64,000 bases of DNA from an uncultured Clostridia bacterium. GTDB taxonomy: Bacteria > Bacillota > Clostridia > Oscillospirales > Acutalibacteraceae. How positions within the stretch are numbered: position 1 is the first letter of the stretch; every line of letters begins with the position of its first letter. The position numbers and the translations under genes were made by a program. Where the stretch lies: assembly GCA_944412495.1 (NCBI GenBank), contig CALYBL010000017.1:87441-151440 (forward strand), given 5' to 3'. Under the pieces are notes generated by a model, which saw only the letters and a program-made list of their open reading frames with translations, was not told the DNA's origin and searched no databases. Below are positions 1 through 64,000 of the stretch, in pieces.

Positions 1-892
1 AGATTTGCTCAGAAAAAGTAGTACAAATAAGCCCGAACACTATGTTGCACCTTCAAACAAAGTACTACTCAACGACTTATGGGATGATTTGAAACCTAAT
101 GGTAGCTCATATACAACAAAATTATTCGGTCAAAATATATTTAGCATGCCAAAATCTGTTGATTTACTTAAACGATTAATAAGTTTTATAGCAAACGAAG
201 AGTCAGATATAATACTTGACTTTTTCAGTGGATCTGCCACGACCGCCCATGCAGTCATGCAGCTGAATGTCGAAGACGGCGGCAACCGCAAATTTATTAT
301 GGTACAATTACCAGAGCTATGTAATGAAAAATCAGACGCATATAAGGCTGGCTATAAAAATATCTGCGATATAGGTATGGAACGTATTCGCCGTGCCGGT
401 GCAAAAATCCTTGCAGAAGCTGAGAAATCAAATCAGCAATTAAAATTTGGCGAAGAAGAAAAGCCGCTGCCGGATGTCGGTTTTAAAGTTTTTGAATTGG
501 ATTCTTCAAATTTAAAAACATGGGACGGAACTCCTGTCACAAATGAAGCTGAACAGTTAGAATTTATTAACCGTCTAAACGATATGCTTGACACCGTAAA
601 ACCTGATAGAACCGACCATGATATGATATATGAAATCATTCTTAAAGTTGGTCTGCCACTCACTTCACCGATAAGCGAAATAGATGTACAAGGCAAAAAA
701 GCTTATGTTGTTGATGACTATTTACTGCTTATTTGTCTTGCTGAAAACATAACACCAGAAATGGTTGAAGAAATGTGCAGTTATGCTCCTGCAAAGCTTA
801 TTTTGGGCGAAAAATCGTTTAATGATGCTACGACAATGGCAAATGCACATTATATCTGCAAGGATAGAGATATTACATTAAAGTTTGTTTAA
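1..892 (+). CDS. mod: Type III R-M DNA methyltransferase (Mod), C-terminal part; 5' end outside window
   Basis: Frame is open to the window edge. PF01555-type C-terminal block MPKSVDLLKRLISF...ILDFFSGSATTAHAV (helper motif plus AdoMet motif I). Lies 27 nt upstream of a Res-type helicase-nuclease gene. Confidence 0.75.
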   Translation, partial: DLLRKSSTNKPEHYVAPSNKVLLNDLWDDLKPNGSSYTTKLFGQNIFSMPKSVDLLKRLISFIANEESDIILDFFSGSATTAHAVMQLNVEDGGNRKFIMVQLPELCNEKSDAYKAGYKNICDIGMERIRRAGAKILAEAEKSNQQLKFGEEEKPLPDVGFKVFELDSSNLKTWDGTPVTNEAEQLEFINRLNDMLDTVKPDRTDHDMIYEIILKVGLPLTSPISEIDVQGKKAYVVDDYLLLICLAENITPEMVEEMCSYAPAKLILGEKSFNDATTMANAHYICKDRDITLKFV

Positions 893-918
893 AAATATAA
901 AAACGATGGTGAGCTTAA

Positions 919-3900
919 ATGAAGTTAAAATTTAAAAATCAACAGTATCAGACGGATGCAGTAAATGCTGTTATTGATTTATTCGTTGGGCAAGAGAAAA
1001 ACAAAACAACTTTTTCGATTATAGAGGAGCAGCAAACCAAAATTTTTAATGATTTCGGAACGGGAAATTCGTTGCTTTTGGATGAAAAGGCTATAATGGC
1101 AAATATGCATGAAATTCAAAAGCGCAATCATCTCCCCTTGACTTATGATTTATATGGACATAATTTTTCTGTAGAGATGGAGACGGGTACAGGTAAAACA
1201 TACGTATATACTAAAACAATTTATGAGCTTAATAAGCGATATGGTTTTACAAAATTTATTGTTGTAGTTCCGTCCGTTGCAATTAGAGAGGGCGTATATA
1301 AATCTTTTGAAATGACAAAGGAACATTTCGGTATGCAGTATGATAATGTCCCATGCCGATATTTTATCTATAATTCTGCCAAGCTTTCTGATGTACGTCA
1401 GTTTGCAACCAGCACAAATATTGAAATAATGATTATTAATATAGATGCTTTCCGAAAGTCTGAGAATGTCATCAATCAGGCACAGGATAAATTAAACGGC
1501 GAAACTGCAATGAGGTATATTCAAGATACTAATCCTATCGTTATTATCGACGAGCCGCAAAGTGTTGATACTACTCCTAAAGCTAAAGAAGCAATAGCAT
1601 CTCTTAATCCTTTATGTGTATTTCGTTATTCTGCTACTCATAAAGAAAAGATTAATATGCTTTATCGGCTTACTCCGGTTGATGCTTATCAGATGGGGTT
1701 AGTTAAGCAGATTGCAGTTTCCTCAAACACTGTAGAAAATGATTTTAATAAGCCATACATAAAATTATTGGCAGTATCTGCTGAAAACGGATTTTCAGCT
1801 AAAATTGAGCTTGATGTGCTGGTTAAGGGCGGAAAGGTAAAACGGCAAATAAAAACTGTTAAGCCTAATGATGATATATATATATTATCCGGCGAAAGGG
1901 ATATGTATAACGGATATATAATAGAAGGCATTGACTGTACTCCGAATAGAGAATGCATTGAATTTTCAAATACAGAAGTTGTTCTGCTCGGGCAGGCTAT
2001 AGGCTCCATAGATGATAATCTCATAAAAAGAGCGCAAATTAAACGCACTATAGAGATACATTTAGATAAAGAGTTACTTTTCCTTAATAAAAAGGTCAAA
2101 GTTCTATCGTTATTTTTTATAGATAAGGTTGCCAAATATCGTACAGAAAACGGCGGTAAGGGCATCTATGCTCAAATGTTTGAGGAATGCTTTAATGAAC
2201 TAATATCAAAAGATAAGTATGCCCCTTTGCGCAGCCGTTTTTCACAAGATGTTACAAAGATACATAACGGTTATTTTTCGCAGGACAAACGAGGACATTA
2301 TAAGGATACAAGGGGCGATACTTCAGCAGATAATGACACTTACAATACCATTATGAAAGATAAAGAATGGTTGTTGTCCTTTGATTGTCCTCTACGTTTT
2401 ATCTGGTCACACTCTGCTCTTAAAGAAGGATGGGACAATCCTAATGTATTTCAAGTTTGCACGCTTATTAATCAAAAGTCCACATTTACTTCCACATTTA
2501 CTTGCCGACAAAAAATAGGCCGAGGTCTTAGACTATGTGTAAATCAAGACGGTGAACGCATTGAAGATAAAAATGTTAATATTTTGCACGTTATTGCAAA
2601 TGAAAGTTTCTCTGAATTTGCAAATACGCTGCAAAAGGAAATCGAACAGGATACAGGTGTTAAATTTGGTATATTACAGAGCAGTTTGTTTTCCGGTTTA
2701 ACATACACTGAAACAAAACAAATTGAAAAAAGCGTTACAGAGGAACAAGCCAAAGAAGTTATCCAAGCACTTAAAACGAATGATATTATTGATGAATGCG
2801 GAAAAGTAAAAAGCAATATTGAGCCTGATAAAATACAATTACCTAAAGAATTGGAAAATGTTAAACCTATTATTGAAAACGCCATAGAAAATACAGAGGT
2901 TATTGATGCTGATGAAATTACTGGTAAAACTTACGTAGAAACAGTAAGTGAGGATAAGACAATATCAACGGAAGAAGCTGAAGAGTTAATAACACATTTT
3001 GAAAACAAAGGATATATTAAAAATGGCAAAATTAAAGATACCATGAAAAATGCTCTGCTTAATGATACACTTGACCTACCGTCAAAATATGAGGGAGTAA
3101 AAAAACGATTTGAAGAAATAATTCGAAATGCCGACCGCAAGCCTCCTATCCGCGATGCTTCAAAAGATGTAATTGTGCATCTAAAGAAACATGTTATTGC
3201 CGATCCAGTTTTCAATGAATTATGGGAGCGCATCAGGCAAAAAACTACTTATAGAGTACAAATAGATACGGATAAACTTATAATTAATGCAGTAAAAGAA
3301 TTAAAAAATATGCCTAAGCTTCCACAAGCACGTATTGTCTCGCAAACGGCAGATATTGACATACAAAATTCAGGAGTAATACAAAGAGAAACATATTTGA
3401 AGACTACTAATATAGAGAATAACTATACCGTATTACCAGATATATTATCAGTCATTAGAGAAGAAACCCATATTCCTAAGTCGATTATTGTTAGGATTTT
3501 AAAAGAAAGCGGACGTATAAACGACTTTTTTATTAATCCTCAGATGTTTATTGAAAATTGTATTAATATTATACAGCATGTACGGCATGAGCTTGCTATA
3601 GATGGCATTCGCTATATAAAACTTGAGGGCGAGAAATATTATGCGCTTGAAATTTTTGATAGTAGAGAAATTATAGCCAATCTCGATAACAATGCTGTTG
3701 CTGTTAATAATAGTGTATATGATTATATAATTTATGATAGTTCAACGGTAGAAAAGCCTTTTGCACTTGCTCTGGACAACGACCCAAATGTTAAAATGTT
3801 TTTTAAACTTCCAGACCGCTTTAAGATTGACACCCCAATAGGTGCTTACAATCCGGATTGGGCCGTATATTTAAATAAAGACGGCGAGGAAAAGCTGTAT

Positions 3901-4056
3901 TTTGTCATTGAGACAAAGGGCAATACAGACCGGTTTGATATGAGAATAACTGAGCAGTTAAAAATTCATTGCGGGAAACAGCACTTTAAAGCTTTAAATA
4001 ACGACGTCGAACTGGCTGTAGCTACTAATTGGCAAAATTTTGTAAAAAATATATAA
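919..4056 (+). CDS. res: Type III restriction endonuclease Res subunit (SF2 helicase plus C-terminal PD-(D/E)xK nuclease)
   Basis: 1045 aa. Walker A METGTGKTYVY, motif II IIDEPQ, motif VI QKIGRGLRL, C-terminal nuclease core NPDWAVY...FVIETKG. Confidence 0.85.
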   Translation: MKLKFKNQQYQTDAVNAVIDLFVGQEKNKTTFSIIEEQQTKIFNDFGTGNSLLLDEKAIMANMHEIQKRNHLPLTYDLYGHNFSVEMETGTGKTYVYTKTIYELNKRYGFTKFIVVVPSVAIREGVYKSFEMTKEHFGMQYDNVPCRYFIYNSAKLSDVRQFATSTNIEIMIINIDAFRKSENVINQAQDKLNGETAMRYIQDTNPIVIIDEPQSVDTTPKAKEAIASLNPLCVFRYSATHKEKINMLYRLTPVDAYQMGLVKQIAVSSNTVENDFNKPYIKLLAVSAENGFSAKIELDVLVKGGKVKRQIKTVKPNDDIYILSGERDMYNGYIIEGIDCTPNRECIEFSNTEVVLLGQAIGSIDDNLIKRAQIKRTIEIHLDKELLFLNKKVKVLSLFFIDKVAKYRTENGGKGIYAQMFEECFNELISKDKYAPLRSRFSQDVTKIHNGYFSQDKRGHYKDTRGDTSADNDTYNTIMKDKEWLLSFDCPLRFIWSHSALKEGWDNPNVFQVCTLINQKSTFTSTFTCRQKIGRGLRLCVNQDGERIEDKNVNILHVIANESFSEFANTLQKEIEQDTGVKFGILQSSLFSGLTYTETKQIEKSVTEEQAKEVIQALKTNDIIDECGKVKSNIEPDKIQLPKELENVKPIIENAIENTEVIDADEITGKTYVETVSEDKTISTEEAEELITHFENKGYIKNGKIKDTMKNALLNDTLDLPSKYEGVKKRFEEIIRNADRKPPIRDASKDVIVHLKKHVIADPVFNELWERIRQKTTYRVQIDTDKLIINAVKELKNMPKLPQARIVSQTADIDIQNSGVIQRETYLKTTNIENNYTVLPDILSVIREETHIPKSIIVRILKESGRINDFFINPQMFIENCINIIQHVRHELAIDGIRYIKLEGEKYYALEIFDSREIIANLDNNAVAVNNSVYDYIIYDSSTVEKPFALALDNDPNVKMFFKLPDRFKIDTPIGAYNPDWAVYLNKDGEEKLYFVIETKGNTDRFDMRITEQLKIHCGKQHFKALNNDVELAVATNWQNFVKNI
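2479..2502 (+). repeat. Perfect 12-nt tandem duplication (TCCACATTTACT x2) inside res
   Basis: Read directly from the sequence. In frame, it duplicates STFT immediately upstream of helicase motif VI (..KSTFTSTFTCRQKIGRGLRL..). Confidence 0.95.
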
Positions 4057-4061
4057 TAAAA

Positions 4062-4088
4062 CAGCAGAGAGAATTTATCTCTCTGCTG
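4062..4088. terminator. Bidirectional intrinsic terminator between convergent res and pcfJ-like genes
   Basis: 11-bp stem CAGCAGAGAGA/TCTCTCTGCTG with a 5-nt loop. The T-run is on the minus-strand side (TTTTATTA) and weaker on the plus side. Confidence 0.6.
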
Positions 4089-4094
4089 CTTTGC

Positions 4095-6089
4095 TTACGC
4101 AGCTTTATTAGTAGCTGCTAAAGGTATTAACTTTTTCCTTTGCCACTCATTTATAAACTTTTTTATGTCTTGTGTTGGTGATTCATTATTGAAACCGCGT
4201 ATCTGCGTGATTTCGTTATTATTTTTTATCTCTATAGTATACCACGGCTCATTTTGGTTTTGTGTCCGTCTTAGAAATAGGATAATAGATTCGTCTTCTG
4301 CTACTTTAGAAACATATGATGCAACACAGTGATGGAGAGCCTGGCCCTCAAAGACTATTTCATCAGATGTTTTGGGTGGAATGATAGTCATGCCAAATTT
4401 GCTGAAATTGTACTTTTTATATAGACTATCAAAATTATCTTTAATTTTGCGATTATAAATCTGCTTTTTCCTTTTATTAAACATTGTACTCGCTGCATCA
4501 TGAGCAATCATTAAGTTTCGCGGAAAAAGATTAAAAGTATTGTAGTCTAATTTTTTACATAACTGCAAATAATCCTGATATTCATTTAAAACACTGCTTT
4601 TATTATAATATCTATTATACTTGCTAACAGGTTGTCCTAATTTTTCATATTGTTCATTTATATACTTTATAAGCTTTTTTTCATTCATATATTTCAGGCA
4701 AAACAATACGCATTTAATATCTGTCATTTCATTATTTTGAAACCATAGCAATATTTGTTCATCAAAACGGATTTTATTATCATAAAGATTTTGTGCTAAG
4801 CATAACGTCCTTTCTCTAACATTAGCTTTTTGAAGAATTGGCAATATATTTCGCTCAATCTTCAAAATTTCATGTGCATTTTTGCCGTTAAGATTAATTG
4901 CCGTTATATAATTATTTCTATATACAATATCTGAAGTTAGATTAAATAGCTTTAATTTGACTAAATATTCTATAAAAGGATAACGCAAATAAGATGCAAG
5001 ATATGGCATACATTCAAGCGGCTCCTTGGAACTTAAATAGAATGTTCCAATCTGGCAATATTGCCATGGAGTATTATTTAGTACATTCTTTAAATTCGGA
5101 GTAAATAGGTGACCACAAACATCTGCTTCAAAATTATAATAATATTTATTAATGACAGGACGGTATCCTTTCCTCCAATTGGTATATATCCCAGAATTAT
5201 AAAAATAGTGATATGCTTCTTTCATTAAGCGATTATTTTTATATGAAAAAAATATGCGTGCATTTTCTATCATACTAAATTCAGGATTTAGATAATCGCG
5301 GTATGACATAAATATTTTGCAGATTCGTAAGATAAATTCATCTCCTATTCGTTGTATTATCTGTACTGTATTTCTATCAGAAAAATTAATGCCTTTTCCT
5401 ATAGCATAATATGTTATTTTTCGGCCACAAGCAGGGCAAATCCCGGCTTTTTTATGCCTTGCTTTATTGGCAATAAATTTATTTTTGCAGGCTGTACAAT
5501 ATCCTTCTTGCTTTTTTCTGTTCTTTTTATAATTATAAAACACGTAACTCGGCAATATTTCATGCTGAGCCCAATTTCTAAATTTTTGCGGAAGAGGAGA
5601 TATGCCATTCATACGCTTAATAATTTTCTGCTCTTTTTTCTTTTTACGGAGATTACATTTTTTATAAAAAATACTTGTTTGAAGTTGTTTGATAGCAAGA
5701 TAACCATTGCTTTCGTTTGTCCCACAAAAATTCAAAACACGTTTTTCATCATTTGAAGTATAAAATGCACAGTTTGTATAATCAAATTCTTTGCCGTTAT
5801 TTATATAGTCTAATCTTGAAATCAACCATTTTGTTTTTCCATTGTCGCATTGTTTCAGTATTATATAATCTTCTTTTGACTGAAATAATGTATATTCTGG
5901 GGTAAATATACCGTTTGCAGCGTTTTCTCTTACATAAAAATAAAGTATAAGTAGGCGCTGCCCGGCAACATTTTTTATTGATGTTCGTATAATGTATTTT
6001 ATTTGTTTAAAGATTAAAAGGCCACTATTAGTATTCATTTTTTTGTTTAAGTCTGCATATTTGCGGCAGGCTCTTTTATTAATTTTCAT
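4095..6089 (-). CDS. PcfJ-like protein
   Basis: 664 aa. The C-terminal block FEGQALHHCVASYVSKV...PWYTIEI matches my recollection of the PcfJ-like domain. Central CxxC...CxxC zinc ribbon (CTACKNK...CPACGRK). The start overlaps the upstream stop (ATGA). Confidence 0.6.
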   Translation of the reverse strand: MKINKRACRKYADLNKKMNTNSGLLIFKQIKYIIRTSIKNVAGQRLLILYFYVRENAANGIFTPEYTLFQSKEDYIILKQCDNGKTKWLISRLDYINNGKEFDYTNCAFYTSNDEKRVLNFCGTNESNGYLAIKQLQTSIFYKKCNLRKKKKEQKIIKRMNGISPLPQKFRNWAQHEILPSYVFYNYKKNRKKQEGYCTACKNKFIANKARHKKAGICPACGRKITYYAIGKGINFSDRNTVQIIQRIGDEFILRICKIFMSYRDYLNPEFSMIENARIFFSYKNNRLMKEAYHYFYNSGIYTNWRKGYRPVINKYYYNFEADVCGHLFTPNLKNVLNNTPWQYCQIGTFYLSSKEPLECMPYLASYLRYPFIEYLVKLKLFNLTSDIVYRNNYITAINLNGKNAHEILKIERNILPILQKANVRERTLCLAQNLYDNKIRFDEQILLWFQNNEMTDIKCVLFCLKYMNEKKLIKYINEQYEKLGQPVSKYNRYYNKSSVLNEYQDYLQLCKKLDYNTFNLFPRNLMIAHDAASTMFNKRKKQIYNRKIKDNFDSLYKKYNFSKFGMTIIPPKTSDEIVFEGQALHHCVASYVSKVAEDESIILFLRRTQNQNEPWYTIEIKNNNEITQIRGFNNESPTQDIKKFINEWQRKKLIPLAATNKAA

Positions 6090-6868
6090 ATAGTACCTCC
6101 AAATAATGTAAGTTGTTCTTCATTAACTTTTACTTCATTTAATTTTGAACTTTTCTTTTCTTGTTTTGCTTTCTTTTTAGCCCTTTGGTTTGAAGTAGCT
6201 AAATGTGGTTTTGAAATAATTATTTTTTCGCCTTTATCTTTGTCCTCTTCAATATCCATATTCAAGAAATAATCTTCTGCCCATCTATAGCATAGGTCGT
6301 CGGGGACATCGCCTCCATAAATGCCATTAATGGGCTTTTCATCATTAATTTTCATTTCTTCATCTAAGTATGATTTTGCTTTTCTATTTATATATTTAAA
6401 ACAATTAATTAAATTTTTTCGCGGATGTAAAACATATTTTGCAAAGTTCAAATCCTCATAGCATTTTGTTTGGACATATTCTGTTACGCATTGCTTCATA
6501 TTGCGTCGAGTAAAGCGTTCATAATCCTCTCCAAGTCGCTTTACAGAAGCTTCTATAAGAATATCATTATTTACTGATATAGCCTTTTCCCATTCAGCTT
6601 CTTCTTTTGCTTTTATTTGTTCTTCCCATTCAGCTTTTCGTTTTTCCTCAGCTTCTTCGTGTGATTTGCGTTTAACTTCTTCATTTTGTTCGGCAGCCTG
6701 AGTCTTTTTATCTGCATCTGATGTCGCTTCAATTGAATTTGACTGTCCAACAGGCTTTGACTGAACACTTTGCTCGTAATTCTTATTTGCCGTATCTATT
6801 TGGCAGTTAGATGATAATTGCTCTCTGTCGTTTTCGTATTCAATATTCAAATCTGAAAAATATCCCAT
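6086..6868 (-). CDS. Hypothetical protein, candidate PcfK-like (family that includes anti-CRISPR AcrIIA9)
   Basis: 260 aa with a Lys/Glu-rich N-half and a conserved-looking C-half (..GGDVPDDLCYRWAEDYF..). Translationally coupled to the pcfJ-like gene, as pcfK is in pCF10-type elements. Assigned by synteny and recall only. Confidence 0.4.
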   Translation of the reverse strand: MGYFSDLNIEYENDREQLSSNCQIDTANKNYEQSVQSKPVGQSNSIEATSDADKKTQAAEQNEEVKRKSHEEAEEKRKAEWEEQIKAKEEAEWEKAISVNNDILIEASVKRLGEDYERFTRRNMKQCVTEYVQTKCYEDLNFAKYVLHPRKNLINCFKYINRKAKSYLDEEMKINDEKPINGIYGGDVPDDLCYRWAEDYFLNMDIEEDKDKGEKIIISKPHLATSNQRAKKKAKQEKKSSKLNEVKVNEEQLTLFGGTI

Positions 6869-6890
6869 ACTTATACTCCTTTACTAAATT

Positions 6891-6925
6891 AAAGGTGCAG
6901 CATAATAATTTCATGCTGCACCTTT
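6891..6925 (-). terminator. Intra-operon hairpin / partial terminator between primase-like and pcfK-like genes
   Basis: 13-bp perfect stem AAAGGTGCAGCAT/ATGCTGCACCTTT, followed on the minus strand by AAUUUAG and then the RBS of the next gene. Confidence 0.4.
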
Positions 6926-6945
6926 CTTATTTTGCTTATAAAGCT

Positions 6946-8478
6946 TTATTTCCTACTTTGATTTAATGCTTTTGCCAGCATTGGCAAAAACTTTACCGGA
7001 TAAAATCCTGATTTATCTACATAGTAATATTCACGTTTCTCTTCGTCATATAGTTCCAGGATATCAGACGGAGATATACTCCTGCCTAAATATTCATCTG
7101 GCAATTCATCTTGATACTTCTCAAAAATTTGTTTTAGCCGTTTGTTTTTTTCATCTCCATTATCACAAGATAGTACACCGTCATAAACTAATTGATAAAG
7201 GTCTGCTGGCGGCTGTTCATATCCTGCTTTATGTAACATTTTAATGCCTCCAAATGCGAAATCAACTGTGCCAGTATCTAATGCGAGTTGATAGATACGA
7301 TAACACTGTTTAACCTGATTGGAGGATTGTTGTACATTAATATTCGTATTCTCTCCTTTCTTCATATTTTGCTTTTGTCTGAGTGCAAGTTGCCAGTCGT
7401 CAATTCCTTTATAATTTGGATTCCAAATTAGTCGGCGGCATTCCATTCCATATTTCTTAGATATTAGAAAAATTTTTGATGCTCCTTTTTCTATCTGCTC
7501 ATTTCGATATTTATCCATATCATGCGCTTCAATAATTAATTGTGTGCCATTTTGAGCAAGAATAGCAAACAATAGATCAAGTTTAGCTGTGTTATTTGCA
7601 CCTGGAATAGCAATAAAAGTACGATTCATCAAACAATGTGCTATATCAGACTTTAGTATCCCTTCTGTTACATATACCGTCCTTGAAAATGGATTACCAA
7701 CAAAATGAACAGGGCTGCCAGAGGAAGTACCCATATATTTTCCAGACGAAGATAACCATATATATTTGGTTCCTTCTTTATCGGACACATCGTTTTTATT
7801 TTTTATAGGCATATCAAGTCGTATTTGAAATCCATGTATTAGACCATCAATTCCACGAACAGGCAATAAAATTCCCGATGTATTAGATGTAAAATTAATA
7901 GTCCATTTACCATTCCTTTTATAAAAGCCTGGAACGCCTTCTACTGTACATCCATTTGCAATTAGGTGGTCCACAAGTAACCGTCCATTATAAAATGGCG
8001 GCGTGCTCTTATAACCAAGGTATTTGATTTGTTCATCACTTAATCCGCGCTTTTCCTTAAGATGATTTCTATGCTTTTCGGAGAGTGTTAGCATTGTAAG
8101 TAATTTAGAAAATGTATTATGTATTACTCGATTATCGGCAAGGAGTGCTTGCGGTACTTTTTTTAAATCTTTTTTCGATTTTTTTATTTGATGTTCAGAA
8201 ATATCATATCCATTTGATATTGCATTACATATTTGTCTATATGCAATGGAATTATTAACACCATTAAGTTTTGCATATAACGATAACATTCCGCCGCACT
8301 CACCGCAATAATTACATCTCCAAACATTTTTAATATAATCGACATTCATTTTACCTCTATTATCTCCGCAAAATGGGCAGTCAACATATACACCATTAGT
8401 CATTCTTCGCCTTATATTAAGATTAAGCATCTGAACAATGTCTTCAATTTGAAATGGAAAATCTTCTGGCTGACTCAT
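6946..8478 (-). CDS. Zinc-finger/Toprim primase-like protein with YodL-like C-terminal region
   Basis: 510 aa. N-terminal zinc finger CPFCGDNRGK...WRCNYCGECGG. Toprim-like acids (YVTEGILKSD, IIEAHDMDK). Tyr-rich C-terminal domain (YRIYQL.., YYYVDKSGFYPVKF). RBS AGAGGTGG. Confidence 0.55.
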   Translation of the reverse strand: MSQPEDFPFQIEDIVQMLNLNIRRRMTNGVYVDCPFCGDNRGKMNVDYIKNVWRCNYCGECGGMLSLYAKLNGVNNSIAYRQICNAISNGYDISEHQIKKSKKDLKKVPQALLADNRVIHNTFSKLLTMLTLSEKHRNHLKEKRGLSDEQIKYLGYKSTPPFYNGRLLVDHLIANGCTVEGVPGFYKRNGKWTINFTSNTSGILLPVRGIDGLIHGFQIRLDMPIKNKNDVSDKEGTKYIWLSSSGKYMGTSSGSPVHFVGNPFSRTVYVTEGILKSDIAHCLMNRTFIAIPGANNTAKLDLLFAILAQNGTQLIIEAHDMDKYRNEQIEKGASKIFLISKKYGMECRRLIWNPNYKGIDDWQLALRQKQNMKKGENTNINVQQSSNQVKQCYRIYQLALDTGTVDFAFGGIKMLHKAGYEQPPADLYQLVYDGVLSCDNGDEKNKRLKQIFEKYQDELPDEYLGRSISPSDILELYDEEKREYYYVDKSGFYPVKFLPMLAKALNQSRK

Positions 8479-8522
8479 AATTAGACCACCTCTTTTATAC
8501 TTTAGTTAAACTAATTGTTGAT

Positions 8523-9335
8523 TTATAATGTTTCAAGCATAATTTTTGCACCAGCTCGTAAGATGTTGTTATCTCCGGTGTAGCCGTTTATATACCATTT
8601 GAGACTGGCAGGACGTCTATCTGCTACTTCCGATAATGTCCATCCTTTACAAGTTCCTTCAGAAACTATTATATTTTTTGCCTCATCAAGTGTCATAAGT
8701 GAGCATATTTCTTCTACTGACATATCAGATGTATATAGTGGTAATTTATCATTATCCTCACTCTGGCTTCCTTGTAACTGCTGAGAATTTGTATTGCTTT
8801 CATTAATTTCTTCAAAATTTTCTGCTTCTGTCATATTAATTATTTTTTCTTCAATATTTTGCTTTTCGGCTTTATTTTGAATGTCTATACCTTTTTCTTC
8901 TTTTGTTTCATTAGGTTTATCCGCTTCAATATTGTTAGTGATTTTATCAGATAATTCATGATTTGGTGTTATAAATTGTATTCCAAAGCCAGCATCAGTT
9001 AATGCTTCATCAATGGCTGCATGCTGCGCCGCTTCGATATATCTACTGCTTTCATTAGCATTTCGCTGCGCAGTAAATGTCGTAATTGGTTCATTACTTT
9101 TATCAAAATATACCTGTGCTTCAATGATCGCAACTTGTTCAGTAATTCTTAGGGCAATAAGCTTTATCCGCCCCTCAGGCCTTTTTAGTCTAAACCAAAG
9201 CTTTTTATATGATAAATCAAGCTTAGGACCTTCTTTTGTATTTTTTATAAAATTTAAAGGATTAAATCCCGTTACTTTATTTAATTCCGATACAGCTGAA
9301 ATTTCATACATTGTATTGTTTTCTAATTTTTCCAT
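8523..9335 (-). CDS. Hypothetical protein, possible Rad52/Sak-like single-strand annealing protein
   Basis: ATG at 9335 has AAAGGAG 8 nt upstream; the ORF-track start at 9353 lies inside that RBS. The N-terminal ~125 aa end in ..RYIEAAQHAAIDEALTDAGFGIQF. An acidic linker and a conserved-looking C-terminal domain follow. The functional call is tentative. Confidence 0.4.
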   Translation of the reverse strand: MEKLENNTMYEISAVSELNKVTGFNPLNFIKNTKEGPKLDLSYKKLWFRLKRPEGRIKLIALRITEQVAIIEAQVYFDKSNEPITTFTAQRNANESSRYIEAAQHAAIDEALTDAGFGIQFITPNHELSDKITNNIEADKPNETKEEKGIDIQNKAEKQNIEEKIINMTEAENFEEINESNTNSQQLQGSQSEDNDKLPLYTSDMSVEEICSLMTLDEAKNIIVSEGTCKGWTLSEVADRRPASLKWYINGYTGDNNILRAGAKIMLETL

Positions 9336-9393
9336 AAAATAGACTCCTTTCAATTATAAACATAAAAATATACCATTTTTTCTGCACTATTTT

Positions 9394-11655
9394 TTATCCA
9401 ACATTTTTTAATTTTTCATTTTTATAAAGATGCATATACTTACAAATCCGTTCACCGAGCATGGTGTTGCGTTTATGGAGATTTTCGTTTTTTTCTTTAG
9501 CTCGTTTCTCACGCTCTAAAATTCTAAACAGTAAGCTGGTTTGGCCGACCAGTATTACCTTATGCCTTGCGCGTGTGATAGCTGTGTAAATCAGATTTTT
9601 TTGCAACATAATTAAATGGCTTGTAATTATCGGCATAATTACTATGTCGTATTCAGAACCCATTGACTTATGAACGGTAGTAGCATAAGCGATTTCCATA
9701 TTTGACATTTCTTCCATTCCATATTCCACTATACGAGAGGCAGAAAATTCAATTTTAACTTTCATTACGCCTTTGTTATCAAGGCCAATGCTGCGGATAA
9801 AACCGATATCGCCGTTTGATGCTTTTTCATTGTTTTTAGTCTGCATAACCTTATCTCCAATACGAAAGTATCTATTACCTACTTTCAAGTCTGGAAGTTC
9901 ATCGGTAGGAGGATTCACCATCTCACGGATGCACTCGTTGAGTTTTTCTACGGAAGCCAGCCCCTCCGAACGGAAAGGCGACAGAATTTGTACATGCTCG
10001 ACACCATGTTTTGATACCTCTTCGCAGAAAGTCTGGCAAATCAATTCTGCCGCTTCTTCCTGCGTTTTGCACTTTTTGCGGACGAAGTCATCGCCGTATT
10101 CCAGATAAGCATTGTCCTCATTAAGTTTTTTTGCATTCAAAGCAATGCGGCTGTTCTCTTTCTGGCGAAAGACCTCGTCAAGTACCGTAACGGGTACCTG
10201 TCCGCAGGAAATCAATTCACGGAATACATCTCCGGCGCCGACACTTTGCAGCTGATCGACATCACCTACCAAAACTACCATGGTGTCTGGCTGAATTCTC
10301 CTAAAGAATTGCTGAGCCAGCCACATATCCATCATGGAGGTTTCATCGACAATAATCAGTCCGGCGTCCAAAAGCTTTTTCTGCCTTTCTATATTTGAGG
10401 TATTGTCACCCAGCAGTCCAAGTAGGCTGTGCAAGGTTTTGGCATCATTTCGCCCCGTGCTTTCGGCCATTCTTCTGCTGGCCCGGCCTGTCGGGGCTGC
10501 CAGGATAATTTTTTCATTCGGGTAAAGGGCTTTGAATACCTCGATTATGGCGCGGAGGATGGTCGTTTTTCCTGTGCCTGGGCCGCCGGTGATAATGGAC
10601 AGATTACTGTGGAAAGCCATATATATTGCCTCAGTCTGTCGTTGTGAAAGTGTAAGGCCCAAACCATGACGTACTGTTTCCAAAGCACTTGTTATATCTG
10701 CTATTTTAGGCCGAATAGACAGTATTTGCGCCACTTTTCTTGCTGTTTCATCTTCACATACGAAAAGTTGTGTCTGATAAATTCTATCATTATTACTGAC
10801 AACTTCGCCTTTTAAAATCATCTCTTCCAAAATGGTTATAACTTCATCAGGCTTAACCCGCACCTGTGGGAGCAGGCGTTCATTCAGCAGCTGATAAGCG
10901 GTTTGGAGCAATGTCTTTCGGTCAAGAAACAAGTGCCCATTTCCCTCACGTTTTACCTCAAGCGCGGCATAGATTGCCCCATGAATTCGCACGGGAGAAT
11001 TTAATGGCATATTACCCTTGCGGACAATAGCATCAACACGTTTAAATCCAAAGCCAGAAACTTGACAAAGCTCATAGGGATTGTTACGCAGAATATCTAC
11101 GCTTTTGGCACCAAAATGCTCATAAATTTTTGTAGCAGCGGTTGGTGTTATCTGAAATGGAGACAAAAGAATCATAATATCACGCAGACAACGGCTTTCC
11201 GTATAGGAGGCTTTAATATCCTGCAGTTTATCAGATGTAATCCCGCGGATTTCCAGCAAACGCTCCGGTTCGTTTTCCAGTACCTTCAAAGCGTCCGCCC
11301 CGAAGCGGCCGACAATAAGCGAAGCGGTTTTTTCTCCAACGCCTTTGATAAGGCGGGAAGAAAGATATCCCTGTACGCCGGCTTTGGTCTGCGGAACGAT
11401 TTCCTCGAAATTTTCCACCTGCAACTGATAACCGTGTTTTCCAGTCGTCCATTCACCTTCGAGCGCCATACTCACTTTATCTGTCTGTGGCAGTTCATAT
11501 CCCACTGCTACAAAACGAATTAGGCGATCTCGGTGTCTGTATGCGCTGCGAGCTTGCTGCGGTACGCTCTGGTCATTGGTTTTTACACTGATGACGCAAT
11601 ACTTATTGACAGGATTATAGAAAATTGTTCTGTCGTAAGTACACATATAACTCAC
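9394..11655 (-). CDS. RecD-like (RecD2-type) SF1 DNA helicase
   Basis: 753 aa with a GTG start after AAAGGAG. Walker A GGPGTGKTT, Walker B LIIVDETSM, late motifs ATTVHKSMGSEYD and TAITRAR, helix-hairpin-helix-like N-terminal region. Confidence 0.85.
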   Translation of the reverse strand: MSYMCTYDRTIFYNPVNKYCVISVKTNDQSVPQQARSAYRHRDRLIRFVAVGYELPQTDKVSMALEGEWTTGKHGYQLQVENFEEIVPQTKAGVQGYLSSRLIKGVGEKTASLIVGRFGADALKVLENEPERLLEIRGITSDKLQDIKASYTESRCLRDIMILLSPFQITPTAATKIYEHFGAKSVDILRNNPYELCQVSGFGFKRVDAIVRKGNMPLNSPVRIHGAIYAALEVKREGNGHLFLDRKTLLQTAYQLLNERLLPQVRVKPDEVITILEEMILKGEVVSNNDRIYQTQLFVCEDETARKVAQILSIRPKIADITSALETVRHGLGLTLSQRQTEAIYMAFHSNLSIITGGPGTGKTTILRAIIEVFKALYPNEKIILAAPTGRASRRMAESTGRNDAKTLHSLLGLLGDNTSNIERQKKLLDAGLIIVDETSMMDMWLAQQFFRRIQPDTMVVLVGDVDQLQSVGAGDVFRELISCGQVPVTVLDEVFRQKENSRIALNAKKLNEDNAYLEYGDDFVRKKCKTQEEAAELICQTFCEEVSKHGVEHVQILSPFRSEGLASVEKLNECIREMVNPPTDELPDLKVGNRYFRIGDKVMQTKNNEKASNGDIGFIRSIGLDNKGVMKVKIEFSASRIVEYGMEEMSNMEIAYATTVHKSMGSEYDIVIMPIITSHLIMLQKNLIYTAITRARHKVILVGQTSLLFRILEREKRAKEKNENLHKRNTMLGERICKYMHLYKNEKLKNVG

Positions 11656-11698
11656 AATTTACACTCCTTTATTAAAACTATTATCTTTACATAAAAAA

Positions 11699-12754
11699 TT
11701 AAGCCGCATCTTCATGCGACCTTTTAACATAAAATCTTCTGCTTTCCGAAATGGTAACATAATCTTCGTAAATGTCCGGGTGCTGCGCCTGCAGACGTAT
11801 CAAATTATCCTTGTTGATGACAGTTTTACGAATTGGGTTATAAGTGACCGTATAAGTTTCGCCGCTGACAGAGCAGACCGCCGTACAGCTTTGACCCATT
11901 TCAGCAACAACACGGCCCTGTATGCGTTTCATCTCACTTTCTAATTTCTTTGATTGAGTATCGATCAATCTTTTTTGAGCTTGTAATTCCAACAAGCGAG
12001 AAATATTGCTTGCCATAGGTATAGATAATTCTACAGGCGGCTCATTAGGGTTAGCTGTTCCAAAATAATTGCGGACACTATTTAAAATTAATTCGCCGTC
12101 TTCCGTATAGGGCGGAGGGATTTTTTTCAGGACATAATCGTTCCAGAAATATTCTTCTAACGCAATCAATTCAGATTCATACGTTGTATCCCTAACAATA
12201 TGCCTTATTATGACATCGTCCTCGCTGTTGCCGTACAGGCAGCAATAAAACACCTCATCCATATTCATGACACACATATAATGCCGTCCCTGAACCTCAT
12301 AGTTGACCGGCACAGTTTCCTCGCCGTCACGCCACCAATGCTCTTTCGCTTGGTAATGGGTTGTCTTGATCTCCAAGATGGCCGTTTTCCCGTTGGGTAG
12401 GTCGATGAAATAATCGATATCCGCCAGCATAAATGGATTCTGCGGATGATAGAACATCTTCTTTATCTGATAAACCTTATATCCTGTTTTCACATGGAAA
12501 ATTTCAGCCACCAGATCCTCAAGCAGATGCCCAACCTTTTTCGCCACCCAGTTGCTTTCATATCTGTCGCCTTTGAAAAGATTTAGTTTATCATAATAGA
12601 GGTCCCGTGCCGTTGCAAATGGTGAAACGCCTAATATTGCAGCTGCATCACTACCTCCAATTCCTTTTTTTCGATATTCTAACCATTCATCTTCTGATAA
12701 ATGAGCTGTTTCAACTAAAACTAACGGCTCATAATTTTTTGTTTTAATAGACAT
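11699..12754 (-). CDS. YqaJ/lambda-exonuclease-like recombination exonuclease
   Basis: 351 aa. N-terminal GIGGSDAAAILGVSPF and nuclease core LADIDYFID...AILEIKTT. Confidence 0.8.
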   Translation of the reverse strand: MSIKTKNYEPLVLVETAHLSEDEWLEYRKKGIGGSDAAAILGVSPFATARDLYYDKLNLFKGDRYESNWVAKKVGHLLEDLVAEIFHVKTGYKVYQIKKMFYHPQNPFMLADIDYFIDLPNGKTAILEIKTTHYQAKEHWWRDGEETVPVNYEVQGRHYMCVMNMDEVFYCCLYGNSEDDVIIRHIVRDTTYESELIALEEYFWNDYVLKKIPPPYTEDGELILNSVRNYFGTANPNEPPVELSIPMASNISRLLELQAQKRLIDTQSKKLESEMKRIQGRVVAEMGQSCTAVCSVSGETYTVTYNPIRKTVINKDNLIRLQAQHPDIYEDYVTISESRRFYVKRSHEDAA

Positions 12755-12892
12755 TTATATCCCCCTATTTCGTTTAAGCAAAATATATTTGTTTTTAAAG
12801 TGATGAGGATTAATCTTGCATCTGTTTTTAATTTTTAGACTAATAGGTAAATCTCCTTTTTTTAAAATGTATCGTTCTTTTCTTTCTTTCAT
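12755..12892 (-). CDS. Possible 45-aa leader ORF (MKERKERYILKKGDLPISLKIKNRCKINPHHFKNKYILLKRNRGI)
   Basis: GAAAGGTGGA RBS lies 7 nt upstream of the ATG. Its TAA stop abuts the ATG of the YqaJ gene (TAAATG). Very basic. No homology evidence. Confidence 0.35.
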   Translation of the reverse strand: MKERKERYILKKGDLPISLKIKNRCKINPHHFKNKYILLKRNRGI

Positions 12893-12923
12893 TTGTATTT
12901 CCACCTTTCAAAAATATTTATCC

Positions 12924-12941
12924 AAAAGCTATATAGCTTTT
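12924..12941. promoter_or_regulatory. Perfect 18-bp palindrome AAAAGCTATATAGCTTTT (candidate operator of leftward operon)
   Basis: Read directly. Lies ~30 nt upstream of the leader-ORF start on the minus strand. Confidence 0.4.
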
Positions 12942-12946
12942 TGGGC

Positions 12947-13024
12947 AATAAAAAAGCGAGAACAACACGCATAGCCACACATAGTACTATTGCCCACAAA
13001 AATGCAGGCTGGTGTCATTCTCGC
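12947..13024 (-). terminator. Terminator-like structured hairpin plus U-run upstream of leftward operon (attenuator or small-RNA end)
   Basis: On the minus strand, outer stem GCGAGAA/TTCTCGC (13024-13018 / 12962-12956) encloses partially paired sequence. It is followed by UUUUUUAUU. Confidence 0.35.
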
Positions 13025-13520
13025 AAATAAGGATAAAATAAAAAACAGTAATATAACGGCTATTAAGCACAATTACACTACTGACTTATCATACAAACAA
13101 AACAACATGTGCAATAACAAATAGAATAATAAAAGCACAAAAATCAATTACAATAAAATTATATATCTATATATTGCAGTTGTCAAGTATAAATATACTA
13201 TATATTGTATCATTTATAACAATTAAAGATATAAATATAAAAATATTTTTCTAAATAGCAGAATTTCAAGTAGTTATTTATATTTATTATATGAACAGAT
13301 AAATTAATTGTTTATCTGCAAAGCACATTGACAATTTAATAACCCCCGCCGAAAGTTATACAGGATTTACGGATAGTGCAGCGATGATATGAGCGCACCC
13401 ATAGATTAAATGCCGCATAGCGTCTGCCTGTAAATACACGGTTGAAATAAGCGTAGGAAATGGTTCGGCGGCGCAATTATTAAAATATACGTTCAAAATT
13501 TTATCTTAAATAGGCGGTTG

Positions 13521-13550
13521 TTGTGAATTTACTTCTAAATGTACTATAAT
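13521..13550 (+). promoter_or_regulatory. Candidate sigma-A promoter for xis-int (TTGTGA-18-TATAAT)
   Basis: -35 at 13521-13526 and -10 at 13545-13550. Bracketed by an 11-bp inverted repeat GTTGTTGTGAA / TTCACAACAAC (13517-13527 / 13579-13589). Confidence 0.45.
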
Positions 13551-13608
13551 AATTATGTCATGATTAGGGCCATGCTATTTCACAACAACTGCCAGAAAGG
13601 AGTAAAGG

Positions 13609-13815
13609 ATGGCAGTTGAATTCGACAAAAGCAGTCAAGTTAAAGCAGAAAAACGAACTTATTCAGTCCAGGAAATTGCTGAAATATTACAGATTAGCAA
13701 AAGTATGGCTTATGTTATATGTAAGCAATCTTTATTTAAGACTGTAAAAGTTGGTAAGTACATTAGAGTTTCTAAACCTTCGTTTGATGCTTGGCTTGAC
13801 AGTATCGAAAAATAG
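13609..13815 (+). CDS. xis: Excisionase-type helix-turn-helix DNA-binding protein
   Basis: 68 aa. YSVQEIAEILQISKSMAYVICKQ...VKVGKYIRVSKPSFDAWL is typical of the HTH_17/excisionase family. Lies directly upstream of the integrase. RBS AAAGGAG. Confidence 0.75.
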   Translation: MAVEFDKSSQVKAEKRTYSVQEIAEILQISKSMAYVICKQSLFKTVKVGKYIRVSKPSFDAWLDSIEK

Positions 13816-13827
13816 GAGGAATTCAGT

Positions 13828-15210
13828 ATGGCATCAATCGTCAAAAGAGGCAAAACATATGCTGTAGTTTATTACGAAGGTGAGGGTAAAAAACGTCATC
13901 AAGTTTGGGAATCAGGATTAACTTATTCAAGTGCAAAATCTCGCAAGGCGACTATTGAATATGAAAAAGGACAAAATATCCATGTAGACCGCAACGATAT
14001 TACCGTAAGCGAATTTTTATGCGAATTTATAGAAAAATACGGTGAGAAGAAATGGGTAGCTTCGACCTATGATGGTAATGTAGGGCTGCTCGAAAATTAT
14101 GTTCATCCATATTTGGGCGACAAAAAGTTGCGCAGTATTCGTACAAAGACTGTCGATGACTTCTACCATTTTTTGTTGCACGAGGCTGAACCTGCTGCCA
14201 ATATGGGAAAGCCAAAGCGGGAACATATAAGTTCATCAACCATTCACGATATACACAAGGTTATGAGGTGTGCTTTTAATCAAGCGAAAAAGTGGGAGTA
14301 TATCGCAAAAAATCCTTTTTTGGACGCTACGTTGCCGGAACACAAGGAATCAAAGCGGGACGCCTTAACCCCCGAACAATTACAACGGGTTTTGGATTGT
14401 ACAGACCGTCCGGAAATTTATGATTTATATGTTATGCACTGTGCAATTCAGCTTGCTTTTGCCTGTTGTATGCGTGGCGGAGAGGTCGGCGGCGCTCAAT
14501 GGGAACGTTTTGACAGCGAGGGACAGATTCTTTATATTGACCGTGTAATTGACCGTGTTGATAGGAAACTGATTGAAAAATTGCCAAAAATGGATATACT
14601 TTTTAAGTTCCCGAACCTCTATCCAGGTACTCGCACCGTGATTGTTTTGAAACAGCCGAAAACGGATGGCAGCATTCGTACCGTCTATATTCCCGAAACC
14701 GTTGTAAGGAAACTCGAAAAACTCAAAGAAATACAGATGAAATTAAAACAAGAGTTAGGTGACGACGGTTATATGGATTACGATTTAATCATTTGTCAAG
14801 CAAACGGCCGCCCGATTATGACCGAACATCTAAACAAGCGATTTAAGGAAGTTCTAACTGAGCTGAACGACCCCACAATCAATGTTGACAATGTAGTGTT
14901 TCATAGCCTGCGGCACACAAGCACAGGTGTAAAGCTCCGTCTTTCCAAAGGCGACTTGAAAACGGTACAGGGCGACGGCGGGTGGAACTCTCCTGAAATG
15001 GTAACAAGGCGGTATGCCCATATCCTTGACGAAGATCGCCGTCGTCTGGCTGATGAAATGGAGCAGTCCTTTTACAAGGGCAAGACAGAAGAAACATCAC
15101 AGGCAACAACATCTGCACCCGATCTTCAGGCGGTCGTGAATTTGTTAAACAGCAATCCCGAACTGCTCAAAAAGGCGTTAGAATCCGTCCAGTTTGCTAA
15201 TAAGACTTAA
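13828..15210 (+). CDS. int: Tyrosine-type site-specific integrase
   Basis: 460 aa. Catalytic-domain motifs ..CMRGGEV.., FHSLRHTSTG, RRYAHILDEDRR. Adjacent to a tRNA gene. Confidence 0.9.
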   Translation: MASIVKRGKTYAVVYYEGEGKKRHQVWESGLTYSSAKSRKATIEYEKGQNIHVDRNDITVSEFLCEFIEKYGEKKWVASTYDGNVGLLENYVHPYLGDKKLRSIRTKTVDDFYHFLLHEAEPAANMGKPKREHISSSTIHDIHKVMRCAFNQAKKWEYIAKNPFLDATLPEHKESKRDALTPEQLQRVLDCTDRPEIYDLYVMHCAIQLAFACCMRGGEVGGAQWERFDSEGQILYIDRVIDRVDRKLIEKLPKMDILFKFPNLYPGTRTVIVLKQPKTDGSIRTVYIPETVVRKLEKLKEIQMKLKQELGDDGYMDYDLIICQANGRPIMTEHLNKRFKEVLTELNDPTINVDNVVFHSLRHTSTGVKLRLSKGDLKTVQGDGGWNSPEMVTRRYAHILDEDRRRLADEMEQSFYKGKTEETSQATTSAPDLQAVVNLLNSNPELLKKALESVQFANKT

Positions 15211-15214
15211 ATTT

Positions 15215-15384
15215 ATTAGCAGATTTTAAATGAGCAAAATACGCCGTATTAGCAAATGGTGTGAAAATCAGAAGAAAATACCACTTATAATACGGCATGT
15301 ATTAGCAAAAATTCGGACGCAAAATTTTCCTCTAAATGATAGGTTTAGATGCTAAAATTTAGGGTTAATGATTAGCAATTAGCA
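15215..15384 (+). repeat. Array of ATTAGCA direct repeats (candidate integrase arm-type sites)
   Basis: Copies start at 15215, 15248, 15301, 15371 and 15378. Two occur as GTATTAGCAAA and two as tandem ATTAGCAATTAGCA. Inverted copies lie at 15195 and 15350. Confidence 0.5.
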
Positions 15385-15455
15385 GACAGCCAAAAAAGAG
15401 CGAAAAATAATAAAAGCCGAAAATCCTTTAAAATCAAGGCTTTCGGCATTGTCAG

Positions 15456-15532
15456 TGGCGCGCCAGAAGGAACTCGAATCCCCGACCTTCCGCTTAGGAG
15501 GCGGACGCTCTATCCAACTGAGCTACTGGCGC
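15456..15532 (-). tRNA. tRNA-Arg (anticodon CCT), CCA encoded
   Basis: Hand-folded cloverleaf. Acceptor GCGCCAG/CTGGCGC, D arm GCTC..GAGC, anticodon arm TCCGC-CTCCTAA-GCGGA, T loop TTCGAGT. The T stem is atypical (GGGGA/TCCTT). Confidence 0.85.
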
Positions 15533-15584
15533 ATATTCAATTTTTATCGCCTGTGTAGGCGGTTTGGGGAACACACTCGGTTCT

Positions 15585-15624
15585 CTTAGGAGGCGGTCGC
15601 TCTATCCGGCTGAGCTACAGGGAC
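15585..15624 (-). pseudogene. Truncated 5' fragment (acceptor to anticodon loop) of a second, distinct tRNA-Arg(CCT)
   Basis: GTCCCTGTAGCTCAGCCGGATAGAGCGACCGCCTCCTAAG is followed by unrelated sequence. No complementary 3' acceptor strand is nearby. Confidence 0.7.
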
Positions 15625-15702
15625 ATTTTATTCAGATGCATCTCAACATCGGCGGCAAAGTAAATATGTAAACAGCCGCGCAAAAATGCAGATAACATTA
15701 CA

Positions 15703-15731
15703 ATATTACTTTATAGCGAAAGATTTGTCAA
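15703..15731 (-). promoter_or_regulatory. Candidate sigma-A promoter upstream of the tRNA locus (TTGACA-17-TAATAT)
   Basis: On the minus strand, -35 at 15731-15726 and -10 at 15708-15703. About 70 nt upstream of the truncated tRNA copy. Confidence 0.5.
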
Positions 15732-16019
15732 TATCATAATATAATAAATCTTTTCCCGATGGCCGTTTTAATTGCGCCTTCGCCTTAAAACGGCGGCATG
15801 GATTGGTAATATTTATTCGGTAATCTGCGTAAATTTTCGCCAATATAAAAATTTACACAGATTTTTGCAACGAAAAACATGATAATATTAACCTCAAATA
15901 AACGAAAAAAATCGATATAACAAAGAAAAATAATCGAATTTTTCGTTTTAATAACTAAAATTTCGATATTATATAACTATAAACTCGTTTTTGTAAAATT
16001 TTTTGACGTACGCAGAGAA

Positions 16020-16331
16020 CTACCCGTGCTTCAATATCTGCTCGAAATTGACGGTGTCGACAATGGAGCCGTTTTCGGGATGCGGCCACATTTCGTCGTA
16101 CTTCGCCGTGACGCGCATGTCAAAGCCGAAGTAGCTGAGCGCGTAGTCGATTATGTCCTGCGGCACCCTGCCGGAGCCGTTTTTGACAAACGACAGCCGC
16201 ATGCTGTGCACGCCGTTGCTCTCAAATCGGCTGAAGATTACTTCAGTGCGGTTGACCTTGTAGGACTGTACTATTTCCCACTCGTTTAACAGATTGTCCT
16301 CGAATTTTATTTTGTACTCTCTTCGCTTCAT
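16020..16331 (-). CDS. Hypothetical protein (103 aa)
   Basis: Good RBS AAGGAGG. Core-like GC content. Downstream of, and probably co-transcribed with, the SLOG-like gene. Confidence 0.6.
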   Translation of the reverse strand: MKRREYKIKFEDNLLNEWEIVQSYKVNRTEVIFSRFESNGVHSMRLSFVKNGSGRVPQDIIDYALSYFGFDMRVTAKYDEMWPHPENGSIVDTVNFEQILKHG

Positions 16332-16367
16332 GCGGGCAGCCTCCTTTATGATAAATCGGCAAATGTG

Positions 16368-16753
16368 TCACAGTCCGCCGTGCGGCAGCCTTTTTCTTTT
16401 GCTTATCTTGAGATGGTAAACACGCGTCGTTATCTCCCAATCCCTTGCAAGCTGCACCGCATATGTCAGAAGAAAACCCGGCACGGCGCCGTCGGGTGCA
16501 AAGGCGGCGAGCATGTCTGCGCCGTCGAGCAAGGTCTCCGCAAAGCGGCGGAAGAGGGGGGGTCGCGGTCTGCGCCGGCGTATAGTGAGGTGAGTGGGAG
16601 AAAACGGCTTTTGCAGTATTCGTACACGGGAACCGAAAGGCCGGAGCAGGCGGCGGTGACGATGTGAGAGGTTTCATCGGGCAGATATTGCTCCAGCCCG
16701 CCGCCGAGTGCGTTTTTTGAAATGCTTTTTGAGCAGATGAGAGCGACCTTCAT
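16368..16753 (-). pseudogene. DUF2493/SLOG-like gene interrupted by a frameshift in a G7/C7 homopolymer
   Basis: The frame from ATG 16753 (MKVALICSKS...YAGADRD) leaves the protein-like frame at the G7 tract 16556-16562. A +1/-2 shift restores ..PPLFRRFAETLLDGADMLAAFAPDGAVPGFLLTYAVQLARDWEITTRVYHL.. ending at 16368. Confidence 0.5.
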
Positions 16754-16977
16754 TTTCCGCACCCCGTTTTGCTATAATTAGTGAATTTGATTCACAAAAT
16801 ATGTGAATGATTTCTACAATGCGTGCATTAAATTACAATGTAATTTACGCATTTTGCGTACAAAAGCACCTATAAGCGTGTATTATACACAAAAAAGATT
16901 TATTACACGCAGATTTTGGCAAAAAAATTTGTTACTATTAATTTAATAAGATGTAAACAATATAAAGGGGGATATTC

Positions 16978-17220
16978 ATGGCTCAAAAATTGAAACAAGA
17001 TATGGCCATTGGGCCGAATATCCGTAAGTATCGCCGAGCAATGGATTTAACACAGGATCAGTTGGCTGACCTCATGCAACAACGAGGCTGTAATATTGAT
17101 CGTAGCACGTTATCACACATTGAATTGGGAGATTACAACATAAAAATCAGTTATGTAGTTGCTATATGCGATATTTTGCAGATTGATTTTAATACCCTGT
17201 TTTCGGGCCTCGGCAAATAA
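16978..17220 (+). CDS. XRE-family helix-turn-helix transcriptional regulator (80 aa)
   Basis: IGPNIRKYRRAMDLTQDQLADLMQQRGCNIDRSTLSHIELG. RBS AAAGGGGG. Confidence 0.8.
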   Translation: MAQKLKQDMAIGPNIRKYRRAMDLTQDQLADLMQQRGCNIDRSTLSHIELGDYNIKISYVVAICDILQIDFNTLFSGLGK

Positions 17221-17318
17221 CGAAATTTTCGTTGTTAACTTAAATGGGCTTTTAAAATAAGTTTTTGTTTGCGCTCTTTGAGGGCGCTTTTTATTTTGAA
17301 AGAGGGCTTATTTAAGCG

Positions 17319-17744
17319 CTAAGGCTGATATTTCATAGAATTCTGCGGGCAGATAAGCTCGTTGAAGTCAACGTTTAAAATATCGCATATTGCGATAAGC
17401 TCGCTCACTTTGATATTGTAGCTGCCCAGCTCTATGCGCGACAGGCTGCTGCGTGTAGTGTCGCATCCGCGCTGCCGCATCAGTGCGGCAAGCTGCTCCT
17501 GACTCAAATCCATCATGCGGCGGTGTCTGAGTATGTTCGGTCCTATTGAAATGTCCTGTCTGATTTTTTTAAGCCTATAAATATCACACCACCACATTGT
17601 TAATCTTAAAAAGATATTAGCAAAATCTGTCAAAACAATGTGCGTGAGATACAATCCAAATGCACCCATAAAACACAAAAAGCGCCTATCCCACGCATCT
17701 GTTTTATAATAGCGGTGATACGCGTATAACAAAACAGAGCACAT
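17319..17744 (-). CDS. XRE-family HTH regulator, paralogue of 16978-17220; N-terminal extent uncertain
   Basis: The C-terminal ~75 aa align by eye with the 80-aa neighbour at roughly two-thirds identity. The N-terminal 50 aa are hydrophobic. No clear RBS at any candidate start (17744, 17669, 17597). Confidence 0.6.
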   Translation of the reverse strand: MCSVLLYAYHRYYKTDAWDRRFLCFMGAFGLYLTHIVLTDFANIFLRLTMWWCDIYRLKKIRQDISIGPNILRHRRMMDLSQEQLAALMRQRGCDTTRSSLSRIELGSYNIKVSELIAICDILNVDFNELICPQNSMKYQP

Positions 17745-17781
17745 TATGAAATACCGTCTGCGTTAAGAATTTTACAAAAAA

Positions 17782-17810
17782 AGCCGGCAGGACTGACTGC
17801 CGGCTTTTTT
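17782..17810. terminator. Strong bidirectional terminator-like hairpin between divergent genes
   Basis: AGCCGGCAG-GACTGA-CTGCCGGCT flanked by an A7 run and a T6 run. Confidence 0.5.
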
Positions 17811-17903
17811 ATTTATATAAGCATCAGGTTGACATACACATTAAATGGTGATATTATGCAATAAATATTATAAATATTTAATAAATACATAGGGGTGATT
17901 TTG

Positions 17904-18719
17904 ATGAAGAAACGTTTAAAATGGATAATTGCGGTTGTCTTAGTATGCGGAATCTTCTCGCTCGCGGTTGGGTGCGGCGATTCAGGCGACCCGTCGGACA
18001 GCTCGTCCGCGTCTTTTTCCGGTACTGCATCTGACAGCACTTCCGAAAACGAGTCTGTAAGCTCGTCAGACAGCTCGTCTGAGGACACGGAGAGCGGTAC
18101 ATCCGGAGCAGAGGCCGGCACCCCGTCGGATAGCTCATCTGATGACTCATGCACCTCTTATGTATATGGAACCGTCGCCAAACCGGTAATATATCTATAC
18201 CCTGAGGAGAGCACGGAGGTGAACGTCAAGCTAAGCTTTAACGGCGAGCTTGACTGCACATACCCGCAGTATAGCGAGAACGGCTGGACCGTAACCGCCA
18301 ATCCCGACGGCACGCTTGTTACCGCGGACGGGCGCGAATATTCGTACCTGTTCTGGGACGGCACGAGCAATGTAGACTACGACATGAGCAAGGGCTTTGT
18401 GGTAAAGGGCGAGGACACTGAGGCATTTCTTCAGGAAAAGCTCGAGTACATGGGCCTTACGCCGAGGGAGTATAATGAATTTATAGTTTACTGGCTGCCG
18501 CTGATGCAGGACAATGAGTATAATCTCATAGCGTTTCAGGGCGAGGAGTATACCGACAACGCGGAGCTTGAGATAACGCCTGCGCCGGACAGCGTGCTGC
18601 GCGTTTTCATGACGTTCAGGGCGCTGGATGCTCCGGTGGAGGTTGAGGAGCAGCAGCTTGACACCTTTGAGAGAAGCGGCTTCACGGTAATTGAGTGGGG
18701 CGGCACAGAACTCAGGTAA
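17904..18719 (+). CDS. Lipoprotein, function unknown
   Basis: ATG 17904 follows AGGGGTG. Signal peptide with lipobox (FSLAVGCG), a Ser/Asp-rich linker, then a ~190-aa globular domain. Confidence 0.7.
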   Translation: MKKRLKWIIAVVLVCGIFSLAVGCGDSGDPSDSSSASFSGTASDSTSENESVSSSDSSSEDTESGTSGAEAGTPSDSSSDDSCTSYVYGTVAKPVIYLYPEESTEVNVKLSFNGELDCTYPQYSENGWTVTANPDGTLVTADGREYSYLFWDGTSNVDYDMSKGFVVKGEDTEAFLQEKLEYMGLTPREYNEFIVYWLPLMQDNEYNLIAFQGEEYTDNAELEITPAPDSVLRVFMTFRALDAPVEVEEQQLDTFERSGFTVIEWGGTELR

Positions 18720-18758
18720 CACTGCCTGATAAGCTTGATTTCAGCTGTGAGTTAAATA

Positions 18759-18803
18759 AACGGCTCTGCTTTGCCGATATACCGGCGGGCGGAGCCGTTT
18801 TTA
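18759..18803 (+). terminator. Intrinsic terminator after lipoprotein gene
   Basis: AACGGCTC...GAGCCGTT with inner GCCG/CGGC pairing, followed by TTTTT. Confidence 0.5.
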
Positions 18804-19018
18804 ACACAATAAAGTATTAGATCTTTTATCTTGTTAAATGTCAGCGGAGCCGCATGGCGTGCCGAGATAAAATAATGAATTTGTGCGCAAAGCGGACTAT
18901 TAGCGAAAATCAGGCACAAAAGCGGAGGCGCGCATATAATGTTATGGGTAAAAATACATTGTAAAAGTGATATAAATGGTGTATCATAAATAAATACCCA
19001 ATAAAACCGAATGAGGCG

Positions 19019-20134
19019 ATGCATTTGACGAATCTTGCAGCGGACCACATGCTCGAAATTGCCGGGCAGTTCGATTTTGACGGCGAAATAATATCGCTTG
19101 AGCCGTTTGGCTGCGGGCATATCAACGATACATATCTTGTAAAAACGCGGCGTGACGGCAGGCAGTTCAAATACCTGCTTCAGCGCATAAATCATAAGGT
19201 CTTCACCTCGCCGCTCGAGGTAGTGAGCAATATAGAGAAGGTCACGTCGCATCTTCGCAAAAAGATAGCTGCGGCCGGCGGCGACCCGTCGCGCGAGACG
19301 CTTACCTTTATAGCCACGAGGCAGGGGCCGAACTTTTACATAAGCGGCAGCGGCGACTTTTTCAGGGCGTACAAATACATCGACCGCACGGTGACGTACC
19401 AGAGCGCCGACGACCCGATGCTGTTTTATCACAGCGGCAAGGCGTTCGGCAGATTTCAGCGAATGCTGGCAGATTTCGACGCCTCGCAGCTTTACGAAAC
19501 GCTGCCAAGCTTTCACGACACGCGCAAAAGGTATGCCGCGCTTATGACGTCGGCCGAGTGCGACATAAAATCGCGGGCGGCGGACTGCGAGCGCGAGCTC
19601 GGCTTCGCCGAGCGGCGCAGGGATATTATGCCGGTGCTGCTGGAGCTTAAGGACAGCGGCAGGATACCCGAGCGCGTGACGCACAACGATACAAAGCTTA
19701 ACAACGTCATGCTTGACGAGGATACAGGCGAGGGCGTGTGCGTCGTCGACCTCGACACCGTAATGCCGGGATTGTCACTGTATGACTTCGGCGGCTCCAT
19801 AAGGTTTGGCGCCAACACAGCGGCTGAGGACGAGAGAGACCTTTCAAGGGTCGGCCTTGACCTTGAGCTTTTTGAGTATTATACGCGCGGCTATCTGTCG
19901 GAGGCAGGGGAGATACTTAACGGCACGGAGAAGGATTATCTTCCGTTTTCGGCGCTGCTCATGACGCTTGAGTGCGGCATGCGCTTTCTCACCGATTATC
20001 TCGACGGCGATGTGTATTTCAAAACTGCCTATGCTCAGCATAATCTCGACAGGTGCCGCAGCCAGTTCAGGCTCGCAGAAGACATGGAGCGCAAAATGGG
20101 CGACATGAGGCTTATTGTTGATAAATACCGATGA
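19019..20134 (+). CDS. APH-family phosphotransferase, N-acetylhexosamine-1-kinase-like
   Basis: 371 aa. Nucleotide-binding FGCGHINDTY and catalytic loop VTHNDTKLNNVMLD...VVDLDT. The sugar-kinase subfamily call is from recall. Confidence 0.6.
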   Translation: MHLTNLAADHMLEIAGQFDFDGEIISLEPFGCGHINDTYLVKTRRDGRQFKYLLQRINHKVFTSPLEVVSNIEKVTSHLRKKIAAAGGDPSRETLTFIATRQGPNFYISGSGDFFRAYKYIDRTVTYQSADDPMLFYHSGKAFGRFQRMLADFDASQLYETLPSFHDTRKRYAALMTSAECDIKSRAADCERELGFAERRRDIMPVLLELKDSGRIPERVTHNDTKLNNVMLDEDTGEGVCVVDLDTVMPGLSLYDFGGSIRFGANTAAEDERDLSRVGLDLELFEYYTRGYLSEAGEILNGTEKDYLPFSALLMTLECGMRFLTDYLDGDVYFKTAYAQHNLDRCRSQFRLAEDMERKMGDMRLIVDKYR

Positions 20135-20285
20135 TATATCACACCTGTTGATGTTATGTGCAAATAGATAAAAGCGGCCGAAAATACCGGCCGCTTTTTA
20201 CTTAATATTATAACTGTCATAAGATATCGCCGAGGTATGCGGCGGCCGGCTTTGCTCAGAAACCGGTTTATTAAAGCAATACGTC

Positions 20286-20714
20286 TTACAGGAAACGCTT
20301 CAGCCCGGTAATATTGCTTTCCTCGTGCTTTAAAAGGTCATTTGCGAGAGAGATGCACTCCTTGTTCGCTTTCGGGTGGGCTTTGATAAGCTTTGTACAC
20401 TTTATAACGCCCATCATGCTGCCCTGCAGCATCATTTCCGCAATGTGCGACGGGGTTTTATCAATCAGTGTGTTCATCTTTACGGATATATCAGATGATA
20501 CCTTTGCCGCCGGGCTTATGCTCTCAGGCTGCTCGCCAAGCCCTGTGAGCGTGTCCTTCGCGCGCTCGTTTATGCGCTTGTATTCTCCAAGCTCTGAATA
20601 AAGCTCATCGAGCATTTTTTCATCCTTTACTGTCTTGACGAGGGTGGATATGGCTTCAACACCCATTTGAGAATTTTTATATACGCTTTTCGCTATTTCG
20701 ACATTTCCACACAT
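20286..20714 (-). CDS. Hypothetical helical protein (142 aa from ATG 20714)
   Basis: Long ORF with core-like composition. The ORF-track TTG start at 20732 lies inside a 9-bp inverted repeat. No family recognised. Confidence 0.55.
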   Translation of the reverse strand: MCGNVEIAKSVYKNSQMGVEAISTLVKTVKDEKMLDELYSELGEYKRINERAKDTLTGLGEQPESISPAAKVSSDISVKMNTLIDKTPSHIAEMMLQGSMMGVIKCTKLIKAHPKANKECISLANDLLKHEESNITGLKRFL

Positions 20715-21041
20715 AAAAATATCACATCCCAATTTGTTTTGATATTAGGATGTGATAAAGAAACACAAAAATTCATATGCGCTTAAATTTTATAAGCGCG
20801 GCAAAAAAGCCGTTTTAAAACAGCAAATTATTAATAAAGGCTTAAATGCGGATTAACGTTTTGGCACCAAAAGCAGACGACTTAAAGGACAAACGCAGAT
20901 ATTTTCTCGCAAAAAGTATGCCGCCGCATGATTGATGAAGCCAAAGGCATCACCTGCCGCCGTAATGGTATAGAGATTGATAAGAGGCAATAACGCGGCC
21001 GATATGTATCATGCCGAATGCGGTTTGCATATCAGAATACG

Positions 21042-21455
21042 TTATCTGCGCTCATTGCACAAAATATTAATCATGTCCTCTACGAGCTGATGACTTTGTG
21101 CCGACAGCAGACGAAGCTTTTTGAGTATTTCCTGCTCATTTTTACTTATTATCAATATATCTTTGCGATTAAGCTTCATTTTGCTTGGCCAAGCATATTC
21201 GTCAGCGTCAGGGTCGTTAAGAATGCAGGTTTCAAGTCCGCAGTCGTCGTCTATGCCGAGCAGGTACAGCTGTGTGCATTTAAGCGCCTCAGCAAAGTTT
21301 TTCAGCTTTGACTGCGGTATATCGTTTTCACCCATTTCAATTTTATTTATGGACGAACGCGACTTATAGCCAAGCATTTCGGCTAATTGTGCCTGCGAGT
21401 AGTTGAGCTCCTGACGTCTCTTTCTTATTCTTTTACCAATATTATTGTTATTCAT
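21042..21455 (-). CDS. XRE-family HTH transcriptional regulator
   Basis: IGKRIRKRRQELNYSQAQLAEMLGYKSRSSINKIEMG. ATG 21455 is preferred over the upstream GTG. Confidence 0.75.
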   Translation of the reverse strand: MNNNNIGKRIRKRRQELNYSQAQLAEMLGYKSRSSINKIEMGENDIPQSKLKNFAEALKCTQLYLLGIDDDCGLETCILNDPDADEYAWPSKMKLNRKDILIISKNEQEILKKLRLLSAQSHQLVEDMINILCNERR

Positions 21456-21743
21456 TGCTTTCACCACCCGGAGCTTAAATTTTCTTTTTCGTTTTTATTA
21501 TACCTTATATTGAATATCAAGTAAAGGAAAACAGGATATAAACGAAAAAATTGTTTTATTAGACTTTGAAAAGAAGACTCCGCCTATGACGATAAAGGCT
21601 TAAGCATTGCAGTGCAGCTGCGGGTAATAGCGATGCGCGTGCTAATGAAAATATTGTCTGACTGCGCGTTAATTTGTGAAAATAACTATTGCCTTAGAGG
21701 TAAATATCAAATATAATTGATTAGAAAAAGGGGGAGTATGAAA

Positions 21744-23930
21744 ATGATATTGACTGACCTTGACAAAAAGCTCTTTACACTGCATACAAAGAACATTACA
21801 TATCAGATGAAGGTCGACGAGTATGGCTTTCTTCTGCATACTTATTACGGCGAGAGAATCGACGACGAGGACATGAGCAAGTTTATCCAGTATTTGTGGC
21901 GAGGCTTTTCCGGCCATCCGTACGAGATGAACGGCAGATTTGACTGGTCGCTCGACACGCTCCCGCAGGAGTATTCGACGTACGGCTCCGGCGACTATCG
22001 TTCGCCCTCGCTGCACGTTATAAACACCGACGGCAGCAGCGACTGCGACCTCAGATACAACGGCTATGAGATAATAGACGGCAAGCCCGGCATTAAGGGA
22101 CTTCCGGCGACCTACGGCAGCAGTGATGAGGTGCAGACACTCAAGGTGGAGCTTCTCGATAAGATAAGCGGAATCGGCGTCGACCTTTACTATTCCGTGT
22201 TTGAGGAAAAGGATATAATAACCCGCAGCGCCGTTATTAAGAATGGCGGCAAGGGCAGGGTATGGCTCGAGCGCGCCATGTCCATGTGCGTTGATTACAA
22301 TATAGTGCCGGATTTCGACATAGTTACCTTTTACGGCAGGCAGCTGGGTGAAAAATTTGTTGAGCGCACCTCGCTGCGCCACGGCAAAACCGTGATGGAC
22401 AGCCTGCGCGGCTCCTCAAGCTCTCAGCAGACTCCGTTTTTTATACTTTGTGACAAAAGCACCGGCGAGACGCAGGGCAACTGCTATGCCTTCTGCCTCG
22501 TTTACAGCGGCAGCTTTATGACGGAGGTGGAAAAGGATCAGGGTGACCAGGTGCGCGTAAACATGGGCATTCAGCCGGAGTCCTTCCGCTGGGAGCTCAA
22601 CGCCGGAGACGAGTTCTGCACGCCTGAGGTCATAATGAGCTTCAGCCGTGAGGGATTCGGACAGCTGTCCCGCAACTATCACAATATCATCCACCATAAC
22701 CTCACACGCGGCAAGTACCATCTCTCACGCCGCCCGATACTCATCAACAACTGGGAGGCAACGTACTTCAATTTTACCGAGGAGAAGCTGCTCAAGATAG
22801 CCGAGGACGCCTCGAAGCTCGGCATTGAGATGATGGTAATGGATGACGGCTGGTTCGGCAAGCGCGACGATGCCACAAGCGGGCTCGGCGACTGGTTCGT
22901 GAACACGAAAAAGCTGCCAAGCGGCCTTACGAAGTTCTGCCAGAAGATAAACGACATGGGCATGAAGTTCGGTTTGTGGTTTGAGCCGGAGATGATATCC
23001 GAGGACAGCGATTTGTTCCGCGCTCATCCCGACTGGGTGCTGCGCACCGCCGGGCGCGACGGCATGCTCGGACGCTGCCAGTTTGTTATAGACATGTCGC
23101 GCGGCGACGTTGTCGATTATCTCTACAACTCCATAAGCAGCGTGCTCAGCAGCGCAAATATAGAATATTTCAAGTGGGACGCCAACCGCCAGATTGCAAA
23201 CGCGTGGACGGCACTGCTCCCGGCAGAGCGTCAGGGCGAGGTAATGCACAGGTATGTTCTCGGACTTTATGACCTGCTGGAAAGACTGACGTCCTCCTTC
23301 CCGAACATACTGTTTGAAACATGCTCCGGCGGCGGCAACCGCTTTGACGCTGGAATGCTCTACTACGCGCCGCAGACGTGGGCCTCGGACAACTCCGACG
23401 CCTTCGCAAGGCTGTTCATACAGTACGGCACCTCGTTTATGTTCCCGGTCTCGACTATGGGCGCGCATGTGTCGGTCAGCCCGAATGAGCAGGTAGGACG
23501 CATAACTCCGCTCAAGACCCGCGGCGTGGTAGCCATGGCCGGCACCTTCGGCTATGAGCTCGACACGAATCTCATGACTGATGAGGAAAAGGAAATCGTC
23601 AAAGAGCAGGTCGAGACATACAAGAAATATTACGACCTTATAAACTACGGCGACTATTACCGTCTATCCGACCCGTACAAGACCGACAGGTATGTTGCAT
23701 GGATGTTCTTGTCGGAGGATAAGTCAAAGGCGCTTGTAAACTATGTTCAGGTAAGGGCTTACTCCAATGCTCCTGCCATATATGTAAGGCTGCAGGGGCT
23801 TAAGGAAAACAGCACGTATGTAGTAAACGGCGCTGAGTACTCAGGCAAGTCGCTCATGACGTGCGGCATACCCGTGTCGAGCATGATGGGCGACATGGTT
23901 TCGCTTCAGATAGAGGTAAACGAGAAATAA
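21744..23930 (+). CDS. Alpha-galactosidase, glycoside hydrolase family 36
   Basis: About 728 aa. GH36 signatures ..MVMDDGWFGKRDD.., ..EYFKWDANR.., ..FETCSGGGNRFD... ATG 21744 lies 7 nt after GGGGAG. Confidence 0.85.
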   Translation: MILTDLDKKLFTLHTKNITYQMKVDEYGFLLHTYYGERIDDEDMSKFIQYLWRGFSGHPYEMNGRFDWSLDTLPQEYSTYGSGDYRSPSLHVINTDGSSDCDLRYNGYEIIDGKPGIKGLPATYGSSDEVQTLKVELLDKISGIGVDLYYSVFEEKDIITRSAVIKNGGKGRVWLERAMSMCVDYNIVPDFDIVTFYGRQLGEKFVERTSLRHGKTVMDSLRGSSSSQQTPFFILCDKSTGETQGNCYAFCLVYSGSFMTEVEKDQGDQVRVNMGIQPESFRWELNAGDEFCTPEVIMSFSREGFGQLSRNYHNIIHHNLTRGKYHLSRRPILINNWEATYFNFTEEKLLKIAEDASKLGIEMMVMDDGWFGKRDDATSGLGDWFVNTKKLPSGLTKFCQKINDMGMKFGLWFEPEMISEDSDLFRAHPDWVLRTAGRDGMLGRCQFVIDMSRGDVVDYLYNSISSVLSSANIEYFKWDANRQIANAWTALLPAERQGEVMHRYVLGLYDLLERLTSSFPNILFETCSGGGNRFDAGMLYYAPQTWASDNSDAFARLFIQYGTSFMFPVSTMGAHVSVSPNEQVGRITPLKTRGVVAMAGTFGYELDTNLMTDEEKEIVKEQVETYKKYYDLINYGDYYRLSDPYKTDRYVAWMFLSEDKSKALVNYVQVRAYSNAPAIYVRLQGLKENSTYVVNGAEYSGKSLMTCGIPVSSMMGDMVSLQIEVNEK

Positions 23931-23952
23931 CCCTGCACATTTGATACAAAGA

Positions 23953-23985
23953 GGCGGGAAGACACAGCTCTTCCCGCCGTTTTAT
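23953..23985 (+). terminator. Intrinsic terminator after alpha-galactosidase gene
   Basis: GGCGGGAAG-loop-CTTCCCGCC followed by GTTTTAT. Confidence 0.75.
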
Positions 23986-24161
23986 ACGCAATTAGTTTAC
24001 ATAACATTTAATGATTCGAGTGATGGATTGTAAAGCTCAAAAGAAACATATGTAAGCAATAGATAAAATTTGATTTATGAAAATTTAGCTATTGTATTGC
24101 CGTTTTTAATGTATTATAATAATCTTTGATTATAAATGATTTCCAAAGGAGAAAGCAGAGA

Positions 24162-25124
24162 ATGAAGACGATAGGCGTACTGACAAGCGGCGGCGACGCT
24201 CCCGGCATGAATGCCGCGGTAAGAGCGGTTGTCCGCACGGCTATATTTAAGGGAATAAAGGTAATAGGGATAAGGAGAGGCTATAACGGTCTGATAAACA
24301 ACGACACCTCACGGCTGTATCTGAGGAGCGTGTCTGATATAATCCACAGGGGCGGCACTATTCTGTATACCGCCCGCAGTCCTGAATTCAAGACGGAGGA
24401 GGGCATGAAAAAGGCCGTAGACGTCTGCCATGAGCTCGGCATAGAGGGCATAGTCGTAATAGGCGGTGACGGCTCATACCGCGGTGCACTTGATCTGTCG
24501 AAGAGAGGCATACCGTGTGTAGGACTACCCGGAACGATAGACAACGACATAGCCTGCACCGATTATACGATAGGCTTTGACACAGCGATGAACACGGCAA
24601 TGGAAATGGTTGACAGGCTGAGAGATACTGCACAGTCACACGAGCGCTGCACGGTTGTTGAGGTTATGGGACGCCGTGCCGGCTTCCTTGCACTGCATAC
24701 CGGCATTGCTGTCGGCGCCACTGCCGTTTTGGTGCCGGAGGTGCCGTTTGACCTTGAGAAGGATGTAATATCCAAGATGCGTGAGACGCTGAAATCCGGC
24801 AAGAAGCATTTTATCATAGTAGTTGCCGAGGGTGTCGGCCATGTCGATGAGATGGCGAAGGAGATTGAGAGGATAACCGGTATAGAATCACGCGCTACTG
24901 TGCTTGGACATGTTCAGCGCGGCGGCTCTCCGAGCGTTCGCGACAGAGTGATTGCGAGCCAGATGGGCCACAGGGCTGTTGAGCTGCTGGCCGGCGGAAC
25001 GGGCAACAGGGTAGTTGCGTACAAGGACGGCAAGATAGTCGATTATGACATAAACGAAGCTCTTGCGATGACAAAGCCGTTTGAATATGACCTTTACAAA
25101 ATTGCGCACGACATAAGTATATAA
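24162..25124 (+). CDS. pfkA: ATP-dependent 6-phosphofructokinase
   Basis: MKTIGVLTSGGDAPGMNAA..., GGDGS, PGTIDND, MGR motifs. RBS AAAGGAG. Confidence 0.9.
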   Translation: MKTIGVLTSGGDAPGMNAAVRAVVRTAIFKGIKVIGIRRGYNGLINNDTSRLYLRSVSDIIHRGGTILYTARSPEFKTEEGMKKAVDVCHELGIEGIVVIGGDGSYRGALDLSKRGIPCVGLPGTIDNDIACTDYTIGFDTAMNTAMEMVDRLRDTAQSHERCTVVEVMGRRAGFLALHTGIAVGATAVLVPEVPFDLEKDVISKMRETLKSGKKHFIIVVAEGVGHVDEMAKEIERITGIESRATVLGHVQRGGSPSVRDRVIASQMGHRAVELLAGGTGNRVVAYKDGKIVDYDINEALAMTKPFEYDLYKIAHDISI

Positions 25125-25150
25125 ATTTTTACATATTTAGAGTTTAGCTG

Positions 25151-25188
25151 CGCCGGCGGACATTCGTTTAGCATGTCTGCCGGCGTTT
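25151..25188 (+). terminator. Hairpin/terminator after pfkA
   Basis: 13-bp stem CGCCGGCGGACAT/ATGTCTGCCGGCG with a short T-run (TTT). Confidence 0.5.
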
Positions 25189-25514
25189 GACTGTCGATAT
25201 CAGCGCGGCGCTTTGGCTGCTTTTTAACAGCCAAAGCGGGCGGAGAAAAAAGCGAAAGCAGAATGCGGACTTCTTCCGGCGCAGAGGTGCAGTGTGATCA
25301 GACTTTTGCATTGCGCCCTTTGCAAAGGCCGGCAACGGATATTCCGGGCAAAAAGGCTTTGGCTTAAGTCGCAGGGCAAAGCGTGTCGGCGGATGGCAGG
25401 AAACGAAGCGAGCCGCAAGCAGTAAAGCTTAAAAAATGATGTCTGCTTTAAACGGCGGAGGCATGCCGGCCGCGGCATGCCAAAATCAATCATCGGACGG
25501 TAGGACAGCGCGCC

Positions 25515-25540
25515 GCAGACATAGTCATGTCTGCTTTTAT
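25515..25540 (+). terminator. Orphan intrinsic terminator in pfkA-rpoB gap
   Basis: GCAGACAT-AGTC-ATGTCTGC followed by TTTTAT. No plus-strand ORF upstream of it. Confidence 0.5.
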
Positions 25541-25820
25541 GTAAAGGGCATTTGAAGGCCAGAATATGGTCATATTAATAGATATAATTTTGAGGCGAAC
25601 TGAATCAATGTGTAAGACACACCGCCGCTTCCAGCGTGTTTATGAGTTTCCGGCCGGCGCACCGTCAAAATTTGCATACAAAAAGATTGCCGGCATAAAT
25701 GCCGGCAATGGCTAAAAAAAGCACAAACGCTGTTTATAGACGCTTTTTTTAATCCAATAATATTATTGTCACAGTAAAGAGGAATATACATAGGAAAAGA
25801 AAAATATATATAAAATTTGC

Positions 25821-25849
25821 TTGACTTTAAAAATGTATTATTATATAAT
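25821..25849 (+). promoter_or_regulatory. Candidate sigma-A promoter of rpoBC (TTGACT-17-TATAAT)
   Basis: -35 at 25821-25826 and -10 at 25844-25849. Followed by a leader hairpin at 25870-25921. Confidence 0.55.
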
Positions 25850-25992
25850 AGTAAGCTGCAATAACATGGGGTGGTATACAATTTTTACAGCAAAAAACGA
25901 CTGTAAAATCATTATACCACCAATATGCTTTTAATGCAACTTTCCGCAAGCAAATTATGTTTTGTGAATAAAGAAGGAGTGAACAAAAGCCT

Positions 25993-28900
25993 ATGGCGAA
26001 TGTTAAACCGGTGCAGTTCGGGGTCACCACGCGTATGAGCTTTTCAAAGATCAAAGAGGTACTGGAAATGCCGTACCTTATTGAGGTGCAGAAGAATTCT
26101 TATGAGTGGTTTTTGAAAGAGGGCCTTAAGGAAGTATTAAAGGATGTATCTGCAATTACCGATTTTACCGGAAATCTTGTATTGGAATTTACCGACTACA
26201 AGCTTGAGGACACTCCTAAATACAGCATAAACGAATGCAAGGAAAGAGACGCCACATATGCAGCGCCGCTCCGCGTTACCGCGCAGCTTCTTAACAAGGA
26301 GACGGGCGAGATAAAGGAAAGCGAGGTCTTCATGGGCGATTTTCCGCTCATGACGGACTCCGGCACGTTTGTGATAAACGGCGCCGAGCGCGTTATAGTT
26401 TCACAGCTTGTGCGCTCCCCCGGCGTTTATTACAGCTATGACATAGACAAGACCGGCAAGCACCTTTACAGCGCGACGGTCATACCCAACCGCGGCGCAT
26501 GGCTTGAATATGAGACTGACCAGAATGATATTTTATATGTTCGTATAGATAAAAACCGCAAGCTGCCGATAACCACGTTCGTTCGTGCACTCGGACTTTC
26601 GTCGAACGAGCAGATAAAGGCCGTGCTCGGCGAGGATGAGAGACTTTCGGCCACGCTTGACAAGGACACCGCCGCCGATACTGAGGAGGCGCTGTCTGAG
26701 GTTTATAAAAAGCTGCGTCCCGGCGAGCCGTTTACGGTGGACGGCGCACAGTCGTATATTGAGGCGCTGTTCTTTGACAGCCGCCGCTATGACATGTCAA
26801 GGGTAGGACGCTATAAGTACAACAAAAAGCTGTCGCTGGCGCCGAGGATAGCCGGCAGAGAGCTTTTGCGCCCCATAGCCGATCCCATGACCGGCGAGAT
26901 AATAGCCGACGCCGGCGAGATACTCACCAAGGAGCGCGCTGAGGAGATAGGAGCCAAGGGTGTTAAGGAAGCGTATATAAAGGTGGTCGACGCCGAGGCC
27001 AACGAGTGCGAGGTAAAGGTAATATCTAACGGCATGGTCTATATAAACGGCTTTATAGATTTTGACGTGACCGATCTCGGAATAAACGAGATGGTCCGCT
27101 TTGACGTGCTCAAGGATATACTCGAAAACAACAAGACGAAGAAGGACATACGGGAGGCCATTGAGCAGAGGCTTGACGAGCTCATGCCCAAATGCATAAC
27201 GCTCGACGACATTTTTGCCACCGTCAACTATCTGCTCGGGCTTGCGCACGACGTGGGCACCACCGACGACATAGACCATTTGGGCAATAGGCGCATACGC
27301 TCGGTCGGCGAGCTGCTGCAGAATCAGTTCAGGATAGGCTTTTCGCGCATGGAGCGCGTAATACGCGAAAAAATGACGCTGCAGGCGCAGGATATGGACA
27401 TCATAACGCCGCAGTCGCTCATAAACATACGTCCGGTGGTCGCCGCCGTGAAGGAGTTTTTCGGCTCGTCGCCGCTGTCGCAGTTCATGGACCAGACAAA
27501 CCCGCTGGCAGAGCTTACGCATAAGCGCCGCCTTTCGGCTCTCGGCCCCGGCGGCCTTTCGAGAGACCGCGCGGGCTTTGAGGTGCGCGACGTCCATTAC
27601 AGCCACTATGGAAGAATGTGTCCTATAGAGACGCCGGAAGGCCCGAACATAGGACTTATAAACTACCTCGCTACCTATGCGAGAATAAATGAATACGGCT
27701 TTATCGAGGCGCCCTTCCGCCGCGTTGACAAGGAAACCGGTGTGGTGCTGGACGAGGTCGAGTACATGACTGCCGACGTAGAGGACGATTACGTTGTGGC
27801 GCAGGCCAACGAGCCGCTCGACGAAAACAACCGCTTTAAGAACCCGAAGGTAAATTCGCGCTTCCGCGACGAGTTTATGGAGGTCGAAAGCTCCGCTGCC
27901 GATTATATGGACGTATCGCCGCGAATGGTCGTATCCGTCGCAACGGCGATGATACCCTTCCTCGAGAATGACGACGCAAACCGTGCGCTGATGGGCTCCA
28001 ACATGCAGAGGCAGGCGGTGCCGCTGATGAAGACCGAAAGTCCGATAGTCGGCACGGGCATGGAGTACAAGATAGCCGTTGACTCTGGTGTTGTCGTGCT
28101 GGCAAAGCGCGACGGCGTCGTGCAGAGGGTCACGGCAAACCACATAGAGATAAAGACCGATTCCGGAGAGGTGGACCATTACCGCCTGACGAAATTCCTG
28201 CGCTCCAACCAGGGCACCTGCATAAACCAGCGTCCTATTGTGGAGTGGGGACAGAGGGTGAAAAAGGGCGACGTCATAGCCGACGGCCCGGCCACCAGCA
28301 ACGGCGAGATAAGCCTTGGCAAGAATGTCCTCATAGGCTTCATGACATGGGAGGGCTATAACTACGAGGACGCCGTGCTTATAAATGAAAAGCTCGTAAA
28401 AGAGGATGTATTCACCTCTATCCATATAGAGGAATACGAGATAGAGGCCAGAGACACAAAGCTCGGCCCGGAGGAGATAACGAGAGATATACCGAACGTC
28501 GGCGAGGATGCTCTTAAGGACCTCGATGAGCGCGGCATCATACGCATAGGCGCTGAGGTGCGTGCCGGCGATATCCTGGTGGGCAAGGTAACGCCTAAGG
28601 GCGAGACGGAGCTCACGGCGGAGGAGCGTTTGCTTCGCGCCATATTCGGTGAAAAGGCGAGAGAGGTCAGGGATACCTCCCTTAAGGTGCCGCACGGCGA
28701 ATACGGCACGGTAGTTGACGTAAAGGTATTCACAAGGGAGAATTCATCTGAGCTCAACCCAGGCGTCAACATGGTCGTTCGCTGCTATATCGCTCAGAAG
28801 AGGAAGATATCTGTCGGTGACAAGATGGCCGGCCGCCACGGAAACAAGGGCGTTGTATCGAGGATACTTCCGGTTGAGGATATGCCGTTTTTACCGGACG

Positions 28901-29733
28901 GCACCCCGCTTGACATAGTGCTCAATCCGCTGGGCGTTCCGTCGCGAATGAACATCGGACAGGTGCTCGAGGTGCATCTCGGCTATGCCGCCAAGGCGCT
29001 CGGCTGGAAGATATGCACGCCGGTCTTTGACGGCGCGCACGAGGCGGACATACGCGAGTGCCTGAAGGAGGCCGGACTGAGGGAGGACGGCAAGTCCTAT
29101 CTCTATGACGGACGCACTGGCGAACGCTTTGACAATCCGGTAACAGTGGGATACATGTACTTCCTCAAGCTGCATCATCTGGTTGACGACAAGATACACG
29201 CACGCTCGACGGGCCCGTACTCGCTCGTTACGCAGCAGCCGCTCGGCGGTAAGGCGCAGTTCGGCGGTCAGAGATTCGGTGAGATGGAAGTCTGGGCGCT
29301 GGAGGCTTACGGCGCTGCATATACCCTGCAGGAGATACTGACGGTAAAATCAGACGACGTGGTCGGACGCGTAAAGACGTACGAGGCCATAGTCAAGGGA
29401 CAGAATGTGCCAAAACCGGGCGTGCCGGAATCGTTCAAGGTGCTTATCAAAGAGCTGCAGTCTCTCGCGCTCGACGTAAGGGTACTTGACAGTGACGGCA
29501 ATGAGATAGACTTAAAGCAGTCGTTTGACGATGACGACGACATCGGACTCAATATACCTGAGGAGCTTTCTCAGAAGGGCGATGACGGCCATATGCACGG
29601 CTTTGCTCTTGAAAATGCTGAGGGCGAGCCTATTGAGGACGAAGAGATAATGGACGACGAAGCAGAATATGCAGAATATGCAGAATATGATGATGCCGCT
29701 GATGACATGCTTACAGACGACGATGCGGAATGA
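25993..29733 (+). CDS. rpoB: DNA-directed RNA polymerase subunit beta
   Basis: 1246 aa. N-terminus ..[28 protein letters not shown].. and conserved blocks throughout (..[15 protein letters not shown].., ..[16 protein letters not shown]..). Confidence 0.97.
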
Positions 29734-29778
29734 TTGATTTAACCGAAGGCTTTTAATAAGACGGAAAGAAGGTCAAAA

Positions 29779-32700
29779 ATGGAATTTCATGAGTTTGAAT
29801 CTATTAAAATAGGTCTTGCGTCGCCTGAGCAGATAAGAAGCTGGTCACACGGCGAGGTAAAGAAGCCGGAAACCATAAATTACCGCACACTCAAGCCGGA
29901 GCGCGACGGCCTTTTCTGCGAGCGCATTTTCGGCCCTACAAAGGACTGGGAATGCCACTGCGGGAAATATAAGAGGATAAGATACAAGGGCAAGATATGC
30001 GACCGCTGCGGCGTTGAGGTCACGCGCGCAAAGGTCCGCCGTGAGAGGATGGGAAGCATTGAGCTGGCGGCGCCTGTGTCACATATATGGTATTACAAAA
30101 CCATCCCGTCGAGAATGGGACTCATGCTTGATTTATCGCCGCGTCTTTTGGAGCAGGTGCTCTATTTCTCGCAGTATATAGTCATAGACCCGAAGGATAC
30201 GCCGCTGGTAAAGAAGCAGCTGCTCAATGAGAAGCAGTACCGCGACATGCGCGAAAAGTACGAGGACGATTTCGAGGCCGGCATGGGCGCTGAAGCAATA
30301 AAGAAGCTACTTGAGGAAATAGACCTCGACAAGCTGAGCGACGAGCTCAAGGAGGAGCTGGAAACCGCCACCGGTCAGAAGCGCATACGCATACTTAAGA
30401 GACTGGAGGTCGTCGAGGCTTTCCGCCTTTCGGGCAACCGTCCGGAATGGATGATACTTGACGTCATACCGGTAATTCCGCCGGATATACGCCCGATGGT
30501 ACAGCTTGACGGCGGACGCTTCGCAACGTCCGACCTCAATGACCTGTACCGCAGAGTCATAAACCGCAACAACCGTCTTAAGAGACTTTTGGAGCTCGGC
30601 GCGCCGGACATCATAGTCCGCAACGAAAAGCGCATGCTTCAGGAGGCAGTGGATGCCCTGATAGACAACGGCCGCCGCGGCCGCGCCGTGACGGGTCCAA
30701 ACAACCGTCCGCTCAAGTCACTGTCTGATATGCTAAAGGGCAAGCAGGGCCGCTTTCGTCAGAACCTGCTCGGCAAGCGCGTCGACTACTCCGGACGTTC
30801 GGTTATAGTCGTAGGGCCTGAGCTCAAGATATATCAGTGCGGCCTGCCGAAGGAAATGGCGCTGGAGCTGTTCAAGCCGTTTGTCATGAAGCGCCTTGTC
30901 GAGACGGGCGCCGCGGGCAACATAAAATCCGCAAGAAAAATGGTCGAGCGCGCACGCACTGAGGTGTGGGACGCACTCGAAATAGTCATAAAGGATCATC
31001 CGGTGCTGCTCAACCGCGCTCCTACGCTGCACAGGCTCGGCATACAGGCGTTTGAGCCGGTACTGGTAGAGGGACGCGCGTTAAAGCTGCATCCGCTGGT
31101 ATGTACCGCATACAACGCCGACTTCGACGGCGACCAGATGGCGGTGCACGTACCGCTGTCGGCTGAGGCGCAGGCTGAGGCGCGGCTGCTCATGCTGTCG
31201 GCCAACAACCTGCTCAAGCCGTCGGACGGAAAGCCGGTAACGGTGCCTACTCAGGACATGGTGCTGGGCTCATATTACCTCACTCTTATAGACGAAAACG
31301 AGCCGGGTACCGGAAAGGTATTCAAGGACAAGGACGAGGCTATAATGGCGTACCAGGAGGGTGCTGTGGGACTGCATGCTCCCATAAGGGTACGCGTCTT
31401 CGGCGAGAAAAACGGCGAGCCGATATCGAGGATAATAGACGCCACCGTCGGCTTTATACTGTTTAACGAATCGATACCCGACGGACTCGGCTATGTCGAC
31501 CGCAGCGTCGAGGGCCACGAGCTTGACCTTGAGATCGGCCTTTATGTCGGCGAGGGTGAAAAGCGCCGTACAAACAAGATAGGCAAAAAGCAGCTCGGTG
31601 ATATAATCGACCGCTGCATAAAGAGGTACGGCACTACTAAGACCTCAGAAATGCTTGACAAGATAAAGGCGACGGGCTTTAAATACTCCACCCGCAGCGC
31701 CGTTACGATAGCTGTTTCCGACGCGGTCATACCGCCGGCAAAGGCAGAGCTTATAGCGCAGGCAGAGAAGAACATCGACCGCATAACGAGAGACTACCGC
31801 CGCGGCCTTATAAACAATGATGAGCGCCGCCGTCTCGTAATAGAGCAGTGGGAGGAAACGACAAATCTTGTCGCCGACGCCCTTAAGGGCAACCTTGCCG
31901 AGTTCAACCCGATAAACATGATGGTCGACTCCGGCGCCCGCGGCTCTTCGAGCCAGATAAGGCAGCTCGCCGGCATGCGCGGACTTATAGCTGATACGTC
32001 GGGCCGTACGATAGAGATACCGATACGCGCAAACTACCGCGAAGGACTTAACGTACTTGAATACTTCATATCCTCCCGCGGCGCACGTAAGGGACTGGCC
32101 GACACCGCTATAAGGACGGCTGACTCGGGATATCTTACAAGAAGGCTTGTCGATGTTGCGCAGGACGTTATCGTAAGAGAGGACGACTGCGGCACTGACG
32201 CCGGCATTTATGTGTCCGACGTGCTCAGCGACGGACAGGTGATAGAGCCGATGGAGGAGCGTCTGGTCGGACGCTATCTCATTGACCCGGCCATAGACCC
32301 GGCGACGGGCGAGGTCATCTGCGATACTGACACGATGATAACCGACGATATAGCCAAGAGGATAAGGGCTGCCGGCATAGACCGCATACAGATTCGCTCG
32401 ATACTCAACTGCCATACAAAGCACGGCGTCTGCAAGAAGTGCTACGGCGCAAACCTTGCGACGGGCGAGGCGGTAGTCGTAGGCGAGGCCGTCGGAACGA
32501 TAGCCGCTCAGTCCATAGGCGAGCCGGGCACGCAGCTTACGATGCGTACCTTCCACACGGGCGGTATAGCCAGTGCGGAAGATATCACACAGGGTCTCCC
32601 GCGTATACAGGAGCTGTTTGAGGCACGCAAGCCGAAGCGCGCGGCCTTTATAAGCGAGATAGACGGTACCGTGCGTATTCAGGAGGTCAAGAAGAACCGC

Positions 32701-33384
32701 GAGATCGTGGTGACCGACGCAGAAAACGCCGATGAGAGGAAATACACCATACCTTACGGTTACCGCATAATTGTAAGCGACGGTGACGTTATCAAAAAGG
32801 GCGATTCCCTTACAGAGGGTGCAATAAACCCGATGGACATACTCGCGGTCAACGGTACGGAGGCAGTGCAGAACTACATCATTGCTCAGGTGCAGAGCGT
32901 TTACCGCCTGCATGGTGTTGATATCAACGACAAGCACACAGAGGTCATAATCCATCAGATGATGCGCAAGGTCAAGATAGAGGAGCAGGGAGCGTCGGAG
33001 TTTTTGCCTGGCTCGCTTGTTGACAGGACCGAGGTCATTGCCGAAAACGAGAAGATAAAGCAGAGAATGAGGGACGAGGGTATAGAGCTTGAGCTTGTGA
33101 CCTATCAGCCGACGCTGCTCGGCATCACAAAGGCATCGCTCGCAACGGAGTCATTCCTGTCTGCTGCATCGTTCCAGGAGACGACGCGTGTGCTCACCGA
33201 CGCCGCCATAAAGGGCAAGGTCGACTCACTGTTCGGACTCAAGGAAAATGTTATAATCGGCAAGCTCATTCCGGCCGGCACCGGCATGAAAGGCTATGAC
33301 GACCACAAGGATGAGCCGCTTATAGAAGAGGAGCCGTTTAATCCCGCTATAGAGGAAGACGAGATAACCTATGTCGCGGAATAA
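29779..33384 (+). CDS. rpoC: DNA-directed RNA polymerase subunit beta prime
   Basis: 1201 aa. Zn-binding [14 protein letters not shown], catalytic [12 protein letters not shown], and trigger-loop/bridge-helix blocks. Confidence 0.97.
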
Positions 33385-33414
33385 ACGCGTTTAGGCGCAA
33401 AGCTGTAATATAGG

Positions 33415-33455
33415 CACAGCTCACGATGCGAGGCTTTATCGTATCGTGAGCTGTG
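33415..33455 (+). terminator. Hairpin after rpoC (weak terminator)
   Basis: 13-bp stem CACAGCTCACGAT/ATCGTGAGCTGTG with a poor T-run. Confidence 0.45.
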
Positions 33456-33614
33456 TTGCATACACACACCCTAAGGTCTGTCTTACGATGCGTATTGGGA
33501 GTAAGCGCTTATAATGCTGTGCAAATCAGCTCTGTGCAATTTGATGAAAAAGCTCACAAACGGCGTTTTAGCAAAAATTTTACCTGTAATATACACGTAA
33601 AAGCCATATATCTC

Positions 33615-33642
33615 TTGACAAAATCATGTTTTTGGGTATATT
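33615..33642 (+). promoter_or_regulatory. Candidate promoter of rpsL-rpsG-fusA-tuf (TTGACA-16-TATATT)
   Basis: -35 at 33615-33620 and -10 at 33637-33642. Confidence 0.5.
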
Positions 33643-33725
33643 ATTAATATCGTGTGGGCGTATGCCCAAGCCTTAGGTGAAAACGGGCGACCGTTTATCA
33701 TAAATATTTTTTGAGGAGGTGTAAT

Positions 33726-34142
33726 ATGCCGACCTTTAATCAGTTAGTGCGTAGAGGCAGAGAGGTCAACGTCAGGAAGTACAAGACGCCGGCTCTGCAG
33801 AAAGGCTTTAACTCACAGAAGCGCGAATACAGCGATAAGAACTCGCCGCAGAAGCGCGGTGTGTGCACGGTTGTTAAGACCATGACTCCCAAGAAGCCGA
33901 ATTCTGCAATGAGAAAGGTGGCCAGGGTACGTCTTTCGAACGGTATAGAGGTAACCGCTTATATACCGGGAGTAGGCCATAATCTGCAGGAACACAGCGT
34001 TGTTTTGGTACGCGGCGGACGTGTCAGGGACCTGCCTGGTACACGTTACCACATAATCCGCGGAACGCTGGATGCACAGGGTGTATCCGGAAGGATGCAG
34101 GGCCGCTCGAAGTACGGCGCAAAGCGCCCGAAGGCCAAATAG
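33726..34142 (+). CDS. rpsL: 30S ribosomal protein S12
   Basis: [12 protein letters not shown]...[15 protein letters not shown]... Confidence 0.95.
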
Positions 34143-34266
34143 TTAAAGAGACTTTCCTACTGTTTGCTTATACAGTGGTTTATTATAAAAGACCTCTGTA
34201 TCGGCACAAACGGGACATTTCTCGAGTACCTATGATATCATTTAAATTATGAAGGAGGGAAGCGAA

Positions 34267-34737
34267 GTGCCAAGAAGAGGTAAGATTTCAAAACGCGATG
34301 TTTTGCCTGATCCTATATACAATTCAAAGATGGTTACACGTCTGATAAACAACGTCATGTACGACGGCAAGAGAGGCGTTGCCCAGAAGATTGTATACGG
34401 CGCATTCGAAATAATCCAGGAAAAAACCGGTAAAGAACCGCTTGAGGCTTTTGAGGAAGCAATGGAGAATGTAATGCCGCAGCTCGAAGTAAAAGCACGC
34501 AGAGTCGGCGGCTCGACCTATCAGGTCCCTATGGAGGTACGCCCCGAAAGGCGTCAGACGCTGGGACTCAGGTGGCTCACGAATTACAGCAGGACACGCT
34601 CTGAGAGAACAATGAAGGAGCGTCTTGCCGGCGAGATAATGGACGCTATAAACGGCACCGGCGGTGCTGTTAAGAAGCGCGAGGACATGCACAAGATGGC
34701 AGAGGCCAACAGGGCGTTTGCACATTATCGCTGGTAA
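34267..34737 (+). CDS. rpsG: 30S ribosomal protein S7
   Basis: GTG start follows GAAGGAGGG. (M)[27 protein letters not shown]... Confidence 0.93.
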
Positions 34738-34772
34738 TTATTTATTTTCAGAAGTTATGAAGGAGGACAATT

Positions 34773-36854
34773 ATGCCGAGGGAAGTTAGCCTCGAAATGA
34801 CCAGGAATATTGGCATAATGGCCCACATCGACGCCGGAAAAACTACCACGACTGAGCGTATACTTTTCTACACTGGTGTTACACACAAGATGGGTGAAAC
34901 TCACGAGGGTGCGGCAACGATGGACTGGATGGAGCAGGAGCAGGAAAGAGGCATAACCATAACCTCTGCTGCGACCACCTGCTTCTGGAAGGGTCACCGC
35001 ATCAATATAATAGATACTCCCGGTCACGTAGACTTCACGGTTGAGGTTGAGAGATCGCTCCGCGTGCTTGACGGTTCAGTTACCGTTTTCTGCGCGAAGG
35101 GCGGCGTTGAGCCTCAGTCGGAGACAGTGTGGCGCCAGGCGGACAAATACAAGGTGCCGCGCATGGCATATATCAATAAGATGGACATAATGGGTGCGGA
35201 TTTCTACCGCGTCGTGGATATGATGCATGACCGTCTTAAGTGCAATGCCGTGCCGATACAGCTGCCGATAGGGTCTGAAGACACATTTAAGGGTATAATA
35301 GACCTGGTGGAAATGAAAGCGTATGTATATTACGATGACCTCGGAAAGGATATACGCGTAGAAGAAATACCAGATGACATGAAGGAACAGGCAGAGGAAT
35401 ATCATCAGAAGCTGCTTGAGGCAGTTGCCGAGCAGGACGACGCCCTGCTTGAAAAATATCTTGAGGGCGAAAAGCTCACCGAGCAGGAGATAAAGACCTG
35501 CATACGCAAGGCGACGATAGCAAACCATATGGTTCCGGTCACCTGCGGTACATCATACCGCAACAAGGGCGTGCAGAAGCTTATCGACGCTATTGTCGAC
35601 TACATGCCGGCTCCGGTAGACGTTCCGTCGATAAAGGGTGTAAATCCCGACACCGGTGAGGAGCTTGAGCGTCATCCGAGCGACAGTGAGCCATTCTCGG
35701 CGCTTGCCTTTAAGATAGCGGCTGACCCGTTTGTCGGAAAGCTGTGCTTCTTCCGCGTTTACTCGGGCTCTGTCAAGGCGGGCTCCACCGTGTACAACGC
35801 CACCAAGGACAATAACGAGAGAATGGGACGCATACTTCAGATGCACGCCAATCACAGGCGCGACCTTGAGGAATGCTATGCCGGCGATATAGCCGCTGCG
35901 GTCGGCCTTAAGCAGACCACAACAGGCGACACGCTGTGCGACCCGAAATCTCCGGTCATACTTGAGTCGATGGAATTCCCCGAGCCTGTTATCCGAGTGG
36001 CCATTGAGCCGAAGACGAAGGCTGGACAGGAGAAGATGGGCATAGCCCTCTCGAAGCTTGCCGAGGAGGACCCGACCTTTAAGTGCTACACCGATGAAGA
36101 AACCGGACAGACCATAATAGCCGGTATGGGCGAGCTCCACCTTGAGATTATAGTTGACCGCCTGCTCCGTGAATTCAAGGTCGAGGCTAATGTCGGCAAG
36201 CCGCAGGTTGCGTATAAGGAAACGATACGCAAGGCGGCGGACGTTGACCACAAATACGCCCGTCAGTCCGGCGGTAAGGGACAGTACGGCCATGTCAAAA
36301 TTATTGCCGAGCCCAACGAACCCGGCAAGGGCTACGAGTTTATCAACAAGATTGTCGGCGGCGCCATTCCGAAGGAATATATTCCGGCTGTCGACGCCGG
36401 TATACAGGGCGCCATGCAGTCCGGAGTGCTTGCAGGCTACAACGTCGTTGACGTAAAGGTCACGCTGTACGACGGCTCATATCATGAGGTTGACTCGTCG
36501 GAGATGGCCTTTAAAATAGCCGGCTCCATGGCTTTTAAAGAGGCAATGAGGAAGGGCGACCCGGTACTGCTTGAGCCTATAATGAAGGTTGTCGTGACGA
36601 CTCCTGAGGAGTATACAGGCGATGTTATAGGCGACCTCAACTCACGCCGCGGCATGATACAGGGCATGGACGCAATGTCGTCCGGCACACAGGTAACGGC
36701 TGAGGTACCGCTGTCCGAGATGTTCGGCTATGCTACTACGCTGCGTTCCAAGACGCAGGGACGCGGCAACTATGTAATGGAGCCGAGCCATTACGCCGAG
36801 GTTCCGAAGTCTGTTGCAGAGCAGATAATAAGTTCAAGGTCAAAAGGCGAGTAA
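34773..36854 (+). CDS. fusA: Elongation factor G
   Basis: 693 aa. [28 protein letters not shown]. Confidence 0.97.
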
Positions 36855-36958
36855 TTGCTTAAAATACTTGCATTTTTGGAAATAAGTTGATACAATAGCT
36901 AATAAACAAAGGCTATAATAAAAAATATTTTTATTTGTCTAAAGGAGGATAACATTAA

Positions 36959-38161
36959 ATGGCTAAGGCACATTTTGAAAGAAACAAACCTCACGTAAAT
37001 GTTGGTACAATCGGTCACGTTGACCATGGTAAGACAACTCTTACCGCTGCAATAACAAAGGTTTTGGCTATGAAGAACGGCGCCGAGTTTATGGCTTATG
37101 ACCAGATAGACAAGGCTCCGGAGGAGAGGGAGCGCGGAATAACGATAAACTCCGCTCACGTTGAGTATGAGACAGACAACCGTCACTATGCTCACGTTGA
37201 CTGCCCCGGCCACGCCGACTATGTAAAGAACATGATAACCGGTGCTGCTCAGATGGACGGTGCTATACTGGTTGTATCCGCTGCCGACGGCCCGATGCCT
37301 CAGACTCGTGAGCACATTCTGCTTGCCCGTCAGGTTGGTGTTCCTTATATAGTTGTTTTCATGAACAAGTGCGACCAGGTCGACGATCCTGAGCTGCTCG
37401 AGCTCGTTGAGATGGAAATCCGCGAGATGCTTTCAGAGTATGACTTCCCGGGCGACGAGATTCCTATAATAAAGGGCTCTGCTCTTAAGGCTCTTGAGAG
37501 CACAAGCACCGATCCCAATGCTGAGGAGTATAAGTGCATACTTGAGCTTATGGATGCTGTTGACAAGTTCATCCCGACTCCTGACCGCAAGGCGGATCAG
37601 CCCTTCCTTATGCCTGTTGAGGACGTATTCACCATTACCGGACGCGGCACCGTTGCAACCGGTAGGGTTGAGCGCGGCCAGCTCAAGAACGGCGAGGAAG
37701 TTGAGATAGTCGGCCTTACCGACGAGCGCAAAAAGGTTGTTGTAACCGGCATAGAGATGTTCCGTAAGATTCTTGACTATGCTGAGGCGGGCGACAACAT
37801 AGGCGCTTTGCTCCGCGGCGTACAGCGCAATGAAATAGAGCGCGGCCAGGTTCTTGCAAAGCCCGGCACCATCAATCCTCACACAAAGTTCCGCGGCCAG
37901 GTTTATGTTCTGACCAAGGATGAGGGTGGACGTCATACTCCGTTCTTCAACAACTATCGTCCGCAGTTCTATTTCCGTACGACCGACGTTACCGGCGTTA
38001 TCACACTGCCGGAGGGCACAGAGATGTGCATGCCTGGCGATAATGTAGAGATGGATGTTGAGCTTATCACACCTATCGCTATTGAGGCCGGACTCCGCTT
38101 CGCTATCCGTGAGGGCGGACGCACAGTCGGTTCAGGTGTTGTTTCTGCTATAGAAGGCTAA
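36959..38161 (+). CDS. tuf: Elongation factor Tu
   Basis: 400 aa. [30 protein letters not shown]. Confidence 0.97.
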
Positions 38162-38181
38162 TTAAAAAATAAAGCAGTTAA

Positions 38182-38210
38182 GCGGCAGGATAGCTCCTGC
38201 CGCTTTCTTT
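38182..38210 (+). terminator. Intrinsic terminator after tuf
   Basis: GCGGCAGG-ATAGCT-CCTGCCGC followed by TTTCTTT. Confidence 0.75.
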
Positions 38211-38308
38211 ATATTGACAAGACAAGTATTTTGGCATATAAAAGCTATTATTTAAAGCTATGCTATATAATAAGATGCTGTTTTAGAAGCTTACAGAGGT
38301 AAAGCTAT

Positions 38309-38908
38309 ATGCTGCTTGAAAATACTCCAACGCTCGAAACTAAAAGGCTTATATTAAGAAAATTTTCTCTCAGCGATATATCAGATATGCTGATGCTTTA
38401 CGGCGATGAGGAGGTTAATACATTCCTCCCATGGCTTCCGATGAAGACAGAAAAAGAAATATCCGATTATCTAAACCATGTAATTTTCCCGTGTTATGAA
38501 AGAAGTATCGCATACAACTATGCAGTAACAACGAAAACAAGCGGGCGTGTGATAGGCTATGTTCATATTAACGATATAGGAGGCGCCAATGATATAGGCT
38601 ATGCGCTCTGCAGAGAGTTTTGGCACCAGGGAATTGCCTTTGAGGCTTGTTCTGCCGTAATTGACAGACTGCGTGCAGCGGACTGGCAATTTATTACGGC
38701 AACACACGACATAAATAATCTAAGCAGCGGTGCGGTGATGAGAAAGCTCGGCATGACATATCGATATTCTTACAAAGAGCAGTGGCAGCCAAAGAATATA
38801 ATGGTAACCTTCAGAATGTATCAGCTTGACCTTGACGGAACAGAACGGACGTTTAATGGGTATAAGTCTAAATATCCACACTTTGTAGAGAAAATTGTGC
38901 AAGCATAA
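38309..38908 (+). CDS. GNAT-family N-acetyltransferase (RimJ/RimL-like)
   Basis: 199 aa. LETKRLILRKFSLSD... and YALCREFWHQGIAFEA.. acetyl-CoA-binding region. Confidence 0.75.
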   Translation: MLLENTPTLETKRLILRKFSLSDISDMLMLYGDEEVNTFLPWLPMKTEKEISDYLNHVIFPCYERSIAYNYAVTTKTSGRVIGYVHINDIGGANDIGYALCREFWHQGIAFEACSAVIDRLRAADWQFITATHDINNLSSGAVMRKLGMTYRYSYKEQWQPKNIMVTFRMYQLDLDGTERTFNGYKSKYPHFVEKIVQA

Positions 38909-39026
38909 TTTTTCTAAGTCTGTAAAATTGGAGAATACTATAATTCTTGATAAATTAAGGGTTACGTGTTATCATTTAACTGTATCAGCAGTGCCTAAAT
39001 ACGATACTGGGAATAGAGGATTTTAA

Positions 39027-39962
39027 ATGAATGTTCTGTTTTTCAAATATGCTATAGAGGTAGAGCGCACACGCTCAATTTCACAGGCGGCGGAAAATCT
39101 ATTTATGGCCCAGCCAAATCTGAGCAAGGCCATAAAGGAGATGGAGGATACACTGGGCTTTAATATATTTGAAAGAAGCTCAAAGGGCGTTATACCCACT
39201 ATGCAGGGGAAGGAATTTTTGGTATATGCAAGGAATATCGTGTCGCAGCTTGAAAAAATAGACTCCATAGCAAAACCGAACAGCGCAGAGCTGCAGTCGC
39301 TCAAGGTGTCTATCCCGCGCGGCACATATGTTGCCTACGGCATGGCCAACTTTGTGCTTGGGCTCGACATGAGCAAGGGCATAGACATAAATGTGCAGGA
39401 GACAAACTCCGTTCAGACGATAAACAACATCGCCGGCGGTCAGTACGGGATAGGAATTATAAGATACCAGACGAAGTATGAAAAGTATTTTTTGGACTTT
39501 TTGTCGGAAAAGGACCTGCGGTATGAGACCATATGGGAGTTTGACAGCCTTGTACTGTTTTCAAAGGACCATAAGCTCGCCTCTCAGCCGGAAATCCGAT
39601 ATGAGCAGCTTGCCGATTATATAGAGATAATGCACGGTGATAACACAGTGCCGTACCTCTCTGCAAGCGACGGGCAGAATTACGAGAATCACCGCACAGA
39701 TAAAAGAATATGCCTTTATGAGCGCTGCAATCAGTTTGAGCTGCTGACGAAGGTGCCAACAACATATTTGTGGGTATCGCCCATTCCGGAGGATATTTTA
39801 AACCGCTATGAGCTGGTGCAGCGCCGCTGCATAACGGAAAGCAGAAGAAGCAAGGATGTCTTAATCTATCCCTCAGGATATAAGCTCACCTCGATGGACA
39901 AACGATTTATAGACAAGCTTTATGAGGCAAAAAATGAGGTCGCCTTCGAGGAATATAACTGA
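39027..39962 (+). CDS. LysR-family transcriptional regulator
   Basis: 311 aa. N-terminal wHTH FKYAIEVERTRSISQAAENLFMAQPNLSKAIKEMEDTLGFNIFERS. Confidence 0.85.
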   Translation: MNVLFFKYAIEVERTRSISQAAENLFMAQPNLSKAIKEMEDTLGFNIFERSSKGVIPTMQGKEFLVYARNIVSQLEKIDSIAKPNSAELQSLKVSIPRGTYVAYGMANFVLGLDMSKGIDINVQETNSVQTINNIAGGQYGIGIIRYQTKYEKYFLDFLSEKDLRYETIWEFDSLVLFSKDHKLASQPEIRYEQLADYIEIMHGDNTVPYLSASDGQNYENHRTDKRICLYERCNQFELLTKVPTTYLWVSPIPEDILNRYELVQRRCITESRRSKDVLIYPSGYKLTSMDKRFIDKLYEAKNEVAFEEYN

Positions 39963-40205
39963 GCTTAGAAAAGCAAATGAATATTTTGCCGATATATCAA
40001 AAAAGAATATTGATATGCATTTTTGATATGACCAAAGGGCCGTTTTGTCTGAAAAAATAAAAATTATGTAAAACTTAACAAATTATGTAAACCAATTTAT
40101 ATTAAAGACAAATTGTGCAGAATTATGTCGGATGAAAAAATGCGATAAACATGGCCTCGTTTATATATAATTTGTTAATGCCAACTGATTGATTGACATA
40201 ATTCA

Positions 40206-40240
40206 ATCGATAGTTTTGTATCGATAAATGTATATCGATA
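40206..40240 (+). promoter_or_regulatory. Three ATCGATA boxes at exact 14-bp spacing upstream of the alcohol dehydrogenase gene
   Basis: Boxes at 40206-40212, 40220-40226 and 40234-40240, just downstream of a TTGACA hexamer. Confidence 0.4.
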
Positions 40241-40340
40241 TGCAATTATTATATTTACATATTGATTATTATTTGATAAAATCTAAAAGAACGCAGAGCT
40301 TTAAGACTATTTTAAAATTTGAGCAATGGAGGAATTAAGT

Positions 40341-41558
40341 ATGGCGAGATTTACTTTACCGAGAGATTTGTATCACGGAAAGGGTGCATTGGAGCAGCTT
40401 AAGTCACTCGAAGGCAAAAGGGCAATGATATGTGTCGGCGGCAGCTCAATGCAGAAGTTCGGTTTTCTTGACAGGGCGAAGCAGTACCTTAAAGAGGCCG
40501 GAATGGAAGTAGAAGTATTTGAGGGAATTGAGTCTGACCCGTCGGTCGAGACTGTTATGAAGGGCGCTGACGCCATGCTGAAATTCCAGCCCGACTGGAT
40601 AGTAGCTATGGGCGGCGGCTCTCCGATAGATGCCGCAAAGGCAATGTGGATAAAGTATGAGTATCCTGACATCACCTTTGAGGAGATGTGCAAGGTATTC
40701 GGAATACCGAAGCTGCGCAGAAAGGCACAGTTCTGTGCTATTCCTTCAACCTCCGGTACAGCGACCGAGGTAACGGCTTTCTCCATAATCACCGATTACA
40801 GCAAGGGCATAAAATATCCTATAGCTGACTTTGAAATTACGCCGGACGTTGCGATAGTCGACCCGGATTTGGCTGAGACGATGCCTAAAAAGCTGGTTGC
40901 ACATACCGGTATGGACGCCATGACGCACGCTATCGAGGCGTATGTTTCGACTGCAAACTGCAATTACACCGATCCGCTTGCGATATTTGCAATAAGGATG
41001 ATACAAAACGACCTTGTAGATTCCTACAACGGCGATATGTCCAAGAGGGATGCCATGCACGACGCTCAGTGCCTTGCCGGCATGGCCTTCTCCAACGCTT
41101 TGCTGGGTATAGTACACTCTATGGCGCATAAGACAGGTGCGGCCTTTGCCGATTACGGCGCACACATCATCCACGGCGCCGCGAACGCGATGTATTTGCC
41201 GAAGGTCATCGCCTTCAACGCTAAGGATGAGACGGCTGCTAAGCGCTATGCGGCGATAGCCGACGAAATGAAGCTCGGCGGCAGCAGCGTTGAGGAAAAG
41301 ATAAGACTGCTTATAGATTATCTGCGCGGAATGAACGACAAGCTCAACATACCGCACTGCATAAAGAATTACGGCGCCGACAGCTATCCGACAGAGAACG
41401 GCTTTGTGCCTGAGAATGTCTTCCTTGAGAGACTGCCGGAGATTGCCAAGAACGCCATCGGCGATGCCTGCACGGGCTCCAACCCGCGTCAGCCGAGCCA
41501 GGAGGAGATGGAAAAGCTTCTTAAGTGCTGCTACTACGACGAGGAAGTTGACTTCTAA
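40341..41558 (+). CDS. Iron-containing (group III) alcohol dehydrogenase, butanol-dehydrogenase-like
   Basis: ATG 40341 follows GGAGG. GGGSPIDAAKA and the His-rich metal site ..HAIEAY.., ..HSMAHKTG.., ..HGAANA... Confidence 0.85.
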   Translation: MARFTLPRDLYHGKGALEQLKSLEGKRAMICVGGSSMQKFGFLDRAKQYLKEAGMEVEVFEGIESDPSVETVMKGADAMLKFQPDWIVAMGGGSPIDAAKAMWIKYEYPDITFEEMCKVFGIPKLRRKAQFCAIPSTSGTATEVTAFSIITDYSKGIKYPIADFEITPDVAIVDPDLAETMPKKLVAHTGMDAMTHAIEAYVSTANCNYTDPLAIFAIRMIQNDLVDSYNGDMSKRDAMHDAQCLAGMAFSNALLGIVHSMAHKTGAAFADYGAHIIHGAANAMYLPKVIAFNAKDETAAKRYAAIADEMKLGGSSVEEKIRLLIDYLRGMNDKLNIPHCIKNYGADSYPTENGFVPENVFLERLPEIAKNAIGDACTGSNPRQPSQEEMEKLLKCCYYDEEVDF

Positions 41559-41573
41559 GCTTGAGCCATACAT

Positions 41574-41611
41574 AGCGGCTGCTGCTTGATTAATTTGCGG
41601 CAGCCGCTTTC
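41574..41611 (+). terminator. Intrinsic terminator after adh
   Basis: AGCGGCTGC...GCAGCCGCT followed by TTTC. Confidence 0.6.
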
Positions 41612-41656
41612 ACGCGTTATATAGACGCTTTTTATACTGAAAAGGGAGACATTATA

Positions 41657-42499
41657 ATGTACAAAATTCTTGAAAAAAGAGAGCTCAATCCCACAGTAAC
41701 GCTCATGGTGGTAGATGCCCCGCTGGTTGCAAAGAAGGGCGAGCCGGGGCAGTTTATCATCCTGCGCGTAGACGAGGAGGGTGAGCGAATCCCCCTTACC
41801 ATTGCCGATTATGACAGGGAAAAGGGCACGGTTACGATAATATTTCAGGTGGTCGGCGCTACGACGGAAAAGCTCAATCATTTAAACGAGGGCGATTATA
41901 TTCACGACTTTGTCGGCCCGCTGGGACGAGCAACAAAGACGGAGGGGCTCAAAAAGGTCGCCGTTGTCGGCGGCGGCGTCGGCTGTGCCATCGCATATCC
42001 CGTTACAAAGAAGCTGCATGAGCAGGGCTGCGAGGTTCACGCCATAGCGGGATTCAGAAGCAAGGACCTTGTGATATTAGAGGACGAGTTTGAGAAAAAC
42101 AGCACGAAATTCGTCAGGATGAGCGACGACGGCACATGGGGTGACAAGGGTCTTGTCACCGACGCACTGCGCAAGCTTATTGAAAGCGGCGAGACATACG
42201 ACGAGGTCATAACAATAGGTCCGCTGATAATGATGAAATTCGTATGCGCACTCACCAAGGAATATGGGATAAAGACGGTCGCAAGCATGAATCCGATAAT
42301 GGTCGACGGCACCGGCATGTGCGGCGGCTGCCGCCTTACGGTCGGCGGCGAGACGAAGTTCGCCTGCGTTGACGGACCGGAGTTTGACGGACATGAAATA
42401 GATTTTGATGAGGCCATGGCGCGCGGTGCGACATATAAGGATTTCGAGCGTCATGCCTATGAGGAAACCTGCAATCTTTTTAAAGCGGAGGTAAAGTAA
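41657..42499 (+). CDS. nfnA: NfnA-type FAD/[2Fe-2S] oxidoreductase (sulfide/dihydroorotate dehydrogenase-like small subunit)
   Basis: 280 aa. C-terminal cluster motif DGTGMCGGCR..FACVDGPEF. Immediately followed by the GltD-like partner. Confidence 0.8.
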   Translation: MYKILEKRELNPTVTLMVVDAPLVAKKGEPGQFIILRVDEEGERIPLTIADYDREKGTVTIIFQVVGATTEKLNHLNEGDYIHDFVGPLGRATKTEGLKKVAVVGGGVGCAIAYPVTKKLHEQGCEVHAIAGFRSKDLVILEDEFEKNSTKFVRMSDDGTWGDKGLVTDALRKLIESGETYDEVITIGPLIMMKFVCALTKEYGIKTVASMNPIMVDGTGMCGGCRLTVGGETKFACVDGPEFDGHEIDFDEAMARGATYKDFERHAYEETCNLFKAEVK

Positions 42500-42500
42500 G

Positions 42501-43895
42501 ATGCCTAATATGTCTCTTAAGAAAAACGAAATGCCCTCACAGAGCCCGGAGGTAAGGCGCAGCAATTTTAAAGAGGTTGCGCTCGGCTACACTGAGGAGC
42601 AGGCGATAGACGAGGCTCAGCGCTGCCTCCACTGCAAGCATAAGCCGTGCGTAAGCGGCTGCCCTGTGCAGATAAATATTCCAGAGTTTATAAAAGAAGT
42701 GGCAGAGGGAAATTTTGAGAAAGCGTACGAAATAATATCAGAGTCGAGCTCACTGCCCGCCGTGTGCGGAAGGGTATGCCCGCAGGAGACTCAGTGCGAG
42801 CAGAAATGCGTCCGCGGCATAAAGGGAGAGCCGGTTGCGATAGGCCGTCTTGAGCGCTTTGTGGCGGATTATCACAACGCTCACAGTGAGGAAAAGGCGA
42901 AGGCTCCGGCGAAAAACGGCCACAAGGTAGCTGTCATAGGCTCCGGCCCTGCCGGCCTTACCTGCGCCGGCGACCTGGCCAAGAAGGGCTATGACGTAAC
43001 GGTGTTCGAGGCGCTGCATCTGGCCGGCGGTGTGCTGGTATACGGCATACCGGAGTTCCGTCTGCCGAAATCCATAGTGCAAAAGGAAATTGACACGCTC
43101 AAGGAGATAGGTGTTAAGGTCGAGACAAACGTTGTTGTCGGCAAAACCTTCTCCATAGATGAGCTGCTGGACGAATACAAGTTCGAGGCTGTATTCATAG
43201 GCTCCGGCGCCGGTCTGCCAAAGTTCATGAACATAAAGGGCGAGAACTTAAAGGGCGTATATTCTGCAAATGAATTTTTAACGCGTATAAATCTTATGAA
43301 GGCCTATAAGCCGGACAGCAGCACGCCTGTCCAGCACAGTAAGCATGTGTCGGTTGTCGGCGGCGGCAACGTCGCGATGGACGCTGCAAGATGCGCGCGC
43401 AGGCTTGGTGCAGAGGTTACGGTAGTCTACCGCCGCACAGAGGCGGAACTTCCGGCACGCCGCGAAGAGGTCGAGCATGCCATGGAAGAGGGAATAGAGT
43501 TTAAATTCCTGACAAATCCCGTTAAGATAACCGGCGACGATAATGGCTGGGTAAACGGACTTATCTGCCGCCAGATGGAGCTTGGCGAGCCGGACGAGTC
43601 GGGACGCAGGCGCCCGATTCCGGTGGAGGGCAGCGACTTTACGCTCAACACCGACTGCGTGATAATGGCGCTCGGCACATCACCGAACCCGCTGATAAAA
43701 TCTACCACGAAGGGCCTTGAGACCCAAAAATGGGGCGGTATAATAGCCGACGAGGAGACCGGACTCACCTCCAGAGAGGGAGTATATGCCGGCGGTGACG
43801 CTGTTACAGGCGCTGCAACCGTTATACTTGCAATGGGCGCCGGCAAAAACGCCGCCGCGGCTATTGACGAGTATCTGCGGAACAAAGGGGAATAG
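42501..43895 (+). CDS. nfnB: NfnB-type GltD-like NADPH-dependent oxidoreductase (glutamate synthase small-chain family)
   Basis: 464 aa. Two [4Fe-4S] Cys motifs (CLHCKHKPC, CPV..; CGRVCP), GSGPAGL, and GGGNVAMD dinucleotide folds. Confidence 0.8.
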   Translation: MPNMSLKKNEMPSQSPEVRRSNFKEVALGYTEEQAIDEAQRCLHCKHKPCVSGCPVQINIPEFIKEVAEGNFEKAYEIISESSSLPAVCGRVCPQETQCEQKCVRGIKGEPVAIGRLERFVADYHNAHSEEKAKAPAKNGHKVAVIGSGPAGLTCAGDLAKKGYDVTVFEALHLAGGVLVYGIPEFRLPKSIVQKEIDTLKEIGVKVETNVVVGKTFSIDELLDEYKFEAVFIGSGAGLPKFMNIKGENLKGVYSANEFLTRINLMKAYKPDSSTPVQHSKHVSVVGGGNVAMDAARCARRLGAEVTVVYRRTEAELPARREEVEHAMEEGIEFKFLTNPVKITGDDNGWVNGLICRQMELGEPDESGRRRPIPVEGSDFTLNTDCVIMALGTSPNPLIKSTTKGLETQKWGGIIADEETGLTSREGVYAGGDAVTGAATVILAMGAGKNAAAAIDEYLRNKGE

Positions 43896-43898
43896 CAT

Positions 43899-44537
43899 AT
43901 GTCCAATGCAAACCCGATATCTACACAGACATTAAGGCGCCTGCCTACATATTATGACTATCTTAAATCACTGCCCGCGGAGGTGAAGAACATATCCGCT
44001 ACCTCCATAGCGAGAGAGCTCCGGCTTAACGATGTTCAGGTGCGCAAGGATTTGGCGCTGGTGAGCGGCGGCGGGAAGCCGAAGGTGGGATATGTGGTTG
44101 AGCATCTGATAGACGATATAGGGCGTTATCTGAGATATGACTATGTAGACAGGGCTGTTTTGGCGGGCGCAGGCAATATGGGCCACGCGCTCATGTGCTA
44201 CGAGGGCTTTGCCCGGTACGGTCTGGATATAGTGACGGCGTTCGACAACAACGCCGGCGTTATAGGTACATATATAAACGGAAAGCGTGTGCTGCCCATA
44301 GAGGAAATGGGCAGCATATGCTCAAAGCAGGATATAAAGATAGGTATTATCACGGTGCCGGCCGCGGCGGCTCAGGATGTCTGCAATATAATGGTACAGA
44401 GCGGCATAAAGGCGATATGGAACTTTGCCGCGGTAAAGCTCAACACGCCGAAGGGCGTTATTGTGCAGAACGAGGATCTTGTGGCCTCGCTTGCGGTGCT
44501 GTCGCGGCATTTGAAGCAGGGCGGTGACGAAGCATAA
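43899..44537 (+). CDS. rex: Redox-sensing transcriptional repressor Rex
   Basis: 212 aa. ..TLRRLPTYYDYLKSL.. wHTH plus Rossmann GAGNMGHAL. Confidence 0.9.
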   Translation: MSNANPISTQTLRRLPTYYDYLKSLPAEVKNISATSIARELRLNDVQVRKDLALVSGGGKPKVGYVVEHLIDDIGRYLRYDYVDRAVLAGAGNMGHALMCYEGFARYGLDIVTAFDNNAGVIGTYINGKRVLPIEEMGSICSKQDIKIGIITVPAAAAQDVCNIMVQSGIKAIWNFAAVKLNTPKGVIVQNEDLVASLAVLSRHLKQGGDEA

Positions 44538-44787
44538 CGCCGTTTATGCTAAAGACACGGGCACAACACGCTTTATACATATTTGCTGTGCGCCAAAAAT
44601 TCATTTGAAATTCGGACGGCCCGGACGGCCAATAGCGGAGCGGCTCCTTCGCCGTCATTGTACGGCTCGCCGCACACAGCGCCGGAGCGGCGGCTTTGTC
44701 AGACTCCGGCACTGATGCGGCGGATATTTTGGTGCTGCACAGGATTTTAGGAATAAAAAATAAAAAAGACAGGTAAGGAGAATATTT

Positions 44788-45189
44788 ATGCCAAGTGAGC
44801 TGCGTGAAGGAATAACAGGCAGCAGTGAGACATTAGTTGATGAGAGCAACACAGCTCTTGCCATGGGCAGCGGCGAGCTGGAGGTTTTTGCCACTCCGGC
44901 AATGGTCGCGCTGATGGAGGAGGCCGCCGCTGAGAGCGTAAAGCCGTATTTGGATGAAAACAGCACCACTGTCGGCACGGCGCTCAATGTGGAGCATATA
45001 TCCGCCACGCCAATAGGTGTAAGCGTGAGATGTGAAAGCGAGCTTTGCCATATAGACGGCAGGAAGCTCGTGTTCAACGTGACGGCGTTTGACGCCGCAG
45101 GCGTTATAGGAAAGGGACGGCATGAGCGCTTTATTGTCGAAAAGGAGCGCTTTATGAAAAAGGCCGAAGCCAAAAGAGCAGAGCAGTAA
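44788..45189 (+). CDS. Hotdog-fold thioesterase-family protein
   Basis: 133 aa. The pattern ..AMGSGELEVFATPAMVALME...EHISATPIG.. is typical of small thioesterases. Confidence 0.6.
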   Translation: MPSELREGITGSSETLVDESNTALAMGSGELEVFATPAMVALMEEAAAESVKPYLDENSTTVGTALNVEHISATPIGVSVRCESELCHIDGRKLVFNVTAFDAAGVIGKGRHERFIVEKERFMKKAEAKRAEQ

Positions 45190-45339
45190 GTCCATAGGGG
45201 GCTGAAAGGAGAACGGCCGGTGTGCAGTCAGAGAATGCCGTACGGCCGGAAGTAAATACGGATTCAACATGATTTCTGCGGCCAAAAAACGGCCGCTGAA
45301 ATTGTGTTTTGAATAAAGGCAATCTGTTTGGAGGTAAGT

Positions 45340-45816
45340 ATGAACGAAAACTTTGACTATGGTGTAGTCGACGGGATACTTGAAGAATTAGGCTGCAGTG
45401 AAACCAACATTATAGCTATACTTCAGAGTGTTCAGGAGCACTACCGCTATCTTCCGCGCGAGGTATTTCCGTATCTTGCGCTAAAGCTCGGTGTGCCGGA
45501 AGCGCAGATTTACAGCGTGGCGACCTTTTACGAGAATTTCTCGCTTGAGCCGAAGGGCAAGTTTATAATAAAGGTCTGCGACGGCACCGCCTGCCACGTG
45601 CGCAAATCGATACCGATACTCGAACGTCTGCGCGGCGAGCTTGAGTTGTCTGACAAAAAGCACACGACGGACGATCTGTCGTTTACGGTAGAGACGGTCT
45701 CGTGCCTCGGCGCCTGCGGCCTGGCGCCGGTAATTACCGTTAATGACAAGGTATATCCGGCAATGTCGCCGGAAAAGGTGTCGGCACTTTTGGACGAGCT
45801 TAAGGAAGAGGTGTAG
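45340..45816 (+). CDS. hydC: [FeFe]-hydrogenase NuoE-like [2Fe-2S] subunit
   Basis: ATG 45340 follows GGAGG. Motifs CDGTACH...CLGACGLAP. Confidence 0.85.
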   Translation: MNENFDYGVVDGILEELGCSETNIIAILQSVQEHYRYLPREVFPYLALKLGVPEAQIYSVATFYENFSLEPKGKFIIKVCDGTACHVRKSIPILERLRGELELSDKKHTTDDLSFTVETVSCLGACGLAPVITVNDKVYPAMSPEKVSALLDELKEEV

Positions 45817-45817
45817 T

Positions 45818-47695
45818 ATGAAGCTTAAGAATCAGAAGGACTTGGATAAAATCCGAGATATATACGCAAATTCACTCAAACACGAGACGAAGAAGATACT
45901 TGTCTGCGCCGGCACCGGCTGTGTGTCGAGCGGCTCGCTGGAGATATTCGACCGGCTGACCGAGCTTTTAAAGGACAGGGACATAAAATGTTCTGTGCAG
46001 CTTGAGAAGGAGCCGCACGGCGACAGTGTAGGCGTCAAAAAGAGCGGCTGCCACGGCTTTTGCGAGATGGGCCCGCTGGTGAGGATAGAGCCGCAGGGCT
46101 GGCTTTACACCAAGGTTCAGCTGTCCGACTGCGAGGATATAATAGACAAAACCGTAATAAACGGCGAGCATATAGAGCGCCTTGCCTATCAGAAGGGCGG
46201 CAAGGTATGCAAGAAGCAGGACGACATCCCGTTTTACAAAAAGCAGACCCGCCTTGTTTTGGAGCACTGCGGGCATATAGACTCCACCTCCATAAACGAG
46301 TATTTAGGGATGGGCGGCTACAAGGCGTTTGAGAAGGCGCTGTTTGAAATGAGCGCAGACGAGATAATAAACGAGATAAGCGAATCCAACCTGCGCGGCA
46401 GAGGCGGCGGCGGCTTCCCGGCCGGCCGCAAATGGTCACAGGTGAAGCGCCAGACGGCCGAGCAGAAATATGTAGTCTGCAACGGCGACGAGGGTGACCC
46501 CGGCGCGTTTATGGACCGCAGCATTATGGAAGGCGACCCCCACCGTATGCTGGAGGGAATGATGATAGCCGGCCTTGCCTGCGGCGCCAGCGAGGGCTAC
46601 ATATACGTCCGCGCGGAATATCCTCTGGCGGTATCGAGGCTGCGTACGGCGATCGACCAGGCAAAGGAGCTGGGCCTGCTGGGCGACAACATACTCGGCA
46701 CGGACTTCAGCTTTAATCTGCATATAAACCGCGGCGCCGGCGCATTTGTGTGCGGTGAAGGCAGCGCGCTTACGGCATCTATCGAGGGCAAGCGCGGCAT
46801 GCCGAGGGTAAAGCCTCCGCGCACCGTTGAGCACGGCCTGTTCAATATGCCGACGGTGCTCAATAACGTTGAGACGTACGCAAACGTCCCGCTGATAATC
46901 AACAGGGGCGCTGCGTGGTATAAATCGATAGGTCCGGAGAACAGTCCAGGAACAAAGGCGTTTGCCCTTACCGGCAACATAGAGAACACCGGGCTTATAG
47001 AGGTACCGATGGGCACCACTCTGCGCGAGGTCATATTCGACATCGGCGGCGGCATGCGCGGCGGCGGAGAGTTCAAGGCCGTGCAGATAGGCGGCCCGTC
47101 CGGCGGCTGCCTTACCAAGGAGCATCTTGACCTTCCGCTCGACTTTGACTCGCTTAAAAAGGCCGGCGCCATGATAGGCTCCGGCGGTCTGGTGGTAATG
47201 GACGACAAGACCTGCATGGTAGAGGTCGCGCGGTTCTTCATGAACTTTACGCAGAACGAATCCTGCGGCAAGTGCGTTCCCTGCCGCGAGGGCACAAAGC
47301 GCATGCTTGAGATACTCGAGAGGATAGTCGACGGCAAGGGCGAGGACGGCGACATAGAGCTGCTGCTCGAGCTGGCCGACACAATATCGGCAACAGCGCT
47401 TTGCGGACTCGGCAAGACGGCGGCGTTCCCGGTGGTCAGCACGATAAAGAGCTTCAGGGACGAGTACGAGGCGCATATATACGATAAGCGCTGCCCGGCC
47501 GGCAACTGCCAGAAGCTAAAGAGAATAGAAATTGTGCCGGAGCTGTGCAAGGGCTGTTCAAAGTGCTCGCGCATATGCCCCGTAAGCGCAATAAGCGGCA
47601 AGGTGAAGGAGCCGTTTGTGATAGACCAGTCTAAATGCATAAAATGCGGGGCATGCTTAGAGTCCTGCCCCTTCCACGCGATAAAGGAGAATTAG
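45818..47695 (+). CDS. hydB: [FeFe]-hydrogenase NuoF-like flavoprotein subunit (NADH/FMN binding)
   Basis: ATG 45818. GRGGGGFPAGRKW, ESCGKCVPCREG, and a C-terminal 2x[4Fe-4S] ferredoxin domain. Confidence 0.85.
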   Translation: MKLKNQKDLDKIRDIYANSLKHETKKILVCAGTGCVSSGSLEIFDRLTELLKDRDIKCSVQLEKEPHGDSVGVKKSGCHGFCEMGPLVRIEPQGWLYTKVQLSDCEDIIDKTVINGEHIERLAYQKGGKVCKKQDDIPFYKKQTRLVLEHCGHIDSTSINEYLGMGGYKAFEKALFEMSADEIINEISESNLRGRGGGGFPAGRKWSQVKRQTAEQKYVVCNGDEGDPGAFMDRSIMEGDPHRMLEGMMIAGLACGASEGYIYVRAEYPLAVSRLRTAIDQAKELGLLGDNILGTDFSFNLHINRGAGAFVCGEGSALTASIEGKRGMPRVKPPRTVEHGLFNMPTVLNNVETYANVPLIINRGAAWYKSIGPENSPGTKAFALTGNIENTGLIEVPMGTTLREVIFDIGGGMRGGGEFKAVQIGGPSGGCLTKEHLDLPLDFDSLKKAGAMIGSGGLVVMDDKTCMVEVARFFMNFTQNESCGKCVPCREGTKRMLEILERIVDGKGEDGDIELLLELADTISATALCGLGKTAAFPVVSTIKSFRDEYEAHIYDKRCPAGNCQKLKRIEIVPELCKGCSKCSRICPVSAISGKVKEPFVIDQSKCIKCGACLESCPFHAIKEN

Positions 47696-47698
47696 TTA

Positions 47699-49402
47699 AT
47701 GGAAAAAAAGGAATTTATGACGATAGACGGAATACCGGTGGAAATAAACGGCGAGAAGAATCTGCTTGAGCTTATACGCAAGGTTGGCATAAAGATGCCC
47801 ACATTCTGCTATCACACCGATTTGTCGGTGTACGGCGCCTGCCGCATGTGCATGGTTGAAAACGAATGGGGAACGCTTGACGCCGCCTGCTCCACTCCGC
47901 CCAAGGCCGGCATGAAGATAAGGACAAATACCGAGCGTCTGCGCAAATACCGCAAGAATATACTCGAGCTGCTGCTTGCCAATCACTGCCGTGACTGCAC
48001 GACCTGCGACAATAACGGCCAGTGCAAGCTTCAGGATTTGGCCATGCGTTTTAATATAGAGGGCGTGCGCTTCCCGAACACGGCGGCCAAGCCGAAAATA
48101 GACGATTCCTCCGTCTGCATAACGCGCGACGCGCACAAGTGCATTCTCTGCGGCGACTGCGTCCGCATGTGCAATGAGATACAGAATGTCGGCGCCATAG
48201 ACTTTGCGCACCGCGGCTCTAAAATGACGATAAGCACGGCTTTCGACAAGCCGCTGTCTGAGTCCCCGTGCGTCGGCTGCGGCCAGTGCGCGGCGGTATG
48301 CCCGACGGGCGCGATAGTCGTTAAAAACGATATACGCCGCGTGTGGGATGCTCTGGACGACGAGAATGTTCGGGTGTCTGTGCAGATAGCGCCGGCGGTC
48401 CGAGTGGCGATGAGCAAGGAGCTTCGCATGAAGGACGGCGAGAACTATATCGGCCGTATCGTGGCGGCGTTGCACCGCATGGGCTTTGACGAGGTATATG
48501 ACACCTCCACCGGTGCGGACCTTACGGTAATGGAGGAGTCGGCCGAGCTTGTGGAGAAGCTTGACAAGAATCTCAACAGCGATATGCCGCTGTTTACCTC
48601 CTGCTGTCCGGCGTGGGTGCAGTACTGCGAGAAGAAATATCCCGAGCTGCTGCCCTTCATCTCTACCTCGCGTTCACCGATGCAGATGTTTGCGTCCGTT
48701 ATAAAGGAAAATGCCAAGACCTACTCGCAAAAGCACTTCCACGTGGCCGTAATGCCATGCACCGCCAAGAAATTCGAGGCTTCACGCGACGAGTTCAAGA
48801 CAAAGGGGATACCCAATGTCGATGCGGTAATAACGACGCAGGAGTTTATACGCATGATAAAGGAATCGGGAGTGCTGTTCAGAGAGCTTGAGCCGGAGGC
48901 GGTGGACATGCCGTTCGGCATGATGACCGGTGCCGGCGTTATCTTCGGCGTGACCGGCGGTGTTACCGAGGCAGTGCTCCGCCGCATATCCGATGATAAA
49001 TCCGGAACAGCTATTATGTCCATTGCTTATCAGGGCGTAAGAGGTCTTGACGGAGTAAAGGAAACGACGATAAAATACGGCGGCAGAGACGTGCGGATAG
49101 GAATAGTAAGCGGGCTTAAGAACGCCGATAATCTCATACAGCGCATCAAGGCCGGCGAGCACTTTGACTTTGTAGAGGTCATGGCGTGTCCCGGTGGCTG
49201 CATCAACGGCGCCGGCCAGCCCTTTTCCGGCACCTCGGATGTTAAGGAGAAGAGGGGCAAGGGCCTTTACTCCGCCGACAAGATGTGTAATATCAAGAGC
49301 TCGGACGACAATCCGCTTATGGCAATGCTTTACGGCGGCCTGCTCGAGGGACGCACACATGAGCTGCTGCATGTCGATTATACCGCAGGCAGGGACAAGT
49401 AA
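47699..49402 (+). CDS. hydA: [FeFe]-hydrogenase catalytic subunit (H-cluster), NADP/NAD-reducing bifurcating type
   Basis: 567 aa. N-terminal 2Fe-2S/4Fe-4S domains and H-cluster motifs TSCCPAW, MPCTAKKFE, EVMACPGGC. Confidence 0.9.
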   Translation: MEKKEFMTIDGIPVEINGEKNLLELIRKVGIKMPTFCYHTDLSVYGACRMCMVENEWGTLDAACSTPPKAGMKIRTNTERLRKYRKNILELLLANHCRDCTTCDNNGQCKLQDLAMRFNIEGVRFPNTAAKPKIDDSSVCITRDAHKCILCGDCVRMCNEIQNVGAIDFAHRGSKMTISTAFDKPLSESPCVGCGQCAAVCPTGAIVVKNDIRRVWDALDDENVRVSVQIAPAVRVAMSKELRMKDGENYIGRIVAALHRMGFDEVYDTSTGADLTVMEESAELVEKLDKNLNSDMPLFTSCCPAWVQYCEKKYPELLPFISTSRSPMQMFASVIKENAKTYSQKHFHVAVMPCTAKKFEASRDEFKTKGIPNVDAVITTQEFIRMIKESGVLFRELEPEAVDMPFGMMTGAGVIFGVTGGVTEAVLRRISDDKSGTAIMSIAYQGVRGLDGVKETTIKYGGRDVRIGIVSGLKNADNLIQRIKAGEHFDFVEVMACPGGCINGAGQPFSGTSDVKEKRGKGLYSADKMCNIKSSDDNPLMAMLYGGLLEGRTHELLHVDYTAGRDK

Positions 49403-49598
49403 TATTTTGCGCGCCTGTACCTGTACACATATCTTAAAAATTCTCAGGAGGATTGATTCAGGCGCGCTGCATATTGATATATATGCTAAAACGCGGCGCG
49501 ATGCTTAATACGCTTGCAATGCACGGGAATGCGGGATTTTTTAAACGCCTCATGCCTTTTTGACGGTGAGAATTTTGAAGGGAAATATCCGCTGCGTA

Positions 49599-49627
49599 TT
49601 GACAAGCGCATGTATGAAGAATATAAT
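49599..49627 (+). promoter_or_regulatory. Candidate promoter of FMN riboswitch-ribU unit (TTGACA-17-TATAAT)
   Basis: -35 at 49599-49604 and -10 at 49622-49627. Confidence 0.6.
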
Positions 49628-49645
49628 AATAAAGAAATAAAAAGC

Positions 49646-49772
49646 TGTCTTCAGGGCGGGGTGAAAGTCCCCACCGGCGGTAATGCGGATTATTCCGACG
49701 AGCCCGCGAGCATAGAGCAGGATTCCGGTGCGATTCCGGAGCCGACGGTACAGTCCGGATGAAAGAAGAGGC
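49646..49772 (+). promoter_or_regulatory. FMN riboswitch (RFN element)
   Basis: CTTCAGGGCGGGGTGAAAGTCCCCACCGGCGGT...AGCCCGCGAGC...GGATTCCGGTGCGATTCCGGAGCCGACGGTACAGTCCGGATGAAAGAAG matches the RFN consensus. Confidence 0.9.
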
Positions 49773-49801
49773 ATCTGCGCAAAGCGGCAGATAGGTGACT
49801 T

Positions 49802-49832
49802 AAAGCCCTGTGATTTATCACAGGGCTTTTTT
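49802..49832 (+). terminator. Expression-platform terminator of FMN riboswitch
   Basis: 12-bp perfect stem AAAGCCCTGTGA/TCACAGGGCTTT followed by a T-run. Confidence 0.85.
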
Positions 49833-49867
49833 ATACCTCTAAAGGCAGCGGAAAAGAGGTAAATTAT

Positions 49868-50479
49868 ATGAAAGCAAAATCAAAAATGAACGTTTACAGG
49901 CTTACTACAGTAGCTGTGATGGCGGCGCTGTCAATAGCGATACAGCTGCTCATTCCGGAGATTCCGATATTTCCGCCGTCATTCAAGCTGGGCTTTGCGC
50001 TGGTGCCGGCAATAATAACGGCGCTTGTGGCAGGTCCCGTGTCGGGGATTTTGGTAGTGCTTATCACCAATATCGCCGATATAATAAAGTCAGACTCGCT
50101 GGGCATGGGCCAGCTGATAAACATAGTCATGGGAGTGGCGTGTATATTCTTCCTTATGTCTTTTTACAGGCTGCTTGGCAGAAAGCGCGACTCGTCTGAG
50201 GGACTAAAGGCAAAGCCGTATTTTATTTCGGCGGTGATAACCACGCCGCTTATGGCAGTAGTCGGGATAGTGGTAAACTTTATACTCATGCCGCTTTATC
50301 TTTATATCTTCGCCGGAAATGCCGTGGATTTCGCAGAGGTAGTAAATATAGTAATATTTGCGAGCGTGCCATTTAACCTCATAAAGTTCGGCATACTTAC
50401 TATAGCGTTTTATCCGGTTTATTACGCCATAGTCAGGTCGACAAGGAACATAAGCCACTATATTACAAAAACCGTTTGA
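49868..50479 (+). CDS. ribU: ECF-transporter substrate-specific (S) component, riboflavin (RibU-like)
   Basis: 203-aa multi-TM protein directly controlled by the FMN riboswitch. Confidence 0.75.
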   Translation: MKAKSKMNVYRLTTVAVMAALSIAIQLLIPEIPIFPPSFKLGFALVPAIITALVAGPVSGILVVLITNIADIIKSDSLGMGQLINIVMGVACIFFLMSFYRLLGRKRDSSEGLKAKPYFISAVITTPLMAVVGIVVNFILMPLYLYIFAGNAVDFAEVVNIVIFASVPFNLIKFGILTIAFYPVYYAIVRSTRNISHYITKTV

Positions 50480-50504
50480 CATAAGTGTGTATGGATGCTA
50501 TAAT
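50476..50504 (+). promoter_or_regulatory. Candidate promoter of SAM riboswitch unit (TTGACA-17-TATAAT)
   Basis: -35 at 50476-50481 (overlaps the ribU stop) and -10 at 50499-50504. Confidence 0.6.
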
Positions 50505-50605
50505 AGCGTAGACAAATGTGTACAGCTTAATCGTATCTGCTGATATACGGCGGCGATACCGTAGATGTTCCGCTCATATTAATGAAAGCGGTAAAAATTA
50601 AATAG

Positions 50606-50704
50606 TCTTATCAAGAGCGACTGAGGGAACAGGCCCTGTGACGTCCGGCAACCTGCCATGTGCGGCAAGGTGCTACATCCTGCGGTTTAAACCGGGAGAT
50701 AAGT
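50606..50704 (+). promoter_or_regulatory. SAM-I riboswitch (S-box)
   Basis: CTTATCAAGAGCGACTGAGGGAACAGGCCCTGTGACGTCCGGCAACC...GGTGCTACATCC...GAGATAAG with P1 CTTATC/GATAAG. Confidence 0.9.
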
Positions 50705-50711
50705 AAGCTTA

Positions 50712-50740
50712 CAGCCCGCTGTTTAAGCGGGCTGATTTTT
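50712..50740 (+). terminator. Expression-platform terminator of SAM riboswitch
   Basis: CAGCCCGCT-GTTTA-AGCGGGCTG followed by ATTTTT. Confidence 0.8.
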
Positions 50741-51257
50741 ATGCCTTATGATGCGGATAACTTCTTACTGCCGTAACAGTGAAAAGCCTGTTTTATAAAA
50801 AGAGGTTTACTCTATACGCTGTTCTGCATAAAATGAATGTAGCGCACTCGGATTAAGGCGGATATATTTCCTCGGGCCGGGAATAACCGTCACGCAGCAG
50901 AGAAAAGCGGGCGTGCATCTGCCACCATTACCTGCGCAGAAGTTTTTTCAAAGCGGCGGCATATAAGGAGTGAACGGCTTGCTTCGCGCGGCGGGGAAGA
51001 GCATCGGAGGGAAAAGCACATGTGACCTGTGTCCCTGCCGCCGACAGGCATATTTCAGCCTTGGTTCTGCATTGCACGGTTCCGGCTCAGGCTTAAGGAT
51101 GCTCAGTGAATTTTCGGCCATGATGCGTTGCCGCGCCGGAATATTGCTTGCCGCTGACTGAAAATAGGTATTTAAGCTGTTTCATGCGCCAAAAAACACG
51201 TTGTCTGCTTTATACGATAAAAGCTGCTTTAATTATTAATATATGGGAGGAATTCAA

Positions 51258-52439
51258 GTGAGAAAGCTGTTTACATCAGAATCGGTTACCGAGGGGCATC
51301 CGGATAAGGTCTGCGACCAGATATCGGACGCCATACTCGACGATATACTGTCAAAGGACCCGTCTGCCCGTGTGGCCTGCGAGACCTTCTGCACCACCGG
51401 CATAATAAACGTTATGGGTGAGATATCCACCGACTGCTATGTCGATATACCAAAAATAGTGCGCAGGGTGGTGCTTGACATCGGCTATGACAGTTCTGAC
51501 ATAGGCTTTGACGGCAACAGCTGTGCCGTAGTGACGTCCATAGACGAGCAGTCGCCTGATATTGCCCTCGGCGTTGATAAATCTCTTGAGGCCAAGGGCG
51601 GGGAAACCGGCTCCGACTTTGAAAACGGCGCCGGTGACCAGGGCATGATGTTTGGATACGCCTGCAGCGAGACGGACGCATATATGCCGCTGCCTATCTA
51701 CCTTGCGCACCGCCTGTCCGAGCGCCTCACGGACGTCCGCCGCAGCGGCGCGCTCAAATATCTGCGCCCGGACGGAAAAACACAGGTAACGGTAGAGTAT
51801 GAGGACGACCGTCCTGTGCGGATAGAGGCCGTAGTTGTGTCCGCGCAGCATGATGCAGACGTATCGCTCGAGACGATACGCCGCGACATAATAGAAAACG
51901 TGATAAATCCGATAATACCGGCGGGACTTATTGACGATAACACAAAGATATTCGTAAACCCGACCGGCAGATTTGTGACCGGAGGCCCCAAGGGCGACAC
52001 CGGCCTTACCGGACGCAAGATAATCGTCGATACATACGGCGGATACGCACGGCACGGCGGCGGCGCCTTCTCGGGCAAGGACCCGACAAAGGTCGACCGC
52101 TCGGCTGCTTACGCCGCGCGGCATATTGCGAAAAATATAGTAGCGGCGGGCGCGGCAGAGCGGTGTGAAATTCAGCTTGCTTATGCGATAGGCGTTGCAA
52201 ATCCCGTCTCGGTAAACGTGGATACCTTCGGCACGGGAGCTGTGAGCGATGAAAGGCTGAGCGACATGGTGAAAAAGCTGTTTGACCTTCGCCCTGCGGC
52301 GATAATAAAGGAGCTTGACCTGCGCAGGCCGATATACCGCAAGACCTCCAACTACGGTCACTTCGGCCGCAGCTGTGAGGAGTTTACGTGGGAGCGCCTC
52401 GACAGGGTGGAGGATATAAAAAAGGAGCTCGGCATATAA
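51258..52439 (+). CDS. metK: S-adenosylmethionine synthetase
   Basis: GTG start follows GGGAGG. (M)[44 protein letters not shown]. Confidence 0.95.
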
Positions 52440-52652
52440 GCTTGCCTAAGGCCCGGCAGACGAGACCCGTATGCGTTAAGGCAGTGCTGATATAAGAAAG
52501 CTGTATGAGTGAACGTTCATCAGCAGAAGGCTGCCGTCTGTGCAGAGCTATGACACACGAACGCATGACGAGGTCCCATGTGCTTTTAAGCCTGCTGTAC
52601 GGCGGCCGTGTAAAAATAAGGCATTATCGGAATTTTAAGGGAGTTGTTAAAT

Positions 52653-53465
52653 TTGCCTGCAAAAAATGATATAATAAAAAATACACAGTGCTTTGTCCTT
52701 GATATGGACGGAACAATTTATCTAGGCGACAGGCTGTTTGATTTTACAACGGAATTTCTCAGCACAGTGGAGCGCTGCGGCAAGGAATATGTGTTTTACA
52801 CCAATAATTCCTCAAAAAACGCAGACGCGTACATAAGCAAGCTGAAGAATATGGGTATCGCCGTGACGGCGGATAAAATGCTCATTTCAAATCAGGTGAT
52901 AATCCAGTATATGCTGAGCAATTACGCTAAAAAAAGCGTGTATATAGTCGGCACGCGGTATCTCATAGACGACTTTAAGGCCGCAGGAATAAAAGTGGCT
53001 GACGGAAGAGATGCGGATATGGTGGTGCTGGGGTTTGACACCACGCTCACATATGAAAAGCTGTGTATTGCCTGCGACATGGTAAGGGACGGCAAGAAGA
53101 TACTCGGCGTCAATCCCGACCTCAACTGCCCGACTGACGGCGGCTTTATACCCGACTGCGGCTCGATGGCGGCGCTCATAGAAAGCTCCACCGGCGTAAG
53201 GCCGGAGTTTTTCGGCAAGCCGTCGAAGCATACGCTGGAATATGTAAAGCAGTGCACCGGCAAACGCGAGGAAAGCATAACCTTTATAGGCGACAGGCTT
53301 TACACCGACATAGCGATAGCCGAGGGCACCACTGCACATTCAATACTTGTGCTTACGGGCGAAAGCAGCCTCTCCGACGTAGAGCAGGGCGGATATCACC
53401 CCGACGCTATATGCGGCTCTTTGGCGGAGATAACGGACATACTCAAGGACATATATAAGCTGTAA
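52653..53465 (+). CDS. HAD-IIA family hydrolase (NagD-like)
   Basis: FVLDMDGTIY, ..YTNNSS.., ..FIGDRLYTDI... TTG 52653 (9 nt after AAGGGAG) is preferred over TTG 52644. Confidence 0.75.
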   Translation: MPAKNDIIKNTQCFVLDMDGTIYLGDRLFDFTTEFLSTVERCGKEYVFYTNNSSKNADAYISKLKNMGIAVTADKMLISNQVIIQYMLSNYAKKSVYIVGTRYLIDDFKAAGIKVADGRDADMVVLGFDTTLTYEKLCIACDMVRDGKKILGVNPDLNCPTDGGFIPDCGSMAALIESSTGVRPEFFGKPSKHTLEYVKQCTGKREESITFIGDRLYTDIAIAEGTTAHSILVLTGESSLSDVEQGGYHPDAICGSLAEITDILKDIYKL

Positions 53466-53487
53466 ATAAAATGTTGGAGGTAAAATC

Positions 53488-54414
53488 TTGCCGGCAGCAA
53501 TGACACATTACATCCACGCACAGAAGGTGATGAAGGAGCTGGACGCGCGCGGGATAGATACCGACGCCAAAATGGTGCTGTGGGGCGCACAGGGACCCGA
53601 TATCATGTATTTTCACCGGGCAATGCCGTATCAGCTCGGGAAAAGCCTGAGGAGAGTGGGCTCGTTTCTTCACAAATCCGGGCCAGAGCGCTTTTTCAGG
53701 ATTATGGCCGAGCTGTGCAGGAACGCTTACAGTGACGTTTTATCATATGCGTACGGATTTTTATGCCATTATTCACTTGACAGGACGGCTCACCCGTATG
53801 TCTACGCCATGCAGGAGGCGTATGCGGAGCGCGAAGGGGTGAAATATAACCACTCGTATATACATAACGCCATAGAGCATAACATAGACGTTATAATTCT
53901 GAAAAAGGAAAAATCACTGCGCCCGGCAGAGGTGAATATAGACGATATGCTTTCTCCGGACGAGAGCGTGATAAAGCGACAGTCCGAGCTTTTAAGCGCG
54001 GTGCTGGCAGAGACGATGCAGGATCAAAAAGTCACAGCAAAAAAAATAGGTCAGGCTTTTTCGGATATGCGCCGCAACACGCTTATGATGATTGACCGCG
54101 GCGCAAAGAAGAAAATAGTGCTGCGCCTTGAGAAAATACTTCATACCGGCCCGGCGCTGTCCTCGCTTATAGAGGGAGAGGAGAGCGACGGGATGATGGA
54201 TTATATGAATTTGGAGAGGAATGACTGGCGGAATCCTTTCGACAAGGACTCGAAGGCCAGCAGCGAAACCTTTTATGAGGTGCTTGACAGGGCTGTGTGC
54301 GATACCGTGAAGCTGATACTCGGCTTTATTAAATATAGGGACGGCGGCTTTGACGGAAGCATAACCGGCAACGTCACCTTTAACCGCGGAATAGCCGTAG
54401 AGTCAGAGAACTGA
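53488..54414 (+). CDS. Zinc-dependent phospholipase C-like family protein
   Basis: 308 aa with a TTG start after GGAGG. His-rich N-terminus (..MTHYIHAQ.., WGAQGPD, HYSLDRTAHPY). Family call from recall. Confidence 0.55.
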   Translation: MPAAMTHYIHAQKVMKELDARGIDTDAKMVLWGAQGPDIMYFHRAMPYQLGKSLRRVGSFLHKSGPERFFRIMAELCRNAYSDVLSYAYGFLCHYSLDRTAHPYVYAMQEAYAEREGVKYNHSYIHNAIEHNIDVIILKKEKSLRPAEVNIDDMLSPDESVIKRQSELLSAVLAETMQDQKVTAKKIGQAFSDMRRNTLMMIDRGAKKKIVLRLEKILHTGPALSSLIEGEESDGMMDYMNLERNDWRNPFDKDSKASSETFYEVLDRAVCDTVKLILGFIKYRDGGFDGSITGNVTFNRGIAVESEN

Positions 54415-54439
54415 CGGATGGTGACGCAGCTTTGCAGTT

Positions 54440-55190
54440 CACCGCCGAAGAATATGTAATATATGGTCCATATGCAGAATTTTGGGATGGCTTTGATGCC
54501 GGCACAGGAGTCTTGATGCCGGATGAAATATGTATCGCTTACCTGGAAAGGTCCTATCGCCGAAAACAATATGGAATATAGCTTTGTGATAATCGTTGGT
54601 GCACGGCTTTGGCATGTTAAGCATCAATGCAGTGTGCCGATTAAGACCTGCCGCATTTTCAGTGATTTGTGTCGCCTTCATCAGGATAAAACGTCGGGCC
54701 GTTACGTGCGGATAAAAGTCTTTAACTCGGCTTGGCCGTGCGATGTCCCTTCCGGCATTGCCAAAGCCGGGAGCTTGATATATTTACATTATTTACCGCT
54801 GAGCCTTTTTCATTCCTGCCAATAATGGCATCAAAAGCAGAATATCTGATGTGGTAACAATTGTTTTTACATTTCCGATATTCCCCTTGAAGCCTATCAA
54901 GGCAGGCTCACTATCATCGGGTGTATATCACCAGCCGTGAAAATTGCATCAGCAGTAACCGGCAAATCTCCAGACAAGGCATGGCTTCTTTTTTTGTAAG
55001 CCGCCCTGTGGTTACATCCATGTCCAATGACCTTGGCCGCTACAAAAACAGAATGTATCAAACGCAAAAAAATATTGCATTAACAATAATGCTTGCCTGT
55101 TTATGTATGCCTGTGACTATAGACACAGCCCGGCATAATTTTAAGGAATCAGGCAGCAGACCTTTATAATGCTCATTCAAACCGCCGGCT
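54440..55190 (-). pseudogene. Possible decayed gene (frameshifted protein-like fragments), identity unknown
   Basis: About 830 bp without an intact ORF. The minus strand gives protein-like stretches in different frames (AAKVIGHGCNHRAAY..GDLPVTADAIFTAGDIHPMIVS; ALIGFKGNIGNVKTIVTTSDILLLMPLLAGMKK). Confidence 0.25.
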
Positions 55191-55245
55191 TTCAGTCTGC
55201 ACTGGCCGAGAACAAATATTACATAAACTTATTTTGTGAGGAGAG

Positions 55246-55710
55246 ATGACATTGAAAAGAATAAAGAGCTTTGATATAGACCATACAAAGCTTACTCCCG
55301 GGATATACCTGTCGCGCTCCGACGGCGACACGGTGACGTATGATCTGCGCACAAGACTGCCGAACAGCGGAAATTACATGGACTGTGACGCCATACATAC
55401 GATAGAGCATCTTTTTGCGACATACGTGCGCAATTCTGAATATTCGGACAAAATAATATATTTTGGTCCCATGGGCTGCCGCACCGGCTTTTATTTTATC
55501 GTAAGCGGCATGTCAGAGGATGAGGTCATAGCACTTGTAAAAGAAGCGGTGAAGTTTATCGCCGATTATAACGGTGAAATTCCCGGCGCGACGGAAAAGG
55601 AATGCGGCAATTACAGAGAGCACAGCCTGCCGAAGGCAAAGGAAGAAGCTGCCAAATATTACAGCATTGTGAAAAATTGGAATATTAACGACCTGAAATA
55701 TCCAGAATAA
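55246..55710 (+). CDS. luxS: S-ribosylhomocysteine lyase
   Basis: 154 aa. SFDIDHTKL, HTIEHLFA, GPMGCRTGFY. Confidence 0.9.
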   Translation: MTLKRIKSFDIDHTKLTPGIYLSRSDGDTVTYDLRTRLPNSGNYMDCDAIHTIEHLFATYVRNSEYSDKIIYFGPMGCRTGFYFIVSGMSEDEVIALVKEAVKFIADYNGEIPGATEKECGNYREHSLPKAKEEAAKYYSIVKNWNINDLKYPE

Positions 55711-55763
55711 TTATGCATATTATACAAAAGACTCCTGACATAAATATATAGTGTGACAAATCG

Positions 55764-55830
55764 GTTACAAAAAGGTTGCAATTTTGTTACAACTTGATAT
55801 AATAGTATCAGTAGGTAACATTATTGTAAC
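55764..55830 (+). promoter_or_regulatory. Promoter (TTGCAA-16-TATAAT) embedded in five TGTAAC-type hexamers with N5 spacing (WalR-like boxes)
   Basis: Minus strand reads TGTAAC-N5-TGCAAC-N5-TGTAAC (55791-55764). Plus strand reads GGTAAC-N5-TGTAAC (55814-55830). The -10 is at 55798-55803. Confidence 0.45.
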
Positions 55831-55859
55831 CTTTATTTTTTATGAAAGGAGCTGGATGT

Positions 55860-57503
55860 ATGTATCGCTTACCGGAAAAAACCGTATCAGCGGCAGGAAG
55901 CGGGTCACAGCATGCCAGCGCTTTTAAACGGACAAACAGCTTTTTAAAATGTCTTTCAGCATGCGGCAAAAGCGCCGCAGCTTTGGCGGCTCATGCGGCC
56001 GGCATCATAAAAAAGCCCTTTACCGCGTTTAAATCGCAGGTGTCAGATAATAAAAACAGAAAAGAGCACAGCTCAGAAAACATCTTTAAACGTATAATAT
56101 GCTTTGTAAAGCTTGCGGGCCGCAGCCTAAAAAGCAGGGACATGCGCAGGAAAAGTATCGCATATATAGCGCCGGTTCTTGCTCTGGCTGTTTTCGCAGG
56201 CTCTTTATATGCCTATAATTCAGGCAGCTACGCACTGGAGGTTACGTATAACGGCAGCGTTGTGGCATATGTTGAGGATGAAGCAATATTTAACAATGCA
56301 CTTCTTCAGATAGAATCGAATATAGCGGATGAGGAGGTTAAGGCTGCGGCCGACACCTCAGCATCCTTTAGGCTCGTGAAGGTGCCGGAGGAAAAGGTGT
56401 CGGGCAGCGACGATATAAGCGGAATTATATTAAGCACCTTCACTCCCGCACTGACGGAGGCTAACGGCCTCTTTATTGACGGCGAGCTTATCGCCGTGTC
56501 GGCCGATGCCGGTGAGATAAACACGGCGCTGAATGCAGTGCTCGATTCGTACAGGACGGACGGAACGGAGCAGGTTATGTTCAACAACAGCGTAAGCGTT
56601 GTTTCGGGGTACTACAGCTCGGATGACGTAAAGAGCGCGGAGGAGATAAGAACTATACTCAATACGCCGGTTGCATCACAGGAGATATATATAACGACTG
56701 CGGGCGAAACGCTGAGCAGCATAGCGCAGACGTCGTCCTGCGACATCGCGAGGATAACCGAGCTTAACGCCGGCATAGCCGAAACACCGCCTGAGGGCAG
56801 CAATGTGATAGTTGAGGTTGCGAGGCTGCCTTACAGTGTAAAGGTGATAAAGAGCAGCACCTATGAGCAGACAATTGCATATGAGACAGTTGAAACAGAG
56901 GACGACTCTCTTGCTGCCGGCACCCGGAAGGTAACGGTGGACGGTGCTGACGGTAAGCAGCTTATAACCGAGGAAATAGTCTTCATAGACGGCGCAGAGG
57001 TAAGCCGCAGCCAGGTAAGCGCGCAGGTTATAGCCGAGCCGGTGGCCGAGCAGATTGCGGTTGGCACTAAGGAGGTTGTCAGGGCGCAGTCACGTTCTCT
57101 TGCAGGAATATCCGTGCTGGGTGATATGGCGTATCCGATAGAAGTAGTAAACAGCATGTATATAAGCTCTTACTACGGCGATGACAGAGGACACAAGGGA
57201 TGGGATTTTGCCGCACCGGAGGGCACAAAAATATTCGCGGCGGCCGACGGTGTAGTTACGAAGGTAAACAGTGTAAGCAGTGCTTACGGACTGCATTTTG
57301 TTATTGACCACGGCAACGGTATAAGCACGCTTTATGCGCATTGCAGCTCGATAAATGTAACGGACGGGCAAACGGTAAGCTGCGGTGAGATAATAGCGGA
57401 GGTCGGCGATACAGGGCGTTCTACCGGCAATCATCTCCATTTCGAGATATTGGAAAATGGTACGGCCATAGACCCTGCACCTTATCTTGAAGCCATAAGG
57501 TAG
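55860..57503 (+). CDS. Peptidoglycan hydrolase with LysM, G5 and C-terminal M23 metallopeptidase domains
   Basis: ATG 55860 lies 8 nt after AAAGGAG. TM anchor, LysM (YITTAGETLSSIAQ..ITELN), G5 (TRKVTVDGADGKQ...IAVGTKE), M23 (HKGWDF..., GDTGRSTGNHLHFE). Confidence 0.85.
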   Translation: MYRLPEKTVSAAGSGSQHASAFKRTNSFLKCLSACGKSAAALAAHAAGIIKKPFTAFKSQVSDNKNRKEHSSENIFKRIICFVKLAGRSLKSRDMRRKSIAYIAPVLALAVFAGSLYAYNSGSYALEVTYNGSVVAYVEDEAIFNNALLQIESNIADEEVKAAADTSASFRLVKVPEEKVSGSDDISGIILSTFTPALTEANGLFIDGELIAVSADAGEINTALNAVLDSYRTDGTEQVMFNNSVSVVSGYYSSDDVKSAEEIRTILNTPVASQEIYITTAGETLSSIAQTSSCDIARITELNAGIAETPPEGSNVIVEVARLPYSVKVIKSSTYEQTIAYETVETEDDSLAAGTRKVTVDGADGKQLITEEIVFIDGAEVSRSQVSAQVIAEPVAEQIAVGTKEVVRAQSRSLAGISVLGDMAYPIEVVNSMYISSYYGDDRGHKGWDFAAPEGTKIFAAADGVVTKVNSVSSAYGLHFVIDHGNGISTLYAHCSSINVTDGQTVSCGEIIAEVGDTGRSTGNHLHFEILENGTAIDPAPYLEAIR

Positions 57504-57527
57504 AAAATTAAACAGATTCTAATTGCT

Positions 57528-57559
57528 GCGGCGGAAATTGTTTTTCTGCCGCTTTTTTT
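57528..57559 (+). terminator. Intrinsic terminator after M23 peptidase gene
   Basis: GCGGCGG...CTGCCGC (one G-U pair) followed by T7. Confidence 0.6.
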
Positions 57560-57773
57560 ATGGAGATACTATGTAAAAAATAAGTTTAGAGCAAAATGGG
57601 CAATTAGGACAGATAATAGTTTGAAAGACACTGAAATGAATATTAAGGAAATGATGCAGTCATATGTAAAAGGAGAAAAAATTAAAAATCATACTTAATA
57701 TAAGTATATAATACACACGGCCGGGGATACAAAACTTAGAATTTACTTAAAATAAGACTTGTGGGAGAATATT

Positions 57774-57959
57774 ATGGAAATCAAAAGCAAGCATTTAGGT
57801 ATAAAGATAGCCCCGGAGCTTCATTTTAAGCTGCACTACATTGCAAAATATGAGGGAAGATCAGCGAACGGCGAGATATTGTATCTCCTGAGAAATTATA
57901 TTTCTCAGTTTGAAAAAGAGCATGGCCCGATTGATGTATCATCGCTTTATGAGAAATAA
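57774..57959 (+). CDS. Ribbon-helix-helix (Arc/CopG-like) small DNA-binding protein
   Basis: 61 aa from ATG 57774 (GGGAGA RBS). The pattern HLGIKIAPELHFKLHYIAKYEGRSANGEILYLLRNYI fits beta-alpha-alpha. No partner toxin gene is visible. Confidence 0.55.
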   Translation: MEIKSKHLGIKIAPELHFKLHYIAKYEGRSANGEILYLLRNYISQFEKEHGPIDVSSLYEK

Positions 57960-58202
57960 TCAGAAGGAATAAAAAATCCACCGATTAATCGCGGCTGTTA
58001 AGCAATTATTGCTTTACGGCCTTATATAGGCACGGCCTAACAGCAATTTTGTGCTGCAGGTATCGCAGATAATTTCCGTTTTGCGCAAAAGAACAATTTA
58101 AAGAATATGCCTGAAAATGTAATACTTTTTTTACAAAAAAACTGCTGATTTAGAGGCTGAATTTTGCTATAATATAAATAGCAATAAAAAAGGCGGTCTA
58201 TT

Positions 58203-59105
58203 ATGAAGGCGATAAAAACAATAGCGGCTCTTTTGCTGGCAGTTCCGGTTATGCTTTTCAGCTTTACAGACGGTTACATATCCGAAAGGGCGGCGGCGTC
58301 AGTGTTCTCCCCGGATATAGCCGATATGGCTCAGCTGTGGACGCAGGCACAGGCGGCTAATGCTGTGCCTGAGCAGGAGACAGCAGAGCCTGAGCAGCCG
58401 GCCGAGCCGGAGTACTATCATCTCGACGTCGGCAGCAATCATGATTCGTGGGATTCGCTGCTTTCGATAAACAATGAGGTAATAGGCTGGATAAGCATAC
58501 CGGGCCTTATAGACGGCTATCCGGTAGTGCTAAGAAATGACCCGGAAACCGGGAACGAATATTATCTGCACAGGAGCCTCAGCGGCTCATACAGCGCAAA
58601 GGGCACTATATTCATGGATTTCCGATGCACGGTGGAGCCGGACAGCATGACGCAGAATATGACGCTTTACGGCCATCATCAGAGGAACGGAGAAATGTTC
58701 GGCAATCTGCGCCAGCTCAAAACATTGAGCGGAATAAAGCAATGGCCGATAATACAGTTTGATACTATATATGAGGAGTCAAATTACCTCATATTCGCCG
58801 TATTTATAACGAACACGCTTGAAAAGCACGGTGAGATATTCGACTATCGTCAGCCCGACTTTTCTTCTCAGGAGGAGTTTATGGAGTTTATAGAGCAGTG
58901 CCGGCTCCGCTCCTTTTACAATATGCCGGTCGACGTTCAGGAGGGCGACACGATAATCACGCTTTCCACATGCTCCTATGAATATGATGAGTTTCGTCTT
59001 GTTGTAATGGGACGCAAGCTTCGCGAGGGAGAGGAATCGACGGTACATATCAGCGAGATTACGGAAAATCCGAATATTTTATATCCCGATGTGTGGTACA
59101 GATAA
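58203..59105 (+). CDS. srtB: Class B sortase
   Basis: 300 aa. Signal/TM anchor, ..LYGHH.. and the catalytic ITLSTCSYE...R signature (TLxTC). Confidence 0.8.
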   Translation: MKAIKTIAALLLAVPVMLFSFTDGYISERAAASVFSPDIADMAQLWTQAQAANAVPEQETAEPEQPAEPEYYHLDVGSNHDSWDSLLSINNEVIGWISIPGLIDGYPVVLRNDPETGNEYYLHRSLSGSYSAKGTIFMDFRCTVEPDSMTQNMTLYGHHQRNGEMFGNLRQLKTLSGIKQWPIIQFDTIYEESNYLIFAVFITNTLEKHGEIFDYRQPDFSSQEEFMEFIEQCRLRSFYNMPVDVQEGDTIITLSTCSYEYDEFRLVVMGRKLREGEESTVHISEITENPNILYPDVWYR

Positions 59106-59335
59106 TATAAGAAATATCGGTTATATAAAACGGACGCCGCATTTGCTAACGCCATATAAGGCAGTAATTTGAAAACAACATTGAAATACAGCTTATGGGC
59201 GTTGCAAAGGCCAAAAGACAGCGTAGAAGGCAGAAATGCTTTTTATGCTGTCTTTCTTTATGTTCAAAAATGAAATCGCACATTCGTCAAACAAGACCTT
59301 CCTTGCTACAATGTGAGTGAAGGAGGTAAGCGGAT

Positions 59336-59521
59336 ATGCGAAATCAAAAACACTACATAGCGATTGATGAAAGTGAACGGAGAATTATTCTAAATGCTCT
59401 TAATGCGCTGCGGAACAATCTGCTGGCAGAAGGCAGATATACGGACGCAGTAGATGATGTTCTAATCAAAGTAGTCAACGCACCTGTCAAGAAATTCAAA
59501 ATCAGAATCACGGAGGTTTAA
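59336..59521 (+). CDS. Hypothetical small protein (61 aa), mobile-element associated
   Basis: RBS GAAGGAGG. Lies 4 nt upstream of the tnpV-like gene. Confidence 0.5.
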   Translation: MRNQKHYIAIDESERRIILNALNALRNNLLAEGRYTDAVDDVLIKVVNAPVKKFKIRITEV

Positions 59522-59525
59522 GGTT

Positions 59526-59900
59526 ATGAAAAAGACAATATTTGAACAGATGGGTGGCACATACGAACAACAGGGAGATTATCTTATCCCCTGTCTCGCC
59601 CTTCCTGCCAAAGACGTAGTGCCGATAGGATTGTGGGGGCAAAGACACCTTCAATACATTAAACAACATAGAAAAATATTTTATACTAATTTGATTACAA
59701 GTGGTGATTTATATAGCTATCTTGCTGATATTGACGAGTTAGCAAATAGCATCTATGAAAATATGGTACCGCTATATAAATCGTTATACCAAGTTACTGA
59801 AGAACTTAAAAAATCCAATCCTTTTGAATGGGTGCACAGAAACAACGACATTATAGATGTTATTAATGAAATTATATATAATGATGTGATATTCCGATAA
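59526..59900 (+). CDS. tnpV: Transposon-encoded TnpV-family protein
   Basis: MKKTIFEQMGGTYEQQGDYLIPCLALP...WGQRHLQYIKQH...LITSGDLYSYLADIDE closely follows the Tn4451-type TnpV pattern as I recall it. Confidence 0.7.
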   Translation: MKKTIFEQMGGTYEQQGDYLIPCLALPAKDVVPIGLWGQRHLQYIKQHRKIFYTNLITSGDLYSYLADIDELANSIYENMVPLYKSLYQVTEELKKSNPFEWVHRNNDIIDVINEIIYNDVIFR

Positions 59901-59907
59901 ACTAGTA

Positions 59908-59936
59908 AATGGCGAGGTGTTTCACCTCGCCATTTT
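59908..59936. terminator. Bidirectional terminator between tnpV and the six-gene operon
   Basis: AATGGCGAGGTG-loop-CACCTCGCCATT followed by TTTCG. A-rich on the other side. Confidence 0.7.
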
Positions 59937-59946
59937 CGCTTAATAA

Positions 59947-60441
59947 TTAGATTTTCGGAATCATACTCGCGGAATTAGGAGCATTGGCTTGCATATTCCA
60001 GATAGCTATTTTCATCTTTTTAATACGCTTACCATCACCAAAATCAAGCAAATCTTCCCTTTTATAAACATTCAAAAGTTTATTTAACGATCCCAAGTCC
60101 GCAGATGTCATTAAAAACGCTTCTTCCGGATCGATTAGTTTGCAGTATGCCCACAGTTGTCCTAAATCACGCAGAGTTAAACTTGTCTTTTTTGCTTCAA
60201 TAAAAAACAGTTTGAACTCATCTGCCTTCTTTACTATGCCGAGAACATCAATTTGAATATCTACACCGATAGCTTCTTCTTGAATGATACCGTACTTTCT
60301 AAGAACTCTATCCAATCGTTCGCTGTGTGAGTCAACTACGATTATTTCCTCAGCAGATTTGTATTTATCTTTCAGGTATGCTTTAAGCCATAGCTGCATT
60401 GGTGGGTATAAGTCAAATTCTCTCATATCTTTATTCTCCAT
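59947..60441 (-). CDS. Small PD-(D/E)xK-type nuclease-like protein (164 aa)
   Basis: Core ..AIGVDIQIDVLGIVKKADEFKLFFIEAKKTS.. (D-x17-E-x-K), similar to YraN/Hjc/NucS-type minimal nucleases. Overlaps the upstream gene by 11 nt. Confidence 0.5.
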   Translation of the reverse strand: MENKDMREFDLYPPMQLWLKAYLKDKYKSAEEIIVVDSHSERLDRVLRKYGIIQEEAIGVDIQIDVLGIVKKADEFKLFFIEAKKTSLTLRDLGQLWAYCKLIDPEEAFLMTSADLGSLNKLLNVYKREDLLDFGDGKRIKKMKIAIWNMQANAPNSASMIPKI

Positions 60442-61318
60442 ATCCTAAATCTTTGGCTATTTGCTTCCACGAATCATAGTGTTTGCCTCTTATCTCGGAT
60501 GGAATAAAGCCATCATTTTCGCTTGGGTGATGTGGTTTGTTTTTATTTCTTTCGCGGCCTTCCCAATAGAATTTGTGAGTTACTTCTTCAGGTTTTTTCC
60601 CCTCTGATTCAAGACCATCGATTAATTCGGTTGCAAACTGAGCAAGAGCTTCTCTTTTGTGCAGAACAGCAAATCCTATGGGCAAAAATTCATTCGCCCA
60701 TATTTTAATTTGATGTTCTTTTTTCCAAAAATCAGGCTTCCCTTCCTTGAATTTAACAAGATTGCCGTCACGCATATTGGGATGAGCCCAATCTATTGCC
60801 TGTACAGGAATATTAACATCTTTAAGTAAACGACAAACATCGCTAACCAAATACCAATTATGTGGCACTTCTAAGTAAACACGATGCATATAGTTTTTAA
60901 AAAAGTAGTTACTTCTGCGAATGTAACCCGTCACATCAGCAAATCCTTGCAAAAAAGATATCTTCTCATCACGAGTAAAGGAAAAAATTTCTTCATCAAT
61001 TCTAATATTTTCGTGGGATACCGCATTGCCGATATAACGTAAAATTTCTCGCATCATATATTCGTCATTTCTCTTAGTGAAAGAGATAATAGAATAATTA
61101 TCCTGCTGAGTAAAGCTCAATCCTGTGCCGATTAGAGGTTCTAATACTGTGCGAATATCGGTTATACTTGCACGTACATATATTCTAACATCGTTATTAT
61201 TTTCTGTTACCAGTTTTTTATGTGGAATTTCAACAGATATGGTGGTTTCTGATGCACCACGTCTCACTTCTCCATTGCCACAAATCATACCTAAAAGGTA
61301 AGACATCTCTAGATTCAT
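60431..61318 (-). CDS. Double LAGLIDADG-like-motif protein (295 aa), catalytic acids absent
   Basis: Motif 1 YLLGMICGNGEV and motif 2 FLQGFADVTGYI lie ~110 aa apart, as in monomeric LAGLIDADG enzymes. Position-8 residues are Asn and Thr. Confidence 0.5.
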   Translation of the reverse strand: MNLEMSYLLGMICGNGEVRRGASETTISVEIPHKKLVTENNNDVRIYVRASITDIRTVLEPLIGTGLSFTQQDNYSIISFTKRNDEYMMREILRYIGNAVSHENIRIDEEIFSFTRDEKISFLQGFADVTGYIRRSNYFFKNYMHRVYLEVPHNWYLVSDVCRLLKDVNIPVQAIDWAHPNMRDGNLVKFKEGKPDFWKKEHQIKIWANEFLPIGFAVLHKREALAQFATELIDGLESEGKKPEEVTHKFYWEGRERNKNKPHHPSENDGFIPSEIRGKHYDSWKQIAKDLGYGE

Positions 61319-61333
61319 ACAATCACAATCCTT

Positions 61334-61693
61334 TTAATTCAAGCCTATTCTATATCCATTGTTGAATAATTCCCGAATAATTCTATTATCATTAAGACGA
61401 TATAAATACTCGGCCTTATAAACTCTGTTTTTTCCAAATAAGTGTGCTATGTCAGCGGGTGGGGCAACAGGAACATAGAGCCTTAATTCCAGAGCCCATT
61501 TGTTAGCATCTTCTTGTAAAACAATTATTCCCTCGCTATATAATGTGATAGCAGGAGTATGAGTTTGATTATAATCGTTGATAAATTTGGCCATTGTTCC
61601 CGGTTTTGCTTCTGCTTCTATAAAGAAGTCTCCGCCATTCTGCTTAATATCATTTAAAAAGTCTAAAATTCTTTTTAGCATATGATCCTCCAT
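61334..61693 (-). CDS. Hypothetical protein (119 aa), distant paralogue of the 151-aa neighbour
   Basis: Start overlaps the upstream stop by 1 nt. Shares the C-terminal pattern LRLYV...YLYRLNDNRIIRELFNNGYRIG. Confidence 0.55.
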   Translation of the reverse strand: MEDHMLKRILDFLNDIKQNGGDFFIEAEAKPGTMAKFINDYNQTHTPAITLYSEGIIVLQEDANKWALELRLYVPVAPPADIAHLFGKNRVYKAEYLYRLNDNRIIRELFNNGYRIGLN

Positions 61694-62148
61694 TACAAAT
61701 TATATCCCCGATCAAAGTCTGTAAGATTTGCAGGATGTAAGCGTGAGACAATAGCTCGTATGGCTGCAACATTTTGATATTCCCCAAAATGGAAGCCATA
61801 ATCTCTAACAATTTTCTCTACAAACTTGCCTTTATTGATTCTTCTCACATAACTGGTGTTTCCCTCGCCTAAAAAAGGAAGAAGAACAGAAGGACAATTA
61901 TTTATATTGTTAAAATAAATACGAAGTTGATGGCTTCTTTTCATCGAATATCCACCTGTCGTTTCACCTTGAGTTATAGGGTAATATTCTTCATCAGGAA
62001 ATTCTCTTTCGAACATAAACGCTTTTTCTTCTGGAATCTGTGCTTCAATAAGCCCGATTCTTCCAGGGCTACATAAATACCCTAAAATCAAACAAAAGTC
62101 TGCGGTGTTAACCTCTATATCGAGAGCCCTGGATCCTAATAATGCCAT
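61693..62148 (-). CDS. Hypothetical protein (151 aa) with single LAGLIDADG-like motif
   Basis: FCLILGYLCSPGRI resembles motif 1 of the 295-aa protein. C-terminal LRIYF...YVRRINKGKFVEKIVRDYGFHFG. Confidence 0.55.
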   Translation of the reverse strand: MALLGSRALDIEVNTADFCLILGYLCSPGRIGLIEAQIPEEKAFMFEREFPDEEYYPITQGETTGGYSMKRSHQLRIYFNNINNCPSVLLPFLGEGNTSYVRRINKGKFVEKIVRDYGFHFGEYQNVAAIRAIVSRLHPANLTDFDRGYNL

Positions 62149-62153
62149 AACAT

Positions 62154-62927
62154 CTACTCCTTAACAAATATCAAAAGGTATTCATGAACCTTATTGATAC
62201 GGAATTTGTATGGATATCCAAGCGGCCGCATATTATTGTAATCTGCTTGTCTATCCCAAATAATTAGATCGTCGTAAATGAATCCAATTTTTTGTAATGC
62301 TGTAGCTAAATCGCTATGCAAAGGATAAAAATTGCTTTTTTTACGAATATCCATTACATTTACGATACAATAACCACCTTTTTTCAAAACTCTACTAACT
62401 GAAGCAAAAAGGTTTGATAATGTATTTATAAATTCACTATAATTTGCAATATTTCCCACATCGTTGGTCTTATCAGAGTAATTTACAGCATTCTTTTGGT
62501 CGGCACTTCGTTTCATATTGAGAATATCCCAATACGGTGGGGATGTAACACAAATATCGAAGTGATTTGCAGGAAGTGTTTTTAGCACCTCAAAACTATC
62601 ACCGTTAATTATCTGAATTTTATCATCTTTGCCCACACGTTGTTTTGCTATATTACAAAAATCCTCAGATAAATCGATTCCTACAGCTTCGCATCCAAGT
62701 TTTTGTGCAGCAACAGTTGTGGAACCAATACCATTAAAAGGATCTAATACACGCGAATTTGCTTTTGAAAAAGTGCGTATTAGTTTTTCGCACAACGAAA
62801 CCGGGTAGGATGCGGGATGCTTAAATTCTTTCTCTTCTTTTGTTTTCGATAAATCTCGCCAAATGCTAAAAGAATTTTGAAGCCACTCCTTGCCGGTGAG
62901 ATCATTGCATTTTTTAGAGTTGTCCAT
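62154..62927 (-). CDS. DNA methyltransferase (N6-adenine or N4-cytosine), SPPY type
   Basis: 257 aa. HPASYPVSLCEKLIRTFS..VLDPFNGIGSTTVAA (motifs X and I) comes before ICVTSPPYWD (motif IV). This order is reversed relative to the usual PF01555 layout. C-terminal ..IIWDR...HEYLLIFVK. Confidence 0.8.
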   Translation of the reverse strand: MDNSKKCNDLTGKEWLQNSFSIWRDLSKTKEEKEFKHPASYPVSLCEKLIRTFSKANSRVLDPFNGIGSTTVAAQKLGCEAVGIDLSEDFCNIAKQRVGKDDKIQIINGDSFEVLKTLPANHFDICVTSPPYWDILNMKRSADQKNAVNYSDKTNDVGNIANYSEFINTLSNLFASVSRVLKKGGYCIVNVMDIRKKSNFYPLHSDLATALQKIGFIYDDLIIWDRQADYNNMRPLGYPYKFRINKVHEYLLIFVKE

Positions 62928-64000
62928 TGGGTATCCACCTTTTTGATTGAATTCTTTTTACTTCACAATCAATATAATCGGATTCTTTTTTGTTAATACC
63001 GTATGCTTTGTACACTATCTGATTTAATTCCTCTAAACAGTCGAACCATTCTTGACTCATATAATCATTGCTTTCTAATCTGCTAACTAAACTGAGTATA
63101 GAATCAAAATATATTTCTTGTTGATTAGTTGACGGAAGTGGTATTTTTTTTAAGTATTTTGCATCTGTATGCATTGTAAGTTTGGAGTAATTATAACAGT
63201 ATTTGTACAAGAAAAGATTGCACAAGCGAGAATGAAGTATGCCTAATATGTAACGACACATTTTTTCGTCACCGTCCGTGAATACAGTAACTGTCTGCGT
63301 TGCTTCCATATTACCGCCAAAAGCAGCTATTATACCTGCTTCTGCACTATAAATATTTTGAATAAAAACCTTATTACCTGTTGTAGGCACAGTATGATTT
63401 TTATACCCAAATTTACGTATTTCTTTTCCTGCTATCGCATCTTTTGACACAGATTTTCCTCTACCAACATAACCATTACATAAATCAGATAAAGTTTGAT
63501 ATGAGGAAGTTAATTTTTTATAAGTCGAATAATCCTCTGAACAGTTAAAGATTAGAATTTCATCTTTGTAAAATGATTGAGGAATACTGCACATAGATAC
63601 AAAGCGGTTGCTTGACAATTTTTTTAATTTGATTTTATGCTTTCTATCTGCTGCACAATTTTTAACTGTAAGAATAATTTGCTCTCCTCGAACATTCTTG
63701 AAATAAGCGCCGATATCAATAATGGATATAATCGTTTTTTCTTCAAGAATAGTTCTTCGCAACAAGCTATATCCAGCTACGTGTAGAAAGTTTTTTGGAA
63801 TTATGTAAGATACAATACCATCGGTTTTTACAATCTCAAAAGCTCGAATTAATGCTGCCACAAACAGATTGTTGCCAAAATCAGATACTCTACGTCTGAA
63901 AAGATAATCACAGTTTAATTCAATATCACCCAACAAAGGAACATAAGGGGGATTACCTATAACAACATCCGGTTGATCAGCTAATTCAAATTCACTCAAT
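62914..64000 (-). CDS. N6-adenine DNA methyltransferase (Eco57I/TaqI-like gamma type) with C-terminal specificity domain; N-terminus outside window
   Basis: VVIGNPPYVPL (motif IV) lies near the window edge, followed by ~330 aa of a TaqI-like target-recognition region. Overlaps the next gene by 14 nt. Confidence 0.75.
   Translation of the reverse strand, partial: LSEFELADQPDVVIGNPPYVPLLGDIELNCDYLFRRRVSDFGNNLFVAALIRAFEIVKTDGIVSYIIPKNFLHVAGYSLLRRTILEEKTIISIIDIGAYFKNVRGEQIILTVKNCAADRKHKIKLKKLSSNRFVSMCSIPQSFYKDEILIFNCSEDYSTYKKLTSSYQTLSDLCNGYVGRGKSVSKDAIAGKEIRKFGYKNHTVPTTGNKVFIQNIYSAEAGIIAAFGGNMEATQTVTVFTDGDEKMCRYILGILHSRLCNLFLYKYCYNYSKLTMHTDAKYLKKIPLPSTNQQEIYFDSILSLVSRLESNDYMSQEWFDCLEELNQIVYKAYGINKKESDYIDCEVKRIQSKRWIPNGQL

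Follow-up and report, generated by a model that had tools for sequence, protein, structure and literature searches.

In heterodimeric restriction endonucleases of the Type IIS (IIT) kind, such as BtsI and BsrDI, the enzyme is split into a large subunit of ~300 aa and a small subunit of ~164 aa, and the asymmetric site is served by two amino-methyltransferases. BtsI comprises a 164-aa small subunit with the residues D65/E78/K80 and a 328-aa large subunit, and is accompanied by two amino-methyltransferases (Xu et al. 2007, PMC1950550). Its large subunit, BtsI B, begins with the catalytic site PD58-E72-Q85R86, and the structure of the BtsI-related enzyme BsmI combines an EcoRI-like and a FokI-like domain with a novel central domain. 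A two-domain fold with LAGLIDADG-type helices at the interface is common to I-AniI, I-DmoI, PI-PfuI, WhiA and the bI3 maturase, and in WhiA and the maturases the catalytic acids are absent. Inactive I-SceI has been fused in the laboratory with the nuclease domain of FokI or PvuII, whereby the dead LAGLIDADG protein finds an 18-bp target and the PD-(D/E)xK domain cuts it (PMC2685105, PMC3258161).

Here we report on an operon at one end of a stretch of 64,000 nt from an uncultured Clostridia bacterium (GCA_944412495.1 CALYBL010000017.1:87441-151440), referred to below as the window. Like BtsI and BsrDI, it possesses two amino-methyltransferases and a pair of proteins of corresponding sizes, g5 and g6, and the D...ExK residues of g6 (D65/E82/K84) are found at nearly the same positions as those of the small subunit BtsI A. 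Unlike BtsI B, g5 contains no such N-terminal catalytic motif but exhibits the LAGLIDADG fold, and it is equally unlike BsmI in its domain composition. It shares the two-domain fold with the LAGLIDADG proteins named above, and the loss of catalytic acids with WhiA and the maturases; however, it resides outside introns and inteins, has no HTH tail, contains a long conserved insertion with an HPN...KEHQ signature, and invariably occurs beside DNA methyltransferases together with a PD-(D/E)xK nuclease, either as a pair or as a fusion. The layout of the engineered I-SceI fusions recurs in natural fusion proteins of the g5-g6 family, but this family is natural and widespread, and its protection by methyltransferases of the ordinary kind implies that the recognition site is short.

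We consider it probable that the operon encodes a Type II (IIS/IIT-like) restriction-modification system, in which the putative endonuclease would combine a dead LAGLIDADG reader (g5) with a PD-(D/E)xK cutter (g6). Judging from the sequences, the architecture of this endonuclease appears to be new, while the system itself appears to be a restriction-modification system of the Type II kind. A preliminary description of the window had proposed a mobile restriction or defence module composed of methyltransferases, a predicted binder of LAGLIDADG fold and a separate PD-(D/E)xK nuclease, acting on an asymmetric target, and the comparative data presented below support and strengthen this idea.

The operon and the element that carries it

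Within positions 59947-64000 six ORFs are encoded on the minus strand, and our ORF calls reproduce both the coordinates given in the preliminary description and its junctions, which in operon order are -14, +5, -1, +15 and -11 nt. The first ORF, M1 (62914..64000, called as 62914-63999+), is truncated by the window edge, where only the C-terminal 361 of its 470 aa are present, and it overlaps by 14 nt with M2 (62154..62927, 257 aa). The suspected continuation of the operon upstream was found in ten copies of the element (L001-L010), which contain the full 470-aa gene: past the edge lie the other 109 codons of M1 and a small 68-aa HTH_26 gene, giving the complete order HTH_26 regulator, M1, M2, g3, g4, g5, g6. 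The hairpin noticed earlier at the operon end was recovered by a terminator scan and by inspection of the sequence as a 13-bp stem at 59907-59935, between the convergent genes g6 and tnpV; it is likely to be a terminator common to both; on the minus strand its T-run is weak.

The operon is located in an ~11.6-kb integrative mobilizable element, in agreement with its earlier description as mobile-element cargo in an AT-rich island next to tnpV. The GC content is 0.33-0.36 in this island, compared with 0.45-0.57 over most of the sequence left of ~57000, with a drop to ~0.38-0.46 immediately ahead of the island. The left end of the element (59140..59900, plus strand) comprises a 61-aa ORF (59336-59521) and tnpV (59526-59900), whose product matches the Pfam family TnpV (PF14198, 6.4e-36). 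The boundary was placed at ~59104-59142, where 12 copies with other insertion sites cease to be identical at the nucleotide level. The element also encodes a serine recombinase, a relaxase and NikA; in L001-L010 its sequence is identical and the flanks are different, and the exact g5 protein is present in 720 blocks of the sequence collection.

The LAGLIDADG-fold protein g5 and the nuclease g6

The 295-aa protein g5 (60431..61318, minus strand) was modelled by AlphaFold2 with a pLDDT of 89 and a pTM of 0.89, and in the model an α-β-β-α-β-β-α topology occurs twice. In a Foldseek search of the PDB its best 50 matches are all LAGLIDADG proteins, including I-AniI, I-DmoI, the bI3 maturase, PI-PfuI and WhiA (E 5e-6 to 5e-4, probability 1.0; 3hyj and 2ab5 are among them), which bears out the two LAGLIDADG-like helices recognized earlier in this protein. 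The positions of the catalytic acids are, however, taken by N15 and T130, and in an alignment of 67 diverse relatives (sharing <50% identity) neither position is ever occupied by D or E: the first motif has N/R/K/G/S and the second T/A/C/G/S/I/N. A second set of residues, comprising D128, R146, H179-P180-N181, (K/R)200-E201-H202-Q203 and K205, is near-invariant, being kept in 58-67 of the 67 relatives, and maps in the model to an insertion of the β3'-β4' hairpin, in which no known nuclease motif was recognized. The family comprises 1684 homologues, and the best 120 of them are nearly all 287-320 aa long. We infer that g5 works as a monomer, with a pseudo-dimeric LAGLIDADG scaffold devoid of cleavage activity, and we predict that it serves as a sequence reader. 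The second set of residues is left over by this view of g5 as a binder and might make up an active site of a non-canonical kind.

Other assignments were considered for g5. As a LAGLIDADG homing endonuclease it would fit by fold, but the metal-binding acid expected at the C-terminal end of each helix is absent. Intron- or intein-borne and free-standing homing genes are a poor description too, as in all loci g5 is a member of an operon, located between methyltransferase and nuclease genes. Finally, membership in the BtsI/BsrDI/BsmI family was rejected: g5 is set apart from BtsI and BsrDI, going by their descriptions, by the absence of the PD-Xn-E-X12-QR site, and neither g5 nor g6 retrieved BsmI in profile searches or within the best 50 matches of Foldseek.

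The last gene of the operon, g6 (59947..60441, minus strand), was called as 164 aa, but the ATG at 60426, giving 159 aa, is the more likely start, because it is preceded by GGAGAA 9 nt upstream and because most homologues have 158-159 aa. The -11 nt junction with g5 thus holds for the 164-aa call, and is replaced by a short gap if the later start is used. The nuclease core announced in the preliminary description is real, with a spacing of D-x16-E-x-K and not D-x17 as given there; the signature D65 / E82-x-K84 / Q95xxxY99 is invariant among 46 aligned homologues. Among the 2594 homologues of g6 the 120 listed are ~144-177 aa long, mostly 158-165. The AlphaFold2 model has a pLDDT of 87, with only one of five models being confident; it places D65 directly before a strand (E66-72), and E82 and K84 on another (E75-84), in keeping with the location of the D...(D/E)xK motif on central β-strands of the α-β-β-β-α-β core in this superfamily. 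The best Foldseek matches include AF1548, BamHI, PaqCI, MspJI, Hjc and EcoT38I, and the top four as well as most of the top 20 are PD-(D/E)xK nucleases, at weak statistics (E at least 4.8e-3). Weak profile matches were also obtained to Cas4 (PADLOC, E 0.024) and to the YhcG PDDEXK domain. We propose that g6 is a PD-(D/E)xK nuclease and the putative catalytic subunit.

The two genes are strictly linked: in 80 of 80 genome loci g5 is immediately followed by g6, and these loci span Clostridia, Bacteroidales, Spirochaetia, Endomicrobia, Desulfovibrionaceae, Campylobacter, Alphaproteobacteria and Anaerolineae. The gap between the two genes is mostly -11 to +7 nt. Natural g5-g6 fusion proteins of 541-557 aa also exist (e.g. 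P0370, P0374 and P0382), with a C-terminus that shares 34% identity with g6 (E 5e-20). In all three cases examined the fusion has another g6 paralog and a methyltransferase of the N6_N4 type as neighbours; the fusion locus L094 in addition has an N6_Mtase/Eco57I/TaqI_C enzyme, and so possesses the same methyltransferase pair as the window. The contigs of the other two fusions break off in a partial gene that carries no annotation. Besides the split and the fused form, the family has giant members of 1000-1300 aa.

Methyltransferases and the proposed restriction mechanism

M1 and M2 were both confirmed as DNA methyltransferases. M1 is predicted to be a gamma-class N6-adenine enzyme with a TaqI_C-type specificity domain (Pfam: Eco57I PF07669, 4.6e-14; TaqI_C, 3.4e-4; N6_Mtase; PADLOC: MTase_II, 1.4e-20), and M2, which carries the SPPY motif, a beta-class N4-cytosine/N6-adenine enzyme (Pfam: N6_N4_Mtase PF01555, 3.1e-35; PADLOC: MTase_II, 1.6e-46). 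When genomes were searched for the block with and without methyltransferases, as had been suggested, these were found to adjoin g5-g6 in 78 of 79 non-redundant loci, and in the single methyltransferase-free locus the sequence ends 52 nt upstream of g5. Four sets replace one another among the loci, namely gamma-N6A plus beta enzymes (44 loci), C5 plus gamma-N6A (15), EcoRI-like N6A plus C5 (13), and a fusion of EcoRI-like N6A and C5 (4). Of the 78 methyltransferase-bearing loci, 76 possess two methyltransferase activities. The operon thus exhibits the conserved, co-oriented linkage of methyltransferases expected of a Type II system, and the nuclease catalytic motif of the endonuclease component is provided by the signature of g6.

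We propose that the recognition site is asymmetric and that M1 would protect one of its strands and M2 the other, that the restriction enzyme would be a complex of g5 and g6, in which g5, unable to cleave, would locate the site as the sequence-reading subunit and g6 would supply the active site, and that the upstream HTH protein is probably the controller of expression. g6 probably works as two copies that cut both strands, because in the fused relatives a g6-type domain occurs twice, once within the fusion and once as a separate protein; in the split system, with its single nuclease gene, double-strand cutting requires a g6 dimer to be assumed.

This last point leaves some room for another division of labour, in which g5 itself is an active nickase using a non-canonical site (D128, R146, H179-P-N181, E201-H202-Q203 and K205) and g6 cuts the other strand. 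The closest functional analogue, BtsI, works in this way, as in BtsI, BsrDI and BspD6I the large subunit recognizes the site and nicks one strand, leaving the other to be cut by the small subunit; a single PD-(D/E)xK gene is present in the split system, and the candidate residues are conserved above the expectation for residues that determine DNA specificity. On the other hand, both canonical metal-binding acids of LAGLIDADG enzymes are missing in every relative examined, the conserved residues lie, according to the model, in the hairpin insertion, where no known nuclease motif was recognized, and the two PD-(D/E)xK domains of the fused systems already provide one active site per strand. We regard an active g5 as unlikely.

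A role outside restriction appears to us quite improbable. Regulators (WhiA) and RNA maturases built on dead LAGLIDADG scaffolds are known, and such structures are among the matches of g5, so that g5 might act in transcription or maintenance in the manner of WhiA, whereas g6 might be a nuclease of repair or recombination, unrelated to g5, that accompanies methyltransferases on mobile elements; a methylation-linked addiction or mobility module devoid of any defence function would be an example. However, the pair is strictly co-transcribed with four unrelated types of methyltransferases, which suggests dependence on DNA methylation as such and not on a particular enzyme; the nuclease motif of g6 is invariant, and the fusion of g5 with a nuclease in its relatives points to one machine. 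Moreover, on a 6.5-kb plasmid of L. plantarum (Lactiplantibacillus) the cassette, comprising one fused methyltransferase, g5 and g6, is the only cargo besides replication genes and a toxin-antitoxin pair. Phages carry the same minimal set, and both there and on the plasmid the g5-g6 pair is annotated as "hypothetical".

The reading of g5 and g6 as a two-subunit restriction endonuclease has no counterpart in the protein-family libraries, solved structures or literature searched. Apart from the weak similarities of g6 to Cas4 and YhcG, none of the four proteins g3-g6 matches a family in Pfam, NCBIfam, PADLOC or PHROGs, so that the assignment to an already described family, which the preliminary description had named as grounds for abandoning its proposal, was not encountered; among the defence models of PADLOC-DB 2.0, g3, g4 and g5 were unmatched and g6 retrieved only Cas4. 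We lean, by a modest margin over even chances, towards regarding g5-g6 as the first natural family of restriction endonucleases built on the LAGLIDADG (meganuclease) fold, with a dead scaffold that reads the sequence for a detachable PD-(D/E)xK nuclease, and with a distribution over many phyla that is due to mobile elements, plasmids and phages. If so, LAGLIDADG, the one major homing-endonuclease fold so far unreported among restriction enzymes, would join them, and the invariant HPN/KEHQ site of g5 might represent a centre of a new type, for catalysis or for coupling.

The small genes g3 and g4

Two further genes lie between M2 and g5 on the minus strand: g3 (61693..62148, 151 aa), a member of the 'c3' family with no fold assigned, and g4 (61334..61693, 119 aa, or 115 aa as called in other loci). 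Comparison of the two families by hhalign (97.8% probability, E 1.3e-12) indicates that g3 and g4 are paralogs of each other and that there is no independent third type. g3 weakly resembles g5 in the region of its first LAGLIDADG helix and strand (P 0.02 in one comparison; P 4e-4 and probability 35% in another), so that a single LAGLIDADG helix is weakly suggested there. Of the three proteins counted earlier as LAGLIDADG-like, one, g5, is shown to be so, and for g3 and g4 an ancestry of this kind is at best conceivable. g3 found no match in the PDB either, and g4 none in the protein-family libraries searched.

Inactivated restriction genes are common beside methyltransferases, and the four small ORFs abut tightly, but that they are fragments of one restriction endonuclease gene decayed by frameshifts and stop codons (729 aa in total) is next to impossible, given that all of them are stand-alone genes, conserved and constant in length, that gene order and presence vary independently among loci, and that g5 models as a complete two-domain protein. 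The homologues of g3 form 85 clusters, and their length is 151 aa with few exceptions.

The functional core, earlier thought to comprise all four proteins, narrows down to g5 and g6 (295 + 164 aa): genes of the g3/g4 type are absent from 18 of the 79 non-redundant loci, and elsewhere g4 is found before g5, after g6, or not at all. We infer from this distribution that g3 and g4 are optional accessories, probably dispensable for the core reaction. They may be adaptors or modulators, because other loci encode fusions of this domain with a nuclease domain of the NOV_C/DUF3883 type.

A predicted restriction-modification operon

The operon at 59947-64000 (minus strand) is a predicted restriction-modification system of a known general kind, widespread and mobile, with a previously undescribed endonuclease architecture. 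The preliminary description had proposed a restriction module of methyltransferases, a LAGLIDADG-fold DNA binder and a small nuclease, with four small proteins (151, 119, 295 and 164 aa; here g3, g4, g5 and g6) as its functional core. Such a module is supported once it is reduced to two genes, g5, the putative recognition subunit, and g6, the putative catalytic subunit; the four-protein core is not retained.

Six co-oriented ORFs fill exactly this interval, with junctions of -14, +5, -1, +15 and -11 nt, in an island of low GC content (0.33-0.36 in 59947-64000 versus 0.45-0.57 over most of the sequence left of ~57000), and the terminator suspected behind them corresponds to a hairpin at 59907-59935 (13-bp stem), between g6 and the convergent tnpV. 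The start of g6 is most likely the second ATG, at 60426, rather than the first one, since GGAGAA is found 9 nt upstream and most homologues comprise 158-159 aa; the usual call for g4 elsewhere is 115 aa instead of 119 aa. Genes 1 and 2 indeed encode DNA methyltransferases, a gamma-class N6-adenine enzyme with a TaqI_C specificity domain (M1) and a beta-class N4/N6 enzyme (M2), respectively. The window edge was rightly taken to truncate the operon: in exact copies of the surrounding element elsewhere, 109 codons of gene 1 and a 68-aa HTH_26 gene lie beyond the edge, so the operon has seven genes, the HTH_26 gene, upstream of gene 1, being equipped with a good sigma-70-type promoter.

As anticipated, the four small proteins match no described family in the libraries searched: there is none for g3-g6 in Pfam, NCBIfam, PADLOC or PHROGs, and sequence and profile searches of the PDB with all four returned nothing significant. 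Restriction enzymes or defence systems of LAGLIDADG type were also sought in the literature, and only engineered fusions and reviews turned up. Restriction enzymes have been reviewed as sharing the PD-(D/E)xK, HNH and GIY-YIG folds with homing endonucleases, while the only host relatives named for the LAGLIDADG fold are regulators, maturases and HO (PMC3384342). A literature search for a methylome of Acutalibacter muris yielded nothing useful.

The g5 scaffold and the putative g6 nuclease

Among 1684 homologues of g5, the best 120 are nearly all 287-320 aa long, and this near-constant length argues that g5 is a genuine gene. The two LAGLIDADG-like helices noticed in its sequence are borne out by both the AlphaFold2 model and Foldseek. 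The model (pLDDT 89, pTM 0.89) exhibits the alpha-beta-beta-alpha-beta-beta-alpha topology twice, and the 50 best PDB hits consist entirely of LAGLIDADG proteins (E 5e-6 to 5e-4, probability 1.0), including I-AniI, I-DmoI, PI-PfuI, PI-SceI, bI3 maturase and the N-terminal domain of WhiA; the structurally closest ones are the domesticated proteins WhiA and bI3 maturase. The interface helices end in G-N15-G and D-V-T130-G, so that the catalytic-metal positions are occupied by Asn and Thr. Searching 1.8 billion cluster representatives with a profile yielded 312 relatives, and in the 67 full-length ones, from which conservation was read, position 15 is R/N/K/G/S and position 130 is A/C/T/G/S/I/N, with no Asp or Glu at either. 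By the criterion applied to WhiA, the g5 scaffold would be unable to cleave canonically. A set of residues is near-invariant among relatives of <50% identity, namely D128, R146, H179-P180-N181, (K/R)200-E201-H202-Q203 and K205 (window ~60704-60937, minus strand). In the model, the beta3'-beta4' hairpin of the second LAGLIDADG domain is extended by a long insertion, which holds most of these residues; they could serve to dock the nuclease, form a non-canonical active site or contact the backbone.

For g6, 2594 homologues were found, 120 of which, as listed, span about 144-177 aa (mostly 158-165). The D...E-x-K core assigned to this last gene holds in the alignment, where D65, E82 and K84 are invariant along with Q95 and Y99, and these invariants match the D...ExK...QxxxY pattern of RecB/Cas4-type PD-(D/E)xK nucleases. 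Weak matches to Cas4 and YhcG PDDEXK were also obtained. The best of five models has a pLDDT of 87, the remaining four being poorer; its best Foldseek matches are AF1548, BamHI, PaqCI, MspJI, Hjc, Cap4, EcoT38I and NucS, with weak E-values (4.8e-3 at best) and one fold common to most of the leading matches.

Linkage, methyltransferases and proposed mode of action

A comparative scan in which each species was represented by a single genome yielded 80 loci spread over many phyla; all neighbouring ORFs were clustered, and methyltransferases were counted on 79 non-redundant loci. The g6 gene lies directly downstream of g5 in 80/80 loci, with gaps mostly of -11 to +7 nt. On the question, raised earlier, of whether the block occurs without methyltransferases, the pair proved to be accompanied by them in 78 of the 79 loci, and in the sole exception the sequence ends 52 nt upstream of g5. 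Four interchangeable methyltransferase sets are found, comprising gamma-N6A and beta enzymes (44 loci), C5 and gamma-N6A (15), EcoRI-like N6A and C5 (13), and an EcoRI-like N6A/C5 fusion (4), with two activities in 76/78 loci; in ~10 loci M2 abuts g5 directly. The putative endonuclease keeps its sequence while its methyltransferase partners swap, which is the classical signature of restriction-modification, and the two methyltransferase activities point to an asymmetric recognition site. In Endomicrobia and Elusimicrobia (L071:3651-4283, L076:5159-5842, L085:4206-4826), a ~210-aa Type I S-subunit-like domain (Methylase_S) precedes M1, which hints that the gamma-class enzyme there takes its specificity from a separate subunit.

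Two phage genomes carry a methyltransferase together with g5 and g6, both of which are labelled 'hypothetical protein' in annotated phage and Lactiplantibacillus plantarum plasmid records. A natural minimal carrier is the L. plantarum plasmid p9 (NZ_CP060181.1, 6495 bp), which encodes nothing beyond rep, a DUF536 protein, a 700-aa fused methyltransferase annotated as dcm, the g5 and g6 homologues and a YafQ-type toxin-antitoxin pair, and which offers a handy experimental entry point.

Distant relatives of 541-557 aa combine a g5-like N-terminus with a g6-like C-terminus, the latter 34% identical to g6 (E 5e-20) and retaining D...E-S-K and GQLxxYC; such natural fusions are Rosetta-stone evidence for g5 and g6 working as a single machine. 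Next to each of the three fusions examined are an N6_N4 methyltransferase and a further, separately encoded g6 paralog, whose presence suggests that each recognition module works with two nuclease protomers. One fusion locus (L094) also has an N6_Mtase/Eco57I/TaqI_C enzyme, which completes the methyltransferase pair of the window; in the remaining two, the contig stops in a partial gene without annotation. A g5-like dead-LAGLIDADG domain is also found at the C-terminus of 990-1300-aa proteins (P0389, P0413; also P0390, P0394 and P0456), in which the preceding ~700-1100 residues have no Pfam match; in both loci examined (L092:1211-4186 and L095:306-4205, for P0389/P0413) an N6_N4 methyltransferase follows. 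These proteins may be single chains that constitute a third form of this enzyme class.

We infer that, upon entry of the element into a cell, the methyltransferases-first gene order together with the HTH protein would let methylation, covering both strands of the asymmetric site, precede the build-up of the endonuclease; g5 would then read the site with its beta-sheet saddle, and g6, probably acting as two copies, would dock on g5 and hydrolyse DNA via D65, E82 and K84. The main rival is that g5 itself also nicks one strand via a non-canonical centre, which the superfamily-wide invariants listed above would form, in parallel to the heterodimeric Type IIS enzymes BtsI and BsrDI (PMC1950550). 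BtsI and BsrDI are also the closest functional analogues of the predicted g5-read, g6-cut system, with two amino-methyltransferases, a 328-aa large subunit and a small subunit of 164 aa with D65/E78/K80, compared with D65/E82/K84 in the 164-aa g6. Membership in their family, prompted by these parallels in size and motif position, is not supported: their large subunits begin with a PD...E...QR site, whereas g5 has the LAGLIDADG fold; the structure of the related BsmI is described as combining EcoRI-like and FokI-like domains with a novel central one; and neither g5 nor g6 recovered BsmI in profile searches or among the top Foldseek matches. Conceptually, the g5-g6 system resembles engineered enzymes in which inactive I-SceI is fused to FokI or PvuII (PMC2685105, PMC3258161). 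If true, a widespread family of restriction-modification systems that has a dead LAGLIDADG scaffold at its core would fill a fold gap in restriction enzymes, reveal a path by which selfish homing enzymes can naturally become defence enzymes and provide a natural counterpart of engineered fusions of inactive meganucleases with nuclease domains; its split and fused modular forms could give new asymmetric cutters or strand-specific nickases.

The remaining small proteins, g3 and g4, form a paralogous pair (hhalign probability 97.8%, E 1.3e-12). Depending on the locus, up to two copies are present or none at all, placed either ahead of g5 or behind g6, so that the proteins are optional accessories, perhaps adaptors. 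That g3-g6 are pieces of one broken gene is rejected on the grounds of the constant lengths of their homologues. The LAGLIDADG helix read in g3 stands only as a marginal alignment, in which FCLILGYLCSPGR...IEAQIPEEK matches the first helix and strand of g5 (hhalign against the g5 family, P 0.02); a broader N-domain profile gave P 4e-4 and a probability of 35%, with reversed controls at P ~0.2. Sequence methods are uninformative about this ancestry, as the two structurally proven LAGLIDADG domains of g5 fail to detect each other (P 0.15). In 13 loci (L040:2837-3877, L041:3751-4776 and 11 others), a ~346-aa protein combines a g3-like N-terminus with a C-terminal NOV_C/DUF3883 nuclease-like (PD-(D/E)xK-like) domain, and it takes the position of g3/g4 in loci with C5 methyltransferases. 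Two further neighbours were each found in 8 loci: a ~310-aa HARE-HTH protein directly downstream of g6 (cluster c11; L012:9384-10301, L045, L057) and a ~121-aa protein without a family match (cluster c12; L041:805-1179, L077, L088).

The mobile element

The operon was correctly regarded as mobile-element cargo: it lies inside an ~11.6-kb element, the same in ten loci with differing flanks, which also encodes a serine recombinase, a 92-aa ORF, a ParB_N protein, a relaxase, a NikA-like protein, an SfsA-like protein, TnpV and a 61-aa ORF. The nucleotide identity between the window and the copies stops at 59104-59142, which defines the element boundary. Left of it (~59140), at 55842-59105, are the genes of a 553-aa G5-domain M23 peptidase and a 300-aa sortase-domain protein, which are host genes; as they are immediately adjacent, the element is inserted beside cell-wall genes in this genome. 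Merdimmobilis hominis An559 carries a copy with a 100% identical g5 protein (~99.7% identity at the nucleotide level), and 720 blocks of the assembly collection contain the exact 295-aa g5 protein. Carriers of the system also include Acutalibacter muris KB18 and L. plantarum P9 (the latter with plasmid NZ_CP060181). Being so common in gut Clostridia, the element probably shapes their gene flow and genetic tractability.

One copy (L005:2815-4980) looks like a deletion derivative of the element: it lacks the ParB_N gene, and a 721-aa ORF call fuses its relaxase with its serine recombinase. The SfsA-like protein (an OB domain plus a restriction-endonuclease-like domain) is encoded just past the window end (L001:5932-6606). 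Proteins of this kind flank the g5-g6 module in 11 loci (including L020, L036, L051, L077, L087 and L088), on one side or the other; they share no more than 30-40% identity, and their hosts are unrelated, which suggests another loosely associated accessory of the module.

Follow-up and report, generated by a model that had tools for sequence, protein, structure and literature searches.

What could proteins with LAGLIDADG-like motifs, all of them devoid of the catalytic acid, do next to a pair of DNA methyltransferases? The question is raised by six adjacent genes at the end of a 64,000-nucleotide stretch of DNA from an uncultured Clostridia bacterium, here called the window (Table 1). A sequence-only reading of this stretch had noticed three such motifs, LLGMICGNG and LQGFADVTG in p295 and ILGYLCSPG in p151. 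It proposed that p151 and p119 are a split version of p295, that the two resulting modules recognise DNA on behalf of the two methyltransferases, and that cutting is left to the PD-(D/E)xK protein p164. The three open reading frames concerned, p295, p119 and p151, proved to be placed as that reading had drawn them, every one on the minus strand.

The six genes quite likely constitute one horizontally acquired restriction-modification operon. Foreign origin is suggested by the GC content of the island, about 35% versus about 50% in its flanks. M1 and M2 are located directly upstream of the nuclease and accessory genes on the same strand, and such a unit, with cognate methyltransferases beside a nuclease, is the arrangement of Type II (IIS-like) restriction-modification systems. 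M2 is recognised by Pfam N6_N4_Mtase (3e-35) and PADLOC MTase_II (1.6e-46) and, because of the SPPY motif read in its translation, its modification is probably m4C. M1, an m6A methyltransferase with an NPPY motif, matches Pfam Eco57I (4.6e-14) and TaqI_C, the latter corresponding to a TaqI_C-like recognition domain. Its full length in the genome is 468 aa, and the full-length form is seen in locus L001 and in the relative L004. Operon methyltransferases were found at 75 of the 80 loci; among the five without a counted one (L003, L038, L041, L048, L074), one lies at a contig edge and four had none assigned in the operon span searched. Where both are seen, the two methyltransferase domains vary in class (gamma and beta, C5 and gamma, EcoRI-like and C5).

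Table 1. Genes of the putative restriction-modification operon (positions in the window)
Gene	Position	Strand	Description
p164	59947..60441	-	small PD-(D/E)xK nuclease (from residue pattern); proposed cleavage subunit
p295	60431..61318	-	degenerate single-chain double-LAGLIDADG fold (from model); proposed DNA-recognition subunit
p119	61334..61693	-	shorter p151 paralogue; probable accessory
p151	61693..62148	-	probable accessory; family without Pfam or PDB assignment
M2	62154..62927	-	beta-class N6/N4 DNA methyltransferase, 257 aa, SPPY motif
M1	62914..64000	-	gamma-class Eco57I-type N6-adenine methyltransferase, NPPY motif, cut by window end

The AF2 model of p295 is confident (pLDDT 91.5, pTM 0.91) and the order of its secondary-structure elements fits the LAGLIDADG fold. 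LLGMICGNG (residues 8-16) and LQGFADVTG (residues 123-131) fall into helices formed by residues 3-15 and 116-130, which end exactly with N15 and T130 and are followed by glycine and a strand. Foldseek retrieved 56 PDB matches with E<=0.001, the top ones all being double-LAGLIDADG proteins; I-AniI, I-DmoI, bI3 maturase, PI-SceI and WhiA are matched with E-values from 2e-6 to 5e-4. Judged by the model and these matches, both motifs of p295 are genuine LAGLIDADG helices. The last helical residue of each motif, which corresponds to the canonical acid, was then sought in alignments as D or E and was found so in none of 66 close and none of 32 distant relatives. N15 and T130 are invariant apart from the distant relatives, where R and A occur. 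The missing acid at position 8, noticed originally in all three motifs, is thus real (N15 and T130 in p295, proline in p151). Going by the predicted structure, p295 has the LAGLIDADG fold but not the canonical catalytic acids, and it is the only one among p295, p151 and p119 to which LAGLIDADG identity can be assigned.

On the level of sequence, profiles of p295 and p164 had no matches among PDB chains, and neither p295, p151, p119 nor p164 could be placed in a family of Pfam, NCBIfam or PADLOC, weak matches aside. A weak match of p295 to HEPN pEK499_p136 was set aside as unsupported. The p295 family comprises at least 1684 clusters at 90% identity. Proteins of 991-1299 aa end in a C-terminal p295-like domain; their N-terminal parts have no Pfam or PADLOC match.

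The best structural matches of p295 are I-DmoI, I-AniI, PI-SceI and bI3 maturase (E 2e-6 to 7e-5, TM up to 0.6 on target). With them p295 shares a pseudo-dimeric saddle, which in these proteins reads asymmetric DNA and in p295 may do so as well. The bI3 maturase illustrates that the LAGLIDADG fold survives loss of catalysis. In active LAGLIDADG enzymes, which reside in introns or inteins, position 8 of the motif is D or E in either helix; p295 has N in one and T in the other, and its sequence finds no match in Pfam. Its context is not that of an intron, intein or free-standing homing gene but an operon with methyltransferases and p164.

All of 39 p164 homologues keep residues E8, D65, E82 and K84. 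Most homologues begin where M6 is found in p164. YhcG_C PDDEXK is weakly matched by 12 of the 39 family members, and a weak match to Cas4 also supports the PD-(D/E)xK assignment. By its residue pattern, p164 belongs to the PD-(D/E)xK proteins and has kept the E...D...ExK signature intact. Its gene adjoins p295 in 80 of 80 loci, distributed over Bacillota, Bacteroidota, Spirochaetota, Elusimicrobiota, Campylobacterota, Desulfobacterota and other phyla. In about 25 cluster representatives (539-557 aa), p295-like and p164-like parts even form a single chain. p295 is obligatorily partnered with p164. A minimal form of the system is seen on a 6.5-kb L. plantarum plasmid, where a double C5 methyltransferase is accompanied by p295-like and p164-like proteins only, and a temperate phage has the identical three-gene set. 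Across systems of differing methyltransferase class, p295 is 60-100% identical.

We propose that p295 and p164 probably represent a two-subunit restriction nuclease of an undescribed kind, which together with two DNA methyltransferase activities would make up the conserved core of the system. In it, p295 would read an asymmetric DNA site by means of a pseudo-dimeric, single-chain LAGLIDADG scaffold from which the two canonical metal-binding acids are gone, and p164 would be a minimal PD-(D/E)xK subunit doing the cutting. Reading of an asymmetric site would explain the need for two strand-specific methylases. Since p295 is devoid of the acids and its obligate partner possesses E8, D65 and E82-x-K84, a non-catalytic p295 with cleavage delegated to p164, as the sequence-only reading had supposed, appears to be the most economical interpretation.

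Similar division of labour is known from BtsI and BsrDI (PMC2909958, PMC3017599). In these systems, too, an asymmetric site (in our operon a presumed one) is served by two methyltransferase activities, and the nuclease consists of a large subunit for recognition and a small one of ~160 aa without activity of its own, roles that p295 and p164 are proposed to fill here. In BtsI and BsrDI, however, both subunits are of PD-(D/E)xK type and the large one is a nickase, whereas here the large subunit has a predicted LAGLIDADG fold without canonical site. The design, a dead LAGLIDADG binder plus a PD-(D/E)xK cutter, is also that of engineered fusions of catalytically inactive I-SceI with PvuII (PMC3258161). 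Whereas those fusions are artificial, single-chain and directed at an 18-bp target, p295 and p164 are natural, occur as two subunits or as a fusion, and are linked to methyltransferases.

Since only one strand is cut by a single PD-(D/E)xK site, a double-strand break would require a dimer or another site. Residues 177-201 of p295 form a conserved insertion, and the protein ends in a C-terminal tail. The second-domain beta-sheet of p295 and the insertion are nearly invariant, and conservation is highest in the insertion with adjoining strands. This, like the 60-100% identity of p295 across systems, is unlike a freely diversifying specificity subunit. A set of polar residues (D128, R146, N154, H179, K/R200, E201, H202, Q203, K221, H280) is kept family-wide; D128, H179, E201, H202, K221 and H280 are conserved even in relatives as low as 22% identity. 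Such conservation could mark an active site of non-canonical kind or, instead of a DNA reader, a surface for docking. In the former case p295 might have a catalytic centre of its own, composed of D128 together with H179, N181, E201 and H202, and p295 and p164 would each cut one strand, as the BtsI and BsrDI subunits do. The deep conservation of these polar residues and of the insertion, as well as the inability of a lone PD-(D/E)xK site to make a double-strand break, argue for this arrangement; on the other hand, both canonical metal-ligand positions are never acidic and the insertion matches no nuclease motif or Pfam family. We regard a second active site in p295 as unlikely.

We wondered if p151 and p119 are related to p295 as had been proposed. 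ILGYLCSPG corresponds to p151 residues 21-29. In the AF2 model of p151 (pLDDT 93), the helix stops at L25 and C-S-P-G forms a loop; an extra helix follows strand 1 and there is no helix between strands 2 and 3. No significant fold match was found for the model, the best PDB match having E 0.25 and I-CreI E 1.7-3.5 with TM 0.25. BFVD matches are led by DOD/intein proteins, all of them sub-threshold (E 0.2-0.4, probability 0.35-0.6, TMq 0.39-0.45), and none of 52 family members matched Pfam LAGLIDADG families. The LAGLIDADG-like character attributed to the three motifs holds, by model and Foldseek, for both helices of p295, while for p151 these comparisons lend it no significant support.

Profile comparison shows p151 and p119 to be paralogous: hhalign aligns them over 91 columns (probability 96%, E 2.5e-9), and intermediate proteins match HMMs of both. 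The C-terminal pattern that they had been said to have in common therefore reflects real homology. Its supposed extension to the second half of p295 found no support in the same type of comparison, as p151 and p119 against p295 gave probabilities of 0.2-2.3% and no significant relation. None of these hhalign alignments reaches the second half of p295. They cover only the first LAGLIDADG helix and strand at its N-terminus, paired in the best of them (p151, 2.3%) with the N-terminal helix and first strand of p151. Aligned RIY segments are a strand in the p151 model and a helix in that of p295.

Distribution of the small genes is irregular. They are missing from 17 of 79 loci and elsewhere occur in one or two copies, upstream or downstream; at least 32 changes of their state were counted on the p295 tree versus 4 for methyltransferase architecture. 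Two close relatives (L009 and L027) each lack one of the p151/p119 pair, and a class-wide genome search detected the p151 family in 2 of 399 genomes, too small a number for co-occurrence statistics. p119 is the fastest-evolving gene in the operon; its homologues are mostly 115 aa long, beginning where M5 is found in p119. Family members are standalone, paired, fused to a NOV_C nuclease domain (p151 relatives in other loci) or, once, fused to a methyltransferase. This NOV_C domain and p164 are not detectably the same (hhalign E 0.14). Matches of p119 to KorB (5 of 22 members, E 0.02) and of p151 relatives to tRNA_int_endo (3 of 52) were set aside as unsupported.

In the best interpretation, p151 and p119 are accessories that the core system can do without, rather than p295 in split form. 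These fast-evolving and often exchanged proteins probably serve as adaptors or DNA binders by which the core enzyme is modulated or extended. A bolder version, for which we see only a slim chance, has p295-p164 as a constant cutting engine and p151/p119 as swappable plug-in modules, reading DNA or acting as adaptors, that retarget or gate it.

The proposal that p151 and p119 form a heterodimeric LAGLIDADG-like module equivalent to the fused p295, the two modules serving the two methyltransferases and both feeding p164, is improbable. It draws on the paralogy and adjacency of the two genes at this locus, on the faint alignment of p151 with the first helix and strand of p295 and on the sub-threshold DOD/intein matches. 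Neither profile nor fold comparison lends it significant support, the RIY segments disagree in secondary structure, and no p151-p119 fusion was seen. The match of two modules to two methyltransferases fails on distribution, as many loci keep two methyltransferases with one small protein or none: the 17 loci mentioned above, the plasmid and the phage have p295 and p164 alone.

Restriction-modification operons often contain a small regulator adjoining the restriction gene. p295 might be such a regulator, of WhiA-like or controller type, with p164 alone as the restriction nuclease. WhiA (DUF199; PDB 3hyi, 3hyj, 8dy9) provides the precedent of a dead LAGLIDADG protein turned regulator, and a review on homing-endonuclease relatives indicates that its LAGLIDADG domain may have abandoned DNA binding altogether (PMC3384342), a point that also counts against DNA reading by p295. 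Like p295, it is a bacterial single-chain double-LAGLIDADG fold with no acids at either helix end, and its Foldseek match to p295 has E 2e-4 to 4e-4. Unlike WhiA, p295 is encoded in restriction-modification operons and in some proteins shares one chain with a PD-(D/E)xK domain; searches with helix-turn-helix families detected none in p295, and no sequence-level match to WhiA PDB chains was obtained. The natural fusions and the strict linkage to p164 also speak against a regulator, and a nuclease of ~160 aa is too small to read the asymmetric site implied by two methyltransferases. We consider a regulatory role very unlikely.

LAGLIDADG genes are classic selfish elements and the module is spread over phyla, plasmids and phages, but that p295-p164 serves something other than host defence, as a selfish or repair-type module such as a homing-like nuclease hitch-hiking beside methyltransferase genes, is hardly credible, given that the pair shares operon and orientation with methyltransferases, lies outside introns and inteins, and forms a compact M+R unit on small plasmids.

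To our knowledge, restriction nucleases have so far been built on PD-(D/E)xK, HNH, GIY-YIG, PLD and half-pipe folds. Literature searches found no published description of a LAGLIDADG-fold subunit in a restriction-modification system, and a 2012 review of homing-endonuclease relatives, in its passages on this fold, ties it among host proteins only to WhiA and not to restriction enzymes (PMC3384342). If our interpretation is true, a dead LAGLIDADG body with a separate PD-(D/E)xK cutter would be a new architecture of restriction-modification systems, natural and widespread, and a natural counterpart of the engineered dead-meganuclease fusions. Enzymes of p295/p164 type might yield compact reagents reading asymmetric sites. 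p151 and p119 belong to another family that is still uncharacterised, the p151 model being confident but without a fold match; should they prove to be plug-in modules, the system would be modular, its specificity altered by swapping one small gene.

The genes under study form a single tight operon on the minus strand, running from 59947 past 64000 of the window. Besides two DNA methyltransferases (MTases), M1 and M2, it encodes p164, a small PD-(D/E)xK protein, and three further proteins of 295, 151 and 119 aa (p295, p151, p119). GC content of the block is ~35% compared to ~50% in the flanks, and the resulting AT-rich island spans only ~6 kb. At the island edge (window 59106-59946; 5900-12000 in L001, a locus found at 100% identity), TnpV-like small genes are found after sortase B on one side, and a 224-aa minus-strand ORF (L001 5932-6606) lies on the opposite side. 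Homologues of p119 are mostly 115 aa long and start at an internal Met equivalent to M5 of the window ORF (61681-61693), those of p164 (mostly 158-159 aa) at M6 (60424-60441). Since most homologues begin at these internal positions, the starts of the window ORFs, at which both seem to overlap upstream stop codons, may be false.

Genes of the minus-strand operon and their assignments
Gene	Position in window	Strand	Features
M1	extends past window end; 468 aa in genome	-	Eco57I-type gamma N6A methylase, TaqI_C-like domain, NPPY
M2	62154-62927	-	beta-class N6/N4 methylase, SPPY
p151	61693-62148	-	Pfam, NCBIfam, PADLOC: no family at significance
p119	61334-61693	-	Pfam, NCBIfam, PADLOC: no family at significance
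p295	60431-61318	-	Pfam, NCBIfam, PADLOC: no family at significance
p164	59947-60441	-	Pfam, NCBIfam, PADLOC: no family at significance

The sequence-only reading had recognized three LAGLIDADG-like motifs lacking the catalytic acid. All three are there, two in p295 (residues 8-16 and 123-131) and one in p151 (residues 21-29); assignment to the LAGLIDADG fold holds for p295 and is unproven for p151. The AF2 model of p295, built with 66 homologues as input (pLDDT 91.5, pTM 0.91), displays helices (H) and strands (E) in the order H3-15, E16-20, E24-32, H44-63, E68-71, E75-83, H87-96 in its first half, and the pattern is repeated as H116-130, E131-134, E146-151, H155-167, E174-176, E202-207, H219-238. 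Top Foldseek matches in PDB (E 2e-6 to 5e-4, probability 1.0) are all double-LAGLIDADG proteins: I-AniI, I-DmoI, bI3 maturase, PI-SceI and WhiA. Judging from the model, the p295 motifs are real LAGLIDADG helices. They terminate at N15 and T130, the positions canonically taken by catalytic D or E. Among 66 close relatives, all or nearly all keep N and T there; 32 distant ones (22-61% identity) carry R, K, N, G or S at the former position and A, T, G, C, I or N at the latter. D or E never occurs at either position in these relatives. D128, at motif position 6, is nearly invariant.

The p295 family falls into at least 1684 groups when clustered at 90% identity, and its profile retrieved 312 matches among 50%-identity representatives. 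Members are named "hypothetical protein" or "DOD-type homing endonuclease domain-containing protein" in databases; p295 differs from homing endonucleases in both catalytic residues and genomic context. Five representatives of 991-1299 aa (P0307, P0308, P0313, P0332, P0373) bear the p295-like domain at the C-terminus, and their N-terminal 700-1100 residues gave no Pfam or PADLOC match.

We compared 80 p295 loci from many phyla, mostly on MAG contigs. In all 80, p164 directly follows p295, and in about 25 representative proteins (539-557 aa) a p295-like part precedes a p164-like part in a single chain. This natural fusion is a strong sign that p295 and p164 work as one enzyme. Residues E8, D65 and E82-x-K84 of p164 are invariant, and weak PDDEXK matches are recurrent. 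MTases were found in 75 of these operons; one of the five remaining loci lies at a contig edge, and four have no MTase assigned within the span searched. Where both are visible, there are two MTase domains, sometimes fused, of varying classes (gamma + beta, C5 + gamma, EcoRI-like + C5). In eight loci (L002-L004, L008, L012, L035, L036, L047), among them those most closely related to the window operon, p164 is followed by a gene for a protein of 305-329 aa with N-terminal HARE-HTH (PF05066), absent from the window.

Small proteins of the p151/p119 type are much less constant. They are missing from 17 of 79 loci, and the remaining loci have one or two, up- or downstream and in either order. On the p295 tree, their state changes at least 32 times and MTase architecture 4 times, counts that are descriptive only as related tips share labels. 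In 13 loci, a p151-like domain is fused to an intact NOV_C PD-(D/E)xK domain. A sole example of an M2-type methylase joined with a p119-like domain (378-aa ORF, L014:8837-9973, MAG) could result from an error of assembly or a frameshift.

In the p151 model, which is confident (pLDDT 93, pTM 0.86), the helix stops at L25 and C-S-P-G of the motif forms a loop. There is an additional helix after strand 1 and none between strands 2 and 3. Fold search against PDB yielded nothing significant (best E 0.25; I-CreI E 1.7-3.5, TM 0.25), and intein/DOD-containing proteins head a sub-threshold BFVD list (TMq 0.39-0.45, probability 0.35-0.6). Profile comparison with the p295 family aligned only the helix and first strand (probability 2.3%), and none of 52 p151-family members matched Pfam LAGLIDADG models. 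On these grounds we treat the LAGLIDADG nature of p151 as unproven and rather doubtful.

The two small proteins had been proposed to be a split version of p295. Their mutual likeness proved to be true homology: hhalign gave E 0.002 with shallow profiles and probability 96%, E 2.5e-9 over 91 columns for p119 against a diverse p151-family profile, and proteins from L074, L075 and L077 match both HMMs. p119, the fastest diverging gene of the operon, corresponds to p151 without its first ~14 residues and last two helices. Kinship of either protein with the second half of p295 was undetectable in profile comparisons, and the look-alike RIY segments are helix in p295 and strand in p151 according to AF2 models. 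The best description of p151 and p119 is that of accessory modules, both optional and exchangeable. A role in DNA binding or recruitment is a guess, suggested by conserved K70, Q74, R76, Y78 and R103 on strands together with the NOV_C fusions.

The most economical interpretation is a restriction-modification system whose nuclease would consist of p295 and p164, the latter contributing the PD-(D/E)xK active site. The pseudo-dimeric LAGLIDADG saddle is inherently asymmetric, and such a shape of p295 would be consistent with two MTase activities being constantly present. On the other side, p295 is strongly conserved across differing MTase classes, and its second-domain sheet and 177-201 insertion are almost invariant, with variation only in first-domain hairpins; both features count against this reading, as does the dispensability of classical DNA binding for dead LAGLIDADG domains known from WhiA (PMC3384342). 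A further point against it is the family-wide polar set D128, R146, N154, H179, E201, H202, K221 and H280, which could serve for docking or form a second, non-canonical active site. A variant with two active sites is the main rival.

A joint p295-p164 nuclease would have its closest parallels in the following known proteins. WhiA and bI3 maturase have LAGLIDADG folds that lack catalysis, and the folds closest to p295 are those of I-DmoI and I-AniI; the WhiA helix-turn-helix is missing from p295. BtsI and BsrDI share the split logic of large and small subunits with two MTases (PMC2909958, PMC3017599), and engineered dead I-SceI-PvuII fusions the design principle (PMC3258161). Literature searches turned up no account of a restriction enzyme of this kind.

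A temperate Lachnospiraceae phage (L082, PV036410.1, 609-4110) carries an EcoRI-like/C5 fused methylase with p295-like and p164-like genes; the set adjoins the phage excisionase, and a second phage (PV036447.1) matches. Genes for a double C5 MTase (700 aa), p295-like and p164-like proteins are found, along with rep, DUF536 and YafQ toxin genes, on a 6.5-kb plasmid of L. plantarum (Lactiplantibacillus; L081, NZ_CP060181.1, 1-6495), which is a natural minimal form of the system.
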